Both the position numbers and the translations under genes were made by a program. DNA of 64,000 bases from Burkholderiales bacterium (GTDB lineage Bacteria > Pseudomonadota > Gammaproteobacteria > Burkholderiales > SG8-39): the NCBI GenBank assembly GCA_035652275.1, contig DASREB010000162.1:4371-68370 (forward strand), written 5' to 3'. The notes below the pieces were generated by a model that was given only the letters and a program-made list of their open reading frames with translations, had not been told where the DNA came from and made no database searches. Below are positions 1 to 64,000 of this stretch, piece by piece (the stretch's first letter is position 1; the number at the start of each line of letters is the position of its first letter).

Positions 1-2
1 GC

Positions 3-1280
3 AAGCGGCTGGAGCTCATCGAGGCGGAGATCAAGCGCCTCGAGCGCGAGTATGCCGACCTCGAAGAGGAATGGAAGGCGGAGAAAGCGCAGGTCCAGGG
101 CAGCCAGCAGATCAAGGAAGAGATCGAGAAGCTGCGCCTGCAGATGGACGAGGCGAAGCGCAAGGGCGACTGGCAGAAGATGTCCGAGATCCAGTACGGG
201 CGCCTGCCGCAGCTCGAGGCGCAGCTGAAGAAAGCCGAGTCGAAGACCACGGCGAAGCCGAAGCTCCTGCGTACCCAGGTCGGCGCGGAAGAGATCGCCG
301 AGGTGGTATCGCGCGCCACCGGCATCCCGGTGTCGAAGATGATGCAGGGCGAGCGCGACAAGCTCATCCACATGGAAGACAAGCTGCACGAGCGCGTCGT
401 CGGCCAGGACGAGGCGGTGCGCGTGGTGTCGGACGCCATCCGCCGCTCGCGCTCGGGCCTTGCCGACCCCAACCGGCCTTATGGCTCATTCCTGTTCCTC
501 GGACCGACCGGCGTCGGCAAGACCGAGCTCTGCAAGGCGCTGGCGGCGTTCCTGTTCGATTCGGAAGACCACCTGATCCGCATCGACATGTCGGAGTACA
601 TGGAGAAGCATTCGGTCGCGCGGCTGATCGGCGCGCCGCCGGGCTATGTCGGCTATGAAGAGGGCGGGCAGCTCACCGAGCAGGTGCGCAGAAAACCCTA
701 TTCGGTGATCCTCTTCGACGAGGTCGAGAAGGCGCATCCCGACGTCTTCAACGCGCTGCTGCAGGTGCTCGATGAGGGGCGCATGACCGATGGACAGGGA
801 CGCACGGTGGATTTCAAGAACACGGTGCTGGTCATGACCTCGAACCTCGGCTCGCAGATGATCCAGAGCATGGCGGGGAGCGACTACCAGGTGATCAAGC
901 TCGCCGTGATGGGCGAGGTGAAGTCGCAGTTCCGGCCGGAGTTCGTGAACCGCATCGACGAGATCGTCGTGTTCCACAGCCTCGGCGACGACAACATCAA
1001 GCAGATCGCGCGTATCCAGCTCGGCACGCTGAGAACGCGCCTCGCGAAGATGGACTACGGCTTCCAGATCTCGGACACCGCGGTGGCGGAGCTCGCCAAG
1101 GTCGGCTTCGACCCGGTGTACGGCGCGCGGCCGCTGAAGCGCGCGATTCAGTCCGAGGTAGAGAACCCGCTCGCCAAAGCGATCCTCGAAGGGCGCTTCG
1201 CGCCGAAGGACACGATCTACGTCGACTGGCGCGGCGGGCGGATGGTGTTCGAGAAAACGCCGCGCAAGGCCGCGGCTTGA
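3..1280 (+). CDS. clpB: ClpB disaggregase, C-terminal part (5' end outside window)
   Basis: Frame is open from the window edge ([29 protein letters not shown]...). Middle-domain coiled coil is followed by the second AAA+ module (Walker [10 protein letters not shown]) and ClpB C-terminal domain. Stop at 1278-1280. Confidence 0.95.
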
Positions 1281-1287
1281 GAGAAAG

Positions 1288-1323
1288 ATAGGGACGGTCC
1301 CTTCGGGACTGTCCCTATTTTTT
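1288..1323 (+). terminator. Intrinsic terminator after clpB (14-bp stem, T6 tail), built from the ATAGGGACNGTCCCTAT palindrome family
   Basis: ATAGGGACGGTCCC-TTC-GGGACTGTCCCTAT followed by TTTTTT. Lies between convergent clpB (+) and the MBL gene (-, stop at 1325). Confidence 0.7.
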
Positions 1324-1324
1324 G

Positions 1325-2905
1325 CTACTGCCCGGCGAGCTTGGAGAGCGGAGCGTAATCCGCGGTTGCGCCGTGCCCGCCGGCGAAGCGCGTGGGCTCG
1401 ATCCCGGCGCGCTTGACGGTATTCACTACGGACATGAGGGCGGCATTGGGCTTGTCCGGCAGCGGTGGGCCCGGCGTCCAGATATCCGTGACGTAGCCGA
1501 GCTTCGCATCCGGTACGTAGACCATCAGCATGCCGCGGGCGTGCGGGTTGTCGGGCATGGTGTAGGCGATCACCTGCCGGCCGCCCGAATCGCTCATCAC
1601 GTGGCTGTCGGGGACTTCGAGGATCGCGACCTGGCTGAAGTCCATCGGCTTCATGTCCGGATTGCGCGTCATCGGCGAGGCGAGCGCCTTGCGGTAATGC
1701 TGCGCCGTGCCTTGCCCGACGACCAGCACCGCGCCTTGCGCAAGGATGCCGCGCATGCCGCCCGCGTGATCCATGTGGTGATGCGTGAGGACCAGCCAGC
1801 GGATCGGCTTGCCCGGGAAGCGCTGCTGAGCCGCGTTGACCACCCAGAGCGACTGCGCATCGTTGACCGGTGCATCGACCATCACGAGGTGGTCGCTCAT
1901 CTCGACGAGCAGGCTGTTGTGCGAGCCGCCGACGACGTGGAAGACGCCCGGCGCCACCTCGTTCAGGCGCAGGCTCTGCGTCGCGCGTGTATCGAAGCTC
2001 GCGTTGTCCGAGTCGAGGTAAGTGCCGATGAATTGGCGGCGCAGCACCCATTGATAAGGCACGTTGCCCGTCGCCGGCTTCGCTGCGTCGGCGCGCAAGG
2101 CGGCCGGTACTTCGAAGCGCGCGGCATCGATCGGCTGGTTGACGCGCGCGTCGCTGTATTGGATCTCCTGCACGGGGCGGCCATTCAACTCGTAGCGGCG
2201 ATTGAACGGGACGCGGCCCGCGCCGCCGACGTCGCGCCAGTCGCTGTAGACGACGTCGTAGGTCACGTCGCCCCAGATATTGTCGTAATCGAGCGTGCGC
2301 ACAACCGCAGGCAGACCCGATTGGGGATCGAAGCCCACCGTGAATGCCTCGTAGCTCACGGCCGGATAGGAGCGGCCGTTGCTCTGCACGTCGAGCGCAG
2401 GCTGTACGCGCGCCGGATTGGCGCGCATCGCGAGGATCAGGCTGTTGATCTGACTACGGCGCATCTCGCGCTGCGAGGCGGTGAGGCGCAGGCCCGACAT
2501 CGAATGTGCCGGCGGATCCATCTTCTGGCTTTGGGCGTTGCGCCCGTTCGAGTCGACACCGAGCACATAACCCGCTTCCGGCGTCACGATCTCGCTGAAC
2601 TTGAACGTGCGCGGGGTGGGGTAGGCGAACTTGCGCTCCCAATCTGTACGGGTCATGCGCTTCATGCGGTCGGCCGTCGTGTCGAAGGTCGCCTCATTGG
2701 CGAAGCGCATTTCGCCGCCGGGCACGTCCGACTGCTCGGGTTCCCATTGCTTGGCGGCGCCGCGAATGCTGACGGTCTGCACGGCGGCCCAGCGATCACC
2801 GCCGATCGCTTCGGCAGCACGGTTGACGAGGCTCTGCTCGCGGGTCGGCTCGGCGGCGCAGCCGGCGAGCGCGAGAACGCAGCAAACGATGAGTGCGCGC
2901 TTCAT
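1325..2905 (-). CDS. Metallo-beta-lactamase-fold lipoprotein (large N-terminal domain + MBL domain)
   Basis: Start chosen at MKRALIVCCVLALAGC (lipobox), ATG 2905 preceded by a GGAGGAG SD. MBL motif LTHHHMDHAGG. The upstream part of the 568-aa ORF has no support. Confidence 0.8.
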   Translation of the reverse strand: MKRALIVCCVLALAGCAAEPTREQSLVNRAAEAIGGDRWAAVQTVSIRGAAKQWEPEQSDVPGGEMRFANEATFDTTADRMKRMTRTDWERKFAYPTPRTFKFSEIVTPEAGYVLGVDSNGRNAQSQKMDPPAHSMSGLRLTASQREMRRSQINSLILAMRANPARVQPALDVQSNGRSYPAVSYEAFTVGFDPQSGLPAVVRTLDYDNIWGDVTYDVVYSDWRDVGGAGRVPFNRRYELNGRPVQEIQYSDARVNQPIDAARFEVPAALRADAAKPATGNVPYQWVLRRQFIGTYLDSDNASFDTRATQSLRLNEVAPGVFHVVGGSHNSLLVEMSDHLVMVDAPVNDAQSLWVVNAAQQRFPGKPIRWLVLTHHHMDHAGGMRGILAQGAVLVVGQGTAQHYRKALASPMTRNPDMKPMDFSQVAILEVPDSHVMSDSGGRQVIAYTMPDNPHARGMLMVYVPDAKLGYVTDIWTPGPPLPDKPNAALMSVVNTVKRAGIEPTRFAGGHGATADYAPLSKLAGQ

Positions 2906-2993
2906 GTCTCCTCCCAGGGTTCGGCGGGCGAACACTGTCAATGTGCCACTATTGCGGCGGCGTGTGGGGTCTAAAAATTGCTGCGCAGCCGCC

Positions 2994-3611
2994 ATGCCCC
3001 GCAACCTGAATCTCACGCGCGCCGATCGCATCGGCTACGTGGTCGGCGGCATCGCTTTGATTGTGTGGGCGTTGCGCCGGCCGAGCTGGTCACGCAGCCT
3101 TGCCGCCGGTGTCGGCAGCTGGTTCCTCTATCAGGCCTACACCGGCACGAATCCGATGTTCAAGCCGCTCGGCATCCGCGTGAACCGTGAGCCGGCGCGG
3201 CCCGAGCTCGCCGAGACTCTCGTGGTCGAGGAAGCGATCACCATTTCGCGGCCGCGAGCCGAGGTCTATGCGTACTTCGCGCGGCCCGAGCATCTGCCGG
3301 CGCTCGCCGACGCCGACATCGATGTGGCGCGCAACGTCGCCGACGAGGAGCTGGCATGGCGCGGCTTTCGCGGCGAAAGGCTGGCGCATTTCGGCTCGCT
3401 CACGTTCCGCGACGCGCCCGGCGGGCGTGGGACCATCGTCGCTGCGCATCTCGAATACGCGCCAAGCGGCGGCTCGCTCGGCGCGGCGCTCGCGCGCGTG
3501 ATGGGGCGCGCGCCGCAGCGCCTCATGGGCGATGGGCTGCGGCGGGCGCGCGCCATCCTCGAGACCGGCGAGGCGCCGAGCACCCGCGGGCAGCCGAGCG
3601 GCCGGCGCTAG
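2994..3611 (+). CDS. DUF2892 (YgaP-like TM) + SRPBCC/cyclase-dehydrase-like fusion protein
   Basis: ATG at 2994. N-terminal two-TM segment ([16 protein letters not shown]...[20 protein letters not shown]) followed by about 140 aa resembling the SRPBCC ligand-binding fold. Confidence 0.55.
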
Positions 3612-3615
3612 GGCA

Positions 3616-4788
3616 ATGCGCGCGCTCTGCTGGCACGACCGGCTGGACGTGCGCGTCGAGACCGTGCCGGAGCCGAAGCTCATCAACCCGCGCGACGCCA
3701 TCGTGCGGGTCACGAGCAGCGCCATCTGCGGCTCGGATCTGCATCTCTACGGCGGCTTCGTCCCCGGCATGGTGAAGGGCGACATCCTCGGCCACGAGTT
3801 CATGGGCGAGGTCGTGGAGCTCGGCGCGGGCGTGCAGAATCTGCGAGTCGGCGACCGCGTCGTGGTGCCGTTTCCGATCGCCTGCGGCAATTGCTTTTTC
3901 TGCCGCCGGGGTCTCTTTTCCCTCTGTGAGAACTCCAATCCCAACGCCGGCATGGCGGAGAAGCTATGGGGCTACTCGCCTTGCGGCATCTACGGCTATT
4001 CGCACTTGCTTGGCGGCTATGCCGGCGGCCAGGCGGAGTACGTGCGCGTGCCCTACGCCGATGTCGGGCCGCTGATCGTGCCGAAGGATTTGCCCGATGA
4101 GCAGGCGCTCTTTCTCTCCGACATCCTGCCGACGGGGTACATGGCGGCCGAGAACTGCGCGATCGAGCGCGGCGACACCATCGCGGTCTGGGGCTGCGGA
4201 CCGGTCGGCCTGCTCGCCATCGCCTGCGCCCAATTGCTCGGCGCCGAGCGCGTCATCGCGATCGATCGCTTTCCCGAGCGGCTGCGGCTTGCGGGGCTGA
4301 AGCTCGGCGCGGAGACCATCGATTACACGGAAGCGAATGTGCTCGAGGCGCTGAAGGAGCTCACCGGCGGGCGCGGCCCGGACGCGTGCATCGATGCGGT
4401 GGGCATGGAGGCGCATGCGTACCACAGCATCGCGCATGCCTACGACCGGGTAAAGCAGGCGATGATGCTCGAGACCGATCGGCCGGTGGCGCTGCGCGAA
4501 GCGATCATGGCGTGCCGCAACGGCGGGACCATCTCGGTGGCTGGCGTCTATGGCGGCTGGATCGACAAGTTCCCCGCCGGCGCGCTGATGAACCGCTCGC
4601 TCACCATCCGCACCGGGCAGACGCACGTGCACCGTTACCTGCGGCCGCTGCTCGAGCGCATCACGAGCGGCGAGGTCGATCCGAGCTTCGTCATTACGCA
4701 CCGCCTGAGCCTCGACGAGGCGCCTGCCGCTTATCGCATGTTCCGCGACAAGCAGGACGAGTGCATCAAGGTGGTGCTGACGCCCTGA
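3616..4788 (+). CDS. Zn-dependent alcohol dehydrogenase (glutathione-independent formaldehyde-dehydrogenase-like MDR)
   Basis: MRALCWH... start 5 nt after the previous stop. Motifs [29 protein letters not shown] (structural Zn) and GCGPVGL Rossmann. Confidence 0.85.
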
Positions 4789-4792
4789 CGTT

Positions 4793-5056
4793 TTAGTGTG
4801 GGTCGGTGCCGCGGCGCAGCGGATGCACCTGCGAGCCGGCAGGTTCTGCGCGCGCGACGTACTCCTCGACATCGCGAGCGAGCTTGTCGGCGCTGCGGCG
4901 CACGCGCTGCAGCTCGCGCTCGATCAGCTCCGCGTGCTCATAAGAGGCGCCGTAGAGCTCCTGCGCCAGGCGCTCGGCTGCGCTTGCGGCGAGGCGTAGC
5001 AGCTCGACCAGGTCTTGCGCCGCGCCGAGCGCGCGGCTGCCGGATTGCGAATCCAT
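4793..5056 (-). CDS. Hypothetical small helical protein (87 aa)
   Basis: Internal ATG 5056 of the 150-aa ORF. High GC3, predicted all-helical, no recognised family. Confidence 0.35.
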   Translation of the reverse strand: MDSQSGSRALGAAQDLVELLRLAASAAERLAQELYGASYEHAELIERELQRVRRSADKLARDVEEYVARAEPAGSQVHPLRRGTDPH

Positions 5057-5120
5057 GGACGCAGCGTAGCGATGCGAGGTGAAAGGGCGCGGCCGGCCAA
5101 CTACGCCGGGCGGCGCGTCG

Positions 5121-5735
5121 TCAGCGAACGACGAGCGCGAGGACCGGGTCGCCGGGTGCACCGGCACGGATGCGCTTGCTCGACTGCAGGAGCTCTTCCC
5201 AGAGGCCGTCGGTATCCTTGCGGAACACCATTTCCAGGTCCGCATTCACTACCGTCCACAGTCCGCGGTCGATTTCGCTCTTCAGCTCGCCTGGGCGCCA
5301 GCCCACATAGCCGACGTAATAGCGCGCTTCGTTCGGCGTCGTCTCGATGACGTGGTCGATGGTGTTGGCGCGGAACGCCAGATACAGATCCGTCATGAGC
5401 GGCACGGACCCGGGGCCCGGGCTATCGTGCGCGTGCACCAGCGCGACAAGCGCGCCGCGCGAGAACGGGCCGCCGTAGTACACCGGGTCCACGACCTTCT
5501 TCGACGGCTCGTGCTCCGGGAAAAGGCTGCCGAGCGAGCGCCTGGTCGGCCGGTTGAGGATGACGCCGACGTGGCCGCCATTCGGTGCCGGTGCTGCGAT
5601 CAGCACGGTCTGCCGATACTCGAGGTCGCGGAATGCCGGATGCGCGACGAGGATCATCGCCTCGTCCTGGGCTAGCGCTGGCAAGGCGAGCGCGAGCGCG
5701 GCAAGCAGAAACAGCACGCGAAGCACGGGAGTCAT
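5121..5735 (-). CDS. YqgE/AlgH family protein with N-terminal signal peptide
   Basis: MTPVLRVLFLLAALALALPALAQ signal-like N-terminus. Core resembles UPF0301 (ILVAHP...RQTVLIA...GVILNRP...YYGGP...VGYVGWRPGELKSEI). Confidence 0.8.
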   Translation of the reverse strand: MTPVLRVLFLLAALALALPALAQDEAMILVAHPAFRDLEYRQTVLIAAPAPNGGHVGVILNRPTRRSLGSLFPEHEPSKKVVDPVYYGGPFSRGALVALVHAHDSPGPGSVPLMTDLYLAFRANTIDHVIETTPNEARYYVGYVGWRPGELKSEIDRGLWTVVNADLEMVFRKDTDGLWEELLQSSKRIRAGAPGDPVLALVVR

Positions 5736-5771
5736 GACGGCCAGTATAGCGAATGGCTCGGCGTTGGGGTG

Positions 5772-6377
5772 TCAGCGCGCGGCAATTCGCGCCGGCGCCT
5801 CGCGCGCGGTGCGCGCACCACTCGCCTGTGCGACGAGCTCGCTCCACATCGCGCTGGTGTCGCGGCGGAATGCGAGCGCCTCGGTGGCGCGCAGCACGTA
5901 CCAGCTGCCGCTGTCGATTTCCGCCTCGAGCTGCCGCGCGGCCCAGCCTGAAAAGCCGGCGTAGAGACGTAGCGGCGAGCGCCGCTCGGCGATCAGCGCT
6001 TCGATGGCCGCTGGATGCATGGTGAGGTAGACGCTTGGCAATACCTGGAACGCCGCCTCGGCCGGTGGCGTCTCGGTGCGAAAGAGCGCGATCAGCACCT
6101 CGCGCATCACCGGCCCGCCGGAATAAAGCACATCGCCGAAATCCTGCGCGCCGCGAATGCGCGGCGCGACGTCAGCGAGCTTAAGCTCGGTCGGCCGGTT
6201 GAGGATCACGCCGACGGGGCTGCCCTCGTCGGTGTGCGTGACGAGCACGACCGTTTGGCTGAAGTTCGGATCGGGCAGCCCGGGCTTCGCTATCAGCACG
6301 ATGCCGTTCGGCTGCGCGCCGAGCGGGCCGGCGAGCACGAGCGCGACAATCGCGAGCCAGCGCTGCATGGTGCGCAT
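5772..6377 (-). CDS. YqgE/AlgH family protein with N-terminal signal peptide (tandem paralog)
   Basis: MQRWLAIVALVLAGPLGAQ signal-like N-terminus. Core has VLIAKP...QTVVLVT...GVILNRP...YSGGP...AGFSGWAARQLEAEI. Confidence 0.8.
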   Translation of the reverse strand: MRTMQRWLAIVALVLAGPLGAQPNGIVLIAKPGLPDPNFSQTVVLVTHTDEGSPVGVILNRPTELKLADVAPRIRGAQDFGDVLYSGGPVMREVLIALFRTETPPAEAAFQVLPSVYLTMHPAAIEALIAERRSPLRLYAGFSGWAARQLEAEIDSGSWYVLRATEALAFRRDTSAMWSELVAQASGARTAREAPARIAAR

Positions 6378-6392
6378 TATGCGGCGCGCGGC

Positions 6393-6860
6393 TCAGGGAT
6401 GTTTACGCGCCTCGTGCCGCGGCAGCAACAGCCACAGCCAGCCAAACAGCGCGAGCGGCGCTCCGACCGCGCCGCTGGAGGTGAGCGCCGTGGTCACGAC
6501 ATACACATCGAGCGCCACGCCGAACGCGAGCGTCAGCATGCCGGCGAGCAGCAGATTGGACGCCATCCACAGGAATCGTTCGCTGACGCTCTCCGGCTCG
6601 GCAATGCGATGGATGGCGGCGGGTGTCATGACGAGCGCCATGGCGAGCGCAGTGAGGATCAGCGCGACGAGATGCACGCGCTGCACCGCCTCGGCGAGCT
6701 TCTGCGCGAAGCCCTGGTTGAACACCGCGATCAGCTGGAAGCCGAAGAGCGCCTGAATTCCGGGAATCACCATGCGGCACTCTTCGATCAGGTGGCTCGC
6801 GGCCGTATCGAGCGAGATCTTCTGCTTGCGGCCGGTGCCGAGCGGCTTCTCGAGCGCCAT
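6393..6860 (-). CDS. DUF6328-like integral membrane protein
   Basis: EECRMVIPGIQALFGFQLIAVFNQGF followed by three further hydrophobic helices. This pattern matches my memory of the DUF6328 family. Confidence 0.6.
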   Translation of the reverse strand: MALEKPLGTGRKQKISLDTAASHLIEECRMVIPGIQALFGFQLIAVFNQGFAQKLAEAVQRVHLVALILTALAMALVMTPAAIHRIAEPESVSERFLWMASNLLLAGMLTLAFGVALDVYVVTTALTSSGAVGAPLALFGWLWLLLPRHEARKHP

Positions 6861-6892
6861 GTCCCTCGGCTAGCAAGCCGCGGGCGAGCGCG

Positions 6893-7474
6893 CTAGTCCT
6901 TTCGGCGCAGCGTGCGCAAGGTGATCGAGTAGCGCAGCTCCTTCGTCGCCGGGATGCTGTGCTGCCACTGCCAGCGCGCGGCGCCGACCATCTGGTAGGC
7001 CGAGCGCGGCGCGAGCTCGAGGACCAGCGGCTTGTCTTTTCCCGGCGGATAGCGGCGCAGCCGCATGCGCGCCCAGCCGCCGAGCGACACGCCGGCGACG
7101 CATTCATAGTCGGGCGCGTCGCGATGCCAGCCAAGCGGCGTGCCCGGGCTGTATTCGGCGACGAGCGCAGTGACGAAGTCGCTCGGGGCAAGATCCATCC
7201 AGCGCGCGAGCCTCGCGCGCAGCGGCTCGAGAAACTGCGGAATGGGCGGCGCATCGCCGAGGCGGTTCGCCGAGAAGTCGTAGTCGTGCCCGAAATAGGC
7301 GACCCGTCGTCGCGCGGTGTACTCGCGGTACTTCGCCTGCTCGAGCGGCAGGCGCGCGATCTCCGCAAGGAGCGCGCGCTCCTCCTCGGCACTGAGGAAT
7401 TCCAGCTGGTAGACGAAGCCTTCGGGGAGCGCCGGCGCCGCGGCGCCAAAAAGCTCCGACTGCTCCGGCTTCAC
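6893..7474 (-). CDS. AlkB-like Fe(II)/2-oxoglutarate dioxygenase
   Basis: HRDAPDY (HxD), WQHSIP (distal His) and RYSITLR (2OG-binding Arg). Its start overlaps the upstream ORF stop (ATGA at 7471-7474). Confidence 0.8.
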   Translation of the reverse strand: MKPEQSELFGAAAPALPEGFVYQLEFLSAEEERALLAEIARLPLEQAKYREYTARRRVAYFGHDYDFSANRLGDAPPIPQFLEPLRARLARWMDLAPSDFVTALVAEYSPGTPLGWHRDAPDYECVAGVSLGGWARMRLRRYPPGKDKPLVLELAPRSAYQMVGAARWQWQHSIPATKELRYSITLRTLRRKD

Positions 7475-7809
7475 CGCGTCATCACGGCGATGAACGCGAT
7501 GCCAAGGGCAGCCACGGCGACCGCGGCGGCCACCGCGGTGAAGATCAGCACCCGGCGCAGGCGCTCGTCGGCGGCCTGCGCCGCTTTGGCAAGCGCGTTC
7601 ACCGTGTTCTCGAGTTGCGCGGCAAGCTCCTTGATGTGCGCGGACTGCTGCGAGACCGCACCCTGCAGCTCGGCGATCTGCTGCTGCACCAGGTCCTGGT
7701 TGGCGGCCGAGGGCAGCTCGCGCTTCGTGAACATCGGCTTTCCTGCCGCGATGATGTCGCCGACATGGGGGAGAACCGCTCGGAGTGCTGCCTGGATCCA
7801 GCCTGCCAT
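7471..7809 (-). CDS. Hypothetical tail-anchored coiled-coil protein (112 aa)
   Basis: ATG 7809. Heptad-like QQQIAELQGAVSQQSAHIKELAAQLENTVNALAKAAQAA, then a C-terminal TM helix VLIFTAVAAAVAVAALGIAFIAV. ATGA coupling to alkB-like gene. Confidence 0.5.
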   Translation of the reverse strand: MAGWIQAALRAVLPHVGDIIAAGKPMFTKRELPSAANQDLVQQQIAELQGAVSQQSAHIKELAAQLENTVNALAKAAQAADERLRRVLIFTAVAAAVAVAALGIAFIAVMTR

Positions 7810-7919
7810 TAGTGCCTTAGTGCCGCGCCGCGGAAAAACGTTCACCGCTCGGCATGCTGAGATTTCGCGCTTTCCGGGCAGTAACGGCGCGGCAGCATAG
7901 CGGCGCTCAGCGCCGCGCG

Positions 7920-8138
7920 CTACCGCGTCCCCTGCCTCCACGAAAACCAGCCGATGGCAAAGCCGACCGCCGCGAGCAGCGTCCAGATTACGGCGAAGCT
8001 CGCGCCGCCCGAGAGCTGGTCGGGATTGTCCAGCCCGGGTGGCGAGCTGAAGGCGTCGAGGGCGAGCCATCCGCAAATGGCGGCGAATAGCACCGCGGCC
8101 ACGGCGGCGGCGCGCGCCGAGAGCTGCGTGCTGATCAT
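7920..8138 (-). CDS. Hypothetical small two-TM membrane protein (72 aa)
   Basis: ATG 8138 overlaps the patatin stop (ATGA at 8135-8138). Two hydrophobic helices. Confidence 0.45.
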   Translation of the reverse strand: MISTQLSARAAAVAAVLFAAICGWLALDAFSSPPGLDNPDQLSGGASFAVIWTLLAAVGFAIGWFSWRQGTR

Positions 8139-9151
8139 TTCGCCATCGCGTCGCTGGTGCTCGCCGGCCGCACGCTCTTCGCCGGCAGGCTGCCCGGGCG
8201 CGGCCAGAGCGAGCGGTCGTCGAAGAACAGCGCCGCGCGCTCCTTGCCATGCTCGATCAAGCTGCGGATCAATTCCTGGTTGCGGTCGAGCTTCGACGCA
8301 TAGTCGAGCTCGAGCGCGAGCTCGACCACCCGGATGGTGATGTGCTTGTACTTCGCCTGCAGCGTGCCGTGCCTCGAGCGCAGCCGGTTCACGCGCTCGA
8401 TGAAATAGAGCTCCTGCGCGAGCGACAGGTTGCCGGCGAGCTCGTTGCGTCGATCGACGATATCGCGCACGTTCTTCGGCTCTTCCAGGCGCTGCTGCGG
8501 ATTCACCTGCAGCACCCAGATCTCGTCGGGCACGCGGGCAAGGTCGGTGAATTCGCGCACCGGCGGATTGGTGCTGAAGAGCCCGTCCCAGTAGAGCGCG
8601 TTGCCGGTATGCACCGCGCGGTAGAGGAGCGGTACCGCCGCGGAGGCGACGAGCTCGTCGTACGTGAGCGTGCGGCCGTCGAACACCGTGCGCTCGCCGC
8701 TCTGGATATTGGTCGCGCCGACCAGGAGTTGCGGCTGCGCCGGCCGCGGCGCCGGTAATCCCTCGAGGCGCAGGTGCTTTTCCAGCAATGCCCGCAGCGT
8801 CATCTCGGCGAGCGGCTCGAACATGTACGGGCTCATCTCGAGCGTCACCGGCAGCCGGGCGAACCAGACGCTCCAGAAGTTCATCGCCAGATCCACCGGG
8901 TCTTTCGCCTCGAGCTCGCGCCAGAAGCCGGCGAGCCGCCGGCGCGCATCGTCGCGCCCGCCGTGGATCAGCCCGGCCCAGGCGAGCGCCGCGCACATGG
9001 CGCCGCCCGAGGTGCCGCTCAGCGCCGCGAGCTCATAGCGCTCGGCGAAGTCGGATTCGAGCAAGCGCGAGAGCGCGCCCGCCGTGAACGCGGCGTGGCT
9101 GCCGCCGCCCTGGCAGGCGATCGCGACTCGGGGTTTCTCCTCGCGTTTCAT
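8135..9151 (-). CDS. Patatin-like phospholipase
   Basis: Oxyanion motif CQGGGSHAAF, nucleophile elbow GTSGG and catalytic Asp in YWDGLFS. Confidence 0.85.
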   Translation of the reverse strand: MKREEKPRVAIACQGGGSHAAFTAGALSRLLESDFAERYELAALSGTSGGAMCAALAWAGLIHGGRDDARRRLAGFWRELEAKDPVDLAMNFWSVWFARLPVTLEMSPYMFEPLAEMTLRALLEKHLRLEGLPAPRPAQPQLLVGATNIQSGERTVFDGRTLTYDELVASAAVPLLYRAVHTGNALYWDGLFSTNPPVREFTDLARVPDEIWVLQVNPQQRLEEPKNVRDIVDRRNELAGNLSLAQELYFIERVNRLRSRHGTLQAKYKHITIRVVELALELDYASKLDRNQELIRSLIEHGKERAALFFDDRSLWPRPGSLPAKSVRPASTSDAMAK

Positions 9152-9187
9152 GCGCGGCGGTCACTATGCTACCGCCGGCGCCGTGCG

Positions 9188-9469
9188 TCAGCTAAGGCGG
9201 CGCCACAATTTACAGGTGCCGTAGTGGATCCCGGCGCTGATGCCCCACGCCATGAACGTCGCGAGGATCTCGCCCAGGAAAACCATCAGCCCCCAGATCA
9301 GCGCACCCGCCAAGGTCGGTACGTAGACGGCTCCGTAGATCGCGGATGTCGCGAGCGGAAGCCAAAGGCAGACCGCTAGGCAGGCATTCTCCCAATACCT
9401 GCCGAACCCGAAAACCAGCCCAGCGAGAGCAGCGGCGACGACCGGCAGGTAAAGCAGCGCCGCTGTCAT
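9188..9469 (-). CDS. Hypothetical small membrane protein (93 aa, 3 TM)
   Basis: Strongly hydrophobic ORF. No recognised family. Confidence 0.45.
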   Translation of the reverse strand: MTAALLYLPVVAAALAGLVFGFGRYWENACLAVCLWLPLATSAIYGAVYVPTLAGALIWGLMVFLGEILATFMAWGISAGIHYGTCKLWRRLS

Positions 9470-9490
9470 CGCCCGCTGCCGTGCAGGTGC

Positions 9491-9871
9491 CTAGCGGCTA
9501 GCCGCCGGCAGGCTCGCGCATTTGTAGTACGCGACTTGCGCGTCCTTGAAGGCGTTGACGTTGAATCCGCCGATGCTCGCCTCGCCGGGCGCCATGATGT
9601 AGGCGTAGTTCGCGCCTTTGGCGGGCGCCGCGTCGACGGCGGCGCTCGTGACGCGCTCCATTGCGCCGACCTTGTCCATGTTGCCCTTGATACCCCACTC
9701 GGCCCGCTCCTGCGCGACCTTGGCGCAGGCGTACTCGGCCTTCGGCTCGGCTTGCCCGGCCCTCACGCGCTGGCCGGACTTCGCGGTGTAGTCCTTGACG
9801 GTAAGCCCGCCCATCGTCTGGCAGGCGGCGAGCGCGGCGGCGACAGCGCCGATTGCGATCATGCGGTACAT
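9491..9871 (-). CDS. Hypothetical lipoprotein (126 aa)
   Basis: ATG 9871 with a GGAGAA SD. Lipobox in MYRMIAIGAVAAALAAC. Confidence 0.6.
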   Translation of the reverse strand: MYRMIAIGAVAAALAACQTMGGLTVKDYTAKSGQRVRAGQAEPKAEYACAKVAQERAEWGIKGNMDKVGAMERVTSAAVDAAPAKGANYAYIMAPGEASIGGFNVNAFKDAQVAYYKCASLPAASR

Positions 9872-9962
9872 GTGTTCTCCCTTTGTTTTGGTGTTACGCG
9901 CGCACGATAGCAGAGGGCGCGCCGCGCGCCCGCGGAACTTTCGCACGCGCTCCCTGGGTCTG

Positions 9963-11159
9963 CTAGGTGAAGGCCTGAATGCCGGTGATGGCGCGCCCGA
10001 GGATCAGCGCGTGGATGTCGTGCGTGCCCTCGTAAGTGTTCACCACCTCGAGATTCACGACGTGGCGGATGACGCCGAACTCGTCGGAGATGCCGTTGCC
10101 GCCGAGCATGTCACGGGCGCTGCGCGCGATGTCGAGCGCCTTGCCGCAGGAGTTGCGCTTCATGATCGAGGTGATCTCCACCGACGCGGTGCCTTCGTCC
10201 TTCATGCGGCCGAGGCGCAGCACGCCCTGCAGCCCGAGCGTGATTTCCGTCTGCATGTCCGCGAGCTTCTTCTGGATCAGCTGATTCGCCGCGAGCGGCC
10301 GCCCGAACTGCTTGCGCTCGAGCACATATTGCCGCGCGCGATGCCAGCAGTCCTCGGCCGCGCCGAGCGCTCCCCAGGCGATGCCGTAGCGCGCGGAGTT
10401 GAGGCAGGTGAACGGCCCCTTGAGGCCGCGTACCTCCGGAAAGAGGTTCTCCTCCGGGCAAAAGGCACCGTCCAGTACCACTTCACCGGTGATCGAGGTG
10501 CGCAGCCCCACCTTGCCGTGGATCTTCGGCGCCGACAGGCCCTTGGTGCCTTTCTCCAGCACGAAGCCGCGGATGTCGCCCGACTCGTCCTTCGCCCAGA
10601 CCACGAACACGTCGGCGATCGGCGAGTTCGAAATCCAGGTCTTGCTTCCGGTGAGCGCGTAGCCGCCGGTGACTTTCTTGGCGCGCGTCTGCATCGAGCC
10701 GGGATCGGAGCCGTGGTTCGGTTCGGTCAGGCCGAAGCAGCCGATCCATTCGCCGGTCGCAAGCTTCGGCAGATATTTCTTGCGCTGCGCCTCGGTGCCG
10801 AATTCGTAGATCGGCAGCATCACGAGCGAGGACTGCACGCTCATCATCGAGCGGTAGCCCGAGTCGACGCGCTCGATTTCGCGCGCGATCAGCCCGTAGC
10901 CGACGTAATTGAGCCCCGGGCCGCCGTAGTCGGCCGGGATGGTCGGCCCGAGCATGCCGAGCTGGCCCATCTCGCGGAAGATCGCCGGATCGGTGCTTTC
11001 GGCGCGGAACGCCTGCAGCACGCGCGGCGCGAGCTTGCCCTGGGCATAGGCGTGCGCCGCCTCGCGCACCATGCGCTCCTCCTGGGTGAGCTGCTGGTCG
11101 AGGAGCAGCGGATCGTCCCAGACGAACTCGGCTTTCGGTTTCTTGATCGGCGCGTTCAT
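9963..11159 (-). CDS. gcdH: Glutaryl-CoA dehydrogenase
   Basis: 398 aa acyl-CoA dehydrogenase. The N-terminal [22 protein letters not shown] and [17 protein letters not shown] are typical of GcdH. Confidence 0.9.
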
Positions 11160-12368
11160 CTACTCCCCCCGTTCGAGGATGACGGCAAGGCCCTGGCCCA
11201 CGCCGATACAGAGCGACACCGCCGCATAGCGCGCGCCCGACTGCTGCATCTCGCGCGCCACCGTGAGCGCGAGGCGCGCGCCCGAGGCGCCCAGCGGATG
11301 GCCGATGGCAATCGCGCCGCCATTGGGATTCACGCGCGGGTCCTTGAGGTCGAGCTTCATCAGCTTGAGGCAGCCGAGCACCTGGCTCGCGAACGCCTCG
11401 TTGATCTCGATCAGGTCCATCTCGTCGAGCTTCAGGCCCGCGCGCTCGAGCGCCCGCGGAATGGCGTACGCCGGTCCGACGCCCATGATGCGCGGCTCGA
11501 CGCCGGCGCTCGCAGCCGCGCGGATCCGCGCGAGCGGCTTGCGCCCCTTCTTTTCTCCCCAGCGTCGAGAACCGATGATCAGCGCCGCGGCACCGTCATT
11601 CACGCCGGACGCGTTGCCCGCGGTGACCACGCCGCCTTCGAAGAGCGGCTTCAGCTTGGCGAGCGCTTCCATCGTGCTGTCGCGCCGCGGATGTTCGTCC
11701 GCCTTCACCTGCTCGCCGGGCGCGTCCTTCTTCTTCGCCGGCAGCGTGACCGGCATGATTTCACCGGCGTAGAAGCCCTCTTTTTCGGCCGTGGCGTATT
11801 TCTGCTGCGAGCCGAGCGCGAAATCGTCGGACTGCTCGCGCGTGATGCCGAGGTCCTTCGCCACGTTGTCGCCGGTCTCCGGCATTGAATGGTTGCCGTA
11901 CTGCTTGATGAACCTGGAATTCGGGAAGCGCGTGCCGATGGTCGTGTCGTACAGCTTGGCGTCGCGCCCGTACGGTACCTCCGGCTTGCTCATCACATAG
12001 GGCGCGCGGCTCATGCTCTCGACACCGCCCGCGATGTAAAGGTCGCCCTCGCCGCAGGTAATCGCGCGCGAGGCGTCGACCACCGCCTGCAGCCCGCTTG
12101 CGCACAGGCGATTCACCGTGCACCCCGGTGTGCTGGGCGGCAGCCCGGCGAGCAGCGCGGCGAAGCGCGCGACGTTGCGGTTGTCCTCACCCGCCTGGTT
12201 GACGCAGCCGAGCACCACGTCGCTGATCTCCGCGGCGTCGATGTTGTTTCGCGCCACGACTTCCTTGATCACCTCGCCAGCCAGATCGTCGGGGCGCAGG
12301 CCGGCGAGCTTGCCAGCGTGGCGGCCGATCGGGCTCCTGAGGCCGTCGTAGATATAGGCGTCGAGCAT
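11160..12368 (-). CDS. Acetyl-CoA C-acyltransferase (3-oxoadipyl/3-ketoacyl-CoA thiolase)
   Basis: Start MLDAYIYDGLRSPIGRHAGKL (ATG 12368). Active-site NRLCASGLQA and C-terminal GLCIGVGQG. Its stop abuts the gcdH start. Confidence 0.9.
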   Translation of the reverse strand: MLDAYIYDGLRSPIGRHAGKLAGLRPDDLAGEVIKEVVARNNIDAAEISDVVLGCVNQAGEDNRNVARFAALLAGLPPSTPGCTVNRLCASGLQAVVDASRAITCGEGDLYIAGGVESMSRAPYVMSKPEVPYGRDAKLYDTTIGTRFPNSRFIKQYGNHSMPETGDNVAKDLGITREQSDDFALGSQQKYATAEKEGFYAGEIMPVTLPAKKKDAPGEQVKADEHPRRDSTMEALAKLKPLFEGGVVTAGNASGVNDGAAALIIGSRRWGEKKGRKPLARIRAAASAGVEPRIMGVGPAYAIPRALERAGLKLDEMDLIEINEAFASQVLGCLKLMKLDLKDPRVNPNGGAIAIGHPLGASGARLALTVAREMQQSGARYAAVSLCIGVGQGLAVILERGE

Positions 12369-12370
12369 CT

Positions 12371-13858
12371 TCAGTTCTCCGGTGTGAGCAGCGATGCGCC
12401 GAGCTCCGCTCGCCGGCGCAGCCACGGGCTTGGCCGGTAGCGCGGCTCCTGGTAGAGCTCGTGCATCGCTTGCAGGATGGCAAGAATTCGCTTCGGTCCG
12501 AGCGCGTCGCCCATCGCGAGCGGTCCTTTCGGATAGCCGAGGCCGAGCATCACGGCGCGGTCGAGGTCCTCGGGCGTGGCGATGCGCAGCTGCGCGATGT
12601 CGCAACCGACGTTGACGATGTGCGCCACCACGCGCTGTGCGACGAAGCCCGGCGAATCGTTGATCACCGAGACCGGCACGCCGTCGGCGGCGAGCAGCGC
12701 ATGGGCGGCGTCCCGGGTTTCTTTCCGCGTCAGCGGATTCACCATCAGCGTGCGCCGTTTCGTAAAACCGAACAGCGGATCGACGGCTACCGTGCGCGCG
12801 GGATCGAGACCCTGCTCGAGCGCGGCGGCGCTGGCGTCGAGGCCGAGCGGTGCGACGAAGCAGACGCTCGCGGGCGTGGGCTTGAGCTCGAGCCGCGCGC
12901 CGAGATCCAGCAGCAGTTCCTTGAGCTCGGGCACCGCCCAGACCGCCGCCGGCTTCGCTTGCGGTGCTGCTGGCTCCGGCGGCATCTGCAGCTCCGGTGC
13001 GTAGGTGTACCAGCCGCGCCCGCTCTTGCGCCCAAGCAGGCCGGCGGCGACCCGCGGCTCCGCGATGAAGGAGGGCTTGTACTTCGGCTCCTGGAAGTAC
13101 TGCTCGTACATCGACTTCATCACCGCGACGTTGACATCGAGCCCGACGAGATCCATCAGGCCGAAGGGCCCGAGGCGAAAGCCCGCGGCCTCAACCAGGA
13201 TGCGGTCGATGGTGGCGAAGTCGGCGATGCCTTCCGACAGGATGCGCAGCGCCTCGGGCACGAAGGCGCGGCCCGCGTGATTGACGACGAACCCCGGTGT
13301 GTCCTTGCAGCGGATCGGCGTGTGGCCGAAGCGCTTGGCAAGCGCGCCGAGCGCGTCGGTGACCCAGGGCTCGGTGAGCACGCCGTCGACCACCTCGACG
13401 ATCTTCATCACTGGCACCGGGTTGAAGAAGTGGTAGCCCGCGACCCGTCCCGGGCGCTTGCATCCCGCGGCCATCGCGGTGACGGAAAGCGATGAGGTGT
13501 TGCTCGCGAGGATGCAGTCGTCGGCGACGAGCGCTTCCAGCTCGGAGAAGAGCATGCGCTTGGCGTTCAGATCCTCGACGATCGCCTCGACCACCAGCTG
13601 GCAGGGCGCAAAGGCGCCCAGACCCGGCACCACCTCGAGGTGGCGAGTGACCGCTTGCGGATCTTTCAGCCGCCCCTTTTCCGCGAGCCGTGCGCACGCC
13701 TGCGCGATCGAGTCGAGTCCGCGCTGCGCGGCGCCGGGCTGCGCGTCGTAGAGCAGCGTGCGCACGCCGCATTGCGCGAGCACCTGCGCGATGCCACGGC
13801 CCATGGTGCCGGCGCCGGCAACGCCGGCAGTGAGATCGCTACGGGAGACATCAAGCAT
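12371..13858 (-). CDS. 3-hydroxyacyl-CoA dehydrogenase (long, PaaH-like with duplicated C-terminal domain)
   Basis: GVAGAGTMGRGIAQ NAD fold and FFNPVPVMK motif. 495 aa. Confidence 0.9.
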   Translation of the reverse strand: MLDVSRSDLTAGVAGAGTMGRGIAQVLAQCGVRTLLYDAQPGAAQRGLDSIAQACARLAEKGRLKDPQAVTRHLEVVPGLGAFAPCQLVVEAIVEDLNAKRMLFSELEALVADDCILASNTSSLSVTAMAAGCKRPGRVAGYHFFNPVPVMKIVEVVDGVLTEPWVTDALGALAKRFGHTPIRCKDTPGFVVNHAGRAFVPEALRILSEGIADFATIDRILVEAAGFRLGPFGLMDLVGLDVNVAVMKSMYEQYFQEPKYKPSFIAEPRVAAGLLGRKSGRGWYTYAPELQMPPEPAAPQAKPAAVWAVPELKELLLDLGARLELKPTPASVCFVAPLGLDASAAALEQGLDPARTVAVDPLFGFTKRRTLMVNPLTRKETRDAAHALLAADGVPVSVINDSPGFVAQRVVAHIVNVGCDIAQLRIATPEDLDRAVMLGLGYPKGPLAMGDALGPKRILAILQAMHELYQEPRYRPSPWLRRRAELGASLLTPEN

Positions 13859-13871
13859 GGAGGCGGGGCCG

Positions 13872-13900
13872 TTATTCTAGCCGCGCGCGCTCGCTATAAT
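13872..13900 (+). promoter_or_regulatory. Candidate sigma70 promoter for the bug-usp-coxL-like string
   Basis: TTATTC (13872-13877), 17-nt spacer, perfect TATAAT (13895-13900). AGGAGGAGG SD at 13911-13919 and ATG at 13920. Confidence 0.35.
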
Positions 13901-13919
13901 CGCCGGCCGGAGGAGGAGG

Positions 13920-14876
13920 ATGCGCGCAATCGCCCTGTTCGCGAGCATCGTGCTCGTGGCGCTCGCCGCGACGGCGGCGGCTCAGCCGTTTCCGACGAAG
14001 CCGCTGATCCTCATCTGTCCGTGGCCGGCCGGCGGCACCACCGATACGCACCTGCGCAAGTTCGCCGAAGTCGCAGCGAAGTATCTCGGCCAGCCGGTGC
14101 TCGTCGAGAACAAGCCCGGCGGCGGCGGCATGGTCGGCCCGGCGCAGATGGCGCGCCTCGCGCGGCCCGACGGCTACACCGTGTCACAGCTGCCGATCAC
14201 CGCGTTCCGGCTGCCGCACCAGCGCGCGGTGGACTGGGACGCGCTCAACGACTTCACCTACATCATCGGCATCACCGGCTACACGTTCGGCATCGTGGTG
14301 CGCGCGGACTCGTCGGTGAAAAACCTGCGGCAGCTGATCGACTATGCGCGCGCCAATCCCGGGCAGCTCGCCTACGCCACGCCGGGCGCGGGCACCTCGC
14401 CGCATCTCCTGATGGAGGAGCTCGCGCTCAAGGCCGGTGTGAAAGTGCTGCAGGTGCCCTACAAAGGCTTCGCCGAAGGCGCGCAAGCCCTCCTCGGCGG
14501 CCATGTGATGGCGCTCTCCGATTCGACCGGCTGGGGACGCTTTGTCGACGCCGGCCAGATGCGGCTCCTCGTGACCTTCGGCGAGAAGCGCAGCAAGTGG
14601 GACGCGCCGACGGCGCGCGAGCTCGGCTTCGATATCGTCGCGTACTCGCCGTATGGCATCGTCGGACCGAAGGGCATGGAGCGCCAGGTGGTGCGCATGC
14701 TGCACGATGCCTTCAAGAAGGCGCTCGACGATCCGGAGCACCTTAAGACGCTGGCGCAGCTCGACCAGGTGTACTGGTATCGCTCGAGCGAAGACTACGC
14801 GCGCTGGGCGGCCGAGACGCTCGCGGCCGAACGTGCGACCATAGAGCGCGTCGGGCTGCTCGGCAAGGGGAATTAG
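13920..14876 (+). CDS. Bug/TctC-family tripartite tricarboxylate transporter substrate-binding protein (orphan)
   Basis: Signal peptide, then FPTKPLILICPWPAGGTTDT...ENKPGGGG, typical of the Bug family. No tctA/tctB genes adjacent. Confidence 0.9.
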   Translation: MRAIALFASIVLVALAATAAAQPFPTKPLILICPWPAGGTTDTHLRKFAEVAAKYLGQPVLVENKPGGGGMVGPAQMARLARPDGYTVSQLPITAFRLPHQRAVDWDALNDFTYIIGITGYTFGIVVRADSSVKNLRQLIDYARANPGQLAYATPGAGTSPHLLMEELALKAGVKVLQVPYKGFAEGAQALLGGHVMALSDSTGWGRFVDAGQMRLLVTFGEKRSKWDAPTARELGFDIVAYSPYGIVGPKGMERQVVRMLHDAFKKALDDPEHLKTLAQLDQVYWYRSSEDYARWAAETLAAERATIERVGLLGKGN

Positions 14877-14891
14877 AATGGGAGGACGCCC

Positions 14892-15332
14892 ATGAAGTAC
14901 CGCAAGATCCTGCTCGCGTACAACGGTTCCCGCGAAGGAAAGCGCGCGCTTCTGGAAATCGCAGATCTCGCGAGCTTCCTCGGCGCGGAGACGCACCTCC
15001 TCGCGGTGGCGAGCATGCCGCCGAGCCTCTTTCTCACCGAGGGCTTCGTGCCCGAGGAGCTGCTGGAAGAGGAGAAGAAGCGCACCCAGGCGATCCTCGA
15101 CGAAGGCATCCGCGCGCTGCGCGAGCGCGGCTTCAACGCCACCGGGCAGCTCGCCGTCGGCGAGCCCGTCGAAGAGATCTGCCGCTGCGCCAAGAGCCTC
15201 GGCGTCGACCTGATCGTCGTCGGCCATAATCAGCACACCTCGTTCGCCGCGCGCTGGTGGAAAGGCTCGGTGGGCGCCACTCTTCTCGACTACGCACCCT
15301 GCAGCATTCTCATCGCGCTCTCTAGGACGTAA
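14892..15332 (+). CDS. Universal stress protein (UspA family)
   Basis: KILLAYNGS...DLIVVGHNQH...GSVGATLLDYAPCSILI. Confidence 0.85.
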   Translation: MKYRKILLAYNGSREGKRALLEIADLASFLGAETHLLAVASMPPSLFLTEGFVPEELLEEEKKRTQAILDEGIRALRERGFNATGQLAVGEPVEEICRCAKSLGVDLIVVGHNQHTSFAARWWKGSVGATLLDYAPCSILIALSRT

Positions 15333-17606
15333 ATGCTCAAAGGCAGGCTGGAAGACGACCGGATGCTCACCGGTCGGGGGAAGTATGTTTCCGATTGGAA
15401 CCTGCCGGGCCAGGCCTATGGCTATTTCCTGCGCTCGGATCGCGCGCATGCCGACATCGTATCGCTCGATGCCGCTGCGGCGCTGGCGCATCCCGGCGTG
15501 ATCGCCGTGATCACCGGCGAAGACATTCGCGCCGCGCTGAAGTCGCTGCCGTGCGCGCTGCCGGTGAAGGGCCGCGGCGGCATGGAGCTGATCCATCCCG
15601 GGCGGCCGGCGCTCGCGCAGGGGCGCGTGCGCTTCACGGGCGAGCCGGTCGCGCTCATCGTCGCGGAAAGCGCCGCGGCTGCCGCCGATGCGGCCGAACT
15701 CATCGACATCGAATATCGCGACCGGCCCGCGGTCGTCGGCAAAGAGCAGGCGGTCGCACCTGGTGCACCGCTCGTCCACGACAGCGTGCCGGGCAACATC
15801 GTGATGGACTACGAGTCGGGCGACGACGCCGGCTCCAAAGCCGCGTTTGCCAAGGCGGCGCGAACCATTGAGCTCGAGGTCGATATCTCGCGCGTCGTCG
15901 GCAATCCGATGGAGCCGCGCGCCTGCCTCGCGCACTGGGACGCGCGCGCGGAGAGCTACCACCTTTATACCTGCACGCAGGGCGCGCCGATCATGCGCAA
16001 CCAGCTCTCGGCGGTGCTCGGCGTGCCGCCGGAAAAAATCCGCGTCATCGCCGAGGAGGTCGGCGGTGGCTTTGGCGTGCGCTTCAACCTCTACCCCGAG
16101 TACTGCGCGGCGCTTTTCGCGGCAAAGAAGCTCGGGCGACCGGTGAAATGGACCGGCACGCGCAGCGAGGTGTTTCTCGCCGATGAGCAGGCGCGCGGCG
16201 TGCGCTCGCGCGGCGCGCTGGCCGTAGACTCGCAGGGAAAAATCCTGGGCATGCGCTTCGACATGCTCGCGGATCTCGGCGCCTATCTCGCGCCAACCGG
16301 GCCGTTCATCAACACGATCGGCATCGTCAACTGCCTCTCCGGCGTCTACGACGTCCCGGCGGCCTACGCGCGCATTCGCCTGGCGCTCACCAACACCGCG
16401 CCAATGGCCGCTTATCGCGGCGCCGGTCGGCCGATCATGTCCTACGCGCTCGAGCGCCTGGTCGAGCACGCCGCGCAGCAGCTCGGCATGGATGCGGCCG
16501 AGTTTCGGCGACGCAACTTCATCCGCAAATTTCCGTACAGGATCGCGGCCGGCTTCGAGTACGACTCGGGTGACTTCGAGGGCGTGATGAACAAGGCGCT
16601 CGCTGCCGCCGATTGGCGCGGCTTCGCTGCACGCAAAGCCGAAAGCCAGCGCCGCGGCAAGCTCCGCGGCCGTGGCATGTCGACCTACATCGAGGCGACC
16701 GGCGCGGGCTTCGCGCCGCAGGACGAGATCGAGCTGCGCTGGGGCGGCGAAGGCGAGCTCACGATTTACGCGCCGACGCACAACCACGGGCAGGGGCACG
16801 AGACGACCTACGCGCAGCTCGTCTCCGGCGTGCTCGGCATCCCGATCGAGAAAGTGCGGCTGCGCACCGCGGGGCCGGAGTTCTATCTCACCGGCAATGC
16901 GACCGGCGGCTCGCGCTCGCTGCTCGCGGTCGGCGGCGTGATCTACCTCGGCGCCCAGGAGCTGGTGAAGAAAGGTCTCGCGCTCGCCGCGGACGAGCTC
17001 GAGGCGGCGCAGGCCGATATCGAATTCACGGCCGGCGAATATCGCATCAAGGGCACGGACCGGCGCATTTCCATCCAGCAGCTGGCAGCGAAGCATTCCG
17101 GCGCCATGGATCTCGCGTACGCCAACAAGTTCGGCGCGTGCTTTCCGAACGGCTGCCACATCGCGGAAGTGGAGATCGCGCCCGAGACGGGCGAAGCGCA
17201 GATCGTCTCCTACGTCGCCTGCGACGACGCCGGCAACATCGTCAACCACCAGATCGTCGAGGGACAGGTGCAGGGCGGCATCGCGCAGGGCGCAGGCCAG
17301 GCGTTTACCGAGCTCGCCGTGTACGACGAGGCAGGGCAGCTCCTGACGGGCAGCTTTATGGACTATGCGATGCCGCGGCCCGGCGAGGTGGCGGGCCTCA
17401 AGCTCCTCGAGCATCCCGTGCCGACCAAGTTGAACCCGCTCGGCGCGAAAGGCGTGGGCGAAGCGGGCGTTACCGGCTCGCTGCCGGCGTTGATGAATGC
17501 GGTCGTCGATGCCTTGCGACAGGCGGGCGTGGCGCATTTCGAGATGCCGGCAACGCCGCGCCGGCTATGGGAGGCCCTCCAGGCGGCGCATCGCAAGGCC
17601 GCCTAG
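15333..17606 (+). CDS. Molybdopterin-binding large subunit of xanthine dehydrogenase/CO-dehydrogenase family (form-II CoxL-like)
   Basis: 757 aa. ATG directly follows the usp TAA. Form-II type active-site loop AYRGAGRP. No small (2Fe-2S) or medium (FAD) subunit genes nearby. Confidence 0.85.
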   Translation: MLKGRLEDDRMLTGRGKYVSDWNLPGQAYGYFLRSDRAHADIVSLDAAAALAHPGVIAVITGEDIRAALKSLPCALPVKGRGGMELIHPGRPALAQGRVRFTGEPVALIVAESAAAAADAAELIDIEYRDRPAVVGKEQAVAPGAPLVHDSVPGNIVMDYESGDDAGSKAAFAKAARTIELEVDISRVVGNPMEPRACLAHWDARAESYHLYTCTQGAPIMRNQLSAVLGVPPEKIRVIAEEVGGGFGVRFNLYPEYCAALFAAKKLGRPVKWTGTRSEVFLADEQARGVRSRGALAVDSQGKILGMRFDMLADLGAYLAPTGPFINTIGIVNCLSGVYDVPAAYARIRLALTNTAPMAAYRGAGRPIMSYALERLVEHAAQQLGMDAAEFRRRNFIRKFPYRIAAGFEYDSGDFEGVMNKALAAADWRGFAARKAESQRRGKLRGRGMSTYIEATGAGFAPQDEIELRWGGEGELTIYAPTHNHGQGHETTYAQLVSGVLGIPIEKVRLRTAGPEFYLTGNATGGSRSLLAVGGVIYLGAQELVKKGLALAADELEAAQADIEFTAGEYRIKGTDRRISIQQLAAKHSGAMDLAYANKFGACFPNGCHIAEVEIAPETGEAQIVSYVACDDAGNIVNHQIVEGQVQGGIAQGAGQAFTELAVYDEAGQLLTGSFMDYAMPRPGEVAGLKLLEHPVPTKLNPLGAKGVGEAGVTGSLPALMNAVVDALRQAGVAHFEMPATPRRLWEALQAAHRKAA

Positions 17607-17627
17607 AAGCCCGCAACATCGCCGTCC

Positions 17628-18614
17628 ATGGATCTGCGCCAGGCGTGGCGGCTTGCCCAGAGCGCGGTGCGCGCGTGGGCCGACGACTATGCGCCGAGCA
17701 TGGGCGCAGCGCTGTCGTACTACGCGCTCTTCTCGATTGCGCCGCTCCTCCTCATCGTCATCGGCGTCGCCGGGTATTTCTTCGGCGACGAGGCGGCGCG
17801 CGGCGAGATCTACGGCCAGCTTGCCGGCCTGATCGGCGCCGACGGCGCACACGCCGTGCAGGGACTCGTGGCGGCGGCCCGCAAGCCGCAAAGCGGCGTG
17901 CTCGCGATGGTCGTCGGCACGGCGCTCCTCATCGGCGGCGCCACCACCGTCTTCGGCGAGCTGCAGAACGCGCTCGATCGCATCTGGCGCGCACCGGCGC
18001 GCGAGAAGGCGAAAGGCTGGTGGACGCTGCTCCGGACGCGCGTGCTGTCGTTCGGCATGGTCCTCGGCATCGCGTTCCTGCTGATGGTGTCGTTGGTCCT
18101 TTCCGCCGCCATCGCAGCGCTCGGCCGCTGGTGGGGCTTGCACCTGATCGACATCGCCTTGAGCTTCGGCCTGACCACGCTCCTTTTCGCCATGATCTAC
18201 AAGATCATGCCGCGCGTGCGCATCGCCTGGCGCGATGTCTGGGTGGGCGCAGCGGTCACCGCGGCGCTCTTCGCCATCGGCAAATGGGCGATCGGCCTCT
18301 ACATCGGCAGGTCGAGCGTCGCCTCGGCCTTCGGCGCCGCCGGCTCGCTCGTCATAGTGATGGTGTGGGTTTACTACTCGGCGCAGATCTTTCTGCTGGG
18401 CGCCGAGTTCACACGCGTCTACGCCGCCGAGCAGGGCTCGCGGGCCGCACCGGCAATTGGCACGCCGACGGCGGGCGCGATCCGCGTGCGCTCGGCGGCG
18501 AATGCGCCGGTCATCGAGCCGGCGCGCCCGGGACGTGCATTCGCCAGGCTGGGCGCGGCCCTTGCTCTCGGAGTCGGTGCGAGCATCGGCGTCAAGTTCT
18601 GGCGGCGGCGCTAA
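17628..18614 (+). CDS. YihY/BrkB-family membrane protein
   Basis: GAALSYYALFSIAPLLLIVIG, multiple TM helices and C-terminal WVYYSAQIFLLGAEF motif. Confidence 0.85.
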   Translation: MDLRQAWRLAQSAVRAWADDYAPSMGAALSYYALFSIAPLLLIVIGVAGYFFGDEAARGEIYGQLAGLIGADGAHAVQGLVAAARKPQSGVLAMVVGTALLIGGATTVFGELQNALDRIWRAPAREKAKGWWTLLRTRVLSFGMVLGIAFLLMVSLVLSAAIAALGRWWGLHLIDIALSFGLTTLLFAMIYKIMPRVRIAWRDVWVGAAVTAALFAIGKWAIGLYIGRSSVASAFGAAGSLVIVMVWVYYSAQIFLLGAEFTRVYAAEQGSRAAPAIGTPTAGAIRVRSAANAPVIEPARPGRAFARLGAALALGVGASIGVKFWRRR

Positions 18615-18627
18615 ACTAGGAGTGCTC

Positions 18628-18813
18628 ATGAGACACGACGACGATCCGCTGCCGCGCAGGCCTTCGAGCTGGAGCGCGGCCATTGCGCAACTGCCCGGTT
18701 TTCCCGAGGAAGCGAAACCCAAGCTGCCGCCGATCGCCGATGGCAAGGCGCGCGCGGTTTCCTCGGGCATGTCCGACGAGGACGAGGCCGCCGAGCCCGC
18801 GCCGCGAACGTAA
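18628..18813 (+). CDS. Hypothetical small acidic/Pro-rich protein (61 aa)
   Basis: AGGAG SD 5 nt upstream of ATG 18628. No family recognised; could be non-coding. Confidence 0.3.
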   Translation: MRHDDDPLPRRPSSWSAAIAQLPGFPEEAKPKLPPIADGKARAVSSGMSDEDEAAEPAPRT

Positions 18814-18855
18814 TACCATTGGAGGAATTCGGGCTCCGTCCCCGGATTCCTCTCC

Positions 18856-20022
18856 ATGGAGCGCATCCTCACAACCCACGTCGGCAGCCTGATCCGGCCG
18901 CCGGCGCTGCTCGAGTTCATCCGCGCGCGGCAGAAACGCGAGCCGTATGACCGCACGGCGTACGAGCGCTGCCTCGCGCAGTCGGTGAAAGAGGTGGTGC
19001 GCCGGCAGGTGGAACTCGGCATCGACATTCCGAGCGACGGCGAATTCGGCAAGAGCATCAGCTGGTCGCAGTACGCGCTCGAGCGGCTCTCGGGCTTCGA
19101 GCGCCGGCCGCTGACGCCGGGCGCGAATCCTTTCGCACGCGGCGCCGACCGCACGCGCTTCGCCGAGTTCTATGCCGAGCTCGACCACGCTGAAGGCGCA
19201 CCGACCAGCGCCGGTGCCAGCGCCGGACTGGTGGTGTGCGTCGCGCCGATCGAATACACCGGCGAGGAAGAGCTGCAGCGCGACATTGCCAACTTCAAGG
19301 CCGCGCTTGCCGCGGCGGGCGCGAAGCAGGGTTTTCTGCCGGTCGCCGCGCCGGCAAGCGTGATCCCCGACCGCCGCAACGAGTACTACTCGAGCGACGA
19401 GGAATGCGTGCGCGCCATCGGTCGCGCCATGCGCACTGAATACAAGGCGATCGTCGACGCGGGTTTGTACCTGCAGCTCGATGACGCACGCTTCGCCGTC
19501 ACCTACGACCGCATGGTGCCGCCCGCGAGCTTCGCCGATTACCGCCGCTGGGTCGAGATGCATGTCGAGGTGCTGAACGAAGCGCTCGCCGGCATCCCGG
19601 CGGAGCGCGTGCGCTATCACGTGTGCTGGGGCAGCTGGCCGGGACCGCACACGACAGATGTGCCCCTCAAGGATGTTGTTGACCTCATCCTGAAGGTGAA
19701 TGCCGGCGCCTATCTCATCGAGGGTGCGAACCCGCGCCACGAGCACGAATGGCGCGTATGGGAACGCGTCAAGCTGCCGGCGGGAAAGAAGCTCGTGCCG
19801 GGCGTCATCAGCCACGCGACCAACATCGTCGAGCATCCGGAGCTCGTCGCCGAACGGCTGGAGCGCATCGCGCGTCTCATCGGCCGCGAAAACGTGATGG
19901 CCGGCACCGACTGCGGCTTCGCGCAGGGCCCGTTCCACCGCCGCGTGCATCCGACCATCATGTGGGCAAAGCTGGAAGCGCTGGTCGCCGGCGCCCGCCT
20001 TGCGACAGACGAGCTTCACTGA
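18856..20022 (+). CDS. Cobalamin-independent methionine synthase II family (MetE C-terminal-like) protein
   Basis: [15 protein letters not shown]... and DGEFGK... pattern of the MetE-like/UROD-fold family. 388 aa. Confidence 0.8.
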
Positions 20023-20032
20023 GGAGAGCGCC

Positions 20033-20236
20033 ATGAACCACGTTTACAAAACCATCGAGCTGACCGGATCTTCGCCGCAGGGACTCGAGCAGGCGATCGC
20101 CAACGCGATCGCCAAGGCGGCGAAGACCGTGCACAACCTGCGCTGGTTCCAGGTCACCGAGACGCGCGGCGAGATCGAAGGCGGCAAAGTCGCGCACTGG
20201 CAGGTGACGATGAAAGTCGGCTTTACGCTCGACTGA
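20033..20236 (+). CDS. Dodecin (flavin-binding) family protein
   Basis: [41 protein letters not shown]...W, 67 aa. GAGGAG SD upstream of ATG 20033. Confidence 0.8.
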
Positions 20237-20239
20237 AGA

Positions 20240-21541
20240 ATGAAGGTCCTGGTCCTCGGCGCCGGCGTGAGCGGCGTCAGCTCCGCGTGGTACCTCGCAA
20301 AGAGCGGGCACGAAGTGACGGTCATCGACCGCCACGACGCCGCGGGCGAGGAGACTTCGTTCGCCAACGGCGGGCAGATCTCGGTGTCGCACGCGCAGCC
20401 GTGGGCCAACCCGCACCTGCCGGCCAAGATTCTGCGCTGGCTCGGACGCGAGGATGCGCCGCTCCTTTTCCGCCTGCGCGCCGATCTCGCGCAGTGGCGC
20501 TGGGGGCTCGCATTTCTGCGTGAATGCACGGCCGCGCGCTACGAGCAGAACACGCGCCAGCTCGTGACGCTCGGTCTCTACAGCCGCGCCAATCTCCAGG
20601 CGCTACGCAGCGAAACCGGCATCCAGTACGATCAGCTCGCTCGCGGCATCCTGCATTTCTACACCGACGAGCGCGAGCTCGACGCCGCCGCGCAGAGCGC
20701 GCGCGTCATGCGCGAGCTGGGCTGCGATGTCGAGATGGTGGACGCGCGTCGCTGCGTCGAAATCGAGCCCGCGCTGCGCGAGGTGCGGCTCGCCGGCGGC
20801 AGTTACTCGGCGACCGACGAGTCGGGCGACGCGCACAAGTTCACCCGCGCGCTCGCGGCGCTGGCAGAAGGCCGTGGGGTGCAGTTCCGCAGTGGCCGCG
20901 TTGCCGCGATCCAGGCGCAAGGCGAGCGCATCAGCGGCGTGCGGCTCGAAGGCGCGAGCGACTTGATGCGCGCCGACGCTTACCTGATATGCCTCGGCTC
21001 CTACAGCCCGCTGCACCTGCGGCCGCTCGGCATCCGGCTCGCGATCTATCCGCTGAAGGGCTATTCGGTCACGCTGCCGGTGGCGGACGCAGAGCGTGCG
21101 TATACCGTGTCGCTCACCGACGATCAGCGCAAGCTGGTGTTCTCGCGGCTCGGCGAGCGGCTGCGCATCGCTGGGACGGCCGAGCTCAACGGCTATAACA
21201 CCCAGCTCAACGAGGTGCGCTGCCGCGCGATCCTGCGCCGCACGCTCGAGCTTTTTCCCGGTGCCGGCGACCCCGAGCGGGTGCAGTACTGGACTGGCCT
21301 GCGGCCCGCGACGCCGTCGAATCTCCCCTACATCGGCGTCACGCGCTATCCGAATCTCTACCTCAATACCGGCCACGGCACGCTGGGATGGACCCACGCC
21401 TGCGGTAGTGGCCGCGCCATCGCCGACATCGTGAGCGGGCGCCGTCCGGAGATCGACTTTGCCTTTGCCGGTCTCTCCGCCGGCCGGCCTACGGCAGGCG
21501 CGCCGGGCGCCGCAACGCCGGCGCGGGTCCGCGCGCGTTAA
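20240..21541 (+). CDS. dadA: D-amino-acid dehydrogenase-like FAD oxidoreductase
   Basis: MKVLVLGAGVSGVSSAWYLAKSGHEVTVIDR...ETSFANGGQIS, typical DadA N-terminus. 433 aa. Confidence 0.8.
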   Translation: MKVLVLGAGVSGVSSAWYLAKSGHEVTVIDRHDAAGEETSFANGGQISVSHAQPWANPHLPAKILRWLGREDAPLLFRLRADLAQWRWGLAFLRECTAARYEQNTRQLVTLGLYSRANLQALRSETGIQYDQLARGILHFYTDERELDAAAQSARVMRELGCDVEMVDARRCVEIEPALREVRLAGGSYSATDESGDAHKFTRALAALAEGRGVQFRSGRVAAIQAQGERISGVRLEGASDLMRADAYLICLGSYSPLHLRPLGIRLAIYPLKGYSVTLPVADAERAYTVSLTDDQRKLVFSRLGERLRIAGTAELNGYNTQLNEVRCRAILRRTLELFPGAGDPERVQYWTGLRPATPSNLPYIGVTRYPNLYLNTGHGTLGWTHACGSGRAIADIVSGRRPEIDFAFAGLSAGRPTAGAPGAATPARVRAR

Positions 21542-21547
21542 TGCGCC

Positions 21548-21712
21548 ATGCTCGGCTGGGCGCTACGTTTCCTGATCGCCGCGCTCGTCGTCGTGCTGAT
21601 CGCGCATGGCGACATCGGCGAAGGCGCGTCCCTCATTCTTAAGATCGCGGTCGGCGTGCTGCTTGCGCTCTGTACCGTATCGCTGTTCGCAGCCGTCGGC
21701 CGCGATCGATAA
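21548..21712 (+). CDS. DUF1328/UPF0391-like small membrane protein (54 aa, below ORF-track cutoff)
   Basis: Manual translation gives MLGWALRFLIAALVVVLIAHGDIGEGASLILKIAVGVLLALCTVSLFAAVGRDR. Resembles the UPF0391 pattern (MLxWALxFL...G..G.A..IAKI...). Confidence 0.55.
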   Translation: MLGWALRFLIAALVVVLIAHGDIGEGASLILKIAVGVLLALCTVSLFAAVGRDR

Positions 21713-21741
21713 AAAAAAGCGGGCCGGCAGGCCCGCGTTTT
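21711..21741. terminator. Bidirectional intrinsic terminator
   Basis: A8-GCGGGCC-GGCA-GGCCCGC-G-TTTT between convergent genes (DUF1328-like + strand, EF-hand gene - strand). Confidence 0.7.
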
Positions 21742-21759
21742 ACATTAAGTCCGGGAAAG

Positions 21760-22104
21760 CTACTTCGACTTGCTCGAACCGGTGGCCGCGTTGCGGTCCT
21801 TGTCCTTGTTGCCCGCAACCTTGTCCTTGGCGCTCTTCAGGTCCTTCTTCGTCATCACCGTGAGGTACTCGGTGCGCGAGAGCTTGCCATCGCCGTTCTT
21901 GTCGGCCTCCTTGAAGCGCTTGGCGAGATACGGATTCTTCGCCGCCTCGGAGCGCGACAGGTAACCGTCGTTATTGGCGTCGAGCTTGTTGAAACCCGGG
22001 TCATTGTTCGCCTTGTCGGCCTTCGCCTTATCGGCAGCCAGCGCCGCACCCGTGCCGAGCGCAAGGCTTGAAACGCCGATCAGAAGCGTTTTCGCAAATT
22101 TCAT
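21760..22104 (-). CDS. Secreted EF-hand calcium-binding protein
   Basis: Signal peptide plus two EF loops (DANNDGYLSRSE, DKNGDGKLSRTE). Confidence 0.8.
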   Translation of the reverse strand: MKFAKTLLIGVSSLALGTGAALAADKAKADKANNDPGFNKLDANNDGYLSRSEAAKNPYLAKRFKEADKNGDGKLSRTEYLTVMTKKDLKSAKDKVAGNKDKDRNAATGSSKSK

Positions 22105-22181
22105 AAGTCCTCCAGTTTCCTGAGTGGAAGCAACAGGAGTGCTGCAGGATTCGTGCCGCGACCAGTGTCGGGGCAGCCCGG

Positions 22182-23033
22182 CTAGTAGCGCGGCGTCGCC
22201 CCGCAGTTCACGAGGTCCTGGTCGGACATCACCGGCTTGATGTCGCAGGGCCCGGTCGGCTTGAGCGCCGGACGCGGCGGCTCGAGCTGCGCCCGGGCCT
22301 GCTGCGCCCGCGCCGGTACCGGCGCCTCTTTCATCATGCGCGGCTCCTGCGGCTCGACGACCTGCAAGCCGGGCGTGACCGGTTCCTCGGCCGCCTTCGC
22401 CGGCTGCTCAACTGCGGCCGGCGCCGGCGCTTCCGCCGCGGGCGCTCGAGTGGGGGACTCTGCCGCGGGGGCACTTGCCGCCGGAGCGCTTGGCGGCTCC
22501 GTGGTCGCGGCCGGCGCATCGGCCGGTGCTGAAGACTCGGCGGGCGCCTGTGTCACGGCGGCCGCGGGCTCGGGCGATTCCTGCACCGCTGTCGGTGGCG
22601 TCACCGGCGATGCCGTGGCGATCTGTGCCGGCTGCCCGACGAAGGCGATGTTGTCGCGGTCGAGATCGTATTGCAGGACGAGCGTCGTGTCGCCGGCCTC
22701 GAGGGCGAAAATCGGCTTGCCCGGCGTCGCGATAGTCTGCGACTTCAGCACCTCGTCGCGGATCGCCGGCCGCACCTGCAGGAGCTTGCCGCGCGTAAGG
22801 TTGACGAGCGCCTGGTACAGCGTGCGACTGTTCGCGTCCGCGGGGAGCGCGAGGCGCTGGCGCAGCTCCGGCTGCACCACGACGTCATCGCTGAGGATCA
22901 TCGGCGCCGCGCCGGTCATGAAGGCGCTCGTGATGTACGTGCGCGCCTGCTGCTCGGAGCTCTTGGTGGTCGGCTGTTGCGCGAGCGCCGGAAACGCGGC
23001 GAGCGCGAGGAGAAGCAGAATTGTTTTTGTCAT
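22182..23033 (-). CDS. Hypothetical secreted protein with Pro/Ala-rich linker and C-terminal Cys pair
   Basis: Start set at MTKTILLLLALAAFPALAQ (ATG 23033), which overlaps the selO stop as ATGA. About 90-aa P/A/E-rich low-complexity region. C-terminal GPCDIKPVMSDQDLVNCG. Confidence 0.6.
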   Translation of the reverse strand: MTKTILLLLALAAFPALAQQPTTKSSEQQARTYITSAFMTGAAPMILSDDVVVQPELRQRLALPADANSRTLYQALVNLTRGKLLQVRPAIRDEVLKSQTIATPGKPIFALEAGDTTLVLQYDLDRDNIAFVGQPAQIATASPVTPPTAVQESPEPAAAVTQAPAESSAPADAPAATTEPPSAPAASAPAAESPTRAPAAEAPAPAAVEQPAKAAEEPVTPGLQVVEPQEPRMMKEAPVPARAQQARAQLEPPRPALKPTGPCDIKPVMSDQDLVNCGATPRY

Positions 23034-24592
23034 GAGCTGCACGATAGCGCAGAACAGCCCGGCTTGCTGCGCGCCCAGTCGGGCCTGCGTGCGGCAAATT
23101 CCTCATTTTCCGGCTGCTCGTCGAAGGGTTGGGCCAGCACGCGCATCAGGCGCTCGAGCGGCAGCGCGTCGCCCGCCTCGAGGGCATCGATCGCCTGCTG
23201 CGCGAGATAGTTCCGGAAGACGTACTTCGGGTTGACGCCCGCCATGCGGCGCGAGCGCTCCGGGCCTTCGGCAGCGGCACGCGCCACATAGCGAGGAAGC
23301 CACGCCGCCAGACGCTGGTGCGACGCCTGCGCATCGTAGAACGCCGGCGCGAGGGGCGCGAGCAGCGCTTCTGCATTGCCGTCGAGCGGCACCGCTGCGA
23401 GGCGGCGGAAGAAAATCGTGAAATCCGTCTCGGTTTCCGTGAGGCCGACGAGCAGTTCGCGCGCGAGCTCCTCGTCCCCGGGCTGCTGCGACGCAAGCCC
23501 GAGCTTCGCCGCCAGTGCGCCGCGCCAGCCCTCGTTGAAGGTGTCGGCGTAGAGGTTCAGTCCTTCTTCGAGCGCCTCGCGGTCGATGAGCGGCAGGAGC
23601 GCCTCAGCGAGCCGCGCGAGGTTCCACTGTGCGATGGCCGGCTGGTTGCCGTAGCAGTAGCGCCGCCCGGGAAGGTCGGTCGTGTTCGGGGTCCACATCG
23701 CGTCGTAGCCCTCGAGCCAGCCGTAGGGCCCGTAGTCGATGGTGAGGCCGAGGACCGACAGGTTGTCGGTGTTCATCACGCCGTGAACGAAGCCTAGCCG
23801 CATCCAGTCGACCATCAGCGCCGCGGTCCGGCGGCACACCTGGTGGAACCAGCTCGCGTACGAATGCCCCGGAAAATGATGACGTATGACGTAGTCGGCG
23901 AGCCGCTTGAGCGCATCGAGCTCGTTGTTCGCCGCGAAGATCTGGAAATTGCCGAAGCGCACGAACGAGGGCGCGACGCGGCACACGATTGCACCGGGCT
24001 CGGCGCGCGGGTGGCCGTCGTAGAACATGTCGCGGATCACCGCTTCGCCGGTGGCGACAAGCGAAAGCGCGCGTGTCGTCGGCACCCCAAGATGGAACAT
24101 CGCCTCGCTGCAGACGAATTCGCGCAGCGACGAGCGCAGCACCGCGCGGCCGTCGGCCGTGCGCGAGTACGGGGTCTTGCCGGCGCCTTTCAGCTGCAGC
24201 TCCTGGCGCGAGCCGTCGGTCGCGATCAATTCCGCAAGCGTAATGGCGCGCCCGTCCCCCAGCTGGCCGGCCCAGTGGCCGAACTGGTGGCCGCCGTAGC
24301 GCGCGGCGTAAGGCTCCATGCCGGGCAGCACGCGATTGCCCGCCAGCACTTCAACGCCGAGCACGCTCGGCCGCGCGAGGCCGAGCAGCTCGCCGAGCGC
24401 ATCGGACCATGCGAGCAGGCGCGGCATCGCGACTGCGGTGGGTGCAACGCGCGTGTAGCAGGCGTTCGCCACCTGGCGCGGCATGTTGACGAGCACCGGA
24501 TCGCCCGGCAGCTCGTCGACGAAGGTGTTCTGGAACCTGGCGGCCGCGAGATCGGTCGATGCGGGGCGGCGTTTTGCAGCGGCGAGAGCCAT
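23030..24592 (-). CDS. selO: Protein adenylyltransferase SelO (YdiU)
   Basis: 520 aa. YGGHQFGHWAGQLGDGRAI and GVMNTDNLSVLGLTIDYGPYGW signature of SelO pseudokinase-fold AMPylases. Confidence 0.9.
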   Translation of the reverse strand: MALAAAKRRPASTDLAAARFQNTFVDELPGDPVLVNMPRQVANACYTRVAPTAVAMPRLLAWSDALGELLGLARPSVLGVEVLAGNRVLPGMEPYAARYGGHQFGHWAGQLGDGRAITLAELIATDGSRQELQLKGAGKTPYSRTADGRAVLRSSLREFVCSEAMFHLGVPTTRALSLVATGEAVIRDMFYDGHPRAEPGAIVCRVAPSFVRFGNFQIFAANNELDALKRLADYVIRHHFPGHSYASWFHQVCRRTAALMVDWMRLGFVHGVMNTDNLSVLGLTIDYGPYGWLEGYDAMWTPNTTDLPGRRYCYGNQPAIAQWNLARLAEALLPLIDREALEEGLNLYADTFNEGWRGALAAKLGLASQQPGDEELARELLVGLTETETDFTIFFRRLAAVPLDGNAEALLAPLAPAFYDAQASHQRLAAWLPRYVARAAAEGPERSRRMAGVNPKYVFRNYLAQQAIDALEAGDALPLERLMRVLAQPFDEQPENEEFAARRPDWARSKPGCSALSCSS

Positions 24593-24637
24593 GGCCGATT
24601 ATCGCTCGGCGCAAGGGCCCAAAAACAAAGTTACGCT

Positions 24638-24850
24638 CTAGAGGACGCTATCCAGGCGGGCGAGCAGCTCGCCCATGCGCTCGGCGCTCGGCCGCTCGAC
24701 TCCGGCGATCCAGTGGTAGACCTCGCGCGGCTCGGCGTTCAGCAGCACCGCCAGCGCATAGAGCGTGCCCATGCTGCGCGAGGCGCGGACGAGGAGGTTG
24801 GCAAATTCGTTCATCGGCAAGGCCAATGTAGCGGCGGCGGGCGACACCAT
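24638..24850 (-). CDS. Hypothetical small protein, possible Cro/YdaS-like HTH
   Basis: GTLYALAVLLNAEPREVYHWIAGVERPS resembles a helix-turn-helix of small Cro-like regulators. No clear SD for either ATG (24850 or 24814). Confidence 0.35.
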   Translation of the reverse strand: MVSPAAATLALPMNEFANLLVRASRSMGTLYALAVLLNAEPREVYHWIAGVERPSAERMGELLARLDSVL

Positions 24851-24892
24851 GCTAAGAAATGGTCAGGACCGGCCGCTGCTGCCCTCTAGCGC

Positions 24893-24908
24893 GGTGCGCT
24901 AGCGCACC
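24893..24908. promoter_or_regulatory. Perfect 16-bp palindrome GGTGCGCTAGCGCACC
   Basis: Read directly. Lies 43 nt upstream of ATG 24850 on the minus strand and about 100 nt downstream of the recQ-like stop. Candidate operator or RNA hairpin. Confidence 0.3.
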
Positions 24909-25004
24909 TGCCCCAGCAACCAGCGGCAAATGCGCTCATTTCCATACGCCGTGCGCGCCGAGCCGACGTGATGTTTGCCCTCGTCATCCAGGATGTGCCT
25001 CGCC

Positions 25005-26591
25005 TCAGCGGCGGCGGCCGCGAGCGGGCAACGAAGCAGCAATGGCTGCGCGGCGCAACGGCCGCACGTAGCCACTCAAGAACTGGCGCCGCGAGCCGTC
25101 GGCAAACTCGACTTCGACCTGCTCGCCGCGCACCGCGCGCACGCGGCCCTCGCCGAAACGACGCAACCTCACCGCCTCGCCGGGACGCAGCGCCGGCTTC
25201 GCGGCCGGCTTCAGCGCGAGCGCCGGCGCCTCGGCCGGGACGGTGCGCGTGCAGTTGTCGCAATGGCCGCAGGACTCCCATGGCGGCGTGAGGGCGAAAT
25301 AATCGAGGATCGCGCGCCAGCGGCATTTGGCCGACTGCGCATATGCCGTCATGCGCTCGAGCTTGCGGCGGTCGGTCTCGGCCTTGTCGGCATAGGCAAG
25401 CGCCAGTCTGGCGAAGCCGCGCTCATTCGCGACGCGCGCCTGTCGCAGCAACGCGCGCGCCGCGCGCACCACCGTTTCCGGCAAGTCGGTTCTTTGGCCG
25501 GCGTGGATCGCGCGAAGCTCCTTGGCCGTCGGCAGGCGGCCGCTCGTAAGAAAAGCCTGCACGCTGCGGTCGGCGTGGTTGTAGAGCAGCGTGCACTGCG
25601 CCTCTTCACCGTCGCGCCCGGCGCGCCCGGACTCCTGGTAGTACGCCTCGATGCTGCCCGGCACCTGGTAGTGCACGATGGCGCGGATATCGGGCTTGTC
25701 GACGCCCATGCCGAAGGCGTTGGTCGCGACCATGAGCAGCGCTTTGCCGCTCATGAAAGCGTCCTGGCGCTCGGCTCTTGCCTTGGCGGCGACCTGCCCA
25801 TGGTAGAGGAGCGCCTTTCTGCGGGAGGCGAGCAGGAAGGCGTGTGCCTCCTTCGCTGCCTTGACGGTGGCGCAATAGACGATCGCCGAGCCGCGCGCGC
25901 GGCGCAGGCAGGCGAGAAGCGCCGCGCGATGCTCTTTGTCGTTCGTCACCTGCTGCACCGCGTAGCGCAAATTGGGGCGGTACATGCCGGTGTTCACGAG
26001 CCGCATCTTCGGGCGCTCGAGGTGTCGGCGGATGTCCTCGACCACGTCCGCGGTCGCCGTTGCGGTGAGCGCGAGAAGCGTCGGCTTGCCGAGCCGGCCG
26101 AGGGAGGCGGCGATCTCGAGATACGCGGGGCGAAAGTCCGGACCCCAATGGGAAATGCAATGCGCCTCGTCGACCACGGCGAGCGCGATCTTCTGACCCC
26201 GCAGGAGCTCGACGAAGTGGTTGTTGGAAAGCCGCTCGGGCGTGGTGTAGATAAGCTGCGCCTTCTGCGCCTTGATCTCGGCGATGAGCCGCGCCTCCTC
26301 GCGGGCCGACAGGCTGCTATTCAGCGCCGCGGCGCGCACGCCGCGCTCGCGCGCCTTATCGGCCTGATCCTTCATGAGCGAGATCAGCGGCGAGATGATG
26401 AGCGTGGCGCCGCGCAGGCAGAGCGCCGGCACCTGATAGCAGAGCGATTTGCCGGCGCCGCTCGGCATGATGGCGAGCGTGTCGCGTCCGGCGAGGACAT
26501 TCTCGATGACCTGGTGCTGGCCGGGACGCCAGACGCGCACGCCAAATGTGCGCATGGCCCGGGCGAGGGCGCCTTGCTTTGCTCTCTTCAC
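25005..26591 (-). CDS. RecQ-family ATP-dependent DNA helicase (short form, no HRDC)
   Basis: PSGAGKSLCYQ (Walker A), VVDEAHCISHWG (DEAH), Zn-binding CGHCDNC, then a short Tudor/SH3-like tail (GEAVRLRRFGEGRVRAVRGEQVEVEF). Confidence 0.9.
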   Translation of the reverse strand: MKRAKQGALARAMRTFGVRVWRPGQHQVIENVLAGRDTLAIMPSGAGKSLCYQVPALCLRGATLIISPLISLMKDQADKARERGVRAAALNSSLSAREEARLIAEIKAQKAQLIYTTPERLSNNHFVELLRGQKIALAVVDEAHCISHWGPDFRPAYLEIAASLGRLGKPTLLALTATATADVVEDIRRHLERPKMRLVNTGMYRPNLRYAVQQVTNDKEHRAALLACLRRARGSAIVYCATVKAAKEAHAFLLASRRKALLYHGQVAAKARAERQDAFMSGKALLMVATNAFGMGVDKPDIRAIVHYQVPGSIEAYYQESGRAGRDGEEAQCTLLYNHADRSVQAFLTSGRLPTAKELRAIHAGQRTDLPETVVRAARALLRQARVANERGFARLALAYADKAETDRRKLERMTAYAQSAKCRWRAILDYFALTPPWESCGHCDNCTRTVPAEAPALALKPAAKPALRPGEAVRLRRFGEGRVRAVRGEQVEVEFADGSRRQFLSGYVRPLRRAAIAASLPARGRRR

Positions 26592-26600
26592 GCGCAGCCG

Positions 26601-27557
26601 CTATTCCGGCTTGATGTTGGCCGCGCGAATCACGCGCGCCCACTTGTCGACCTCGCGCTCGAGGTACTGGCCGAACTGCTCGGGCGGGCCGCCGACCGGC
26701 GGGCTCGCAAGCGCGAGCAGCCGCTCGCGCACCTCCGGCATCGCCAGGCTCTTCTGCCCGGCGGCGTTCAGCGCGTTGATGAGCGCCGGCGGCGTGCCGG
26801 CGGGCGCCACCAGGCCGAGGAAGCCGCCCGCCTCAAATCCCGGCACGCCGGACTCCGCGATGGTCGGCACCTCGGGCAGACCTTCGAAGCGCTTCGCCGA
26901 CGCGATGCCGAGCGCTTTCAGCTTGCCGGACTTGATGTGCGGCAAGAGCGCGGCGACGTCGGCGAACATGACGTTCACCTGCCCGCCGAGCAGATCGTTT
27001 ACCGCGGGCGCCGCGCCCTTGTACGGCACATGCAGCAGGTCGACGTGCGCCATGAGCTTGAAGAGCTCTGCGGTGAGGTGCGCCGAGCTGCCCGGCCCAT
27101 AGGACGCATAGGTGATGGCGCCGGGCCTTGCTCTTGCGAGCGCGAGCAGCTCCTGCACGTTGTTGGCCGGCAGCGACGGATGCGCGGCGAGCAGATGGTT
27201 GTTCACGACCATCAACACCACGGGTGTGAAGTCGCGCGACAGATCCCAGGACAGATTCTTGAATAGCGTGGTGTTGATCGCGGTCGAGGCGCTCGCCACG
27301 AGCAGTGTGTAGCCGTCCGCCGGCGACTTCGCCACCACCTCGGTGCCGATGTTGCCGCCGGCGCCGGCGCGGTTCTCGATGATGAACGGCTGGCCGAGGA
27401 TCTCGGCCATTTTCGGCGTCACGGTGCGCGCGACGATGTCCGTGCCGCCGCCCGGCGGGAACGGCACCACGACGCGGATCGGCTTCGATGGAAAGCTCTG
27501 TGCCAGCGCGCCGTTGGCGAGGACCAGCGCGGCGGCGAAAAGACATTGCTTCAGCAC
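26601..27557 (-). CDS. Bug/TctC-family substrate-binding protein (orphan)
   Basis: Signal peptide, then FPSKPIRVVVPFPPGGGTDIVAR...ENRAGAGGNIG. Confidence 0.9.
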   Translation of the reverse strand: MLKQCLFAAALVLANGALAQSFPSKPIRVVVPFPPGGGTDIVARTVTPKMAEILGQPFIIENRAGAGGNIGTEVVAKSPADGYTLLVASASTAINTTLFKNLSWDLSRDFTPVVLMVVNNHLLAAHPSLPANNVQELLALARARPGAITYASYGPGSSAHLTAELFKLMAHVDLLHVPYKGAAPAVNDLLGGQVNVMFADVAALLPHIKSGKLKALGIASAKRFEGLPEVPTIAESGVPGFEAGGFLGLVAPAGTPPALINALNAAGQKSLAMPEVRERLLALASPPVGGPPEQFGQYLEREVDKWARVIRAANIKPE

Positions 27558-27569
27558 TGCGCAAACCTC

Positions 27570-28361
27570 CTACGTTCTTTTGTGGAACTGGCGGGCATGC
27601 TCGAGGATGTCCTGCGGCGGCCGCGCATGGGTGTAGCCGCGGCGGGTGACCGAAATGCCGAGCCTCTTGAGATCCGCCATGGCCTCGGCCATTTTCACCA
27701 AGGCGGCGAGGCCGTCGACGATCGGCACCTCATCGATGCGCGTCATGCCGGCGCGTGCGATCGCCTCGCTGAGATACAGCTGGCCCGGGATGATCGCCTC
27801 GGCGCCCAGCGCGATGGCTTTGCGCGCGGTGCTGGAGAAGCGTTCGAGCAGCGCGCTGGCATCGTCGAGCGCCTGGCCGACGTCGGCAAAGCTCGTGCCC
27901 TCGAGGAGCATCGTCGGCAGTGCGCGCTCGGCGAGGCCGAGCCGCTTCACATGCAGATCGAGCATCTGATCGAAGCGCTCGCCGAAGGCGATGATCACGA
28001 AGCGGCTGCCGAGGAGGCAGGCGAAATGCATCGCCGACTCGCCGTAGCCGACCACCGGGATGTCGAGCAGCGAGCGCGCTTCGAGAAGCGCCGGATCCTG
28101 CACCGAGCTCAGCGCGAACACATCGTAGCCTTGCGCTTGGGCGCGTAATGCGTTCTCGAGGATGTCCTGCGCGTAGAGCGAGGCGGTGTAGGGATAGATC
28201 ACGGCCTCGGCTGGCGTATGCGTGCCATAGACGCCCTGCGACATCGCGTGCAGGTGTACCTCCGTGCCCGGGCGCGCGACCGCGGCGACCCTTTTGCGCA
28301 CGCCATCGAAGTACGCGGGGATGCGGCCGGCGTCGAACAGGCTCTGGTACCAGATCTTCAT
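27570..28361 (-). CDS. Asp/Glu/hydantoin racemase superfamily protein (COG4126-like)
   Basis: MKIWYQSLFD... 263 aa; paralog of 51003-51833. The usual catalytic Cys positions appear substituted (see findings). Confidence 0.65.
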   Translation of the reverse strand: MKIWYQSLFDAGRIPAYFDGVRKRVAAVARPGTEVHLHAMSQGVYGTHTPAEAVIYPYTASLYAQDILENALRAQAQGYDVFALSSVQDPALLEARSLLDIPVVGYGESAMHFACLLGSRFVIIAFGERFDQMLDLHVKRLGLAERALPTMLLEGTSFADVGQALDDASALLERFSSTARKAIALGAEAIIPGQLYLSEAIARAGMTRIDEVPIVDGLAALVKMAEAMADLKRLGISVTRRGYTHARPPQDILEHARQFHKRT

Positions 28362-28429
28362 CGCGCTCTTCCCTCGGGGGACAATGCGATGATATAGGCT
28401 TCACATTTGCCGATCCGGGAAGCTGCGAA

Positions 28430-28846
28430 ATGGCAAAGATTCAGATTCGCAAAATCGACCACCTCGTTCTGCGAGTGCGCGACATCGATGCCATGCGCAA
28501 GTTCTACTGCGACGTGCTGGGTGCGGAACACATCGGCTACAGACCGAAGTTCGCGATGTCGCATCTTCGCGTCGGCGAGTGCATGCTCGACCTCGTAGAA
28601 GCCGACAAACGCGGTGCCCCTGCGCCGGGCGCAGGCGGTCTCAATCTCGACCATTTCTGCTTCCGCGTCGAGCCGTTCGACCAGCAAGCGATCGTCGCGC
28701 ATCTGAAGCGCCACAACGTTGCGCTCGGCCCGATCCGCGAGCGCTACGGCGCCGAGGGCAACGGCGTCTCCATCTACCTCACCGACCCCGAGGGCAATAC
28801 GGTCGAGCTGAAAGGGCCCTCCGACGGCAAGCCGCCGCCGGATTGA
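28430..28846 (+). CDS. VOC/glyoxalase family protein
   Basis: ATG 28430. IDHLVLRVRDIDAMRKFYCDVLG ... HFCFRV ... SIYLTDPEGNTVEL. Confidence 0.8.
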   Translation: MAKIQIRKIDHLVLRVRDIDAMRKFYCDVLGAEHIGYRPKFAMSHLRVGECMLDLVEADKRGAPAPGAGGLNLDHFCFRVEPFDQQAIVAHLKRHNVALGPIRERYGAEGNGVSIYLTDPEGNTVELKGPSDGKPPPD

Positions 28847-28854
28847 ATCGGCCG

Positions 28855-29736
28855 TTACTTCTTCTCGACGGTCTGCTCTTCGATCTCGTAGAACTCGTCC
28901 AGTCCGACGAGGGTCTCGATCTCCTGGCGCGCCGCCACGCACTCTGCGTTGCTGAGCCCGGTGTAGCTGCCGGTGCGCTTGATCTCGCCGTAGGCGAGCT
29001 TGGCGAAGTGAAAGCTCGCGAGCAGGTAGGTGAGCGCGTCGATCGCCGCCTTGTAGCCCATGTCGGCGAGCTCGCCCGCGGTCGGTAAAGGCCGCCCATC
29101 GCGATTGCCGCGGCTGATGACGTAGACGAGCGGGATGCGGGCCTGCTTCGGCGCCTTCTTCATCTCCTCGGCATTGCGCGGGAAGAGCAGGCCGAGGTCG
29201 GCGCCCGCATCGGCCGCCATATTGATGCGTGTCATCGCCTCCTTCAGTCCCTCCGAACGGCAGGTATCGGTGCGAGCGATGACCACGAAGTCGGCGTCCG
29301 AGCGCTCGCGCTGCCGGCAGGCGTAGGCGATCTTCGCGGCGAACTCCTTGCGCGGCACGGCATGCGCGACGTACTTGTGATAGTGGGCTCGCTTCGGATA
29401 GAGCTGATCCTCGATGTGCGCGCCCGCAATGCCGGCACGGATGCATTCGCGCACCGTGCGCATGGTGTGCAGCGGCTCGCCGAAGCCGGCGCCGCCGTCG
29501 ACCACCAGCGGGATTTCAATTGCCGCCGCCACGTCGCCCGCGACGCCCAGCTGCTCGTCCATCGTCAGAAGCGGCTCGGAGGTGCAGCGCGACGCGCCGG
29601 TAACGAAGCCGCCGGTGTAGACGCACTCGAAGCCCAGGCTCTGCAGCAGGCGTCCGCCGAGCGCATCGTACGCGACCGGCATATAAACGAAGTCCTTCTT
29701 CTTCAGCAGCCGGCGCAGCGCGGTGGTCTTCTTCAT
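28855..29736 (-). CDS. Isocitrate lyase/PEP mutase family enzyme (methylisocitrate-lyase / oxaloacetate-decarboxylase-like)
   Basis: Only the last 293 aa of the 726-aa ORF are credible. Start MKKTTALRRLL at 29736 overlaps the ridA stop (ATGA). Motifs VDGGAGFGEP and GAHIEDQ. Confidence 0.8.
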   Translation of the reverse strand: MKKTTALRRLLKKKDFVYMPVAYDALGGRLLQSLGFECVYTGGFVTGASRCTSEPLLTMDEQLGVAGDVAAAIEIPLVVDGGAGFGEPLHTMRTVRECIRAGIAGAHIEDQLYPKRAHYHKYVAHAVPRKEFAAKIAYACRQRERSDADFVVIARTDTCRSEGLKEAMTRINMAADAGADLGLLFPRNAEEMKKAPKQARIPLVYVISRGNRDGRPLPTAGELADMGYKAAIDALTYLLASFHFAKLAYGEIKRTGSYTGLSNAECVAARQEIETLVGLDEFYEIEEQTVEKK

Positions 29737-30140
29737 TCGTCGACGATGGCGATGGCGTCGATCTCGACGTCGAACTTCTTCGGCCACGAGCCGACGACGC
29801 AGAACACGCGCGCCGGCTGGTCTTTCGTGAAGTACCGGCGGTAGACGCGGTTCACCTCTTCGAAGTAGGCGCTGTTCGTGATGTAGACGGTGCACTTCAC
29901 CACGCTCTCGAGCGAAGAGCCGGCGGCCTTCAGGCAGACCTTCATGTTCTCGAGCACCATCTTCGTCTGTTTCTCGACCGTGACGAGCGGGATCCTGCCG
30001 GTGCGCCGGTCCGTCGGCGTGAGGCCCGAGACGAAGACGAAGTTGCCGGCCCGGATCACCGGGTTGAGCGGAATGCCTTCCTTCTTCAGATGCCAGCTCA
30101 CGCCCGGGACGTCGATGACCTCCTTCTTTACTTTTGTCAT
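29733..30140 (-). CDS. RidA/YjgF/TdcF family protein
   Basis: 135 aa. VIRAGNFVFVSGL ... VKCTVYI ... PARVFCVV ... VEIDAIA. GGGAGAAG SD. Confidence 0.85.
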   Translation of the reverse strand: MTKVKKEVIDVPGVSWHLKKEGIPLNPVIRAGNFVFVSGLTPTDRRTGRIPLVTVEKQTKMVLENMKVCLKAAGSSLESVVKCTVYITNSAYFEEVNRVYRRYFTKDQPARVFCVVGSWPKKFDVEIDAIAIVDE

Positions 30141-30168
30141 AACCGCTTCTCCCTCTGGAGGTTCGGGC

Positions 30169-30235
30169 CGTCGCCCCCGCGAAGGCGGGGGTCCATGTTT
30201 TAGAAAACTGGGTTCCCGCTTTCGCGGGAACGACG
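30169..30235. repeat. Composite REP / MITE-like element (two inverted REP hairpins), intra-operonic
   Basis: CGTCGCCCCCGCGAAGGCGGGGGTCC-atgttttagaaaactg-GGTTCCCGCTTTCGCGGGAACGACG. The ends are inverted repeats of each other. Same architecture as 51843-51915. Confidence 0.8.
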
Positions 30236-30245
30236 CGTGGTTTCC

Positions 30246-31241
30246 CTAATACGTGTAGAACATCTCCTGAATCGCCCGGCGCTCGCGAGTGATCGTGAGC
30301 GCGAGCATGAGAAGAATGCGCGCTTTTTGCGGCATCAGGTCGTCGCAGACGATGAAGCCCTCCGCCTCTTTCTTCGGCGTGATGACCACGCGGCCGTTCC
30401 AGGAGCGCGTGGCGAGCACGACCGGGATGCCGGCCTGCACGGCGCGCTTGCCGGCGTCGAGGAACGCGGCGGGATAAGAGCCGCCGCCGAAGCCGACAAG
30501 CACCATGCCATCGGGCCGGTGCGCGGTGAGCGCGTCCACCAGCACGCCGTCGGCGCCGGCGTACGAATAAACGATGTCGACGCGCGGCAGCTCCTTCCTT
30601 CCGCGCAGGTCGAACGGCGTCGCCATAGTGTGCGGCCGCGTGACGCTGCGGTAGAAGAGGACGCGCGCATCCGAGTCGACGTAGCCGAGCACGCCGAGGT
30701 CGCGGCTCTCGAACGTGTCGACGCGGAAGGCGTTCGATTTCGTCACGTCGCGGGCGCTCTGGATCTCGTTGTTGAGAATCGTGAGCACACCACGGCCCGC
30801 CGCTTCCGGCGTGGCGGCGAGCCGGATCGCATCCAGGAGGTTGAGATCGGCATCGCTGCCCACGGCGCTCGGCGGGCGCATGGCGCCGGTCAGCACGACG
30901 GGCCGGTCGGACTTCACGGCGAGATGCAGAAAGTACGCGGTCTCCTCCAGCGTGGCGGTGCCGTGGGTGATGACGATGCCGTTCACGGCGTTCGTTCGAA
31001 ATAGGGCGTGAATGCGATCGGTGAGCTGCAGCCATTCCCCGGGGCCGATCGAGGGACTGCCGACCTGCAGGACGTCTTCGCCGGTCAGCTCGGCGAGCTC
31101 GCGAGCCTCGGGAATGCGCTCGAGCAGCGCTGCCACCGTCAGCTTCTTGCCGACCTCGGGATAGAGCGTGTAGTCCAGGCGATGCGGGCCGATGCCCGAG
31201 ATGCTGCCGCCGGTGCCGAGAATATGGACGCGCGGCCGCAT
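30246..31241 (-). CDS. L-asparaginase/glutaminase family protein
   Basis: Start MRPRVHILGTGGSISG (ATG 31241). The motif after it is ITHGTATLEET. Shares one nt with the upstream stop (TGATG). Confidence 0.85.
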   Translation of the reverse strand: MRPRVHILGTGGSISGIGPHRLDYTLYPEVGKKLTVAALLERIPEARELAELTGEDVLQVGSPSIGPGEWLQLTDRIHALFRTNAVNGIVITHGTATLEETAYFLHLAVKSDRPVVLTGAMRPPSAVGSDADLNLLDAIRLAATPEAAGRGVLTILNNEIQSARDVTKSNAFRVDTFESRDLGVLGYVDSDARVLFYRSVTRPHTMATPFDLRGRKELPRVDIVYSYAGADGVLVDALTAHRPDGMVLVGFGGGSYPAAFLDAGKRAVQAGIPVVLATRSWNGRVVITPKKEAEGFIVCDDLMPQKARILLMLALTITRERRAIQEMFYTY

Positions 31242-32272
31242 CAGGGAACGAGGACCACCTTGCCGAAGAAATCGCGCGAGTCGACCACGCGGTGCGCCTC
31301 CGCCGCCTGCGCGAGCGGGAAGGCCTTGTGGATGATCGGCTTCAGTTTGCCGTTGGCGACGAGGCCCATCACCTTGCGCAGCTCGAGCACCGGGGCGTTT
31401 TTCGAGCCGGCGAGGCGCAGCTCCTTGCGGAAGAACGGGATGATGTCGAACTGCACCACTTCGCCGGCGTGCGCGCCGACTGTGACGATGATGCCGCCGC
31501 GCGCGAGGCACTGCAGGCTCCTGGTGAACACCTCGCCGCCGATGTGCTCCATGACGATGTCGACGCCGCGGCCGCCGGTGATTTCCATGACCCGTTCGGC
31601 GAAGTTTTCCCGGCTGTAGTTGATGAGGTGCGTGGCGCCGAGGGCCTTGGCGTGCTCGAGCTTCTTCTCACTGCTCGCAGTTGTAATGATCGCGGCGGCG
31701 CCGGCCAGCTTCGCCACCTGCACGGCGGCGCTGCCGATGCCCGACCCCGCGGCCTGGATGAGCACCGTCTGCCCCGCCTGCAGGCCGCCGCGCGTGATGA
31801 GCACATGCCATGCCGTACCGAACGCGATCTGCGCGGCCGCCGCGTCCTCGTAGCTCACGTGCGAGGGCAGGGCGTTGAGATTGGCGATCGGCACGGCGAC
31901 GTACTCGGCATAGCCGCCCGGAATGTCGAGGCCGAAGTAGCCTTCCTGCAGGCAAAGGTTGTCGCGGCCGGCGAGGCAGAACTCGCACTTGCGGCACGGG
32001 ATGCGGCACGTGATCCAGACGCGCTCGCCTTCCTTGAATCCCGGCGCCTCGCCGTTCAGCGCCGCGATTTCGCCGGCGAACTCGCGGCCGAGGATGTGCG
32101 GGAACTTGACCGGGATGCGCGAGGTGCCGGCGCGGTGGTCGAGGTCGACGTGGTTGATGCCGACCGCGCGCACCCGCACCAGCGCTTCGCCGGGTTTTGG
32201 CACCGGCCTTGGCGCGTCTTCATACACCAGGACCTCGGGAGCGCCGAACTGGTGGAACCAGGCGACCTTCAT
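31241..32272 (-). CDS. Zn-dependent alcohol dehydrogenase / MDR oxidoreductase
   Basis: Start MKVAWFHQFGAPEVL (ATG 32272, TGATG junction with hydantoinase stop). GREFAGEI, CRKCEFCLAGRDNLC, AAGSGIGSAAVQ. Confidence 0.85.
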   Translation of the reverse strand: MKVAWFHQFGAPEVLVYEDAPRPVPKPGEALVRVRAVGINHVDLDHRAGTSRIPVKFPHILGREFAGEIAALNGEAPGFKEGERVWITCRIPCRKCEFCLAGRDNLCLQEGYFGLDIPGGYAEYVAVPIANLNALPSHVSYEDAAAAQIAFGTAWHVLITRGGLQAGQTVLIQAAGSGIGSAAVQVAKLAGAAAIITTASSEKKLEHAKALGATHLINYSRENFAERVMEITGGRGVDIVMEHIGGEVFTRSLQCLARGGIIVTVGAHAGEVVQFDIIPFFRKELRLAGSKNAPVLELRKVMGLVANGKLKPIIHKAFPLAQAAEAHRVVDSRDFFGKVVLVP

Positions 32273-33732
32273 CAGCTTTCCTTGTGGTGCCGTGCGCGGA
32301 TCGCGTCCGGGATCTTGCGCTTCAGGTACTGGCCGTCCTTCAGGTCGCCGTAGAACTTGCCGTCCGCCACCATCACCTTGCCGCGCAGCACGCTGACGGA
32401 GGGCCAGGCGCCGACTTCCTTGCCTTCCCAGGGTGTGTAGTCCGTTTCGTGGAGCTCTTCTGCGCGCACGGTACGGCGGCGGCTCGTGTCCAGGATGACG
32501 ATGTCGGCGTCGCTGCCGACCGCGATCGTGCCCTTGCGCGGATAGAGGCCGAGGATGCGCGCCGCGTTGGTGGAGACGATGTCGACGAACTTTTCGAGCG
32601 AATAGCCGCGCTTCTCGACCGTCTCGGTGTAGATCACCGCGACGCGCGGCTCGACGCCGGAGTTGCCGCCGGTGGTGTCGTCGATGCGGTTGCCGCGCAC
32701 CTTGACCGAGAGGTTGCAGCACACCTCGTCCGTGCCGACGCAGTGCAGATGGCCGTGCTGCAAGCCGTCCCACAGGCCCTGCTGGTCGCGCTTCGATTTC
32801 AGCGACGGATACGTGTGGTAGATCTGCCCGTTCGGCTTCTTGTAGTCCTCGGCGGTATAGAGCAGGTATTGATGCAGCGTCTCGCCGTAGATCGGATAGC
32901 CGCGCGCGCGGCTCTCGGCGATCGCCTCCACGCCGGCGGCGGCGCTGACGTGCATCATGTAGAGCGCCATGCCGTCGATGTTCTCGGCGAGGCGGATGAT
33001 GCGCCGGAACGAAAGATCCTCCGAGAGCGCGTTGTGCACCTCGGCGAGGTGCTCGAAGCCCGTGCGGTTCTCGCGGAAGAGCTTCTCGTACATGTAGCGC
33101 ACGATGTCGTCGTCCTCCGAGTGGATCACGGCAAGCCCGCCGTCACGCGCGAGGATCTTGAAGATCTCCCAGATCTCGCCGAAGCGCACCATGCGGCCGG
33201 CGCGGCTCGGCGTGATGTCGGTGGTGAAGATCTTCACCGTCGCGTATCCCGCCTGCACCGCCTCCTTGACCTCGGCGATGGTCGCGGGCGGCACCTTGCC
33301 GCGCAGCATCACGTGGTACGCGTAGTCGCAATAGCACTTGCCAGCCCAGTCCTTGTCGCGCGCCTCGATCGCATCGCGGATGCTCTGGCTCGACGATTCG
33401 TCGCCCGCCCGATCGGGCTTGCACGCCGCGAAGTCGATGAGCGTCGTGGTGCCGCCCCACAGCGCCGCGCGGCTCACTTGTTCGGGCGGTCCGCTGGACC
33501 CGGGCGGATCGCCGGGACGCTGCGGCGGGATGTACCAGGCGCAATGCACGTGCGGGTCGATGCCACCGGGCATGACAATGCCCGGGCCCGCATCGATGAC
33601 GCGCGCGGCCTGCGAAGGCAGCGTGCCGGGTGTGCCGAGCGCGGCAATGACGCCGCCGCGGACGCCGATTTCCCACGCGCCGACGCCATGCGGCGTGACC
33701 ACGCGCTCGCCGCGGATCAGGAGATCGAACAT
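32272..33732 (-). CDS. Dihydropyrimidinase / D-hydantoinase-type cyclic amidohydrolase
   Basis: Start MFDLLIRGERVV (ATG 33732). GGIDPHVH metal ligands, Lys in ATVKIFT, HSED, MHVS, GTDE. Confidence 0.85.
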   Translation of the reverse strand: MFDLLIRGERVVTPHGVGAWEIGVRGGVIAALGTPGTLPSQAARVIDAGPGIVMPGGIDPHVHCAWYIPPQRPGDPPGSSGPPEQVSRAALWGGTTTLIDFAACKPDRAGDESSSQSIRDAIEARDKDWAGKCYCDYAYHVMLRGKVPPATIAEVKEAVQAGYATVKIFTTDITPSRAGRMVRFGEIWEIFKILARDGGLAVIHSEDDDIVRYMYEKLFRENRTGFEHLAEVHNALSEDLSFRRIIRLAENIDGMALYMMHVSAAAGVEAIAESRARGYPIYGETLHQYLLYTAEDYKKPNGQIYHTYPSLKSKRDQQGLWDGLQHGHLHCVGTDEVCCNLSVKVRGNRIDDTTGGNSGVEPRVAVIYTETVEKRGYSLEKFVDIVSTNAARILGLYPRKGTIAVGSDADIVILDTSRRRTVRAEELHETDYTPWEGKEVGAWPSVSVLRGKVMVADGKFYGDLKDGQYLKRKIPDAIRARHHKES

Positions 33733-34700
33733 GCGTTCACCTCTTTTTCGAGGATTTCCAGTACGTCTTGCAGCCATTGCGCCTCCAGCCCTTGCGAGAT
33801 GACGACGATGCGCGTGCTGTGATCTTCGTCGGGCCACTGGTCGAGCCACGCTGGCGGATGGAACACGTGCTGTACGCCGTGGATGACGGCCGGGCGGCCC
33901 GGGCTCTCCACCACGTCGATCAGTCCCTTCAGCCGCAGGAGCTTCGCACCGCAATGTTCGGCCACGAGCTGCAGAAACAGGCTGAGCGTCGCCGCGTGCA
34001 GCGGCTTCTCGCGGCGCAGGCAGAAGGTGTTGATACCGCCGTGGCGGTGTGCGGCGGTCTTAAACAACGCCGGATCGTAGCGCGCGGGATCGTACGCACG
34101 GCCGTCGAAGAGCTGCGCCGCGTCCACCGCGCCGTGCATGGCCGCGAGCTTAGGCGCCGTCGGATTGAGCGCCTGCAGCCGCGCGGCGAGGCCGGTGGCT
34201 GCCGGGTCGGCGAGGTCGCTCTTGGTGACGACGATGCAGTCGGCGAGCGCCGCCTGCTTGACCGATTCCGGATGGGCGTCGAGCGTCGCCGCGCCGGCGG
34301 CCGCATCGACAGTGGTGATCACCGATTCGAGGCGCAGCGCATCGGCGATGTTGCGGTCGGTCATCAGCGCATGCACGATCGGCGCCGGGTCGGCGAGGCC
34401 GGTGGTCTCGATGACGATGCGCTCGAACGCGGTGACCGCGCCGGCGGCGCGGCGCGCGAGCAGATCGCCCGCGGTGCGCACGAGATCGCCGCGCACGGTG
34501 CAACAGACGCAGCCGCCCTCCAGCAGCAGGATTTGCTCGTCGCTCGACTCGACGAGCAGGTGGTCGAGCCCCACGGCGCCGAACTCGTTGATGATCACCG
34601 CGGTGCGCTCGAACGCGGGATGGCGCAGCAGACGCGAAAGGAGTGTGGTCTTCCCGCTGCCGAGGAAGCCGGTGATCACGGAGAAGGGCAGCGCATTCAT
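33717..34700 (-). CDS. COG0523 (CobW/YjiA-like) G3E metallochaperone GTPase
   Basis: Start MNALPFSVITGFLGSGKTTLL (ATG 34700). Metal motif GCVCCT. C-terminal CobW_C-like domain. Its 3' end overlaps the hydantoinase start by 16 nt. Confidence 0.85.
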   Translation of the reverse strand: MNALPFSVITGFLGSGKTTLLSRLLRHPAFERTAVIINEFGAVGLDHLLVESSDEQILLLEGGCVCCTVRGDLVRTAGDLLARRAAGAVTAFERIVIETTGLADPAPIVHALMTDRNIADALRLESVITTVDAAAGAATLDAHPESVKQAALADCIVVTKSDLADPAATGLAARLQALNPTAPKLAAMHGAVDAAQLFDGRAYDPARYDPALFKTAAHRHGGINTFCLRREKPLHAATLSLFLQLVAEHCGAKLLRLKGLIDVVESPGRPAVIHGVQHVFHPPAWLDQWPDEDHSTRIVVISQGLEAQWLQDVLEILEKEVNACSIS

Positions 34701-35014
34701 AGCAGCGATTGCGCGCCGATGATCAATCGCCCGCGCTTGGCTTGCGGCGCGAGCTCCTCGCGCAGCTGGCGCAGAAGTCCGGGCATGCCCGCAAGCACGC
34801 CGAGCGTCTCGGCGCCGCGCACGATCATCCAGCCGTGCGGCGCGCGGGGCACAATGCGAAGCGTTGCTCCGCCGGTCGCTACGATGAATCCGTCGTCGTC
34901 GCACTGCACCGTGGCGGCGACATCCCAGAGGCGCAACGCACCCGAAAGGACGCTCGCTGTGCGAGTGCGCCATGCCGTGTCTTGGAGCATCGGATCGATT
35001 CTATGGCTTGACAA
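34697..35014 (-). CDS. Hypothetical protein (up to 105 aa), first gene of the COG0523-hydantoinase operon
   Basis: The stop overlaps the COG0523 start (ATGA at 34697-34700). No family recognised. Start uncertain (ATG 35014 or 34990) and no clear SD. Confidence 0.4.
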   Translation of the reverse strand: MSSHRIDPMLQDTAWRTRTASVLSGALRLWDVAATVQCDDDGFIVATGGATLRIVPRAPHGWMIVRGAETLGVLAGMPGLLRQLREELAPQAKRGRLIIGAQSLL

Positions 35015-35146
35015 TTGGTAGGAGCGGCGAAACCATGACAGCGCAAGGTAGACGCTGCATTCAGTTTTGCTTCAGTCATGCCCGATATCGCTGACGTCGA
35101 TGGCGGCGCCGGCGCTTGTGAAGATCGAGAGGAGGAAGAAGCACCT

Positions 35147-36169
35147 ATGAAACGCAAGCTTCCGATGCTGCTTTCCGTGTTGGGCGCCTTCGGCCTCGCG
35201 GCCGGCGACGTCGCCGCTCAGGCGAAGTACAACCTGCGCTGGGGACACTACCTCGCCGACAGCCCGTTCGTGCAGCTGGAGAAGGACTTTGCCGCCGCGA
35301 TCGAGAAGCGCACCAACGGGCAAGTCAAGATCACCATCACCTTTGCCCAGGGCCTCGGCAAGACGACCGAGCTCCTCATGCTGACCGCCAAGGGCGCGAT
35401 CGACATGACGGCGACAGCGCCGGGCTACAACCCGGACCAGCTGCATTACTGGCGCGCATTCCAGCTGCCGCTCACCTTCGCCACGAGCAAACAGGCCATG
35501 AGCGTCCTGCGCACGGTGGTGAAGGAATTCCCGGTCTACAACCAGGAGATGGACCGCGCGGGCGTGGTGTGGCTCTTCCAGCAGCCCCTCGGCGAGTACT
35601 ACCTGAGCGGCCCGAATCCGGAGTGCGACAGCGTCGCCAAGCTCAAGGGCAAGAAGATTCGCAGCTTCGGCGCCGACATTCCGAAGGCATTCACCGCCAT
35701 CGGCGCGGTACCGGTCACAGTCGCGCCCACCGACATCTACGAGGCGCTACAGCACGGCACGCTCGACTATTCATTCATCAACCCGGGCAACATCCAGTCG
35801 TTCAGGCTGGTGGAGGTCGGCAAGCACCACTGCGGACCGGTGATGGCGATCACCGGCCACAACGTCACGATCAGCAAGCGCACATGGGGGCGGTTGCCGA
35901 AAGAGATCCAGCAAGTGTTCCGCGACCAGTCGGCGAAAACGATGGACGACTATCTCGCCTGGGTCGGCGACTTCGAGTCCAAAGCGGTCGCCAACATCAA
36001 GGAGAAGGGCGGCACGTTCAAGCCTTTCCCGGCCGACGAGCTGAAGAAATGGAAGTCGGAGTCGCCCGACTTCCTCGCGCAGTGGGAGAAGGACACCGCG
36101 GCGGCGACCAAGGATGCCGAGACGCCGAAGAAGGTGGCGGCGCGCTGGAGGCAGCTGCTCGCCAAATGA
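35147..36169 (+). CDS. TRAP transporter substrate-binding protein (DctP type)
   Basis: GAGGAGGAAG SD, ATG 35147, signal peptide MKRKLPMLLSVLGAFGLAAGDVAAQA. DctP-like body. Confidence 0.85.
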   Translation: MKRKLPMLLSVLGAFGLAAGDVAAQAKYNLRWGHYLADSPFVQLEKDFAAAIEKRTNGQVKITITFAQGLGKTTELLMLTAKGAIDMTATAPGYNPDQLHYWRAFQLPLTFATSKQAMSVLRTVVKEFPVYNQEMDRAGVVWLFQQPLGEYYLSGPNPECDSVAKLKGKKIRSFGADIPKAFTAIGAVPVTVAPTDIYEALQHGTLDYSFINPGNIQSFRLVEVGKHHCGPVMAITGHNVTISKRTWGRLPKEIQQVFRDQSAKTMDDYLAWVGDFESKAVANIKEKGGTFKPFPADELKKWKSESPDFLAQWEKDTAAATKDAETPKKVAARWRQLLAK

Positions 36170-36708
36170 GGTGGTCGGCGGAGATCTTGCGGCGCCTGGC
36201 CATTGGCCTGGTGCTGCTCGGCTCGCTCGGCATGATGCTCTCCATGCTGATCTGCGCCGCCGACGTGGTCGGCACCAATTTCTTCGACTGGCCGGTGCCC
36301 GGAACGCTCGAGATCACGGAGAGCACTATGGTGCTGATCGTCTTTGGCGCGCTCGCGTTCACGCAGGAAAAGCGTGGCCACATCCGCGTCGAGCTCCTGC
36401 ACGGCTACATGAGCGCGCGCGGCAAGTCGCTGGCCGACCTCTTCACCCATTTGCTCGCGCTCGTGTTCTTCGTGCTACTGGCCTGGTACAGCTTTAGCGA
36501 GCTCGCCTATAGCTGGGAGATCCAGGAGGCGACGATGGGCACGATCCGCTTCCCGCTCTATCCTGCGCGGACGCTGCTTACCGCCGGCGCGGTGCTGCTC
36601 GTGCTGCAGCTCGTGCTCGACGTGATCGGGGACTTCGGCCGGGCCTGGCGCGGCGAGCCGCCGCCGCAGCACGGCCCCGCGCCGCAAGACTCGGCCAAGG
36701 TGAGCTGA
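36166..36708 (+). CDS. TRAP transporter small permease (DctQ type)
   Basis: ATGA overlap with the dctP-like stop. Four TM helices, about 180 aa. Confidence 0.8.
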   Translation: MRWSAEILRRLAIGLVLLGSLGMMLSMLICAADVVGTNFFDWPVPGTLEITESTMVLIVFGALAFTQEKRGHIRVELLHGYMSARGKSLADLFTHLLALVFFVLLAWYSFSELAYSWEIQEATMGTIRFPLYPARTLLTAGAVLLVLQLVLDVIGDFGRAWRGEPPPQHGPAPQDSAKVS

Positions 36709-36716
36709 GCAGAGCC

Positions 36717-38036
36717 ATGGAGCTGCTCTCCGCCCAGGCGGCCGGCTGGATCGTCATTCCGTTCCTCATCGTGTGCCTCGCGTTCGGCGTGCACATCGGC
36801 GTGGCGCTCGGTCTTGCCGGATTCATCGGCATCCTCCTCACCGTCGGGCCCGACGCCGCCGGGGCGCAGTTCGCCGCGATTCCGTTCAGCACCACCAACA
36901 ATTTCAACCTCGCGGTGATTCCGCTTTTCATCCTGATGGGCTCGTTTGCCACCGCGGCGGGCATCGTCACCGAATGCTTCCACACCGCGTACCTCTGGCT
37001 CGGCAAGCTGCGCGGCGGCCTCGCGATGGCGACCGTCATGTCCTCTGCCGCGTTCGGCGCGGCGTCGGGCTCCACGATCGTGAATGCGGCGGTGTTCACC
37101 AAGATGGCGATGCCGGAGATGACACGCTTCGGCTACGACGTGCGCCTGAGCTCGGGCTGCATCGCCGCCGCGGGAACGCTCGCGGCGCTCATCCCGCCCA
37201 GCATCCTGATGGTGATCTACGGCGTGATCACCGAGCAGTCGATCGGCAAGCTCCTCATCGCCGGCATCATCCCGGGCATCGTCACGGCGCTCATCTATTG
37301 CGGCGGCATCTACGTGCTGGCGCGCGTGCGGCCTGATCTCGCGCCGCGCGCCGACATCAAGGTCGACTGGTCCGCGCGCTTGCGCTCGCTTTACGGCGTG
37401 TCCGGCATCGCGGTTCTCTTCTTCCTCGTGGTGGGCGGCATCTATGGCGGCTACTTTCCGGCCACCTACGCCGGCGCGATCGGCGCCTTCGGCGCGTTCG
37501 TCATCGCCCTGGTCAAGAGGAAGCTCGGTCTCGGCACGCTCACCGAGGTGCTGAAGGAGGCGGCGGTCACCACCTCGGTGATCTTCATCATCGTCGTCGG
37601 CGGCATGCTGTTCGCGCGCTTCCTCACCTATTCCGGGCTGGTCGACATCATCTCCACCGGGCTGCTCTCGCTCGGCACCGGCAAGTACACCTACCTCATC
37701 GGCTACGTCGTACTCTTCACGATCCTCGGCTGCTTCATCGAGCCGATCGCCATCATGGTGATGACCCTGCCGATCATGTACCCGGTGATGGTGGCGCAGG
37801 GCTTCGACCCGATCTGGCTCGGCGTGGTGTCGGTGAAGCTCGCCGAGATCGGCGTGCTGACGCCGCCAGTGGGCCTGAACGTCTTCGTGGTGAAGAGCTC
37901 CTCGCCGGTGCCGGTCACGCTCGGCCAGGTGTTCACCGGCGTGATGCCGTTCATTGCGATGGATTTCCTCTCGCTCGTGCTCTACGTGTTCTTCCCCGGG
38001 ATGATCACGTGGCTGCCTAACCTGATGGCGAAGTAG
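36717..38036 (+). CDS. TRAP transporter large permease (DctM type)
   Basis: 439 aa polytopic protein with typical DctM N-terminus and length. Confidence 0.9.
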   Translation: MELLSAQAAGWIVIPFLIVCLAFGVHIGVALGLAGFIGILLTVGPDAAGAQFAAIPFSTTNNFNLAVIPLFILMGSFATAAGIVTECFHTAYLWLGKLRGGLAMATVMSSAAFGAASGSTIVNAAVFTKMAMPEMTRFGYDVRLSSGCIAAAGTLAALIPPSILMVIYGVITEQSIGKLLIAGIIPGIVTALIYCGGIYVLARVRPDLAPRADIKVDWSARLRSLYGVSGIAVLFFLVVGGIYGGYFPATYAGAIGAFGAFVIALVKRKLGLGTLTEVLKEAAVTTSVIFIIVVGGMLFARFLTYSGLVDIISTGLLSLGTGKYTYLIGYVVLFTILGCFIEPIAIMVMTLPIMYPVMVAQGFDPIWLGVVSVKLAEIGVLTPPVGLNVFVVKSSSPVPVTLGQVFTGVMPFIAMDFLSLVLYVFFPGMITWLPNLMAK

Positions 38037-38038
38037 AA

Positions 38039-39439
38039 ATGTCGATCCTGCAGGCCGACGGCGGGAAGTTCCCGACGCACACGCAGGTGCTCGTTATCGG
38101 CGCGGGCGCCTGCGGCACCATCGCGGCGCTCGCGGCGAAGGAGCACGGCGCGGAGGCGTTCATCGTCGAGCGCGACGCCAAGCCTTCCGGCAGCACGTCG
38201 CTCTCGAGCGGGCAGATCCCGGCCGCCGGCACCAAGCTGCAGCGCGCGGCGGGGCTCGTCGACGACACGCCCGAGCTCCTCTATCGCGACATCCTCGCCA
38301 AATCGCACGGCGAATGCGACCACGCCATTGCCCGCGTCATCGCCGAGGAATCGAAGAACACGGTCGAGTGGCTGGTGGAGAAGCAGAAGGTGCCGCTCAC
38401 CTGCATCCTCAACTTCCAGTATCCCGGCCACAGCCGCCCGCACATGCACGCGGCGAAGTCGCTCGACGGGGCGGAGCTGCATGCAGCGCTGCTCGCGGCG
38501 ATCGAGCGCGAGGAGATCCCGCTCGCCACGTCGGCGCGTGCGACCGATCTTTACGCCGACGCCGATGGCCGCATCCGCGGCGTGCGCGTCACGCGTCCCG
38601 ACGGCAAGACCGAGGACATCGGCTGCGATGCGCTGATCCTCGCCTGCAACGGCTACGGCGGCAGCAAGGAAATGCTCAAGCGCTTCATCCCGGCTGCGGT
38701 CGATCTTTTCTATGAAGGACACGTCGGCAACCAGGGCGACGCGGTGCGCTGGGGCGAGGAGCTCGGTGCGTCGCTGAAGGACATGGGCTCCTTCCAGGGC
38801 CACGGCGCGATGGCGACGCCGCACGGCGTGCATCTCAACTGGGCCACCGTCACCGAAGGCGGCTTCCATGTGAACGCGCACGGCAAGCGCTTCTCCAACG
38901 AGAATGCGGGCTACTCGGAGCAGGCGCTCAAGGTCCAGCACCAGCCCGGCGCCGTCGCCTGGGCGATCTGGGACGAGCGCTGCGACGCCATTGCCATGCA
39001 GCAGGCGAGCCACGTCGAGGCCAAGGAGGCCGGCGCCGTCAAGCGCTGCAGTTCCGTCGAGGAGATCGCGCGCATCGTCGGCTGCGATGCCAAGGCGCTT
39101 GCGCAGACCTTCGCCGACGTCGCCGCCGCCGTGCGCGGCGAAAAGCGCGACGAGTTCCGCCGCGACTTCACGGGCAAGCCGATGCTCAAGCCGCCGTACT
39201 GTGTTTGCAAGATCGCGGGTGCGCTGACGCATACGCAGGGCGGACTCGAGGTGAACACCGAAATGCGGGTCCTCCGCAAAGACGGGAAACCGTTTCCAAA
39301 CCTTTTTGCCGGCGGCGGCGCCGCGCGCGGGCTTTCGGGGCCGTCCGACTGGGGCTATCTTTCCGGCTCCGGCCTCATGACCGCGACCAGCATGGGCCGG
39401 CTCGCCGGCATCGCGGCGGCGAAGCTCGTCGGCAAGTAA
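38039..39439 (+). CDS. FAD-binding oxidoreductase of the fumarate reductase/succinate dehydrogenase flavoprotein (flavocytochrome-c-like) family
   Basis: Starts 2 nt after the dctM-like stop. VLVIGAGACGTIAALAA dinucleotide fold, SGSTSLSSGQI, C-terminal GGLEVN...LFAGGG...SGSGL. Confidence 0.85.
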   Translation: MSILQADGGKFPTHTQVLVIGAGACGTIAALAAKEHGAEAFIVERDAKPSGSTSLSSGQIPAAGTKLQRAAGLVDDTPELLYRDILAKSHGECDHAIARVIAEESKNTVEWLVEKQKVPLTCILNFQYPGHSRPHMHAAKSLDGAELHAALLAAIEREEIPLATSARATDLYADADGRIRGVRVTRPDGKTEDIGCDALILACNGYGGSKEMLKRFIPAAVDLFYEGHVGNQGDAVRWGEELGASLKDMGSFQGHGAMATPHGVHLNWATVTEGGFHVNAHGKRFSNENAGYSEQALKVQHQPGAVAWAIWDERCDAIAMQQASHVEAKEAGAVKRCSSVEEIARIVGCDAKALAQTFADVAAAVRGEKRDEFRRDFTGKPMLKPPYCVCKIAGALTHTQGGLEVNTEMRVLRKDGKPFPNLFAGGGAARGLSGPSDWGYLSGSGLMTATSMGRLAGIAAAKLVGK

Positions 39440-39443
39440 GGCT

Positions 39444-39467
39444 GTCGTCCCCGCGAAGGCGGGAACC
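39444..39467. repeat. REP unit (single)
   Basis: GTCGTCCCCGCGAAGGCGGGAACC, followed by aacttcctgaaaaat. Same orientation as the left half of the composite elements. Confidence 0.7.
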
Positions 39468-39629
39468 AACTTCCTGAAAAATCTCCGCCTGCGTCCGTTG
39501 ACGGCCAGGCGGTTCGAGCGCAACCTGTTCGGCAGCATTTCCTTCCGCGTCGCCAAACCGGATATACCTCCGGTCACAACGCCAAAGGCGTTCCTGACGT
39601 GATTTGGCCAAGCACACTGCGGAGGGGCC

Positions 39630-40589
39630 ATGCGAATACTTCCTTCAATCGCACTCATCGTCCTGAGCAGCATCGGCGTCGCCAGTGCGCAGGATTACCC
39701 CGTGCGGCCAGTGACGATCGTCCTGCCTGCTGCAGCGGGCGGCGCCACCGACATCCTCGGGCGTCTCGTTGCACAGCAGCTGTCGCAGCAGTTTGGCAAA
39801 CAGTTCGTCGTCGAAAATCGCGTTGGCGCTGGCGGCAATATCGGGACGGCTGCGGTCGCCAAGGCGCCGCGGGACGGATACACGCTGCTCTTCACCATCA
39901 GCTCTTCGCACGCCGTAAGTCCGCTGTTGTATGCCCAACCCGGTTTCGATCCGGTCAAGGATTTCGATCCAGTCATCCTCGTCGCGAGGGTTCCTTTCCT
40001 CCTGGTCGTGCACTCGTCCGTACCGGCTTCTTCGGTCAAGGAACTGATCGCCCTCGCCAAGGCCCAGCCAGGAAAGATCACTTACGGCTCCTCTGGCAAC
40101 GGCAGCACCAATCACCTGGCGGGCGAGATGTTCAAGACCATGTCTGGCGTAGACATACTCCATGTCCCGTATAAGGGCGTGGCAGCGGTCCTGACGGACA
40201 TGCTGGGCGGTCGCATCCAAGTGGTATTCGCGAGCGTGCCATCGGTGCGTTCCCAGCTGAAGGACGGAAACCTTCGTGCGCTCGCCATTACCACCCTCAA
40301 GCGCTCCGCGCTCGTGCCGGAACTGCCACCCGTGGGTGATACGGTGAAGGGCTACGACGTCGATTTTTGGGTGGCTCTCTTCACGCCGTCCGGGACGGCC
40401 AAGGAAATTTCGACCAAGCTGTACGGCGCGCTGACAAGAGCACTTGCCGGCGCCGATGTTCGGGAGCGCTTCGCGGCTCAGGGTGCGGATGTCGTAGGTG
40501 GCAGTCCGGACGAGCTGGCGACCACCCTGCGCGCGGACCTCGCAAAGTGGGCCAAGATCGTAACGGCGACCGGCGTTAAGATCGACTGA
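39630..40589 (+). CDS. Bug/TctC-family substrate-binding protein (orphan; codon usage atypical for the window)
   Basis: GGAGGGG SD and signal peptide. YPVRPVTIVLPAAAGGATDILGR...ENRVGAGGNIG. About 30% A/T-ending codons in my manual count of the first ~135 codons, versus about 10-18% in the other Bug genes. Confidence 0.9.
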   Translation: MRILPSIALIVLSSIGVASAQDYPVRPVTIVLPAAAGGATDILGRLVAQQLSQQFGKQFVVENRVGAGGNIGTAAVAKAPRDGYTLLFTISSSHAVSPLLYAQPGFDPVKDFDPVILVARVPFLLVVHSSVPASSVKELIALAKAQPGKITYGSSGNGSTNHLAGEMFKTMSGVDILHVPYKGVAAVLTDMLGGRIQVVFASVPSVRSQLKDGNLRALAITTLKRSALVPELPPVGDTVKGYDVDFWVALFTPSGTAKEISTKLYGALTRALAGADVRERFAAQGADVVGGSPDELATTLRADLAKWAKIVTATGVKID

Positions 40590-40594
40590 CGCTG

Positions 40595-40645
40595 ATGGGC
40601 CGGCTCGCCGGCATCGCCACAGCAAAACTCGTCAAGGAGCAATGA
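40595..40645 (+). pseudogene. Relic copy of the last 16 codons of an FAD-oxidoreductase gene (duplicate of 39392-39439)
   Basis: Encodes MGRLAGIATAKLVKEQ*, compared with MGRLAGIAAAKLVGK* at the real 3' end. The first 23 nt are identical and 38/48 nt match overall. Its TGA overlaps the GST ATG (ATGA). Confidence 0.55.
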
Positions 40646-41331
40646 TGATCAAGTTCTACTACAGCACTGCACCGAACCCGATGAAGGTGGCTCTCTGCCT
40701 CGAGGAGATGGGCCTCGCCTATGAGCCGATCCCGGTGGACACGCGCAAGGGCGAGCAACACAAGCCCGGCTACCTGGCGATCAATCCCAACGCCAAGGTG
40801 CCCTCGATCGTGGATGGCGAAGTGACGATGTTCGATAGCAACGCGATCGTGCTCTATCTCGCCGAGAAGACCGGCAAGTTCCTGCCCAAGAAGGCGCAGG
40901 AACGCGGGCCCATGCTGTCTTGGTTGATGTTCGTCGCCTCGGGCATCGGGCCCTTCACCGGCCAGTACGTGCACTTCAAGAACTACGCGCCGGAGAAGAT
41001 CGCCTACGCCCTCAACCGCTACGAGTTCGAGGCGCTGCGCCACTGGGGCATCGTCGATGCGCAACTCGCGAAGAACAAATACATGGTCGGCGACACCTAC
41101 ACCATCGTCGACATGGCGCTCTGGGGCTGGGCGCGGCTCGTCCCAAATATCCTGGGCGACCAAGCGGCGAAATTCGCCAACGTCAAGCGCCTTGTCGACG
41201 AGATCAGCGCTCGTCCGGCCGCCCAGAAGGCGGTGGCCCTCAAGGACCGCCACGCGTTCAAGACCGAGTTGGACGAGGAAGCAAAGCGCGCCATGTTCCC
41301 GGGCAACTACCGGGCGCACGCTGCCGCCTGA
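40642..41331 (+). CDS. Glutathione S-transferase
   Basis: 229 aa. N-terminal thioredoxin-like domain (KVALCLEE...INPNAKVPSIVDG...FDSNAIVLYLAEK) and helical C-terminal domain. Confidence 0.85.
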   Translation: MMIKFYYSTAPNPMKVALCLEEMGLAYEPIPVDTRKGEQHKPGYLAINPNAKVPSIVDGEVTMFDSNAIVLYLAEKTGKFLPKKAQERGPMLSWLMFVASGIGPFTGQYVHFKNYAPEKIAYALNRYEFEALRHWGIVDAQLAKNKYMVGDTYTIVDMALWGWARLVPNILGDQAAKFANVKRLVDEISARPAAQKAVALKDRHAFKTELDEEAKRAMFPGNYRAHAAA

Positions 41332-41339
41332 GTAAGGCT

Positions 41340-41363
41340 GGGTCCCCGCGAAGGCGGGGACCC
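41340..41363. repeat. REP unit acting as probable bidirectional terminator hairpin
   Basis: GGGTCCCCGC-GAAG-GCGGGGACCC between convergent GST (+) and amidohydrolase (-). Confidence 0.7.
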
Positions 41364-41367
41364 ATCT

Positions 41368-42594
41368 TCACGGGCGCAGGAGCTCCGGCGCGTGCCAGCG
41401 CACCGTCTGCTGCCCTTTCTTGAACGCCGCGACCGGCCTCGAAATCTCCGCAATCGCCTGCTCGGGAGATTCGGCCTCGAGGATCACGACGTCGGCCGGC
41501 TGGCCACGGGCAAAGCCGTAATCCCGCATGTTGAGCAGCTTCGCCGAGCGATCGGTCAGCATGCTGAAGCATTCGCGCAGCTGCGACGGCCGGTCGAGCT
41601 GAATCACATTGGCGTAGAGGTTCGCCATGCGGATGAGCGAGCAGTCGCCGTAAGGCGTGGCCGGATTCAGAATGTTGTTGGACGAGAGCGAGCAATTCAC
41701 GCCGTGTTCGACGAGGAAGTTCGCGTCAGCCACACCGCGGCGCACGCTGTGCTCTTGGTCGCGGCCCATGAGGAATAGGTCGGTCGCCGGCAGCACGGTC
41801 ACGGCGACGCCGGCATCCGCGAGGCTTCGCGCGATCTTCGCCACTTCGCTTGGCGGCAGGAGCGAGAGCTTGGCCATGTGGCCGACCACCACGCGACCGC
41901 CGCGTTTGTATTTCTCGGTCAGCTCGCGCACCAGGTGGATGTACATGCCCTCGGGCGTGTGGCCGACGTCGAGGTGCATGTCGATGTCGACGTCGAACTC
42001 GCGCGCGAGCTCGAAGATGCGCCTGACCTGCGCCGTGCCGTCCGTGTCATAGCGCGGCGCGCCGCCGACGACCGGCGCGCCACGGCGCAGTGATTCGACG
42101 AGGAGCTCGTCGGTCCCCGGATAGTTCGTCAGCCCCTCCTGCGGGAAGACGCACATCTGCACGTCGATCGCCCACTTGTAGTCGGCGATGAGGGATGCGA
42201 CCGCTTCGAAGCCGCGCATGCCGATGCCCGGGTCGACCTCCACCTGAGTGCGCATGCGCGTCGTGCCGTGCAGGATGCATTGCTCGAGCGTGCGCGCCGC
42301 CCGCGTGCGCACGTCTTCGATCGACATGCTCTTCTTGAGCGGCGCGACGCCGAGGACCGGGCTCAGCGTGCGGCGATCCTGCGGCGTGCAACGGTCGATG
42401 ATGCGCGACTTGTCGAGGTGGATATGCGTCTCGATGAGACCCGGGCAGGCGAGGCGGCCTTGCGCGTCAAAGCTCGGGCCGTCGGCAGCGAGCCGGCGCT
42501 CGATCGCCACGAGGCGGCCTTCGTCGATGCCGAGGTCCATCGGCGCGCCTTCCGGGCTGCCGGCGAGGCGGGCGTTGCGAATGATGAGATCCAC
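41368..42594 (-). CDS. Amidohydrolase, cytosine deaminase (CodA/AtzC)-like
   Basis: GLIETHIHLDK, VFPQEG, HLDV...H. 408 aa. Confidence 0.8.
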   Translation of the reverse strand: MDLIIRNARLAGSPEGAPMDLGIDEGRLVAIERRLAADGPSFDAQGRLACPGLIETHIHLDKSRIIDRCTPQDRRTLSPVLGVAPLKKSMSIEDVRTRAARTLEQCILHGTTRMRTQVEVDPGIGMRGFEAVASLIADYKWAIDVQMCVFPQEGLTNYPGTDELLVESLRRGAPVVGGAPRYDTDGTAQVRRIFELAREFDVDIDMHLDVGHTPEGMYIHLVRELTEKYKRGGRVVVGHMAKLSLLPPSEVAKIARSLADAGVAVTVLPATDLFLMGRDQEHSVRRGVADANFLVEHGVNCSLSSNNILNPATPYGDCSLIRMANLYANVIQLDRPSQLRECFSMLTDRSAKLLNMRDYGFARGQPADVVILEAESPEQAIAEISRPVAAFKKGQQTVRWHAPELLRP

Positions 42595-42661
42595 CTTTTC
42601 GCTCCTTCAGCGGGTGCTGGCAATATTGGGGCTACGCCCGCAACGTACGGAGAGCCGCCAC

Positions 42662-43630
42662 ATGAACGCGCTGTTTCGCAGCGTCCTTGCCGCCGTCCTC
42701 GTCTTTACTGCGGCGCCGGGCGCGGCGCAATCCTATCCCGCCAAGCCCGTGCACATCGTGGTGCCGTTTCCGCCGGTGGGCGCGGCGGATCTGCTCACGC
42801 GCGCAATGGGAAAGAAGCTCACCGAGATCTGGAGCCAGCCGGTGGTGACCGATAACCGGCCGGGCGCCGGCGGAAACATCGGCGCCGAAGCGGTGGCGAA
42901 GAGCGCACCGGACGGTTACACGCTGCTCATGGCGGCGGCCACGACGCACGCGGTGAGCATGAGCCTTTACCCCAAGCTCGGCTACGACCTGGAAAAAGAT
43001 CTCGTGCCGGTGAGCCTCGTGGCGAACGTGCCGCACATTCTTGTCGCGCATCCGTCCGTTCCCGGCAAGAGCCTCGCCGACGTCATCGCCTTCCTCAAGG
43101 CGCAGGGCGGCAAGGTGAACTTCGCTTCACAGGGCAACGGCACGCTTTCGCATCTCGAGTTCGAGCTGATGAAGGCGATGGGCGGCTTCAGCGCCATCCA
43201 CGTGCCCTACAAGGGCAGCGCGCCGGCCATGGTCGACCTGCTCGCCGGCAACGTGCTCTTGCTCTTCGACAGCATCCCGTCTTCGCTGCCGCAGGTCCGG
43301 GCCGGCAAGCTGCGCGGTATCGCGGTCGCCTCATCGCGCCGCTCGCCGGTGCTGGCGGAGCTGCCGACGCTGTCGGAGGGCGGCTTGACTGGATTCGCCG
43401 CCGACAACTGGTTCGGCGTCATGGCGCCGGCCGGCACGCCGGCGGCGATCGTGGCGAAGCTGAATGCCGACATCGCCGCAGCACTCGAATCGGCAGAAGT
43501 GAAGGACATCGTCGCGCGACAGGGCGGCGAGTTGCGGGCGAGCACGCCAGGCGAGATGGCGGCGCAGATCCGCAGCGACCGCGAGAAGTGGGGCAAAGTC
43601 GTGCGCGATTCCGGCGCGAGGATCGAATAG
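42662..43630 (+). CDS. Bug/TctC-family substrate-binding protein (orphan)
   Basis: ATG 42662 (MNALFRSVLAAVLVFTAAPGAAQ). YPAKPVHIVVPFPPVGAADLLTR...DNRPGAGGNIG. Confidence 0.9.
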   Translation: MNALFRSVLAAVLVFTAAPGAAQSYPAKPVHIVVPFPPVGAADLLTRAMGKKLTEIWSQPVVTDNRPGAGGNIGAEAVAKSAPDGYTLLMAAATTHAVSMSLYPKLGYDLEKDLVPVSLVANVPHILVAHPSVPGKSLADVIAFLKAQGGKVNFASQGNGTLSHLEFELMKAMGGFSAIHVPYKGSAPAMVDLLAGNVLLLFDSIPSSLPQVRAGKLRGIAVASSRRSPVLAELPTLSEGGLTGFAADNWFGVMAPAGTPAAIVAKLNADIAAALESAEVKDIVARQGGELRASTPGEMAAQIRSDREKWGKVVRDSGARIE

Positions 43631-43670
43631 GTCCGGCGCTCGAGTGCCGTTACTCGCCCGCGCGAGCGCG

Positions 43671-43717
43671 AAATAGGGACAGTCCCTGTTTTTCGAAAAT
43701 AGGGACTGTCCCTATTT
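43671..43717. repeat. 47-nt near-perfect palindrome (two ATAGGGACNGTCCCTAT-family units)
   Basis: AAATAGGGACAGTCCCT-gtttttcgaaaat-AGGGACTGTCCCTATTT. 17 perfect base pairs plus an extendable A-T stem. Same motif family as the clpB terminator. Confidence 0.8.
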
Positions 43718-43760
43718 ATCCAGAATCGAGTAGCTCAGCGTCGGCCTCGAGGGCGGAAAT

Positions 43761-44486
43761 CTGATCATCCCTCGCGCCCGGGCCTACGCCGTCCACCTGC
43801 TAACCGCCAGCGGCGTCGTCGCGGCGCTGCTGGCCGTGGCCGAGCTGCTGGCCGCAGCGCCGGACGAGCGCGTGGTGTTCGCCTGGCTCGTGGTCGCGGT
43901 CGTGATCGACGCTGTAGACGGTTCGCTCGCGCGAGCGTGGGACGTCAAGCGTTTCGCCCCGGAGATCAACGGGCGAACGATCGACGACATCGTCGATTAC
44001 TTAACGTTCACGTTCGTCCCGCTGCTCCTCGTATGGCGCATGGGCTGGGTGCCCTTCGCCCCTGGCATTCTCGGCGTCCTGTGGATCGCGCCGGCGCTGC
44101 TCGCGAGCCTGCTGGGCTTCGCCCACATCGCCGGCAAGGACGAGGCGGCAGGCTACTTCCGCGGCTTTCCAAGCTACTGGAACATCGCCGCGTTCTACGC
44201 GGGCCTCGCGTTCTACGGGCTCGGCGAGACCGCACAGTGGCTGAACGGCGTCGCGCTGCTCGCGCTCGCGGCACTGACCGTCTCGCCGGTGCGATTCCTC
44301 TACCCGAACCTCACGCCGCGGCCGTGGAAGCTGCCGGTGCTCGTCGGGGCGGCGGCGTGGCTGGCGCTGCTGCTCGGCATGCTGCTCGTCTACCGCCGGG
44401 TGCCCGGGTGGGTGGTCGGCGTGTCGCTCATATACCCGGCGTTCTACGTCGCGCTGTCGATCCTGATCGACCCGCAACGATCGTGA
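43761..44486 (+). CDS. pcs: Phosphatidylcholine synthase-like CDP-alcohol phosphatidyltransferase (start codon uncertain)
   Basis: DAVDGSLAR motif and multi-TM body. The conserved N-terminal RAYAVHLLTASG lies upstream of the first canonical start (GTG 43836). 43761 is a CTG preceded by GAGGG. Product call is more certain than the start. Confidence 0.65.
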   Translation: MIIPRARAYAVHLLTASGVVAALLAVAELLAAAPDERVVFAWLVVAVVIDAVDGSLARAWDVKRFAPEINGRTIDDIVDYLTFTFVPLLLVWRMGWVPFAPGILGVLWIAPALLASLLGFAHIAGKDEAAGYFRGFPSYWNIAAFYAGLAFYGLGETAQWLNGVALLALAALTVSPVRFLYPNLTPRPWKLPVLVGAAAWLALLLGMLLVYRRVPGWVVGVSLIYPAFYVALSILIDPQRS

Positions 44487-44540
44487 GCCATCTCGCGTGT
44501 GGCATTCGCCGAACGCATGCGACAAAACGAAAAAAGTCGC

Positions 44541-44570
44541 TTGAGCGATCCTGGCTCGAGAGTTTCTAAT
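44541..44570 (+). promoter_or_regulatory. Candidate sigma70 promoter
   Basis: TTGAGC (44541-44546), 18-nt spacer, TCTAAT (44565-44570), in an AT-richer intergenic region upstream of the ydhR-like gene. Confidence 0.3.
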
Positions 44571-44603
44571 GGCCGGCTTGTTTTCCATACACAGGGGAAC
44601 GCA

Positions 44604-44912
44604 ATGATCATCTCGATTCTCACGTATAAGCTGCCGAACCGCTGGACGCTCGAGCAGGCAGTCGCGATGTTCAAGACCACGGCGCCGCTGTACCTGGGCA
44701 AGCCTGGGCTCGTGCGCAAGCACTATTGCATGACCGAGGCCGGCGACGTGAAGGGCATCTATCTTTGGCAGAGCAAGGCGCATGCGGAAGCGTGCTTCAC
44801 GCCAGAATGGAAGGCCATGGTGACGGCCAAGTACGGTGCAGCTCCGGAAATCGTCTATGGGGTCGTTCCTGTCACCGTGGACAATCTGCAGGAAGCTATC
44901 GAAGTCGCCTGA
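44604..44912 (+). CDS. YdhR-like dimeric alpha/beta-barrel (putative monooxygenase) protein
   Basis: AGGGGAA SD, ATG 44604, 102 aa. KGIYLWQSKAHAEACF resembles E. coli YdhR GGIYLFTDEKSALAYL. Confidence 0.55.
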   Translation: MIISILTYKLPNRWTLEQAVAMFKTTAPLYLGKPGLVRKHYCMTEAGDVKGIYLWQSKAHAEACFTPEWKAMVTAKYGAAPEIVYGVVPVTVDNLQEAIEVA

Positions 44913-44927
44913 ATCGAGGAGGCCGGC

Positions 44928-45278
44928 ATGGCAGGAAAAGCGAAGTTCGTTTTCATCGCGAGCATGGACGTCGATCCGGAAAAGGAGGCGCTCTTCAACG
45001 AGGTCTATGACACCGAGCACGTGCCCGAGCTTCTCAAGGTGCCGGGCGTGCTCTCGATACGGCGTGCCGTGAGCGTCCCGCTCACCATGTTCATCGGCGG
45101 CGAGAAGAAGACCATCGTCGCCGAGGGCGAGCCGCGCTACAGCGCGTATTACGAGCTGGAAAGCGCCGAGGTGCTGACCAGCAGCGCGTGGGCGAAGGCC
45201 GTGGAGCTCGGGCGCTGGCCCAAAGAAGTGCGGCCTTTTACGCGCAACCGTCGCCACGTGCTGCGCAAGATCTTGTAG
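44928..45278 (+). CDS. Hypothetical dimeric alpha/beta-barrel-like protein (DUF4286/EthD-like)
   Basis: 116 aa. NEVYDTEHVPELLKVPGV pattern. Weak family assignment. Confidence 0.4.
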   Translation: MAGKAKFVFIASMDVDPEKEALFNEVYDTEHVPELLKVPGVLSIRRAVSVPLTMFIGGEKKTIVAEGEPRYSAYYELESAEVLTSSAWAKAVELGRWPKEVRPFTRNRRHVLRKIL

Positions 45279-45301
45279 CCGGCCGTCTTCCTTTCTACTT
45301 T

Positions 45302-46081
45302 CTATTTGGCGCGCCAGCCGCCGTCGACCACCAGGCTGTGGCCGTTGATGTAGGAGGCTTCGGGCGACGCGAGGAAGCACACCGCGTTAGCGATATCTTC
45401 AACCGTGCCGCGCACGCCGGCCGGCACCAGCGCGCGCACCTGGTCGTCGTTCACCGCCACGCCGCGGCCGCTCATGTCGGGCACGCCGGGGCCGAGGATC
45501 GCCTGCGAGTGCGGCCTGAGACCCGTCGGGATGGGGCCCGGGCACACGCAGTTCACCGTGATGCCGCGCGCGCCGTAGATGACCGCCATCTGCCGTGTGA
45601 GGCCGACGACGCCGTGCTTGGCCGCGACGTACGCCGCGCCGCCGCCCGTGCCGTTCAGCCCGGCGACCGACGCCATGTTGATGATGCGTCCGCGCCCACG
45701 CGGCAGCATCTCGCGCAGCGCGCGCTTGCTCATCAGGAAGACGCTGGTGAGGTCGACGTCGATCACCTTGCGCCATACGACCGTGTCCATCTCGTCGACG
45801 TTGAAGTAGCCGTCGAGGATGCCGGCATTGTTCACCAGCACCTCCAGCGGACCGAGATCAGCGACCGCCGCGGCCACCGCCGCCTCGACGTCCGCAGCAA
45901 TGCTCACATCGGCCCGGTAGGCCTTCGCGCCGGGAATCCGCGATGCCGTCTCTCGCGCGGAGCCCTCGTCGAGGTCGACCACGGCGAGCGCGAAGCCGCG
46001 CTTGCCGAGCGCCAGCGCGCAGCCACGCCCGATGCCGGAGCCGGCACCGGTTACCAAGGCAAGGCGGGCGTCAGTCGACAC
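45302..46081 (-). CDS. SDR family oxidoreductase
   Basis: TGAGSGIGRG, NNAG and YVAAKHG (YxxxK). Confidence 0.9.
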   Translation of the reverse strand: MSTDARLALVTGAGSGIGRGCALALGKRGFALAVVDLDEGSARETASRIPGAKAYRADVSIAADVEAAVAAAVADLGPLEVLVNNAGILDGYFNVDEMDTVVWRKVIDVDLTSVFLMSKRALREMLPRGRGRIINMASVAGLNGTGGGAAYVAAKHGVVGLTRQMAVIYGARGITVNCVCPGPIPTGLRPHSQAILGPGVPDMSGRGVAVNDDQVRALVPAGVRGTVEDIANAVCFLASPEASYINGHSLVVDGGWRAK

Positions 46082-46088
46082 GGTGGGG

Positions 46089-46439
46089 CTAGAGAGTGTT
46101 CAGGGGCGAAGCGTGCTTCGGCTGGTAGATGCCGAGTTTCCCGCCGCCTGGCAGTGTCAACCGGGTGATCGATCCCCAGCGCTGCTCGTCGACCGGCGAG
46201 CACTCCACCTCCTTCTGCTTCATCTCGGCCATGAGCGCCTGGACGTCGTCGCACATTAGGAAGAGCTCGTGTACGTCGTTCTCTTCGGACGGATGCACTG
46301 CTACCTCGGCTGGCGGCAGCGCGAAGATCAGCCAGCCGTGACCTGCATCGACCGATTCGTACTTCAGCACGTCGCGCAGGAACGCTCGGTCAGCCTCGGC
46401 ATCCTTGCTGTAGATGATGACGTGAGCGCCGTGAATCAT
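46089..46439 (-). CDS. VOC/glyoxalase-bleomycin-resistance family protein
   Basis: 116 aa. HVIIYSKDAEADRAFLRDVL ... GGKLGIYQPKH. Confidence 0.7.
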   Translation of the reverse strand: MIHGAHVIIYSKDAEADRAFLRDVLKYESVDAGHGWLIFALPPAEVAVHPSEENDVHELFLMCDDVQALMAEMKQKEVECSPVDEQRWGSITRLTLPGGGKLGIYQPKHASPLNTL

Positions 46440-46462
46440 GCGCTGAGTGTACGCTTCTGTAG

Positions 46463-48136
46463 GTGAGCGCCCGCGACTCCGATCTCGACGCCTTGGTCAT
46501 AGGCGCCGGCTTCTCCGGCCTGTACCAGCTCCATTGCCTGCGCGACCGGCTGGGACTCTCAGTCAAGGTCGTCGAGGCCGCGCCCGACCTCGGCGGCACG
46601 TGGTACTGGAACCGCTATCCGGGCGCGCGCTGCGACTCAGAGAGCCATTCCTACTGCTACTTCTTCTCCAGGGAGCTGCTCGAGGAATGGCGGTGGTCCG
46701 AGCGCTATCCCGAGCCGCCCGAGATCCTCCGGTATTTGAATCACGTGGCGAAGAAGTTCGATCTCCGTCGCGACATCCGCTTCAACACCCGCGTCACTGC
46801 CGCGCACTACGACGAAGCGGCGAACCGGTGGAACGTGGTCACCGAATCGGGAGAGCGCTTTCGCGTGCGCTATCTCATCACCGCCGTAGGCTGCCTCTCC
46901 GCCGCCAACGTCCCCCGGATTCCCGGGCTCGAGAGCTTCGCCGGGCGTTGGTACCACACCGGCCAGTGGCCGCCCGACGGCGTCGACTTCCGCGGTAAGC
47001 GCGTCGGCCAGATCGGCACCGGGTCGACAGGCATCCAGGCGGCTCCGGTCATCGCCGCGACCGCCGCCCACCTGACCGTATTCCAGAGGCACGCCCAATA
47101 CAGCGTGCCCGCGCGCAACGCGCCGCTCGCCGAAGAGTTCCTGCAATACGTGCGCGAGCACCACGACGAGATCCGCGAAGTAGTGCGCTCGACCCCGAAC
47201 GGCCATCCGTTCCGCATTTCCCGGCGCAAGGCGTTCGACGTGAGCGATGCCGAGCGGCAGGCGATCTACGAGGCGGCGTGGGAGAAGGGCGGGCTGCAGT
47301 TCCGCGCGAGCTTCCACGACATGATGCTCGACAAGACGGCCAACGACACGGCGGCCGAATTCATCAAGCGCAAGATCCGCGAGATCGTCAGGGATCCGAA
47401 AACCGCGGAGGCGCTCGCGGACATCGACCATCCCTACGCCGCGAAACGCCCGCCGATCGACACGAACTATTTCGAGACCTTCAACCGCGACAATGTCCGG
47501 CTCGTCGACCTGCGCGCCGACCCGATCGAGCGCATCACGCCCGCCGGTATCAAGACGCGCGCGAGCGAATACGCGCTTGACGTCATTGTCTTCGCCACCG
47601 GCTTCGACGCGATGACGGGCCCGCTCCTGAGGATGGACATCCGCGGCCGCGATGGCGTGGCCTTGCGCGATACCTGGGCCGCGGGGCCGCGCACTTATCT
47701 CGGGCTGCAGGTTCCCGGCTTTCCAAATCTCTTCACTGTCACTGGTCCCGGCAGTCCGTCGGTACTCTGCAACATGCCCGTCGCGATCGAGCAGCACGTC
47801 GAGTGGATTACCGACTGCATCGCCCATATGCGCGACAACGGCATCCAGTCCTGCGAGGCGACAGCCGAAGCGGCGGAAAAGTGGGGCGAGCACGTCAACG
47901 CGGCCGCGCATGCAACCCTGCTGCCGCTCGCCACGCATTCCTGGTACCTCGGCGCCAACATCCCGGGCAAGCCACGCATGTTCATGCCTTACGCCGGCGG
48001 CATGGCTCGCTACCGTGCCATCTGCGATGACGTCGCTGCCAAGGGCTACGAGGGTTTCGTCATGGGCCGCGCCAAGCGCAACGCCACGGTGAACGACTTT
48101 TCGGCCGGCGCGACGATCGCTTCGCCGGGCGTTTAG
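46463..48136 (+). CDS. Baeyer-Villiger (flavin/NADPH) monooxygenase
   Basis: GTG start. GAGFSG, BVMO fingerprint FAGRWYHTGQWP, second Rossmann GTGSTG. Confidence 0.9.
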   Translation: MSARDSDLDALVIGAGFSGLYQLHCLRDRLGLSVKVVEAAPDLGGTWYWNRYPGARCDSESHSYCYFFSRELLEEWRWSERYPEPPEILRYLNHVAKKFDLRRDIRFNTRVTAAHYDEAANRWNVVTESGERFRVRYLITAVGCLSAANVPRIPGLESFAGRWYHTGQWPPDGVDFRGKRVGQIGTGSTGIQAAPVIAATAAHLTVFQRHAQYSVPARNAPLAEEFLQYVREHHDEIREVVRSTPNGHPFRISRRKAFDVSDAERQAIYEAAWEKGGLQFRASFHDMMLDKTANDTAAEFIKRKIREIVRDPKTAEALADIDHPYAAKRPPIDTNYFETFNRDNVRLVDLRADPIERITPAGIKTRASEYALDVIVFATGFDAMTGPLLRMDIRGRDGVALRDTWAAGPRTYLGLQVPGFPNLFTVTGPGSPSVLCNMPVAIEQHVEWITDCIAHMRDNGIQSCEATAEAAEKWGEHVNAAAHATLLPLATHSWYLGANIPGKPRMFMPYAGGMARYRAICDDVAAKGYEGFVMGRAKRNATVNDFSAGATIASPGV

Positions 48137-48137
48137 C

Positions 48138-49544
48138 TTAAGTAGTCTGCCGCAACGCGCGCGACAGGGCTTGAACGTCGCTGGCCGCGCCGAGCCCCTG
48201 TGTCGCACGCTCGAGCGCTCCGAGCGCATCGCCCCTGAGCGATCGCAGCGCGTTGGCGCGGAATTTCGCCAATACGGCGTCGCTGCCCGGCGGGCGCGTA
48301 TGGTTGCCGAACACGTCATCGATGCGCACGCTCTCGCTCGTGCCGCGCTTCGTTTGGCAGATGATTTCGGCTTCGAAGCGTTGTGGGAAGCGCGAGTCGG
48401 CCAGCGGCTCCCACGCGACACGCCTCGCGAAATCGCGAACGTCGGCGCTTGCCGATGCCTCGAACGTCGCGAGATCGACCTTTCCTTCCACGAGCTGCGC
48501 GGCTACGGTGATCGGCAGGCTCCAGCGCGCGGCGTGGCCGTTGGCGGGGGATTGCTTGGTTTCCCACGGCTCGCAGATCACTGGCGCTTCGCCCTGAGGC
48601 ACGCGGCAGAGGATGCGCTCGACGTCGTCGGCGCGCACGCCGCGCTCGGCGAGTTTGCTGGCGGCTTCGATGAAGGGGTGAAGGTAGTGGCAGCAGGGAT
48701 AGAACTTGTACGCGGCCTTCGGCAGGTGCCATTCGCGGCCGAGGTTGGCGATCAGGCTGCGGAAGCGGCCGGCGGCGGCTTCGTCACCGGTGAATTGGCG
48801 GAAGAGGCCATGCTTGCCGTCGAGCGACGTCTCGGGTCCAGTCATTCCCGCGCGCGCGAGCGTCGCCGCAACTACGCCGCCGTGCGCGGCCCAGCCGGGA
48901 TGCAGCGATTTCACCGATGAGCCGTTGGTGAGGAACTCCATGACGCCGGAGGCTTGGCTGAGGGCGATGCCGATGGCGGCGACGGTTCGGTCTTCGTCGA
49001 GGTCCATCAGCTCGGCCGCGAGCAGCGCCGACACCAGCGTGCCGGTGACGGACGTGCTCATGAAGCCTTTCGCGTGGAAGCCGTTCGGCGCGGCCAAACC
49101 GAAGCGGATCAGAACTTCCCAGCCGCGCGCGTAGGCGCCGAGGAGCGCGGTGCCGCTTGCGTTCTGCGCCTCCGCCACGGCGAGCGCGGCGGCGGCGAGG
49201 ACTGCGCTGCCGTGCGCGATGGAGCCGGTGTGCGTGTCGTCGAACTCGAGGCTATGGATTAGGCCGCCGTTGATCATGGTGGCGTCGGCTGCGGCTGCGC
49301 CGGTGGATTGGCCGAACACGGTGGCCGGGCCGCCTTTCGCGACCTCGGCGGCGTAGGCGCGGTAGGCGGCGCCGATCGGCGAGCCGGCGGCGGCGAGGCC
49401 GACGCCGATCGCGTCCAAGAAGTGCAGCCGCGCCGCGGTGGCGACGTCTTCCGGCAGCGGCGTTTTCGCGGTGGCGCGCGCGGTGCGCACCAGTTCGCGT
49501 GCGAGGGTCACGGCTTCACCATGGACGCGAGCGTTTCCTTCCAT
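48138..49544 (-). CDS. MmgE/PrpD family protein
   Basis: 468 aa; typical MmgE/PrpD length and pattern. Alternative GTG start at 49511 would give a GTGA overlap with the upstream stop. Confidence 0.85.
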   Translation of the reverse strand: MEGNARVHGEAVTLARELVRTARATAKTPLPEDVATAARLHFLDAIGVGLAAAGSPIGAAYRAYAAEVAKGGPATVFGQSTGAAAADATMINGGLIHSLEFDDTHTGSIAHGSAVLAAAALAVAEAQNASGTALLGAYARGWEVLIRFGLAAPNGFHAKGFMSTSVTGTLVSALLAAELMDLDEDRTVAAIGIALSQASGVMEFLTNGSSVKSLHPGWAAHGGVVAATLARAGMTGPETSLDGKHGLFRQFTGDEAAAGRFRSLIANLGREWHLPKAAYKFYPCCHYLHPFIEAASKLAERGVRADDVERILCRVPQGEAPVICEPWETKQSPANGHAARWSLPITVAAQLVEGKVDLATFEASASADVRDFARRVAWEPLADSRFPQRFEAEIICQTKRGTSESVRIDDVFGNHTRPPGSDAVLAKFRANALRSLRGDALGALERATQGLGAASDVQALSRALRQTT

Positions 49545-50896
49545 CCTTGCGCGAGAACGGCCTTGTCGCCGCGGATGATGTTCGCCAGGGTGGCGGGCGC
49601 GGCGGGGAACACGCCGCCGGCGTTCTCGGCGAGCTTGGAGAGGAGCGTCGGCTCGTCGAAGGGCTTGTCGTAGCCGCCGCGCGCGCTCTCCACGAGGGCG
49701 CTCATCTCGCCGCCGTCGCCGAAGCGCATCGTCACGCGCGCCGGCCGGTCGTTCGGCGCGGGCTTGAGGTCGGGGTAGGGCTGCAGGCGAACGCGCTCGC
49801 GCAGCTTGGCGATGCGCTCGTCGCGCAGCTTGTCATCGGTAAAGGCGCGCGCCCCCGCGGTGCCGAGCTGCACGGTGGCGGCGATGGCGTGCGGCAGCGA
49901 GAACTTCGCCGCGAGCACGGTCTCGGGCTCGGCGTTGCGCAGCGCCTGGCCGCCGGGCGCGGTCTCGACGACGATCTCGGCGATGTCGTCCTTTTTCGTT
50001 TTCATGCGGCCGAGGATGTCGAGCGTCGCCTCGATCGCCGAGTGCGCGTAGCCGCAGCAGGCGAACACCTTGTGATAGCCGTTGGTGACCGACCATGTGT
50101 CGCCGAGGCCCTCGATCAGCTTTTCGGGCATTGCGCGGCACTTGTAGGCGCCGACGAAGACGTCGTAAGGCGTGACGTCGTTGCCGCCGATGCCGGCTTC
50201 GGCCCAGTCGGCGGCGCGCAGGCCGATCCACGCGCCGGCGGAAGTCCATGCGTTGCGGATGAGCGCGCCTTCGACTGCCGTGTCGAACGGTCCGGCGAAG
50301 GACATGCTCGCGGCGCCGGTCACGGCAGAGAGCATCGTCTTCGCGTCCTGCCGGCGTACGAGCGAGGCGGCCGCTGCGCCGCCGATGGTGGCGAAGGCCG
50401 CGTGCGGATGCACGTTGAACACGGGGAACGGAAACGCGAGCGCGAAGCGCGTGGTGACTTCATAGGCGACGGCGAGGGCGCGCAGCACTTCTTCGACGCT
50501 GCGGCCCTGTGCCTCGGCTTCGGCGAGGAGCGCGGGAATCGTGTACGCGCCGCCGTGGCAGGAAGCATTGCGAAAGCCTTCGTCTAGCTCGCACCACGTT
50601 ATCGCCATGCCGTTGGCGCTCGCGGCGGCATAGCGATCGGCGCGCGGTGCGCCTTGGGCGAGCACGGTCGCTTCGACTTTGCCGGAGGAGGTGCGCAGCA
50701 ATCCTTCGCGCGCCTTCGCGACCTGCGTCTCGAGCGATCCGGCGACCATCGCGCCGATGTCGTCGGAGAGGATGATCGCCCCACGCCGGCGCACCGGCTC
50801 GGGCAGCGGTTTCCCGACCGCCTCGACGGCCCATTCGATGAGCTTGCGGGTGTTGGCGGCTGCCTGGGAGCGAGCGGGATTTGCGTTGGTCGTCAT
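49508..50896 (-). CDS. MmgE/PrpD family protein (second, tandem)
   Basis: Start MTTNANPARSQ at ATG 50896, 462 aa. The upstream part of the 511-aa ORF is unsupported. Confidence 0.85.
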   Translation of the reverse strand: MTTNANPARSQAAANTRKLIEWAVEAVGKPLPEPVRRRGAIILSDDIGAMVAGSLETQVAKAREGLLRTSSGKVEATVLAQGAPRADRYAAASANGMAITWCELDEGFRNASCHGGAYTIPALLAEAEAQGRSVEEVLRALAVAYEVTTRFALAFPFPVFNVHPHAAFATIGGAAAASLVRRQDAKTMLSAVTGAASMSFAGPFDTAVEGALIRNAWTSAGAWIGLRAADWAEAGIGGNDVTPYDVFVGAYKCRAMPEKLIEGLGDTWSVTNGYHKVFACCGYAHSAIEATLDILGRMKTKKDDIAEIVVETAPGGQALRNAEPETVLAAKFSLPHAIAATVQLGTAGARAFTDDKLRDERIAKLRERVRLQPYPDLKPAPNDRPARVTMRFGDGGEMSALVESARGGYDKPFDEPTLLSKLAENAGGVFPAAPATLANIIRGDKAVLAQGWKETLASMVKP

Positions 50897-51002
50897 GGCA
50901 AGGATGCTACGAGAAAACGTGCATCTACCGAGTGGATCGTGGTAATCGGTTTCGTGGATGCGGCGCTGCGCTAAGCTTTCGGCGCCCCCTAAAGGAAACC
51001 TC

Positions 51003-51833
51003 ATGCGCATCTGGCACCACAGCTTTACCGACCTGACGGTCATGCCGCTCTATCGCAAGACGATCGCGGAGCATGCAGCCGCCGTGATGGGCAAGGATGC
51101 CACGGTGAGCGTCCATGGCCTGCGGCCCGGCACCTACACCGAGGGCTGCGCGCCGATCGACGCGATCAAGTACCGCTACGTGGCCGCGGTTCACGATCTC
51201 CAGATCTGCGACGCGGCGATGGTGGCGGAGCGCGAGGGTTTCGACGCGATGGCCATCAGCTGCTTCTTCGATCCGGGCTTGCGTCCGGCAAGGTCGCTGG
51301 TCGACATCCCGGTCGTCAGCCTCGGCGAGTCGTGTGCGCTGACCGCCTGTTCCTTGGGGCGCAAGTTCGGCCTGGTCACGCTCTGCGAGGATCAATCGGC
51401 CGACTACACCGACATGCTGGTGGCCTATGGACTCGAGCGCCGCTTCGCCGGCGCGCTCGCGCTCGACCCGCCGATCGACGAGTTCGCGCTCGAGGCCGAC
51501 GAGAAGACGGCGCGGGCGATCGAGGAGCGCTTCGATGCGGCGTGCGCGGCCATGGTCGCGCGCGGCGCCGAGATCATCATCCCGGCCGACGGGGTGCTCA
51601 ACGAGTTCCTCGTGCGCCGGCGCCGCCTGTCGGCGCGTGGCGGCGTGCCCGTGATGGACAGCCTCGGGGTGCTGTTCCAGCACGCGGCGTTCCTGGTGCG
51701 CCTCAAAGCCACCACGGGAATGGGCGTCAGCCGGCATCAGTTCTATGCCAAGCCGTCGCGCGAGATGGTCGAGCACGTGCGGAACTTCGCCGGCCAGCGG
51801 AAACTGGCGAGCGACTTCTCCGGAGACCGCTGA
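51003..51833 (+). CDS. Asp/Glu/hydantoin racemase superfamily protein (paralog of 27570-28361)
   Basis: MRIWHHSFTDL... ISCFFDPGL ... IIIPADGVLNE. 276 aa. Confidence 0.65.
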   Translation: MRIWHHSFTDLTVMPLYRKTIAEHAAAVMGKDATVSVHGLRPGTYTEGCAPIDAIKYRYVAAVHDLQICDAAMVAEREGFDAMAISCFFDPGLRPARSLVDIPVVSLGESCALTACSLGRKFGLVTLCEDQSADYTDMLVAYGLERRFAGALALDPPIDEFALEADEKTARAIEERFDAACAAMVARGAEIIIPADGVLNEFLVRRRRLSARGGVPVMDSLGVLFQHAAFLVRLKATTGMGVSRHQFYAKPSREMVEHVRNFAGQRKLASDFSGDR

Positions 51834-51842
51834 CGTTTCTGC

Positions 51843-51915
51843 CGTCGCCCCCGAGTGCTTTTATCGGGGGTCCAGTTTGCTTTTTAAACGGGGTCCCCGC
51901 CTTCGCGGGGACGAC
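51843..51915. repeat. Composite REP / MITE-like element
   Basis: CGTCGCCCCCGAgtgcttttaTCGGGGGTCC-agtttgctttttaaac-GGGGTCCCCGCCTTCGCGGGGACGAC. Same organisation as 30169-30235. Confidence 0.75.
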
Positions 51916-51961
51916 ACTCCTGGTCTAGCGTAGTGGCCGCTTTAGACGGCTTGGTCCCGAC

Positions 51962-52025
51962 TTGCGGACAATAATTCCACTGTTGTGGACAATACGCCAT
52001 AGCTAGTCTACAGTTGTGGACATGA
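51962..52025 (+). promoter_or_regulatory. Three phased direct repeats TTG(C/T)GGACA(A)T upstream of and overlapping the fic start
   Basis: TTGCGGACAATA (51962-51973), TTGTGGACAATA (51983-51994), TTGTGGACATGA (52014-52025; contains ATG 52022). Start-to-start spacing is 21 and 31 bp. Confidence 0.45.
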
Positions 52026-53536
52026 GGCGACCCGTAGACCAGCTTCGTGGACACGAGCGCGCTCCGGAACTTGTCTTCGCGGACGCGGGCTCCAGCAAAC
52101 GCTATCAGCGCGAGGTAGCGGCGGGTCGCATGCGTCGTATCGGACGGGGCATCTACACACCGAACCTGGACGACGCGCCGGACATCATTGTTCAACGGCA
52201 CCGCCACGACCTCCTGGACGCGCTGTATCCGGAGACCGTCGTCTCGCACAGGAGCGCGATCGAGATCGGCGCTGCGGTCCAGTCCCACATCTGGCTTACG
52301 GCGCCGGTGGCGAAGGAGCGCAGCGTCAAGTATCCCGGGCTCACAGTGCACATCCTCCCCGGAACGGGGCCGGTACGCGGCGATATCCGCTTCAGAAGCC
52401 TTCATCTGGCGGGGCCTGCTCGCTACTTCCTCGAGAACCTGACGGCCTCCAGGGGCGCGCAGGAAAGCCGCAAGACGCTTCCGCGCGCCGAGCTCGAGCG
52501 AAGACTTGCCGAGATCATAGTGAGCCGGGGCGAGGGCCAGCTCAATCGGCTGCGCGATGAGGCGAAAGCCATTGCACCGGAGCTCGGCCTCGAGAAGGAG
52601 GCGGCACAGCTCGACTCCATCATCGGGGCGCTTCTCGGTACGCGACCCGATGCGGCCATCTCCGACCGGGCAAATATTGCGCGTGCGCAGGCTAAGCCGT
52701 TCGATATCAGCCGGGTGCGCCTGCTGGAGCGGCTCGCACTCGATCTTCGCGAGGTGCAGACGCCCGACTTCCGGCCGGTGCCGGACATGCGGGGAAATGT
52801 GGAGGTGCTGCATACCTTCGCTTTCATGGAGGCATATTTTTCGAACTTCATCGAGGGAACCGAGTTCGAAGTCGACGAGGCGAAACGCGTCGTCTTCGAA
52901 AACCTGCGCATTCCCCGGCGGCAGAACGACACGCACGACATCCTCAATACCTATCGATTGGTCGTCGATACGTACGAGATGTCACGGCTGCCGAAGTCGG
53001 CTGAAGAGTTTCTCGAGCTGCTCAAGGCGCGTCACCTTGCAATCCTGGAACACCGCAAGGACAAGAACCCCGGTGTGTGGAAGGATGTGCGAAACCGCGC
53101 CGGAAATACCGTGTTTGTCGAGCCGGATCTCGTCACCGGCACGCTGGTCCAGGCGTTCGAGATCTACAAGGCGCTGCCGCATGCGCTGGCACGGGCCATC
53201 TTCATGCAGATCGCCGTGTCGGAGGTCCATCCCTTCAACGACGGCAATGGCCGGCTATCTCGCGTCATGATGAACGCCGAGCTAACCCATGCACACGAAT
53301 CGCGCATCATCATTCCCACGGTGTACCGGGACGATTACATCACCGCCCTGAAGGCCTTCAGCCAGAACCGCGAGACGGACCCGGTGATCCGCATGTTCGA
53401 ACGCGCCCAGGCCTTTACAGCGAGCATGGATTACACAGGGTACGAAGCCGCCAAGGAATCGTTCACCAGAGCGGATGCTTTCAAGGATCCGCGGGAAGGA
53501 AAACTCGCCTTTGCTGAAAGACGCTTGCGGCCATAG
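52022..53536 (+). CDS. Fic-domain AMPylase (class II, N-terminal inhibitory helix) with about 250-aa AbiEi-antitoxin-like N-terminal extension
   Basis: HPFNDGNGRLSR at 53228-53263. SNFIEG inhibitory motif at 52841-52858. N-terminal AAGRMRRIGRGIYTP...VVSHRSAIEIG. Uses AGA/AGG/ATA/CTA/TTG codons that are rare in neighbouring genes. Confidence 0.85.
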   Translation: MRRPVDQLRGHERAPELVFADAGSSKRYQREVAAGRMRRIGRGIYTPNLDDAPDIIVQRHRHDLLDALYPETVVSHRSAIEIGAAVQSHIWLTAPVAKERSVKYPGLTVHILPGTGPVRGDIRFRSLHLAGPARYFLENLTASRGAQESRKTLPRAELERRLAEIIVSRGEGQLNRLRDEAKAIAPELGLEKEAAQLDSIIGALLGTRPDAAISDRANIARAQAKPFDISRVRLLERLALDLREVQTPDFRPVPDMRGNVEVLHTFAFMEAYFSNFIEGTEFEVDEAKRVVFENLRIPRRQNDTHDILNTYRLVVDTYEMSRLPKSAEEFLELLKARHLAILEHRKDKNPGVWKDVRNRAGNTVFVEPDLVTGTLVQAFEIYKALPHALARAIFMQIAVSEVHPFNDGNGRLSRVMMNAELTHAHESRIIIPTVYRDDYITALKAFSQNRETDPVIRMFERAQAFTASMDYTGYEAAKESFTRADAFKDPREGKLAFAERRLRP

Positions 53537-53609
53537 CCCGCGTGCTGAGTTGCTCGCGGATTGCACCTAGAGCAAGCCGATTTGCCAGAAACCCTCTTTT
53601 TCAAAACCT

Positions 53610-53634
53610 GGGCTCCGCCTTCGCGGGGACGACG
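53610..53634. repeat. REP unit (single), direct copy of the right half of 51843-51915
   Basis: GGGCTCCGCCTTCGCGGGGACGACG preceded by ctctttttcaaaacct. Compare gctttttaaacGGGGTCCCCGCCTTCGCGGGGACGAC at 51880-51915. Confidence 0.7.
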
Positions 53635-53636
53635 AA

Positions 53637-55022
53637 CTAGCGGGTCTTGCCGGGGAGCGGTGGCTGGCCGATGCGGCGCCAGAGGTATTTGCCGTGGCCG
53701 CCCTTGCCGACCATCTTGTGATCGTCCATCACCGTCACGCCGCGCGAGATCGCGCGCACCGGCCAGCCCTTGAAGTTCCCGCCTTCGTGCAGGTTGTAGT
53801 CGGCGTAGGAGGCGAAGTCGGCCGCGTGCAGCACGCGCTCCTTGTTGAGGTCGACCAGCGTGAAGTCCGCATCCGCACCGGGCGCGAGCGAGCCCTTGAG
53901 CGGCGCGAGATCGAACACCTTCGCCGGCACCGAGCCGAGAAGCTGACAGATGCGCTGCAGCGGAAGTTTCCGCTTGTGATAGCCCTCCGAAAGCATGACG
54001 GGCAGCATGCTGGCGGTCGCGGGGAAGCCCTGCGATGCGAGCCAGAGCGGCTTGTCCTTGTTCACCTTCTTGCGCGCGTTGTGATCGGACGCGACGAGGT
54101 CGACCGTGCCGTCGAAGATCGCTTCCCAGATCGCCTCCTGGTCGTCCTGGGTGCGAAACGGCGGATTCGCCTTGCCCATGCCGCCGAGCTGCGAGTCTTC
54201 GGTGTGCGTGAGGTAGTGCGGGCAGGTCTCGACGATCACGTCCTTGAAGCGCCGCCGCCAGAAGCGAATGATGTCGAGCGCCTTGCGCGAAGAGATGTGC
54301 GGGAAGTACACGCGCGCGCCGAGCTCTTCCGCGAGGTACATGGCGCGTAGCGCCGGCTCCGATTCGGTGATCGCCGGCTTGGACGCCGACCAGTCCTTCA
54401 GCGTGTTGCCGCCGCGCGCCTGCACCTTGCGGCGCTCGCGGTTCACGATCTCGATGTTCTCGGTGTGGCAGACGATGAGCGGCCGGCCGACCCGCGCCGA
54501 TTCCTTGAGGAGATCGTAGAAATAGCCGTCGTCGGTGCCATCCAGCCCGAGGTAGCGGCCTTCCTCGCCCTTGAAGTTCATGAAGTACTTGAACGACGTG
54601 ACGCCGTAGTCCTTCACGTAGTCGCCGAGTTCCTTGATGTGCAGCTCGTTTGCCGTGCTGAAGTGAAAGCCGAAGTCGACGTGCGCGCGCTCGACCGCGT
54701 ACTGCAGCTCGCGCCGAAAGACCTCGCCGTACGCCTCGTTGTTGAGGAAGTAGCCAAGCACGGTGGTGAAGCCGCCCTGCGCGGCGTTGGCGGTCTCGGT
54801 CGAGTACTCCGTGATCTTCTCGCCCATGCCGAAGTGCACGTGGCAGTCGATGAGGCCCGGGAAGACGTGCAGTCCTTTCGCCGACTCCTCCGGCACGCCC
54901 GGGGCCGCGGTGCCCGGCGCGAGCAGCGATTCGATCTTGCCGCTCTTCACCAGCACGTCCTTCATCTCCGGCTCGCGGTCGGGAAACACCAAGGTGCCGC
55001 CGCGCAATACGAAGTCGCTCAT
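53637..55022 (-). CDS. Dihydropyrimidinase / D-hydantoinase-type cyclic amidohydrolase (second copy)
   Basis: Start MSDFVLRGGTLVF (ATG 55022). GLIDCHVH, Lys in TSFKYFM, CHTEN, PHIS, ASDH. Confidence 0.85.
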   Translation of the reverse strand: MSDFVLRGGTLVFPDREPEMKDVLVKSGKIESLLAPGTAAPGVPEESAKGLHVFPGLIDCHVHFGMGEKITEYSTETANAAQGGFTTVLGYFLNNEAYGEVFRRELQYAVERAHVDFGFHFSTANELHIKELGDYVKDYGVTSFKYFMNFKGEEGRYLGLDGTDDGYFYDLLKESARVGRPLIVCHTENIEIVNRERRKVQARGGNTLKDWSASKPAITESEPALRAMYLAEELGARVYFPHISSRKALDIIRFWRRRFKDVIVETCPHYLTHTEDSQLGGMGKANPPFRTQDDQEAIWEAIFDGTVDLVASDHNARKKVNKDKPLWLASQGFPATASMLPVMLSEGYHKRKLPLQRICQLLGSVPAKVFDLAPLKGSLAPGADADFTLVDLNKERVLHAADFASYADYNLHEGGNFKGWPVRAISRGVTVMDDHKMVGKGGHGKYLWRRIGQPPLPGKTR

Positions 55023-56038
55023 CGTTGTGCGTACCTTTGCCTGAGTTCCTGCATTGAGTAATGGGCCTGCGTGCCGGTGGGCGTGTTGAGTGCCGGCAGC
55101 GTGATGGCGATGTCTTCTTCCGGCACGTCGCGCGAGATGCAGACGAGGCGGTTCGAGTGATCGGCGGACGGCCCGAGCTCGTCCCAATTTCGGAAGCGCT
55201 GCGGCGCATGGAACACGCCCTGCACGCCCTGCACGAAGGCCACCTCGCCGCTGTCTTCCATGCGCAGCAGTCCTTTTACGCGGATGAGCTTCGCGCCGAA
55301 CTCCGCCGTCGCGAGGCGCGACCACGCCGCCCAGCCGGCCCACGTGATTGGCGGCGGCGGGCGGAACGCATGTGCGCGAATGCCCGAAAAATGCTCGCGC
55401 CGGCCGATTCGCCCTCGCGTGTTCAACGACACCTTGTACTTGCGCTCCTTTGCCCAGGTGGAAAAGAGCGCGGCCGGTGTGTCGAGCACTTCTGCCTCGG
55501 GGTTGTGCTCGCGAAGGAAAGCCAGCACTGGCGAGGGATCGGCGAGATCGCGCTTCGTGACGTAGAGGCGCTCGGCAATCGCGGCCTGTTTGTCGAGCTC
55601 GGGGTATTCGCTACGCGAGGCGAGGAAGTGCTGTGCGTCCACCGTGCACACGGTGGCCTCGAAACCATAGGCGGCGGTGACCAGCGGGTGGCCGAGGAGC
55701 ACGTTGAGGAGCGGCGCCGGATCGGCGGCGCCGCTCGTCTCGATGATCACGCGCTCGAAGCGCGGGATCTCTCCGCGCGCGCGCCGCCCGTCGAGGTCGG
55801 CGAGCGTCTCGTGGAGCGCGCCGGTGTTGGCGCAGCACAGGCACCCGGCGTCGAGCAGCACGACGTTGTCGGTCGCCTGGGCGATCATCACGTTATCGAG
55901 GCCGATCTCGCCGAGCTCGTTCACCACCACGGCCGTGTTGGCGAGCGTCGGATCCTTGAGCGCCTTGTTGAGCAGCGTCGTCTTGCCGCTGCCCAAGAAG
56001 CCGGTGAGGAGGAAGACCGGAGTTTTTTCCGCTGTCAT
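55019..56038 (-). CDS. COG0523 (CobW/YjiA-like) G3E metallochaperone GTPase (second copy)
   Basis: FLLTGFLGSGKTTLL, GCLCCA. ATGA overlap (55019-55022) with the hydantoinase start. Confidence 0.85.
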   Translation of the reverse strand: MTAEKTPVFLLTGFLGSGKTTLLNKALKDPTLANTAVVVNELGEIGLDNVMIAQATDNVVLLDAGCLCCANTGALHETLADLDGRRARGEIPRFERVIIETSGAADPAPLLNVLLGHPLVTAAYGFEATVCTVDAQHFLASRSEYPELDKQAAIAERLYVTKRDLADPSPVLAFLREHNPEAEVLDTPAALFSTWAKERKYKVSLNTRGRIGRREHFSGIRAHAFRPPPPITWAGWAAWSRLATAEFGAKLIRVKGLLRMEDSGEVAFVQGVQGVFHAPQRFRNWDELGPSADHSNRLVCISRDVPEEDIAITLPALNTPTGTQAHYSMQELRQRYAQR

Positions 56039-56163
56039 GTACGGCGCTTGTGTTCGCCGAAGAGCTGCACCAGCGCGTCGCGCGGCCAGCGATTCGCCGA
56101 ATCGTTCTCGACGCGCGGATAATTATAGGACCGCGTACATTGGACCGAGGAAGGATAGCCCGC

Positions 56164-56874
56164 ATGAAACCCTGGGACGGCATCGTCAGCGAGGAAGACC
56201 AGAAGCAGACATTCGCGGCCGGCTTCGGCCGTCCCGGCGGCGTCGGCAAGCGGCCGGCGCTGCTGATCATCGACGTCCAGTACCGCACCATCGGCACGAC
56301 GCCGAAGCCGTTCTGGGAAGCGATCAAGGAATATCCGACTTCGTGCGGCGAAGCCGGCTGGAATGCGATGCGCAACATCGCCGTGCTGCTCGCCGAGTTC
56401 CGCCGCAACGACTGGCCGGTGCTCTATCCGCACGTCGCGCCGAAAAACAAGGCGACCGACGGCGGCCGGCTCGCGGAGAAGGTGCCCGCGATCATGAACA
56501 TCCCGCAGAAGGGCTACGAGTTTCCGTCGGAGATCGCGCCGCGCGAAGGCGACGTGCTGCTGCCGAAGAAGCACCCGAGCGCGTTCTTCGCCACGCCGCT
56601 CGTGAGTCACCTCGTCGATCTGGGTGCCGACACGCTTGTGGTCACCGGCTGCACCACCAGTGGCTGCGTGCGCGGCAGCGTGGTCGACGGCTTCGCCTAT
56701 AACTTCCGCGTGCTGGTGCCCCACGACGCGGTGTATGACCGCTGCAATGCGTCGCACGCCGTGAATCTTTTCGACATGGCGGCGAAGTACGCGGACGTCG
56801 GCACGACCGCCGAGATCCTGGAGAAGCTGCGGCCGCTCGCGAAGAGCGCGGGCGCGGCGCGCAAGGTCGGCTGA
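56164..56874 (+). CDS. Isochorismatase-family cysteine hydrolase (N-carbamoylsarcosine amidase / maleamate amidohydrolase-like)
   Basis: ATG 56164. LLIIDVQ (Asp), LPKK (Lys) and VVTGCTTSGCV (Cys) triad contexts. Confidence 0.8.
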   Translation: MKPWDGIVSEEDQKQTFAAGFGRPGGVGKRPALLIIDVQYRTIGTTPKPFWEAIKEYPTSCGEAGWNAMRNIAVLLAEFRRNDWPVLYPHVAPKNKATDGGRLAEKVPAIMNIPQKGYEFPSEIAPREGDVLLPKKHPSAFFATPLVSHLVDLGADTLVVTGCTTSGCVRGSVVDGFAYNFRVLVPHDAVYDRCNASHAVNLFDMAAKYADVGTTAEILEKLRPLAKSAGAARKVG

Positions 56875-56881
56875 GCCTCGC

Positions 56882-59539
56882 GTGCGCGAGGCCGTAGACG
56901 GGCGCGCCACGCGGCGCGAGCTGCGCGTCGGCGGGGCCGCTTTCGACTACTACAGCATCGCCGCGGCGGAGGAGCTCGGACTCGACGGCGTTTCGCGCCT
57001 GCCGTTCTCGCTCAAGGTGGTGCTGGAAAACGTGCTGCGCCAGCACGGCGAGGGGCGCTCGGATGGCAGCGACATCGGCGCGGTGGCCGCATGGCTCGCG
57101 ACGCGCCGCGCCGAGCGCGAGATCGCCTTCCGCTTCACGCGCGTGCTGATGCCCGATTCCTCCGGCGTGCCGCTGCTCGGGGATCTGGCCGCGATGCGCG
57201 ACGCGATGATCCGCCTCGGCGGCGACCCGCAGCGGCTCAATCCCGCGGTGCCGGTCGATCTCATCGTCGATCACTCGGTGATGGTCGATGCCTACGGCAC
57301 GCCCGACGCCGCCGCGCGCAACCAGGCGCTCGAGCTCAAGCGCAACGCCGAGCGCTATGCGTTCTTGCGCTGGGGCGGGCAGGCGTTCGCCAACCTGCGC
57401 ATCGTGCCGCCCGGCAACGGCATCTGCCACCAGGTGAATCTCGAGCACCTCGCGCGTGTCGTGTGGAGCGTCGAGCGCGACGGCCGGCGCCTCGCGTATC
57501 CCGATTCGGTGCTCGGCATGGATAGCCACACGGCGATGATCAACAGCCTCGGCATCCTCGGCTGGGGCGTCGGCGGGCTCGAGGGCGGCGCCGGCGCGCT
57601 TGGCGAATCGGTGGCCATGCTCGTGCCCGAGGTGGTCGGCGTGCGGCTCGTCGGCAAGCTGCAGCCTGGCGTAACGGCGACCGATCTCGTCCTTACCGTT
57701 ACCCAGACCCTGCGCCGGCACAAGCTGGTCGACAAATTTGTCGAGTACTTCGGAGCCGGCGTCGCCGAGCTCGCGCTTCCCGACCGCGCCACGATCGCCA
57801 ACATGAGTCCGGAGAACGGCTCGACCATGGGTTTCTTCCCGGTCGATGCGGAGACGCTGCGTTACCTACGGCTCACGGGGCGCGACGAGGCACAGCTCGC
57901 GCTGGTAGAGGCGTATTGCAAGGCGCAGGGACTCTGGCGCGACGCGAATACGCCGGCGCCCGAGTTCACCGAGACGCTGGAGCTGGATCTCTCGTCGGTC
58001 GAGCCGAGCGTCGCGGGGCCGAGCCGGCCGCAGGATCGCGTGCCGCTGCGCGAGGCGCCGGCGGCTTTCCGCAAATTGGCCGAGAAGCCGAAGGCGAGCG
58101 CCACGCTCAAAGACGGCGACGTGGTCATCGCCGCGGTCACGAGCTGCACCAACACGTCCAATCCGGCAGTGATGGTCGGCGCCGGGCTGCTCGCGCGAAA
58201 CGCGGTGGCGCGCGGGCTCAAGCCGCGGCCGTGGGTGAAGACCTCGCTCTCGCCCGGATCGCGCGTGGTTGCCGATTACCTGGATAAGAGCGGCCTGCAG
58301 AAGTCGCTCGACGCGCTCGGTTTCCAGCCGACGGGTTACGGCTGCATGACCTGCATGGGCAATTCCGGGCCGCTGCCGCCGGAAGTGGACGACGCCATCC
58401 GCACTGGCGGCCTGACGACAGTGGCGGTCCTCTCCGGCAACCGCAATTTCGAAGGGCGCGTGCATCCGGCGGTGCGCGCCGCTTTCCTCGCATCGCCGCC
58501 GCTCGTGGTGGCCTACGCGCTTGCCGGCAGCGTGCTCGTCGACCTCGAATCCGAGCCGCTCGGCGAAGATGCGCAGGGCGGTGCGGTGTATTTGCGCGAC
58601 GTCTGGCCGGAGCGCGCCGAGATCGATCGCGTCATCGCGGCAACGATCAACCCGGCGCTTTACCGCGAGCGTTACGCCGAGCTGGGCGAGGGCTCGCCGC
58701 AGTGGCGCGCGCTCGGCTCGGGCACCGGCACGACCTTTCCCTGGAACCAGGCAAGCACGTTCATTCGCCGGCCACCGTTCTTCGACGACATGCGCGCCGA
58801 GCCGGACGAGCCGGGCGACATCCGCGGCGCGCGCGTGCTCGCCATGTACGGCGACATGTTCACCACCGACCACATCTCGCCGATCGGCGCGATCGCGGCC
58901 GGCACGCCGGCGGCGCAATATCTCGCCTCGCTCGGCATCGCGCCGCGCGACTTCGTCAATTACGCGGCGCGGCGGCTCAACCACGACGTCATGATCCGCG
59001 GCACCTTCGCGAGTACCCGTGCGCGCAACGAGATGACGGCGGACGTCGAGGGCAGCTGCACGGTGCACTATCCGAGCCGGGAGCGCATGCCGATCCACGC
59101 CGCCGCGGCGCGCTACGGCGAGGAAGGCGTGCCGCTCGTCGTAATTGCCGGCGCGGAATATGGAGCCGGCTCCTCGCGGGACTGGGCGGCGAAGGGCACG
59201 CGGCTTCTCGGCGTGCGCGCCGTCATTGCCGAGGGCTTCGAGCGCATCCACCGCTCGAACCTGATCGGCATGGGGGTGCTGCCGCTCGAATTTCCCGCCG
59301 GCGTCACGCGTAATACGCTCGGCTTGAAGGGCGATGAGGTGATCGATGTTGCCGGCATCGGCCGTCCCATCGCGTTGCGCAGCCCACTGGAGTGCAACAT
59401 CACCCGCAGCGACGGCAGGCGCGAGCACCTGCGCCTGCTTGCGCGCCTGGACACCAAGCGAGAGGTCGACTATTTCCGCCACGGCGGCCTGTTGCACTAT
59501 GTGCTGCGGCAGCGCCTCTCACACGAGGCCGCCGCATGA
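56882..59539 (+). CDS. acnA: Aconitate hydratase A-type (aconitase/IRP family)
   Basis: 885 aa, GTG start. FDYYSI...RLPFSLKVVLEN N-terminus. Cluster-ligand contexts SCTNTSN and CMTCMGNSG. Confidence 0.9.
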   Translation: MREAVDGRATRRELRVGGAAFDYYSIAAAEELGLDGVSRLPFSLKVVLENVLRQHGEGRSDGSDIGAVAAWLATRRAEREIAFRFTRVLMPDSSGVPLLGDLAAMRDAMIRLGGDPQRLNPAVPVDLIVDHSVMVDAYGTPDAAARNQALELKRNAERYAFLRWGGQAFANLRIVPPGNGICHQVNLEHLARVVWSVERDGRRLAYPDSVLGMDSHTAMINSLGILGWGVGGLEGGAGALGESVAMLVPEVVGVRLVGKLQPGVTATDLVLTVTQTLRRHKLVDKFVEYFGAGVAELALPDRATIANMSPENGSTMGFFPVDAETLRYLRLTGRDEAQLALVEAYCKAQGLWRDANTPAPEFTETLELDLSSVEPSVAGPSRPQDRVPLREAPAAFRKLAEKPKASATLKDGDVVIAAVTSCTNTSNPAVMVGAGLLARNAVARGLKPRPWVKTSLSPGSRVVADYLDKSGLQKSLDALGFQPTGYGCMTCMGNSGPLPPEVDDAIRTGGLTTVAVLSGNRNFEGRVHPAVRAAFLASPPLVVAYALAGSVLVDLESEPLGEDAQGGAVYLRDVWPERAEIDRVIAATINPALYRERYAELGEGSPQWRALGSGTGTTFPWNQASTFIRRPPFFDDMRAEPDEPGDIRGARVLAMYGDMFTTDHISPIGAIAAGTPAAQYLASLGIAPRDFVNYAARRLNHDVMIRGTFASTRARNEMTADVEGSCTVHYPSRERMPIHAAAARYGEEGVPLVVIAGAEYGAGSSRDWAAKGTRLLGVRAVIAEGFERIHRSNLIGMGVLPLEFPAGVTRNTLGLKGDEVIDVAGIGRPIALRSPLECNITRSDGRREHLRLLARLDTKREVDYFRHGGLLHYVLRQRLSHEAAA

Positions 59540-59546
59540 ATCCGTC

Positions 59547-60470
59547 ATGGCGCCCGAGCACGTGACAGGCATGCGCCTCACGCTGTGCGAGAACATGCGT
59601 GCGGTGCCCTACGTGCCGTTCTATCTCGCGCTCGCCGGCGGCTACTGGGAAAGCGAAGGGCTCGATATCCGCCACGTGGTCTCGCCCAGCACTTCGCGCA
59701 CGGCGAGCGCGCTCCTCGACGGCAGCGTCGATGTCTCGTGGGGCGGGCCGATGCGGGTCATGATGCATCACGACGCCGATGCGGCTTGCCCGCTCGTCTG
59801 CTTCGCGCAGGTCGTGGCGCGCGATCCGTTTGTCCTCGTCGGGCGCACGCGCAAAACCGCATTCTGCTGGCGCGATCTCGTCGGCCTGCGCGTCGCGCCG
59901 GCGGGCGACGTACCGACGCCGTGGATGACCTTCCAGGACGATCTGCAGCGCGCCGGTATCGATCCGGCGTCGATCGCCGGCAATCGCGTGCGGCCGATGG
60001 TGCGCAACCTCGCTGCGTATCGGCGCGGCGCGGTGGACGTCGTGCAACTGTTCGAGCCCTATGCCGATGCCCTGGTGAGCGCAGGCCGCGGGCACGTCTG
60101 GCACCGCTTTACCGAGCGCGGCGACATCGCCTACACGACCTTCTATGCGCCTCGCCGCTTCACCCGCGCGCGGCGCGAGGCGTGCCGGCGCCTGGTGCGC
60201 GGCATCGCGCGCGCACAGGCCGCGCTGTTCGCCGCCACACCGGCCGCGGTGGCCGAGGCGGTGTCGAGCTTCCTGCCGAAGGTTTCGCGCGCCGCTCTCG
60301 AGCGCATCGTCGCGGCTTATCGCGCGAGCGGCCTGTGGGCCAAAACGCCGCAGCTGCCGGCCGCGCCTTACTTGCGTCTCAAGGCGGCGCTCGTCTCGGG
60401 CGGCCTGATACGCCGCGACCCGCCGTATGAGCGCCTGGTCGACGCCGAACTTTCGCAGGTGGGCGCATGA
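59547..60470 (+). CDS. NMT1/THI5-like (NitT/TauT SBP-fold) protein without signal peptide
   Basis: Body resembles SsuA/NMT1-type periplasmic-binding fold (YWESEGLDI...LLDGSVDVSWGG...). The N-terminus MAPEHVTGMRLTL has no hydrophobic signal. No permease or ATPase genes nearby. Confidence 0.6.
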   Translation: MAPEHVTGMRLTLCENMRAVPYVPFYLALAGGYWESEGLDIRHVVSPSTSRTASALLDGSVDVSWGGPMRVMMHHDADAACPLVCFAQVVARDPFVLVGRTRKTAFCWRDLVGLRVAPAGDVPTPWMTFQDDLQRAGIDPASIAGNRVRPMVRNLAAYRRGAVDVVQLFEPYADALVSAGRGHVWHRFTERGDIAYTTFYAPRRFTRARREACRRLVRGIARAQAALFAATPAAVAEAVSSFLPKVSRAALERIVAAYRASGLWAKTPQLPAAPYLRLKAALVSGGLIRRDPPYERLVDAELSQVGA

Positions 60471-61450
60471 GCGCAGTACCGACCATCGATATCGGCCCGT
60501 TCCTCGCGAACGATGCCGCCGGCAAGCGCGCCATCGGCGAGCAGGTCGCGCGCACGTGCGAGCAGACCGGCTTCCTCATCATCTCGGGCCATGGTTTCCC
60601 GCCGGAGCTGCTGTCGCGTGCGCAGCGCGAGCTTTTCGCGTTCTTCGATCTGCCGGTGGAACTGAAGAACCGCTGGCACCCGAGCGGTCCGGCCAAGCAG
60701 CGCGGCTACCACGGCTTCGCGACGCGCGGCCTCGCCTATACGCTTGGCGAGCAGACGCCGCCGGATCTGCGCGAAACCGTGTTCCTCGGGCCGGTGGAGG
60801 ATCACCGCGCGTATTACGCGAACCTGCCCGAGGCGGCGACAAGCTACGCGCCCAACCTGATTCCCGAGGAGCCGGCCGGCCTCGCCGCGACGCTCGTCTC
60901 GCTCTACCGGGAGTACGAGCGCCTGGCGCGCGACATGATGCGCGTATTCGGCGCGGCGCTAAGACTTCCGGAAAGCTACTTCGACGGTACGCTCGATCGC
61001 CACTTCAGCATCATGTCGTGCCATCACTATCCGGTGCTCGAGAAAGCGCCGCTTCCCGGACAGCTGCGCACCGGAGCGCACACGGATTACGGCGCGATGA
61101 CGATTCTCGCGGCGACCGATGCGGAGGGCGGGCTCGAGGTGCGCATGCCCGACGGCAGCTGGGCGGGCGTGCGACCGCGGCCGGGCGAGTTCGTCGTCAA
61201 TCTTGGCGACATGATGGCGCGCTGGACGAACGACCGCTGGGCATCGACGCTGCATCGCGTGGTCAACCCGCCGCTCGGCAGGGCGCAGAGCCGGCGCCTT
61301 TCGATCGGCATGTTCGTGCATCCGAACTATGACCAGAGAATCGAGTGCGTGCCCACCTGCCTCGCTGCGGGCGAGAAGCCGCGCTATCCCGTGATCAGCG
61401 CCGGCGAGCACATCAAGCGCAAGATCGAGCGCAGCCACGAAACTGCTTGA
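60467..61450 (+). CDS. Fe(II)/2-oxoglutarate oxygenase (isopenicillin-N-synthase-like family)
   Basis: ATGA overlap with the previous gene. HTDYG (HxD), distal His in STLHRV, RLSIGMF. Confidence 0.85.
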   Translation: MSAVPTIDIGPFLANDAAGKRAIGEQVARTCEQTGFLIISGHGFPPELLSRAQRELFAFFDLPVELKNRWHPSGPAKQRGYHGFATRGLAYTLGEQTPPDLRETVFLGPVEDHRAYYANLPEAATSYAPNLIPEEPAGLAATLVSLYREYERLARDMMRVFGAALRLPESYFDGTLDRHFSIMSCHHYPVLEKAPLPGQLRTGAHTDYGAMTILAATDAEGGLEVRMPDGSWAGVRPRPGEFVVNLGDMMARWTNDRWASTLHRVVNPPLGRAQSRRLSIGMFVHPNYDQRIECVPTCLAAGEKPRYPVISAGEHIKRKIERSHETA

Positions 61451-61474
61451 CCGCGATGGTTGGGTGCGGGCGCT

Positions 61475-62350
61475 TCAGCCCTGCACGGCGCCGAGGGCGC
61501 CGTACAGCTCCGGCCGGCGGTCGCGCCACCACGGCAGGCTGGTCTGCGCCTTGGCGACGTTGTCGAGCTCGACGGTGGCCACCAGTAAATCCGGGCCGTC
61601 GCTCGAGGCGAGGGCGATGACGTCGGCGCCGATCGGGTCGACGATCATGCTCTTGCCGATGTGCTTGCGGCCGTTCTCGTCGCCGGCGCGGTTGACCGCC
61701 ACCACGTAGACGCCGTTCTCGTATGCCCGCGCCTGCAACGGCAGCTCCCAGGTGTTGCCGCGCAGCTTGGTCTCGCCGTAGGTCGCGGCGCAGATCGGCA
61801 TGAAGATGATCTCGGCGCCTTTCAGGGCGAGCAGGCGCGAGCCTTCGGGGTACTTGCGGTCGTAGCAGATCTGGATGCCGATCTTGGTGCCGCAGAGGGT
61901 GAAGACCGGGAAATCACTGCCGGGCGAGAAGTAGAACTTTTCGTAGCTGCCGGTGCCGCCCGGCAGATTGGACGGCAGGATCGCCGGAATGTGCGTCTTG
62001 CGGTAGACGCCGAGCTGCTTGCCGCTCTTATCGATGACCAGGCAGGAGTTGTAGTAGTGGCGCCCGTCCTTCTCACCGTAGGGGAAAAGGAGCGCGACGC
62101 GATGGTCGGCGGCCGCCTGAAAAATCGGCGCGGCGCCTTTGTCGGGCAGCGCGATGAAGTACCGGTCGAAGTCGTGCGTCAGTCGGTTCGGAAAGAACGG
62201 CGTGAGAAAGAGCTCCGGGAAGCAAACGATGTCGGCGTTCTTGCGCGCCGCCTGTTCGATCATCTTGCAGGCGCCCGCAACACCGTCGCGCCAGTCGTCG
62301 CTCAGCACCGGGCCGGTTTGCGCGGCGGCGAGCGTAATCATGCGTGCCAT
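61475..62350 (-). CDS. Carbon-nitrogen hydrolase, N-carbamoyl-D-amino-acid hydrolase-like
   Basis: Glu in CFPELF, Lys in YRKTH and Cys in QICYDRKYPE. 291 aa. Confidence 0.85.
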   Translation of the reverse strand: MARMITLAAAQTGPVLSDDWRDGVAGACKMIEQAARKNADIVCFPELFLTPFFPNRLTHDFDRYFIALPDKGAAPIFQAAADHRVALLFPYGEKDGRHYYNSCLVIDKSGKQLGVYRKTHIPAILPSNLPGGTGSYEKFYFSPGSDFPVFTLCGTKIGIQICYDRKYPEGSRLLALKGAEIIFMPICAATYGETKLRGNTWELPLQARAYENGVYVVAVNRAGDENGRKHIGKSMIVDPIGADVIALASSDGPDLLVATVELDNVAKAQTSLPWWRDRRPELYGALGAVQG

Positions 62351-62375
62351 CGTTTTCTCCTGGTACCAGATCGTA

Positions 62376-62774
62376 TCAGCCGGCGAGGGCGATGCACTCG
62401 ATCTCGATCTTCATGCCGGCGGAGAGCTGCACGCCGCAGGTGGTGCGCGCCGGCGGGTCCTTGGGGAAGAACTCGCGATAGACGCGGTTCATGTTGTCGA
62501 ACTCGAGCATGTCGTAGAGGAGGATGTTGATCTTCACCACGCGCTCGAGGGACGAGCCCGCCGATTCGAGCAGGTGGCGCATGTTGGCGAGCGTCTGGCG
62601 CGTCTCGTGCGCCATGGTCCCAAGGCTGCGCTCGCCGGTCGCCGGGTCGGTGGACAGCATGCCGGAGAGGAAGATGAAATCTCCGGCGCGGATGCCGGGG
62701 CTGTGCGGCAGGTTGAAACTGCGCGAGACGTTGAGCTTCTCGTTCTGCGGCACGATGACTTCGCGGCGGGCCAA
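62376..62774 (-). CDS. RidA family protein (TTG start proposed)
   Basis: No ATG is available. TTG 62774 is preceded by an AGGAGGAG SD. GIRAGDFIFLSGM...VKINILL...PARTTCGV...IEIECIA. Confidence 0.7.
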   Translation of the reverse strand: MARREVIVPQNEKLNVSRSFNLPHSPGIRAGDFIFLSGMLSTDPATGERSLGTMAHETRQTLANMRHLLESAGSSLERVVKINILLYDMLEFDNMNRVYREFFPKDPPARTTCGVQLSAGMKIEIECIALAG

Positions 62775-62785
62775 GCGCTCCTCCT

Positions 62786-63193
62786 CTAGACGACGGCGAT
62801 GGCGTCGAGCTGCACCTTGAACGCATCCATGATGCGCACGGACCACACCGTGCGCGCCGGCGGGCCGTCGGGCACGTATTGCCGATAGACGCGGTTCAGC
62901 GCGTCGTACTCGATGCGGTCGTAAATCATGGCGCGCACCTGCACGAGGCGCGCGAGCGAGGACCCGGCGGCCTCGAGCACCAGCGCCAGGTTCTGGAAGG
63001 CGCGGTGCGCTTCGTTCGCGAGCGTGCCCTGCAGCCGCTCGCCGGTCTCGGGATCCACGGCCAGCACGCCGGAGACGAAGACGTAGTCGCCGGCGCGGAT
63101 CGCCGCGCTCTGCACCCAGCCGCATTGCGCGGCCATGTCGAGGCCGGGAGAGGGCGGTGGCACCACAAGGCGGGCAAGCGGCTCGCGCTTCAT
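62786..63193 (-). CDS. RidA family protein
   Basis: AIRAGDYVFVSGV...VQVRAMI...PARTVWSV...VQLDAIAV. 135 aa. Confidence 0.8.
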   Translation of the reverse strand: MKREPLARLVVPPPSPGLDMAAQCGWVQSAAIRAGDYVFVSGVLAVDPETGERLQGTLANEAHRAFQNLALVLEAAGSSLARLVQVRAMIYDRIEYDALNRVYRQYVPDGPPARTVWSVRIMDAFKVQLDAIAVV

Positions 63194-63205
63194 TCGAAGT
63201 TATCG

Positions 63206-63994
63206 CTATTTGCCGCGGCGGCCCCAGACGAAGAGGTGCAATCGCCCGCCGATGAAGCGGCCGGCGCCGATCGTGCGGCTGAGCTCCTCCTGCCAGCGCT
63301 TCGCTTCGGCTTCGCTGATCGCGCCGACCTTGGCTGCCGTCTGGCCGGCGCGCTCGGCAAGATTGGCGTAGAAGCTGCCCGGCTCGCGCTCGAGCGGCAT
63401 GAACGCCTGCACTTTCACCTGCTCGACGCCGAGGCTCGCGAGCAGGCCGGGCAGCTCACGCACGAGCTGGCCGTTGACGGCCGAGTGATCGCAGGTGGCG
63501 GCGACCACCCGCCGCGTCACATCGCGATCCGGATGCGCGATGAGGAAGCAGTCGCCGTCGAAGTCGAAAATGCCGACGCGGCCGCCGATGCGCGTGACTC
63601 GTACCATGTGCTTGATCGCCGGTACGGGATCGGGCACGTGAGCGAGCACCGTCGCGGCGAGGCTCGCATCGAAGCTCGCGTCGCCGAAGGGCAGCGCGCG
63701 GCAATCGCCCGCCTGCCACTCGATGCGCGCCGCGAGCCCGGCTTCTCTCGCGTATTGCGCGGCGAGCTCGAGCAGAGCCGGGCTCGCATCGAAACCAACG
63801 ACCCGGCCGCGTTCGCCGACGCGTCGCGCGATAGCGCGGGTCACCGCGCCGCTGCCGCAACCGACATCGAGGACGCGCTCGCCGGCCGAGATGGCGAGGA
63901 GCTCGAGATACGCGTCGCGGGCCGACACTTCGTCGGCCGCCTTGGCGCGCAGCTCGAGCCGCGCGGCGAGCTCGCGAGCCTGCTCGCGGCTCAC
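63206..63994 (-). CDS. Class I SAM-dependent methyltransferase (start near window edge, possibly incomplete)
   Basis: VLDVGCGSGAVT motif I. GTG at 63994 is only 6 nt from the window end, so the true start may lie outside. Confidence 0.75.
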   Translation of the reverse strand: MSREQARELAARLELRAKAADEVSARDAYLELLAISAGERVLDVGCGSGAVTRAIARRVGERGRVVGFDASPALLELAAQYAREAGLAARIEWQAGDCRALPFGDASFDASLAATVLAHVPDPVPAIKHMVRVTRIGGRVGIFDFDGDCFLIAHPDRDVTRRVVAATCDHSAVNGQLVRELPGLLASLGVEQVKVQAFMPLEREPGSFYANLAERAGQTAAKVGAISEAEAKRWQEELSRTIGAGRFIGGRLHLFVWGRRGK

Positions 63995-64000
63995 CCCCGC

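Follow-up and report, generated by a model that had tools for sequence, protein, structure and literature searches.

Our analysis supports the presence, in a single polypeptide encoded within a 64,000-nucleotide stretch of a Burkholderiales contig (hereinafter the window), of an N-terminal domain related to the AbiEi antitoxins and a class-II, i.e., cis-inhibited, Fic domain. This fusion defines a large and widespread family, which is partly plasmid-borne, and its gene is always accompanied by a clade-specific array of repeats that are spaced by whole helical turns and cover a promoter-like site and the start codon. Taken separately, AbiEi regulators and Fic AMPylases are well known; we found no description of an AbiEi–Fic fusion in the entries of Pfam, NCBIfam or the PDB, nor in the literature searched, and the conserved phased box array at the 5′ end of the fusion gene is likewise new here. 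The complete ORF (52022..53536, forward strand) runs from an ATG at 52022 to a stop codon at 53534-53536 and codes for 504 aa comprising, in order, the AbiEi-like N-domain, a helical linker and the class-II Fic domain; an alternative GTG start at 52016 would yield 506 aa. The AF2 model of the 504-aa protein has a mean pLDDT of 88.9 and a pTM of 0.73. In its secondary structure five helices (aa ~150-245; 52469..52756, forward strand) join the AbiEi-like domain to the Fic core, and this linker is retained family-wide, with E159, G170, L174, D179, A181, G202, D228 and R231 being invariant in an alignment of 26 homologues. The protein ends ~30 aa past the Fic domain.

Judging by its sequence, the C-terminal half constitutes an intact nucleotidyl (AMP) transferase of the class-II Fic type. 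Profiles and Foldseek delimit a Fic/Fido catalytic domain at aa ~239-472 (52736..53437, forward strand): the Pfam Fic model (PF02661) aligns to aa 332-420 and scores 37.3 bits over a cutoff of 24 (E 5e-9 with the full protein), the PADLOC models SoFic and PDC-S04 match the Fic core with E ~6e-18, and the fold is matched by Foldseek to FICD, BtFic, SoFic and CdFic (E down to 5.6e-10). The active site can be read directly as HPFNDGNGRLSR at aa 403-414 (53228..53263, forward strand), precisely where the initial annotation had recognized a Fic domain, and fits the pattern HxFx(D/E)GNGRxxR. The class-II inhibitory motif S-N-F-I-E-G, which had been placed about 125 aa upstream, is recovered by alignment at aa 274-279 (52841..52858, forward strand), with Glu278 as the inhibitory residue and a measured distance of 129 aa to the catalytic His403 on its C-terminal side. 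In the AF2 secondary structure S274-G279 lies in the helix 260-277 and just past it, and a profile match to the PDB aligns the motif with the TVAIEGN helix of FICD and Fic-1. Across the 26 aligned homologues, which are diverse, full-length and 43-85% identical, the active-site residues H403, P404, F405, D407, G408, N409, G410, R411 and R414 are invariant, as are S274, N275, I277, E278, G279 and T280 of the inhibitory segment, indicating that both the active site and the helix with the cis-inhibitory Glu are under strong purifying selection. Class-II Fic enzymes bearing this Glu can be chiefly deAMPylases, and in FICD and EfFic the residue supports deAMPylation; known bacterial Fic toxins AMPylate GyrB/ParE, FtsZ or EF-Tu.

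The N-terminal ~150 aa are remotely but reproducibly homologous to the AbiEi antitoxins/repressors. PADLOC, the NCBIfam family TAA_AbiEi, Foldseek and secondary structure jointly delineate an alpha/beta domain at aa ~16-145 (52067..52456, forward strand), the core of which (aa 24-110; 52091..52351, forward strand) is aligned by the PADLOC AbiEi models. When the N-domains of 20 family members were compared with the PADLOC models, PDLC02225 matched 19 of them (best E 4.9e-6), and every one of the 19 families with a match (PDLC02225 and 18 more) is an AbiEi family; TAA_AbiEi was the sole recurring NCBIfam family, found with weak scores in 6 of the 20. A Foldseek search with the N-domain model ranked AbiEi (6Y8Q, 6y8q_A) first, with E 7.1e-3, a probability of 0.94 and 212 aligned columns at a low TM of 0.31-0.35; the structural neighbors ranked below it are nucleotidyltransferases (NTases), e.g., 5KQJ, and Rv2827c falls outside the best 50 matches. 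The likeness to AbiEi thus exceeds chance. It escapes the Pfam AbiEi models, of which AbiEi_4 matched 1 of the 20 N-domains with E 0.43; neither Pfam nor NCBIfam significantly annotates the N-terminal half when the whole window protein is searched, and a sequence profile of the N-domain finds only chance-level matches (Hsp70, L28) in the PDB. The initial annotation had proposed an AbiEi-like domain from N-terminal strings that are indeed present in the translation and had suggested checks with Pfam and with a structure model: the proposal stands as a remote relationship borne out by PADLOC and by the model's top match, the Pfam check came out against it, and the R-G-[IV]-Y consensus given in its support holds in the close clade only, the wider family displaying P-x-L-Y-T.

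The part of this domain that would contact DNA appears less complete than in AbiEi itself. The AF2 model features a strand (18-19), a helix (25-33) and a hairpin (38-46), followed by an AbiEi-CTD-like sheet with helices. The complete AbiEi wHTH (H1-S1-H2-t-H3-S2-W1-S3-W2) is absent from it, as H1 and H2 are missing and residues 1-12 are disordered, and the HMM alignment likewise starts at position 30 of the AbiEi model. Thus, in the model the AbiEi-type wHTH appears to be truncated, with the retained helix 25-33 and hairpin being basic and equivalent to H3 and the wing of AbiEi. Since what is left is a single helix and a hairpin, sequence-specific DNA binding by the N-domain is not assured.

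Though the initial annotation knew of no characterized system with this architecture, it is not unusual in nature. Searches with the N-domain profile recovered 1572 protein clusters (at 50% identity) from many phyla and from plasmids, and the best-scoring of these are full-length Fic fusions or fragments; where members are named they are labeled just "Fic family protein". Full-length homologs of the AbiEi-like–Fic protein number in the hundreds, 19 plasmid records, including that of the conjugative pNL1, carry the fusion gene, and a scan of genome contigs, in which the generic pattern HPFxDGNGR predominated, furnished at least ~11 full-length members from named organisms. Members are scattered patchily among phyla and sit next to varying genes, and nonsense and frameshift variants occur. 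No member was present in the phage collection searched, in which there was one distant Fic-only match. About half of the homolog contexts are mobile, defense or TA-rich and about half are ordinary metabolic or housekeeping surroundings; given this mixture, enrichment in defense islands is not demonstrated.

The gene stands alone, as had been claimed: no partner ORF adjoins it in the window, where the downstream space is too small for one, and no neighbor is conserved across at least 16 homolog contexts. Specifically, an AbiEii/DUF1814 gene next to the ORF is lacking in the window and at every homolog locus examined, the sole AbiEii noticed being ~7 kb away at locus L003. Nor did we find a trans-acting inhibitory-helix antitoxin of the FicTA class I type, the motif being in cis and the neighbors unconserved. 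Two further candidates were considered and rejected: no small downstream antitoxin resembling AS1 is conserved, the small ORFs that follow the plasmid copies at loci L116 and L117 being unrelated; and no natural two-gene split versions were recognized, the version at L118 being a point-nonsense variant and the other inspected short matches ending in a frameshift-like or truncated manner.

Upstream of and across its start the window gene displays four operator-like boxes of the form T[TC]G[TC]GGACA, at 51962, 51983, 52014 and 52045 (51962..52053, forward strand), with a spacing of 21, 31 and 31 nt, which overlap both the start codon and a promoter-like site. The latter resembles a sigma-70 promoter by hexamer reading (51986..52014, forward strand), with a -35 TGGACA inside box 2, a 17-nt spacer and a -10 TACAGT in the left arm of box 3, and predicts a leaderless mRNA starting at about 52021; TGGAC(A/G)-17-TA(C/T)AGT can also be read at homolog loci (e.g., L094 and L097). 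An inverted half-site precedes each of boxes 1-3 (TCCCGA, TCCAC and TCTAC, respectively), such that boxes 2 and 3 with their half-sites form a ~14-bp palindrome, TCYACNGTTGTGGA; box 4 has a weaker upstream half only, GTAGAC. With up to one mismatch the motif occurs five times in the 64 kb, and four of these matches, all on the same strand, are packed into 92 nt around the start of the gene. The one other match in the window has one mismatch and equals the chance expectation, and hence no regulon is visible: the box as a genome-wide regulon signal was rejected, the window total being that of chance and only its clustering at the Fic gene being significant. The initial annotation had described phased repeats over the start codon, and comparative analysis shows that these belong to the gene: in all 16 of 16 close homolog loci boxes occupy positions -85, -54 and -23 relative to the codon for Glu16, with 31/31 spacing, in genomic contexts that are otherwise unrelated. 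More distant members have 5′ repeats of their own: among 17 such loci the best lag was 20-22, 31-33 or 41-43 nt, i.e., 2-4 helical turns, in 12, compared with 20 of the 102 windows that served as controls (Fisher p 5.6e-5, with the lag classes picked after inspection of the data). A scan of the 5′ region with Rfam yielded no match. The phased array probably lets the gene repress its own expression, for which AbiEi and Rv2827c provide precedents of multi-site autorepression (PMC3985639, PMC7319586).

The locus is also flanked by REP copies and atypical in GC content, where the initial annotation had spoken of a REP-bounded, codon-atypical cassette. A REP-like GC hairpin, GGGGTCCCCGCCTTCGCGGGGACGAC, lies in the upstream flank (51889..51916, forward strand; arms 51893-51900 and 51905-51912), and a second REP-like copy, identified by sequence and in the same orientation, in the downstream flank (53609..53637, forward strand); their 16-mer CCGCCTTCGCGGGGAC has 6 copies in the window versus 0.29 expected. 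Only 100 nt separate the stop of the Fic gene from a convergent amidohydrolase gene, with the downstream REP copy inside this gap, directly before the stop codon of the latter gene. The GC content of the Fic gene is below that of its flanks, and the gene interrupts a metabolic cluster, a related version of which is contiguous, without the Fic gene, on a Variovorax plasmid. That cluster differs in gene order, so that no exact empty site can be demonstrated, and a megablast search against plasmids gave partial gene-level matches only, at 70-77% identity.

We propose that the gene forms a stand-alone, horizontally mobile module in which an enzyme is coupled to its own control region, and that its product would be a self-repressed, auto-inhibited Fic AMPylase acting as a one-polypeptide system akin to TA or abortive-infection systems; we see the chances for and against this proposal as evenly balanced. 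The comparative data support a transcriptional layer of control, in the form of the gene's own operator array, in addition to the inhibitory Glu. In the proposed mechanism, protein monomers would bind the boxes via the AbiEi-like domain, lined up along a single face of the DNA, as AbiEi and Rv2827c do at their own promoters. Occupancy of the boxes would block the start as well as the -35 and -10 hexamers, keeping expression very low, and the scarce protein product would be held catalytically off by Glu278. A trigger such as phage infection, stress, lost repression or an altered oligomeric or DNA-bound state would lift the inhibition, upon which the freed Fic domain would AMPylate an essential host target and bring about growth arrest, as characterized bacterial Fic toxins do. 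A toxin or abortive-infection role of the fusion is plausible, and the AbiEi-like domain might then act as an antitoxin in cis. Speaking against the proposal are the apparent truncation of the wHTH, the silence of the Pfam AbiEi models and the low TM values, the ordinary surroundings of about half of the loci, the lack of members in the phage collection and the chiefly deAMPylating action that Glu-bearing class-II enzymes can have. A more far-reaching version, which we hold as possible though doubtful, would see in the entire family (>1000 clusters at 50% identity) an unrecognized class of one-polypeptide TA/abortive-infection systems: here an AbiEi-derived domain would have been captured by Fic in place of AbiEii, would repress the gene via an operator of several phased boxes extending over the start codon and would gate the AMPylase post-translationally, with both brakes being released upon phage attack or loss of the element to cause growth arrest.

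Alternatively, the protein might be a non-toxic regulator in the service of host physiology, namely a DNA-binding transcription factor tuned by reversible AMPylation/deAMPylation of itself or of a chaperone-like client, comparable to the action of FICD on BiP. We deem this rather unlikely, even as several observations favor it: the Fic domain is closest to FICD and Fic-1, the invariant inhibitory Glu is of the kind that supports deAMPylation in FICD and EfFic, many loci lie amid ordinary metabolic or housekeeping genes, and CccR is an example of a Fic protein that acts as a true transcription factor. However, a factor acting on host physiology is hard to square with boxes that, apart from one chance-level match in the 64 kb, are confined to the 5′ end of the gene itself, with no regulon in sight, and the patchiness across phyla, the variable neighbors, the plasmid copies, the nonsense and frameshift variants and the atypical GC content all fit an accessory mobile gene better.

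Another reading, which we consider quite unlikely, turns on the truncation of the wHTH in the AF2 model: the N-domain would not bind DNA at all, being instead a degenerate NTase-like or AbiEi-CTD-like module that recruits a substrate or senses a ligand, and the repeats would serve as binding sites for some host factor or act at the level of RNA. It gains from the NTases that are the next structural neighbors after AbiEi, and from the finding that the AbiEi CTD, with an NTase-like core fold, alone suffices for antitoxicity (PMC3985639, PMC7319586). Against it, the repeats differ from one protein clade to another and accompany the gene among unrelated genomes, which a host factor or generic element does not explain; their whole-helical-turn spacing points to recognition of a DNA face; the retained hairpin and helix 25-33, both basic, match the wing and H3 of AbiEi; and no Rfam family is present in the region. 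As for the notion that the protein is a decaying or inactive Fic remnant with coincidental N-terminal similarity and repeats, the unannotated N-terminal half in Pfam and NCBIfam might invite it, but the conservation data effectively refute it and we judge it extremely improbable: the ORF is intact with all family-invariant residues kept, there are hundreds of full-length homologs and a confident structure prediction, and chance falls far short of explaining the AbiEi-only match pattern and the conservation of the box positions.

Comparisons with known systems place the proposed module between several of these. Its affinity to AbiEi and Rv2827c (COG5340) is seen in the remote sequence-profile homology of the N-terminal ~150 aa and in a probable likeness of the predicted fold, with a basic helix and beta-hairpin leading into an AbiEi-CTD-like domain, and its NTase neighbors such as 5KQJ recall those published for AbiEi (PMC7319586). 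Like the window boxes, which overlap a promoter-like site, the repeats IR1-IR4 of Mycobacterium tuberculosis Rv2827c extend over its own promoter to the translation start. Unlike AbiE, the window gene lacks an adjacent AbiEii/DUF1814 gene, the transferase being a Fic domain in cis; its N-domain apparently lacks H1 and H2 of the wHTH and goes undetected by the Pfam AbiEi models, and its boxes are chiefly direct repeats with 31-nt phasing as opposed to a 23-3-23 inverted pair. A two-gene counterpart of the fusion, as compared by description, is the V21 (AbiEi-like)/V22.1 (Fic) pair of ICEHptfs3 from Helicobacter pylori, overlapping genes proposed by their authors to be a TA pair, in which Fic likewise replaces the AbiEii NTase; these are separate genes and the pair is uncharacterized.

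The best functional analog of the mechanism proposed for the window gene is CccR of Yersinia pseudotuberculosis, an autorepressor and FtsZ-AMPylating toxin that combines in one polypeptide an auto-inhibited class-II FIC domain (S59ARIEG) with a DNA-binding domain through which its own promoter is repressed. CccR differs in the reversed order, with Fic N-terminal and an unrelated DNA-binding domain C-terminal, and in being a T6SS-secreted effector, whereas the window protein gives no hint of secretion. SoFic, a single-gene anti-phage defense system, consists of a class-II Fic protein with a C-terminal domain and has a small downstream antitoxin, AS1. The window protein has in common with it a predicted class-II AMPylase with the logic of an inhibitory helix (PADLOC SoFic E 5.7e-18) and the design idea of one large Fic protein as a toxic defense effector. 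However, the match covers only positions 33-269 of the 361 in the model (aa 239-472), the NCBIfam SoFic model gives 15 bits where its cutoff is 550, the C-terminal wHTH/CTD is missing with the extra domain being N-terminal and of AbiEi type, and no AS1-like small downstream gene is present at the window locus or conserved in the family. Among solved structures, the catalytic half is closest to FICD/HYPE and Caenorhabditis elegans Fic-1, eukaryotic class-II AMPylases/deAMPylases of BiP (profile E 1.4e-11, Foldseek E 5.6e-10), with which inhibitory helix and active site align. FICD differs in its TPR N-terminal region, membrane anchor and role as a regulator of an ER chaperone, and has neither an AbiEi-like domain nor an operator array. 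That these closest solved relatives are regulatory enzymes is an observation that runs counter to a toxin reading.

Should the proposed mechanism hold, AbiEi-type antitoxin domains would prove to be modular and reusable with unrelated NMP-transferase toxins, and the known toxin and defense systems would be joined by a single-gene design with two brakes. The fusion would also offer Fic biology a new bacterial model for the release of class-II auto-inhibition. If it is a physiological regulator instead, it would constitute a widespread bacterial counterpart to FICD-like reversible AMPylation, coupled with DNA binding. The conserved 9-14-bp boxes with their 31-nt phasing and the protein they accompany make up a candidate operator–repressor pair that is readily testable.

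The ORF is intact on the + strand of the window, running from ATG 52022 (or GTG 52016) to a stop at 53534-53536, and codes for a product of 504 or 506 aa in which, as the initial annotation had observed, an AbiEi-like N-domain and a class-II Fic domain share one polypeptide. The Fic signature HPFNDGNGRLSR (aa 403-414, nt 53228-53263, + strand) and the S-N-F-I-E-G motif (aa 274-279, nt 52841-52858, + strand), both read from the sequence, lie exactly where that annotation had placed them. Pfam recognizes the Fic domain at aa 332-420 with 37.3 bits against a gathering score of 24. Among solved structures, FICD and C. elegans Fic-1 are the best matches of a profile derived from 26 full-length homologues (E 1.4e-11), and their inhibitory TVAIEGN helix lines up with the SNFIEG helix of the window protein. 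The AlphaFold2 model of this protein (mean pLDDT 88.9, pTM 0.73) likewise finds class-II Fic structures as its matches, led by FICD (E 5.6e-10) and followed by BtFic, SoFic and CdFic. In a 26-sequence alignment, whose members are 43-85% identical to the window protein, the catalytic residues H403, P404, F405, D407, G408, N409, G410, R411 and R414 and the inhibitory-motif residues S274, N275, I277, E278, G279 and T280 are invariant. The motifs, the Pfam, profile and model matches, and the invariant residues thus identify the C-terminal half as an intact, cis-inhibited class-II Fic enzyme under purifying selection; the protein belongs to the class-II Fic family and displays all of its testable defining features.

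The proposed AbiEi similarity of the first 260 residues finds no significant echo in Pfam and stands on other evidence. Sequence-profile searches of Pfam, NCBIfam and the PDB with aa 1-235 returned nothing significant, and the N-domain is covered by no Pfam or NCBIfam model, nor by a PDB entry. Among the AbiEi models of PADLOC, three match the window protein, the best at E 2.6e-4 with aa 24-110 set against model positions 30-111 of 198. When 20 diverse N-domains were scanned singly, the PADLOC AbiEi model PDLC02225 matched 19 (best E 4.9e-6); the PADLOC families matching any of the 20 number 19, AbiEi models without exception, and TAA_AbiEi is the sole recurring NCBIfam family (6 of the 20, weakly). 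When the N-domain is modelled by itself in AlphaFold2 (pLDDT 86.5), its top PDB match is 6Y8Q, the S. agalactiae AbiEi crystal structure (E 7.1e-3, prob 0.94, 212 aligned columns), at low TM-scores of 0.31-0.35. The canonical AbiEi wHTH has the form H1-S1-H2-t-H3-S2-W1-S3-W2 (PMC3985639); what seems to remain of it in the AlphaFold2 models is a strand at 18-19, a basic helix at 25-33 and a hairpin at 38-46, residues 1-12 being disordered. The resemblance to AbiEi is real. The N-domain is AbiEi-like, a remote homologue, and we assign it no membership in the AbiEi family, since AbiEii, the partner by which that family is defined, is missing.

This architecture is common and the family widespread. 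The full-protein search gave thousands of matches; among those listed are more than 100 full-length proteins of ~490-505 aa, and the sources include Burkholderiales, Luteimonas, Acidiferrobacteraceae, Sphingomonadales and Elusimicrobia, with labels such as "Fic family protein", "Fic/DOC family", "fido" or "hypothetical protein". Full-length members in named genomes include those of Chitinophagales, Bacteroidales, Dyadobacter, Holosporaceae, Dongiaceae, Caulobacteraceae, Thiobacillaceae, Opitutaceae and Thermoleophilia. With the N-domain profile alone, 1572 cluster representatives (50% identity) are recovered, 391 of them at E <= 1e-30; the 150 best comprise full-length fusions and fragments as well as a few longer variants (581-695 aa). 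Three family members, P0182 (581 aa), P0173 (653 aa) and P0216 (695 aa), carry C-terminal extensions of 90-200 aa past the Fic domain. The fusion gene is present in 19 plasmid records, which include the conjugative Novosphingobium pNL1 and replicons of Phocaeicola, Bacteroides, Hymenobacter, Variovorax and Rhizobium; none of the phage records searched carries it. The architecture is hence no one-off, and in this respect the finding is more ordinary than the initial annotation had proposed. We found no description of a fusion of AbiEi, AbiEi-like or COG5340 domains with Fic in the literature searched. The family amounts to an undescribed Fic subfamily of large size, marked by an N-domain derived from AbiEi and by a conserved operator-like array.

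Several known systems offer parallels: CccR, a class-II Fic protein with a DNA-binding domain, is an autorepressor that AMPylates FtsZ as a toxin; SoFic is a Fic defence system of a single gene; and H. pylori ICEs carry overlapping AbiEi-like and Fic genes that have been proposed to form a TA system. The window gene is no AbiE system, given its lack of AbiEii and its incomplete wHTH. Nor is it SoFic, which its product matches in the core only, without the C-terminal domain or AS1, and it is not a class-I FicTA.

The array in the window comprises four + strand boxes of the form T[TC]G[TC]GGACA at 51962, 51983, 52014 and 52045, spaced by 21, 31 and 31 nt; only five matches with <=1 mismatch occur in the 64-kb window, four of them being these boxes. 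An inverted half-site precedes each of boxes 1-3, yielding a palindrome of approximately TCYACNGTTGTGGA at boxes 2 and 3, and box 4 has a weaker upstream half only. The sole sigma-70-like site in the region takes its -35 (TGGACA) from box 2 and its -10 (TACAGT, 52009-52014) from the left arm of box 3; GTG 52016 lies inside box 3 and ATG 52022 abuts it. No Shine-Dalgarno sequence is visible in the window gene or its close relatives, and the position of ATG 52022, only ~8 nt past the predicted -10, suggests a leaderless mRNA. For the subclade to which the window protein belongs (P0001-P0005), the start codon that the family normally uses, in the last box (GTG 52047), is one base out of frame, and therefore translation must begin at ATG 52022.

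The phased repeats over the start codon noted in the initial annotation were seen again, and a phased operator-like array with the start codon proved to be family-wide, in which respect the finding is richer than first proposed. In all 15 loci of a close set (64-85% protein identity; from soil and sediment metagenomes and from Luteimonas, with differing neighbours), the same boxes recur as TTRTGGAC at -85, -54 and -23 relative to the Glu16 codon; with the window counted, the 31/31-nt spacing holds in 16/16 loci, and in most of these the start codon comes from the last box (..TATGGAC.., Met-Asp). Members ~40-45% identical have other repeat sequences in the same geometry, for example TAATGGAAAAT, ATG included, in L007, L013 and L022; CTGGAARAAATATCG in L008; TGCTTAATCGACAA (14/14) in L017; and CTTCTTATCAGACT in L116. 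Within the 5' 170 nt, the lag of the best 14-nt direct repeat falls at 20-22, 31-33 or 41-43 nt for 12 of 17 loci versus 20 of 102 control windows from the same loci (Fisher p = 5.6e-5, indicative only, since the lag classes were picked after inspection). The repeats move with the gene, differ from one protein clade to another, stay in whole-turn phase and span promoter and start codon, features that mark the array as a candidate cognate autoregulatory operator. AbiEi and Rv2827c show such behaviour: as monomers they occupy two or four repeats that span the -35 and the -10 and reach as far as the start codon (PMC3985639; PMC7319586).

No conserved neighbour gene was found among the homologue loci examined. 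Some homologues lie near IS605 TnpB and AbiEii ~7 kb away (L003, 1-635 and 6145-7434), hipBA (L002, 13507-15167), CHAT and caspase genes (L010/L011, 2193-7059), JetD of Wadjet (L021, 5696-6874), IS21 (L022), or vapBC and integrases (L117). This sample supports no claim of enrichment near defence, TA or mobile genes, since other homologues sit among metabolic or housekeeping genes (the window, L001, L005, L007, L008, L014, L020, L023). In the window, a metabolic cluster (48138-56874: two MmgE/PrpD, Asp/Glu/hydantoin racemase, amidohydrolase, CobW, isochorismatase) is split by the Fic gene, which has the racemase on one side and the amidohydrolase on the other; a related cluster on Variovorax sp. 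SRS16 plasmid 4 (L119) is contiguous without it, hipBA being inserted alongside instead. The gene has a GC fraction of 0.60-0.65 versus 0.66-0.73 around it. A REP-like GC hairpin (core CCGCCTTCGCGGGGAC) occurs six times in the window versus 0.29 expected (30173-30188, 30216-30231, 39447-39462, 41342-41357, 51897-51912, 53615-53630); the two + strand copies flank the Fic gene as direct repeats, their similarity extending over ~35 nt (CTTTTT-AAAC-GGGG..), and could mark a recombination or insertion site.

The computed picture is of a solitary, mobile gene for an intact, auto-inhibited Fic transferase with an AbiEi-related N-domain and a phased, operator-like array linked to it. We propose that, through its AbiEi-like domain, the protein would bind its own boxes and repress transcription and initiation, while Glu278 would block productive ATP binding in the few copies made; a trigger lifting both brakes would permit AMPylation of an essential target and growth arrest of a TA- or abortive-infection-like kind. 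An active but auto-inhibited NMP transferase is highly probable and autorepression by the protein likely, a toxin or defence role is a tentative suggestion, and for the composite of a mobile, self-repressed, auto-inhibited Fic with a TA/Abi-like outcome the chances are about even. The initial reading of a one-gene module is thus partly supported: the solitary joining of an auto-inhibited Fic to an AbiEi-related domain stands, and the TA/Abi outcome is one that we infer. The closeness to FICD and the many ordinary neighbourhoods would also suit a physiological regulator with reversible, FICD-like AMPylation, a rather unlikely alternative given the patchy, mobile distribution and the lack of further boxes in the window. 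That the N-domain is instead a degenerate NTase-like sensor or adaptor without DNA binding would accord with the truncation of the wHTH and with the presence of NTases among the structural neighbours, but the repeat array travels and varies with the gene, making this quite improbable. Chance resemblance or a decaying remnant is effectively excluded by the conservation data.

Some gene calls merit comment. The homologue locus L118 (332-1816) was rejected as a split gene, having one in-frame TAG within an otherwise full-length gene; because this falls exactly where the N-domain/linker part meets the Fic domain, gene callers give a 231-aa AbiEi-like and a 260-aa Fic protein. Several further short N-domain-profile matches end in frameshift-like tails, and these and the L118 stop may be assembly errors or reflect pseudogenization of a toxic gene. 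Near the Fic gene in the window, the two MmgE/PrpD ORFs overlap by 37 nt (49508-49544) and there is an 86-nt overlap (50958-51043) between the racemase ORF and the start of the divergent MmgE/PrpD ORF; the longest-ORF starts of these neighbours are probably too far upstream, in high-GC DNA.
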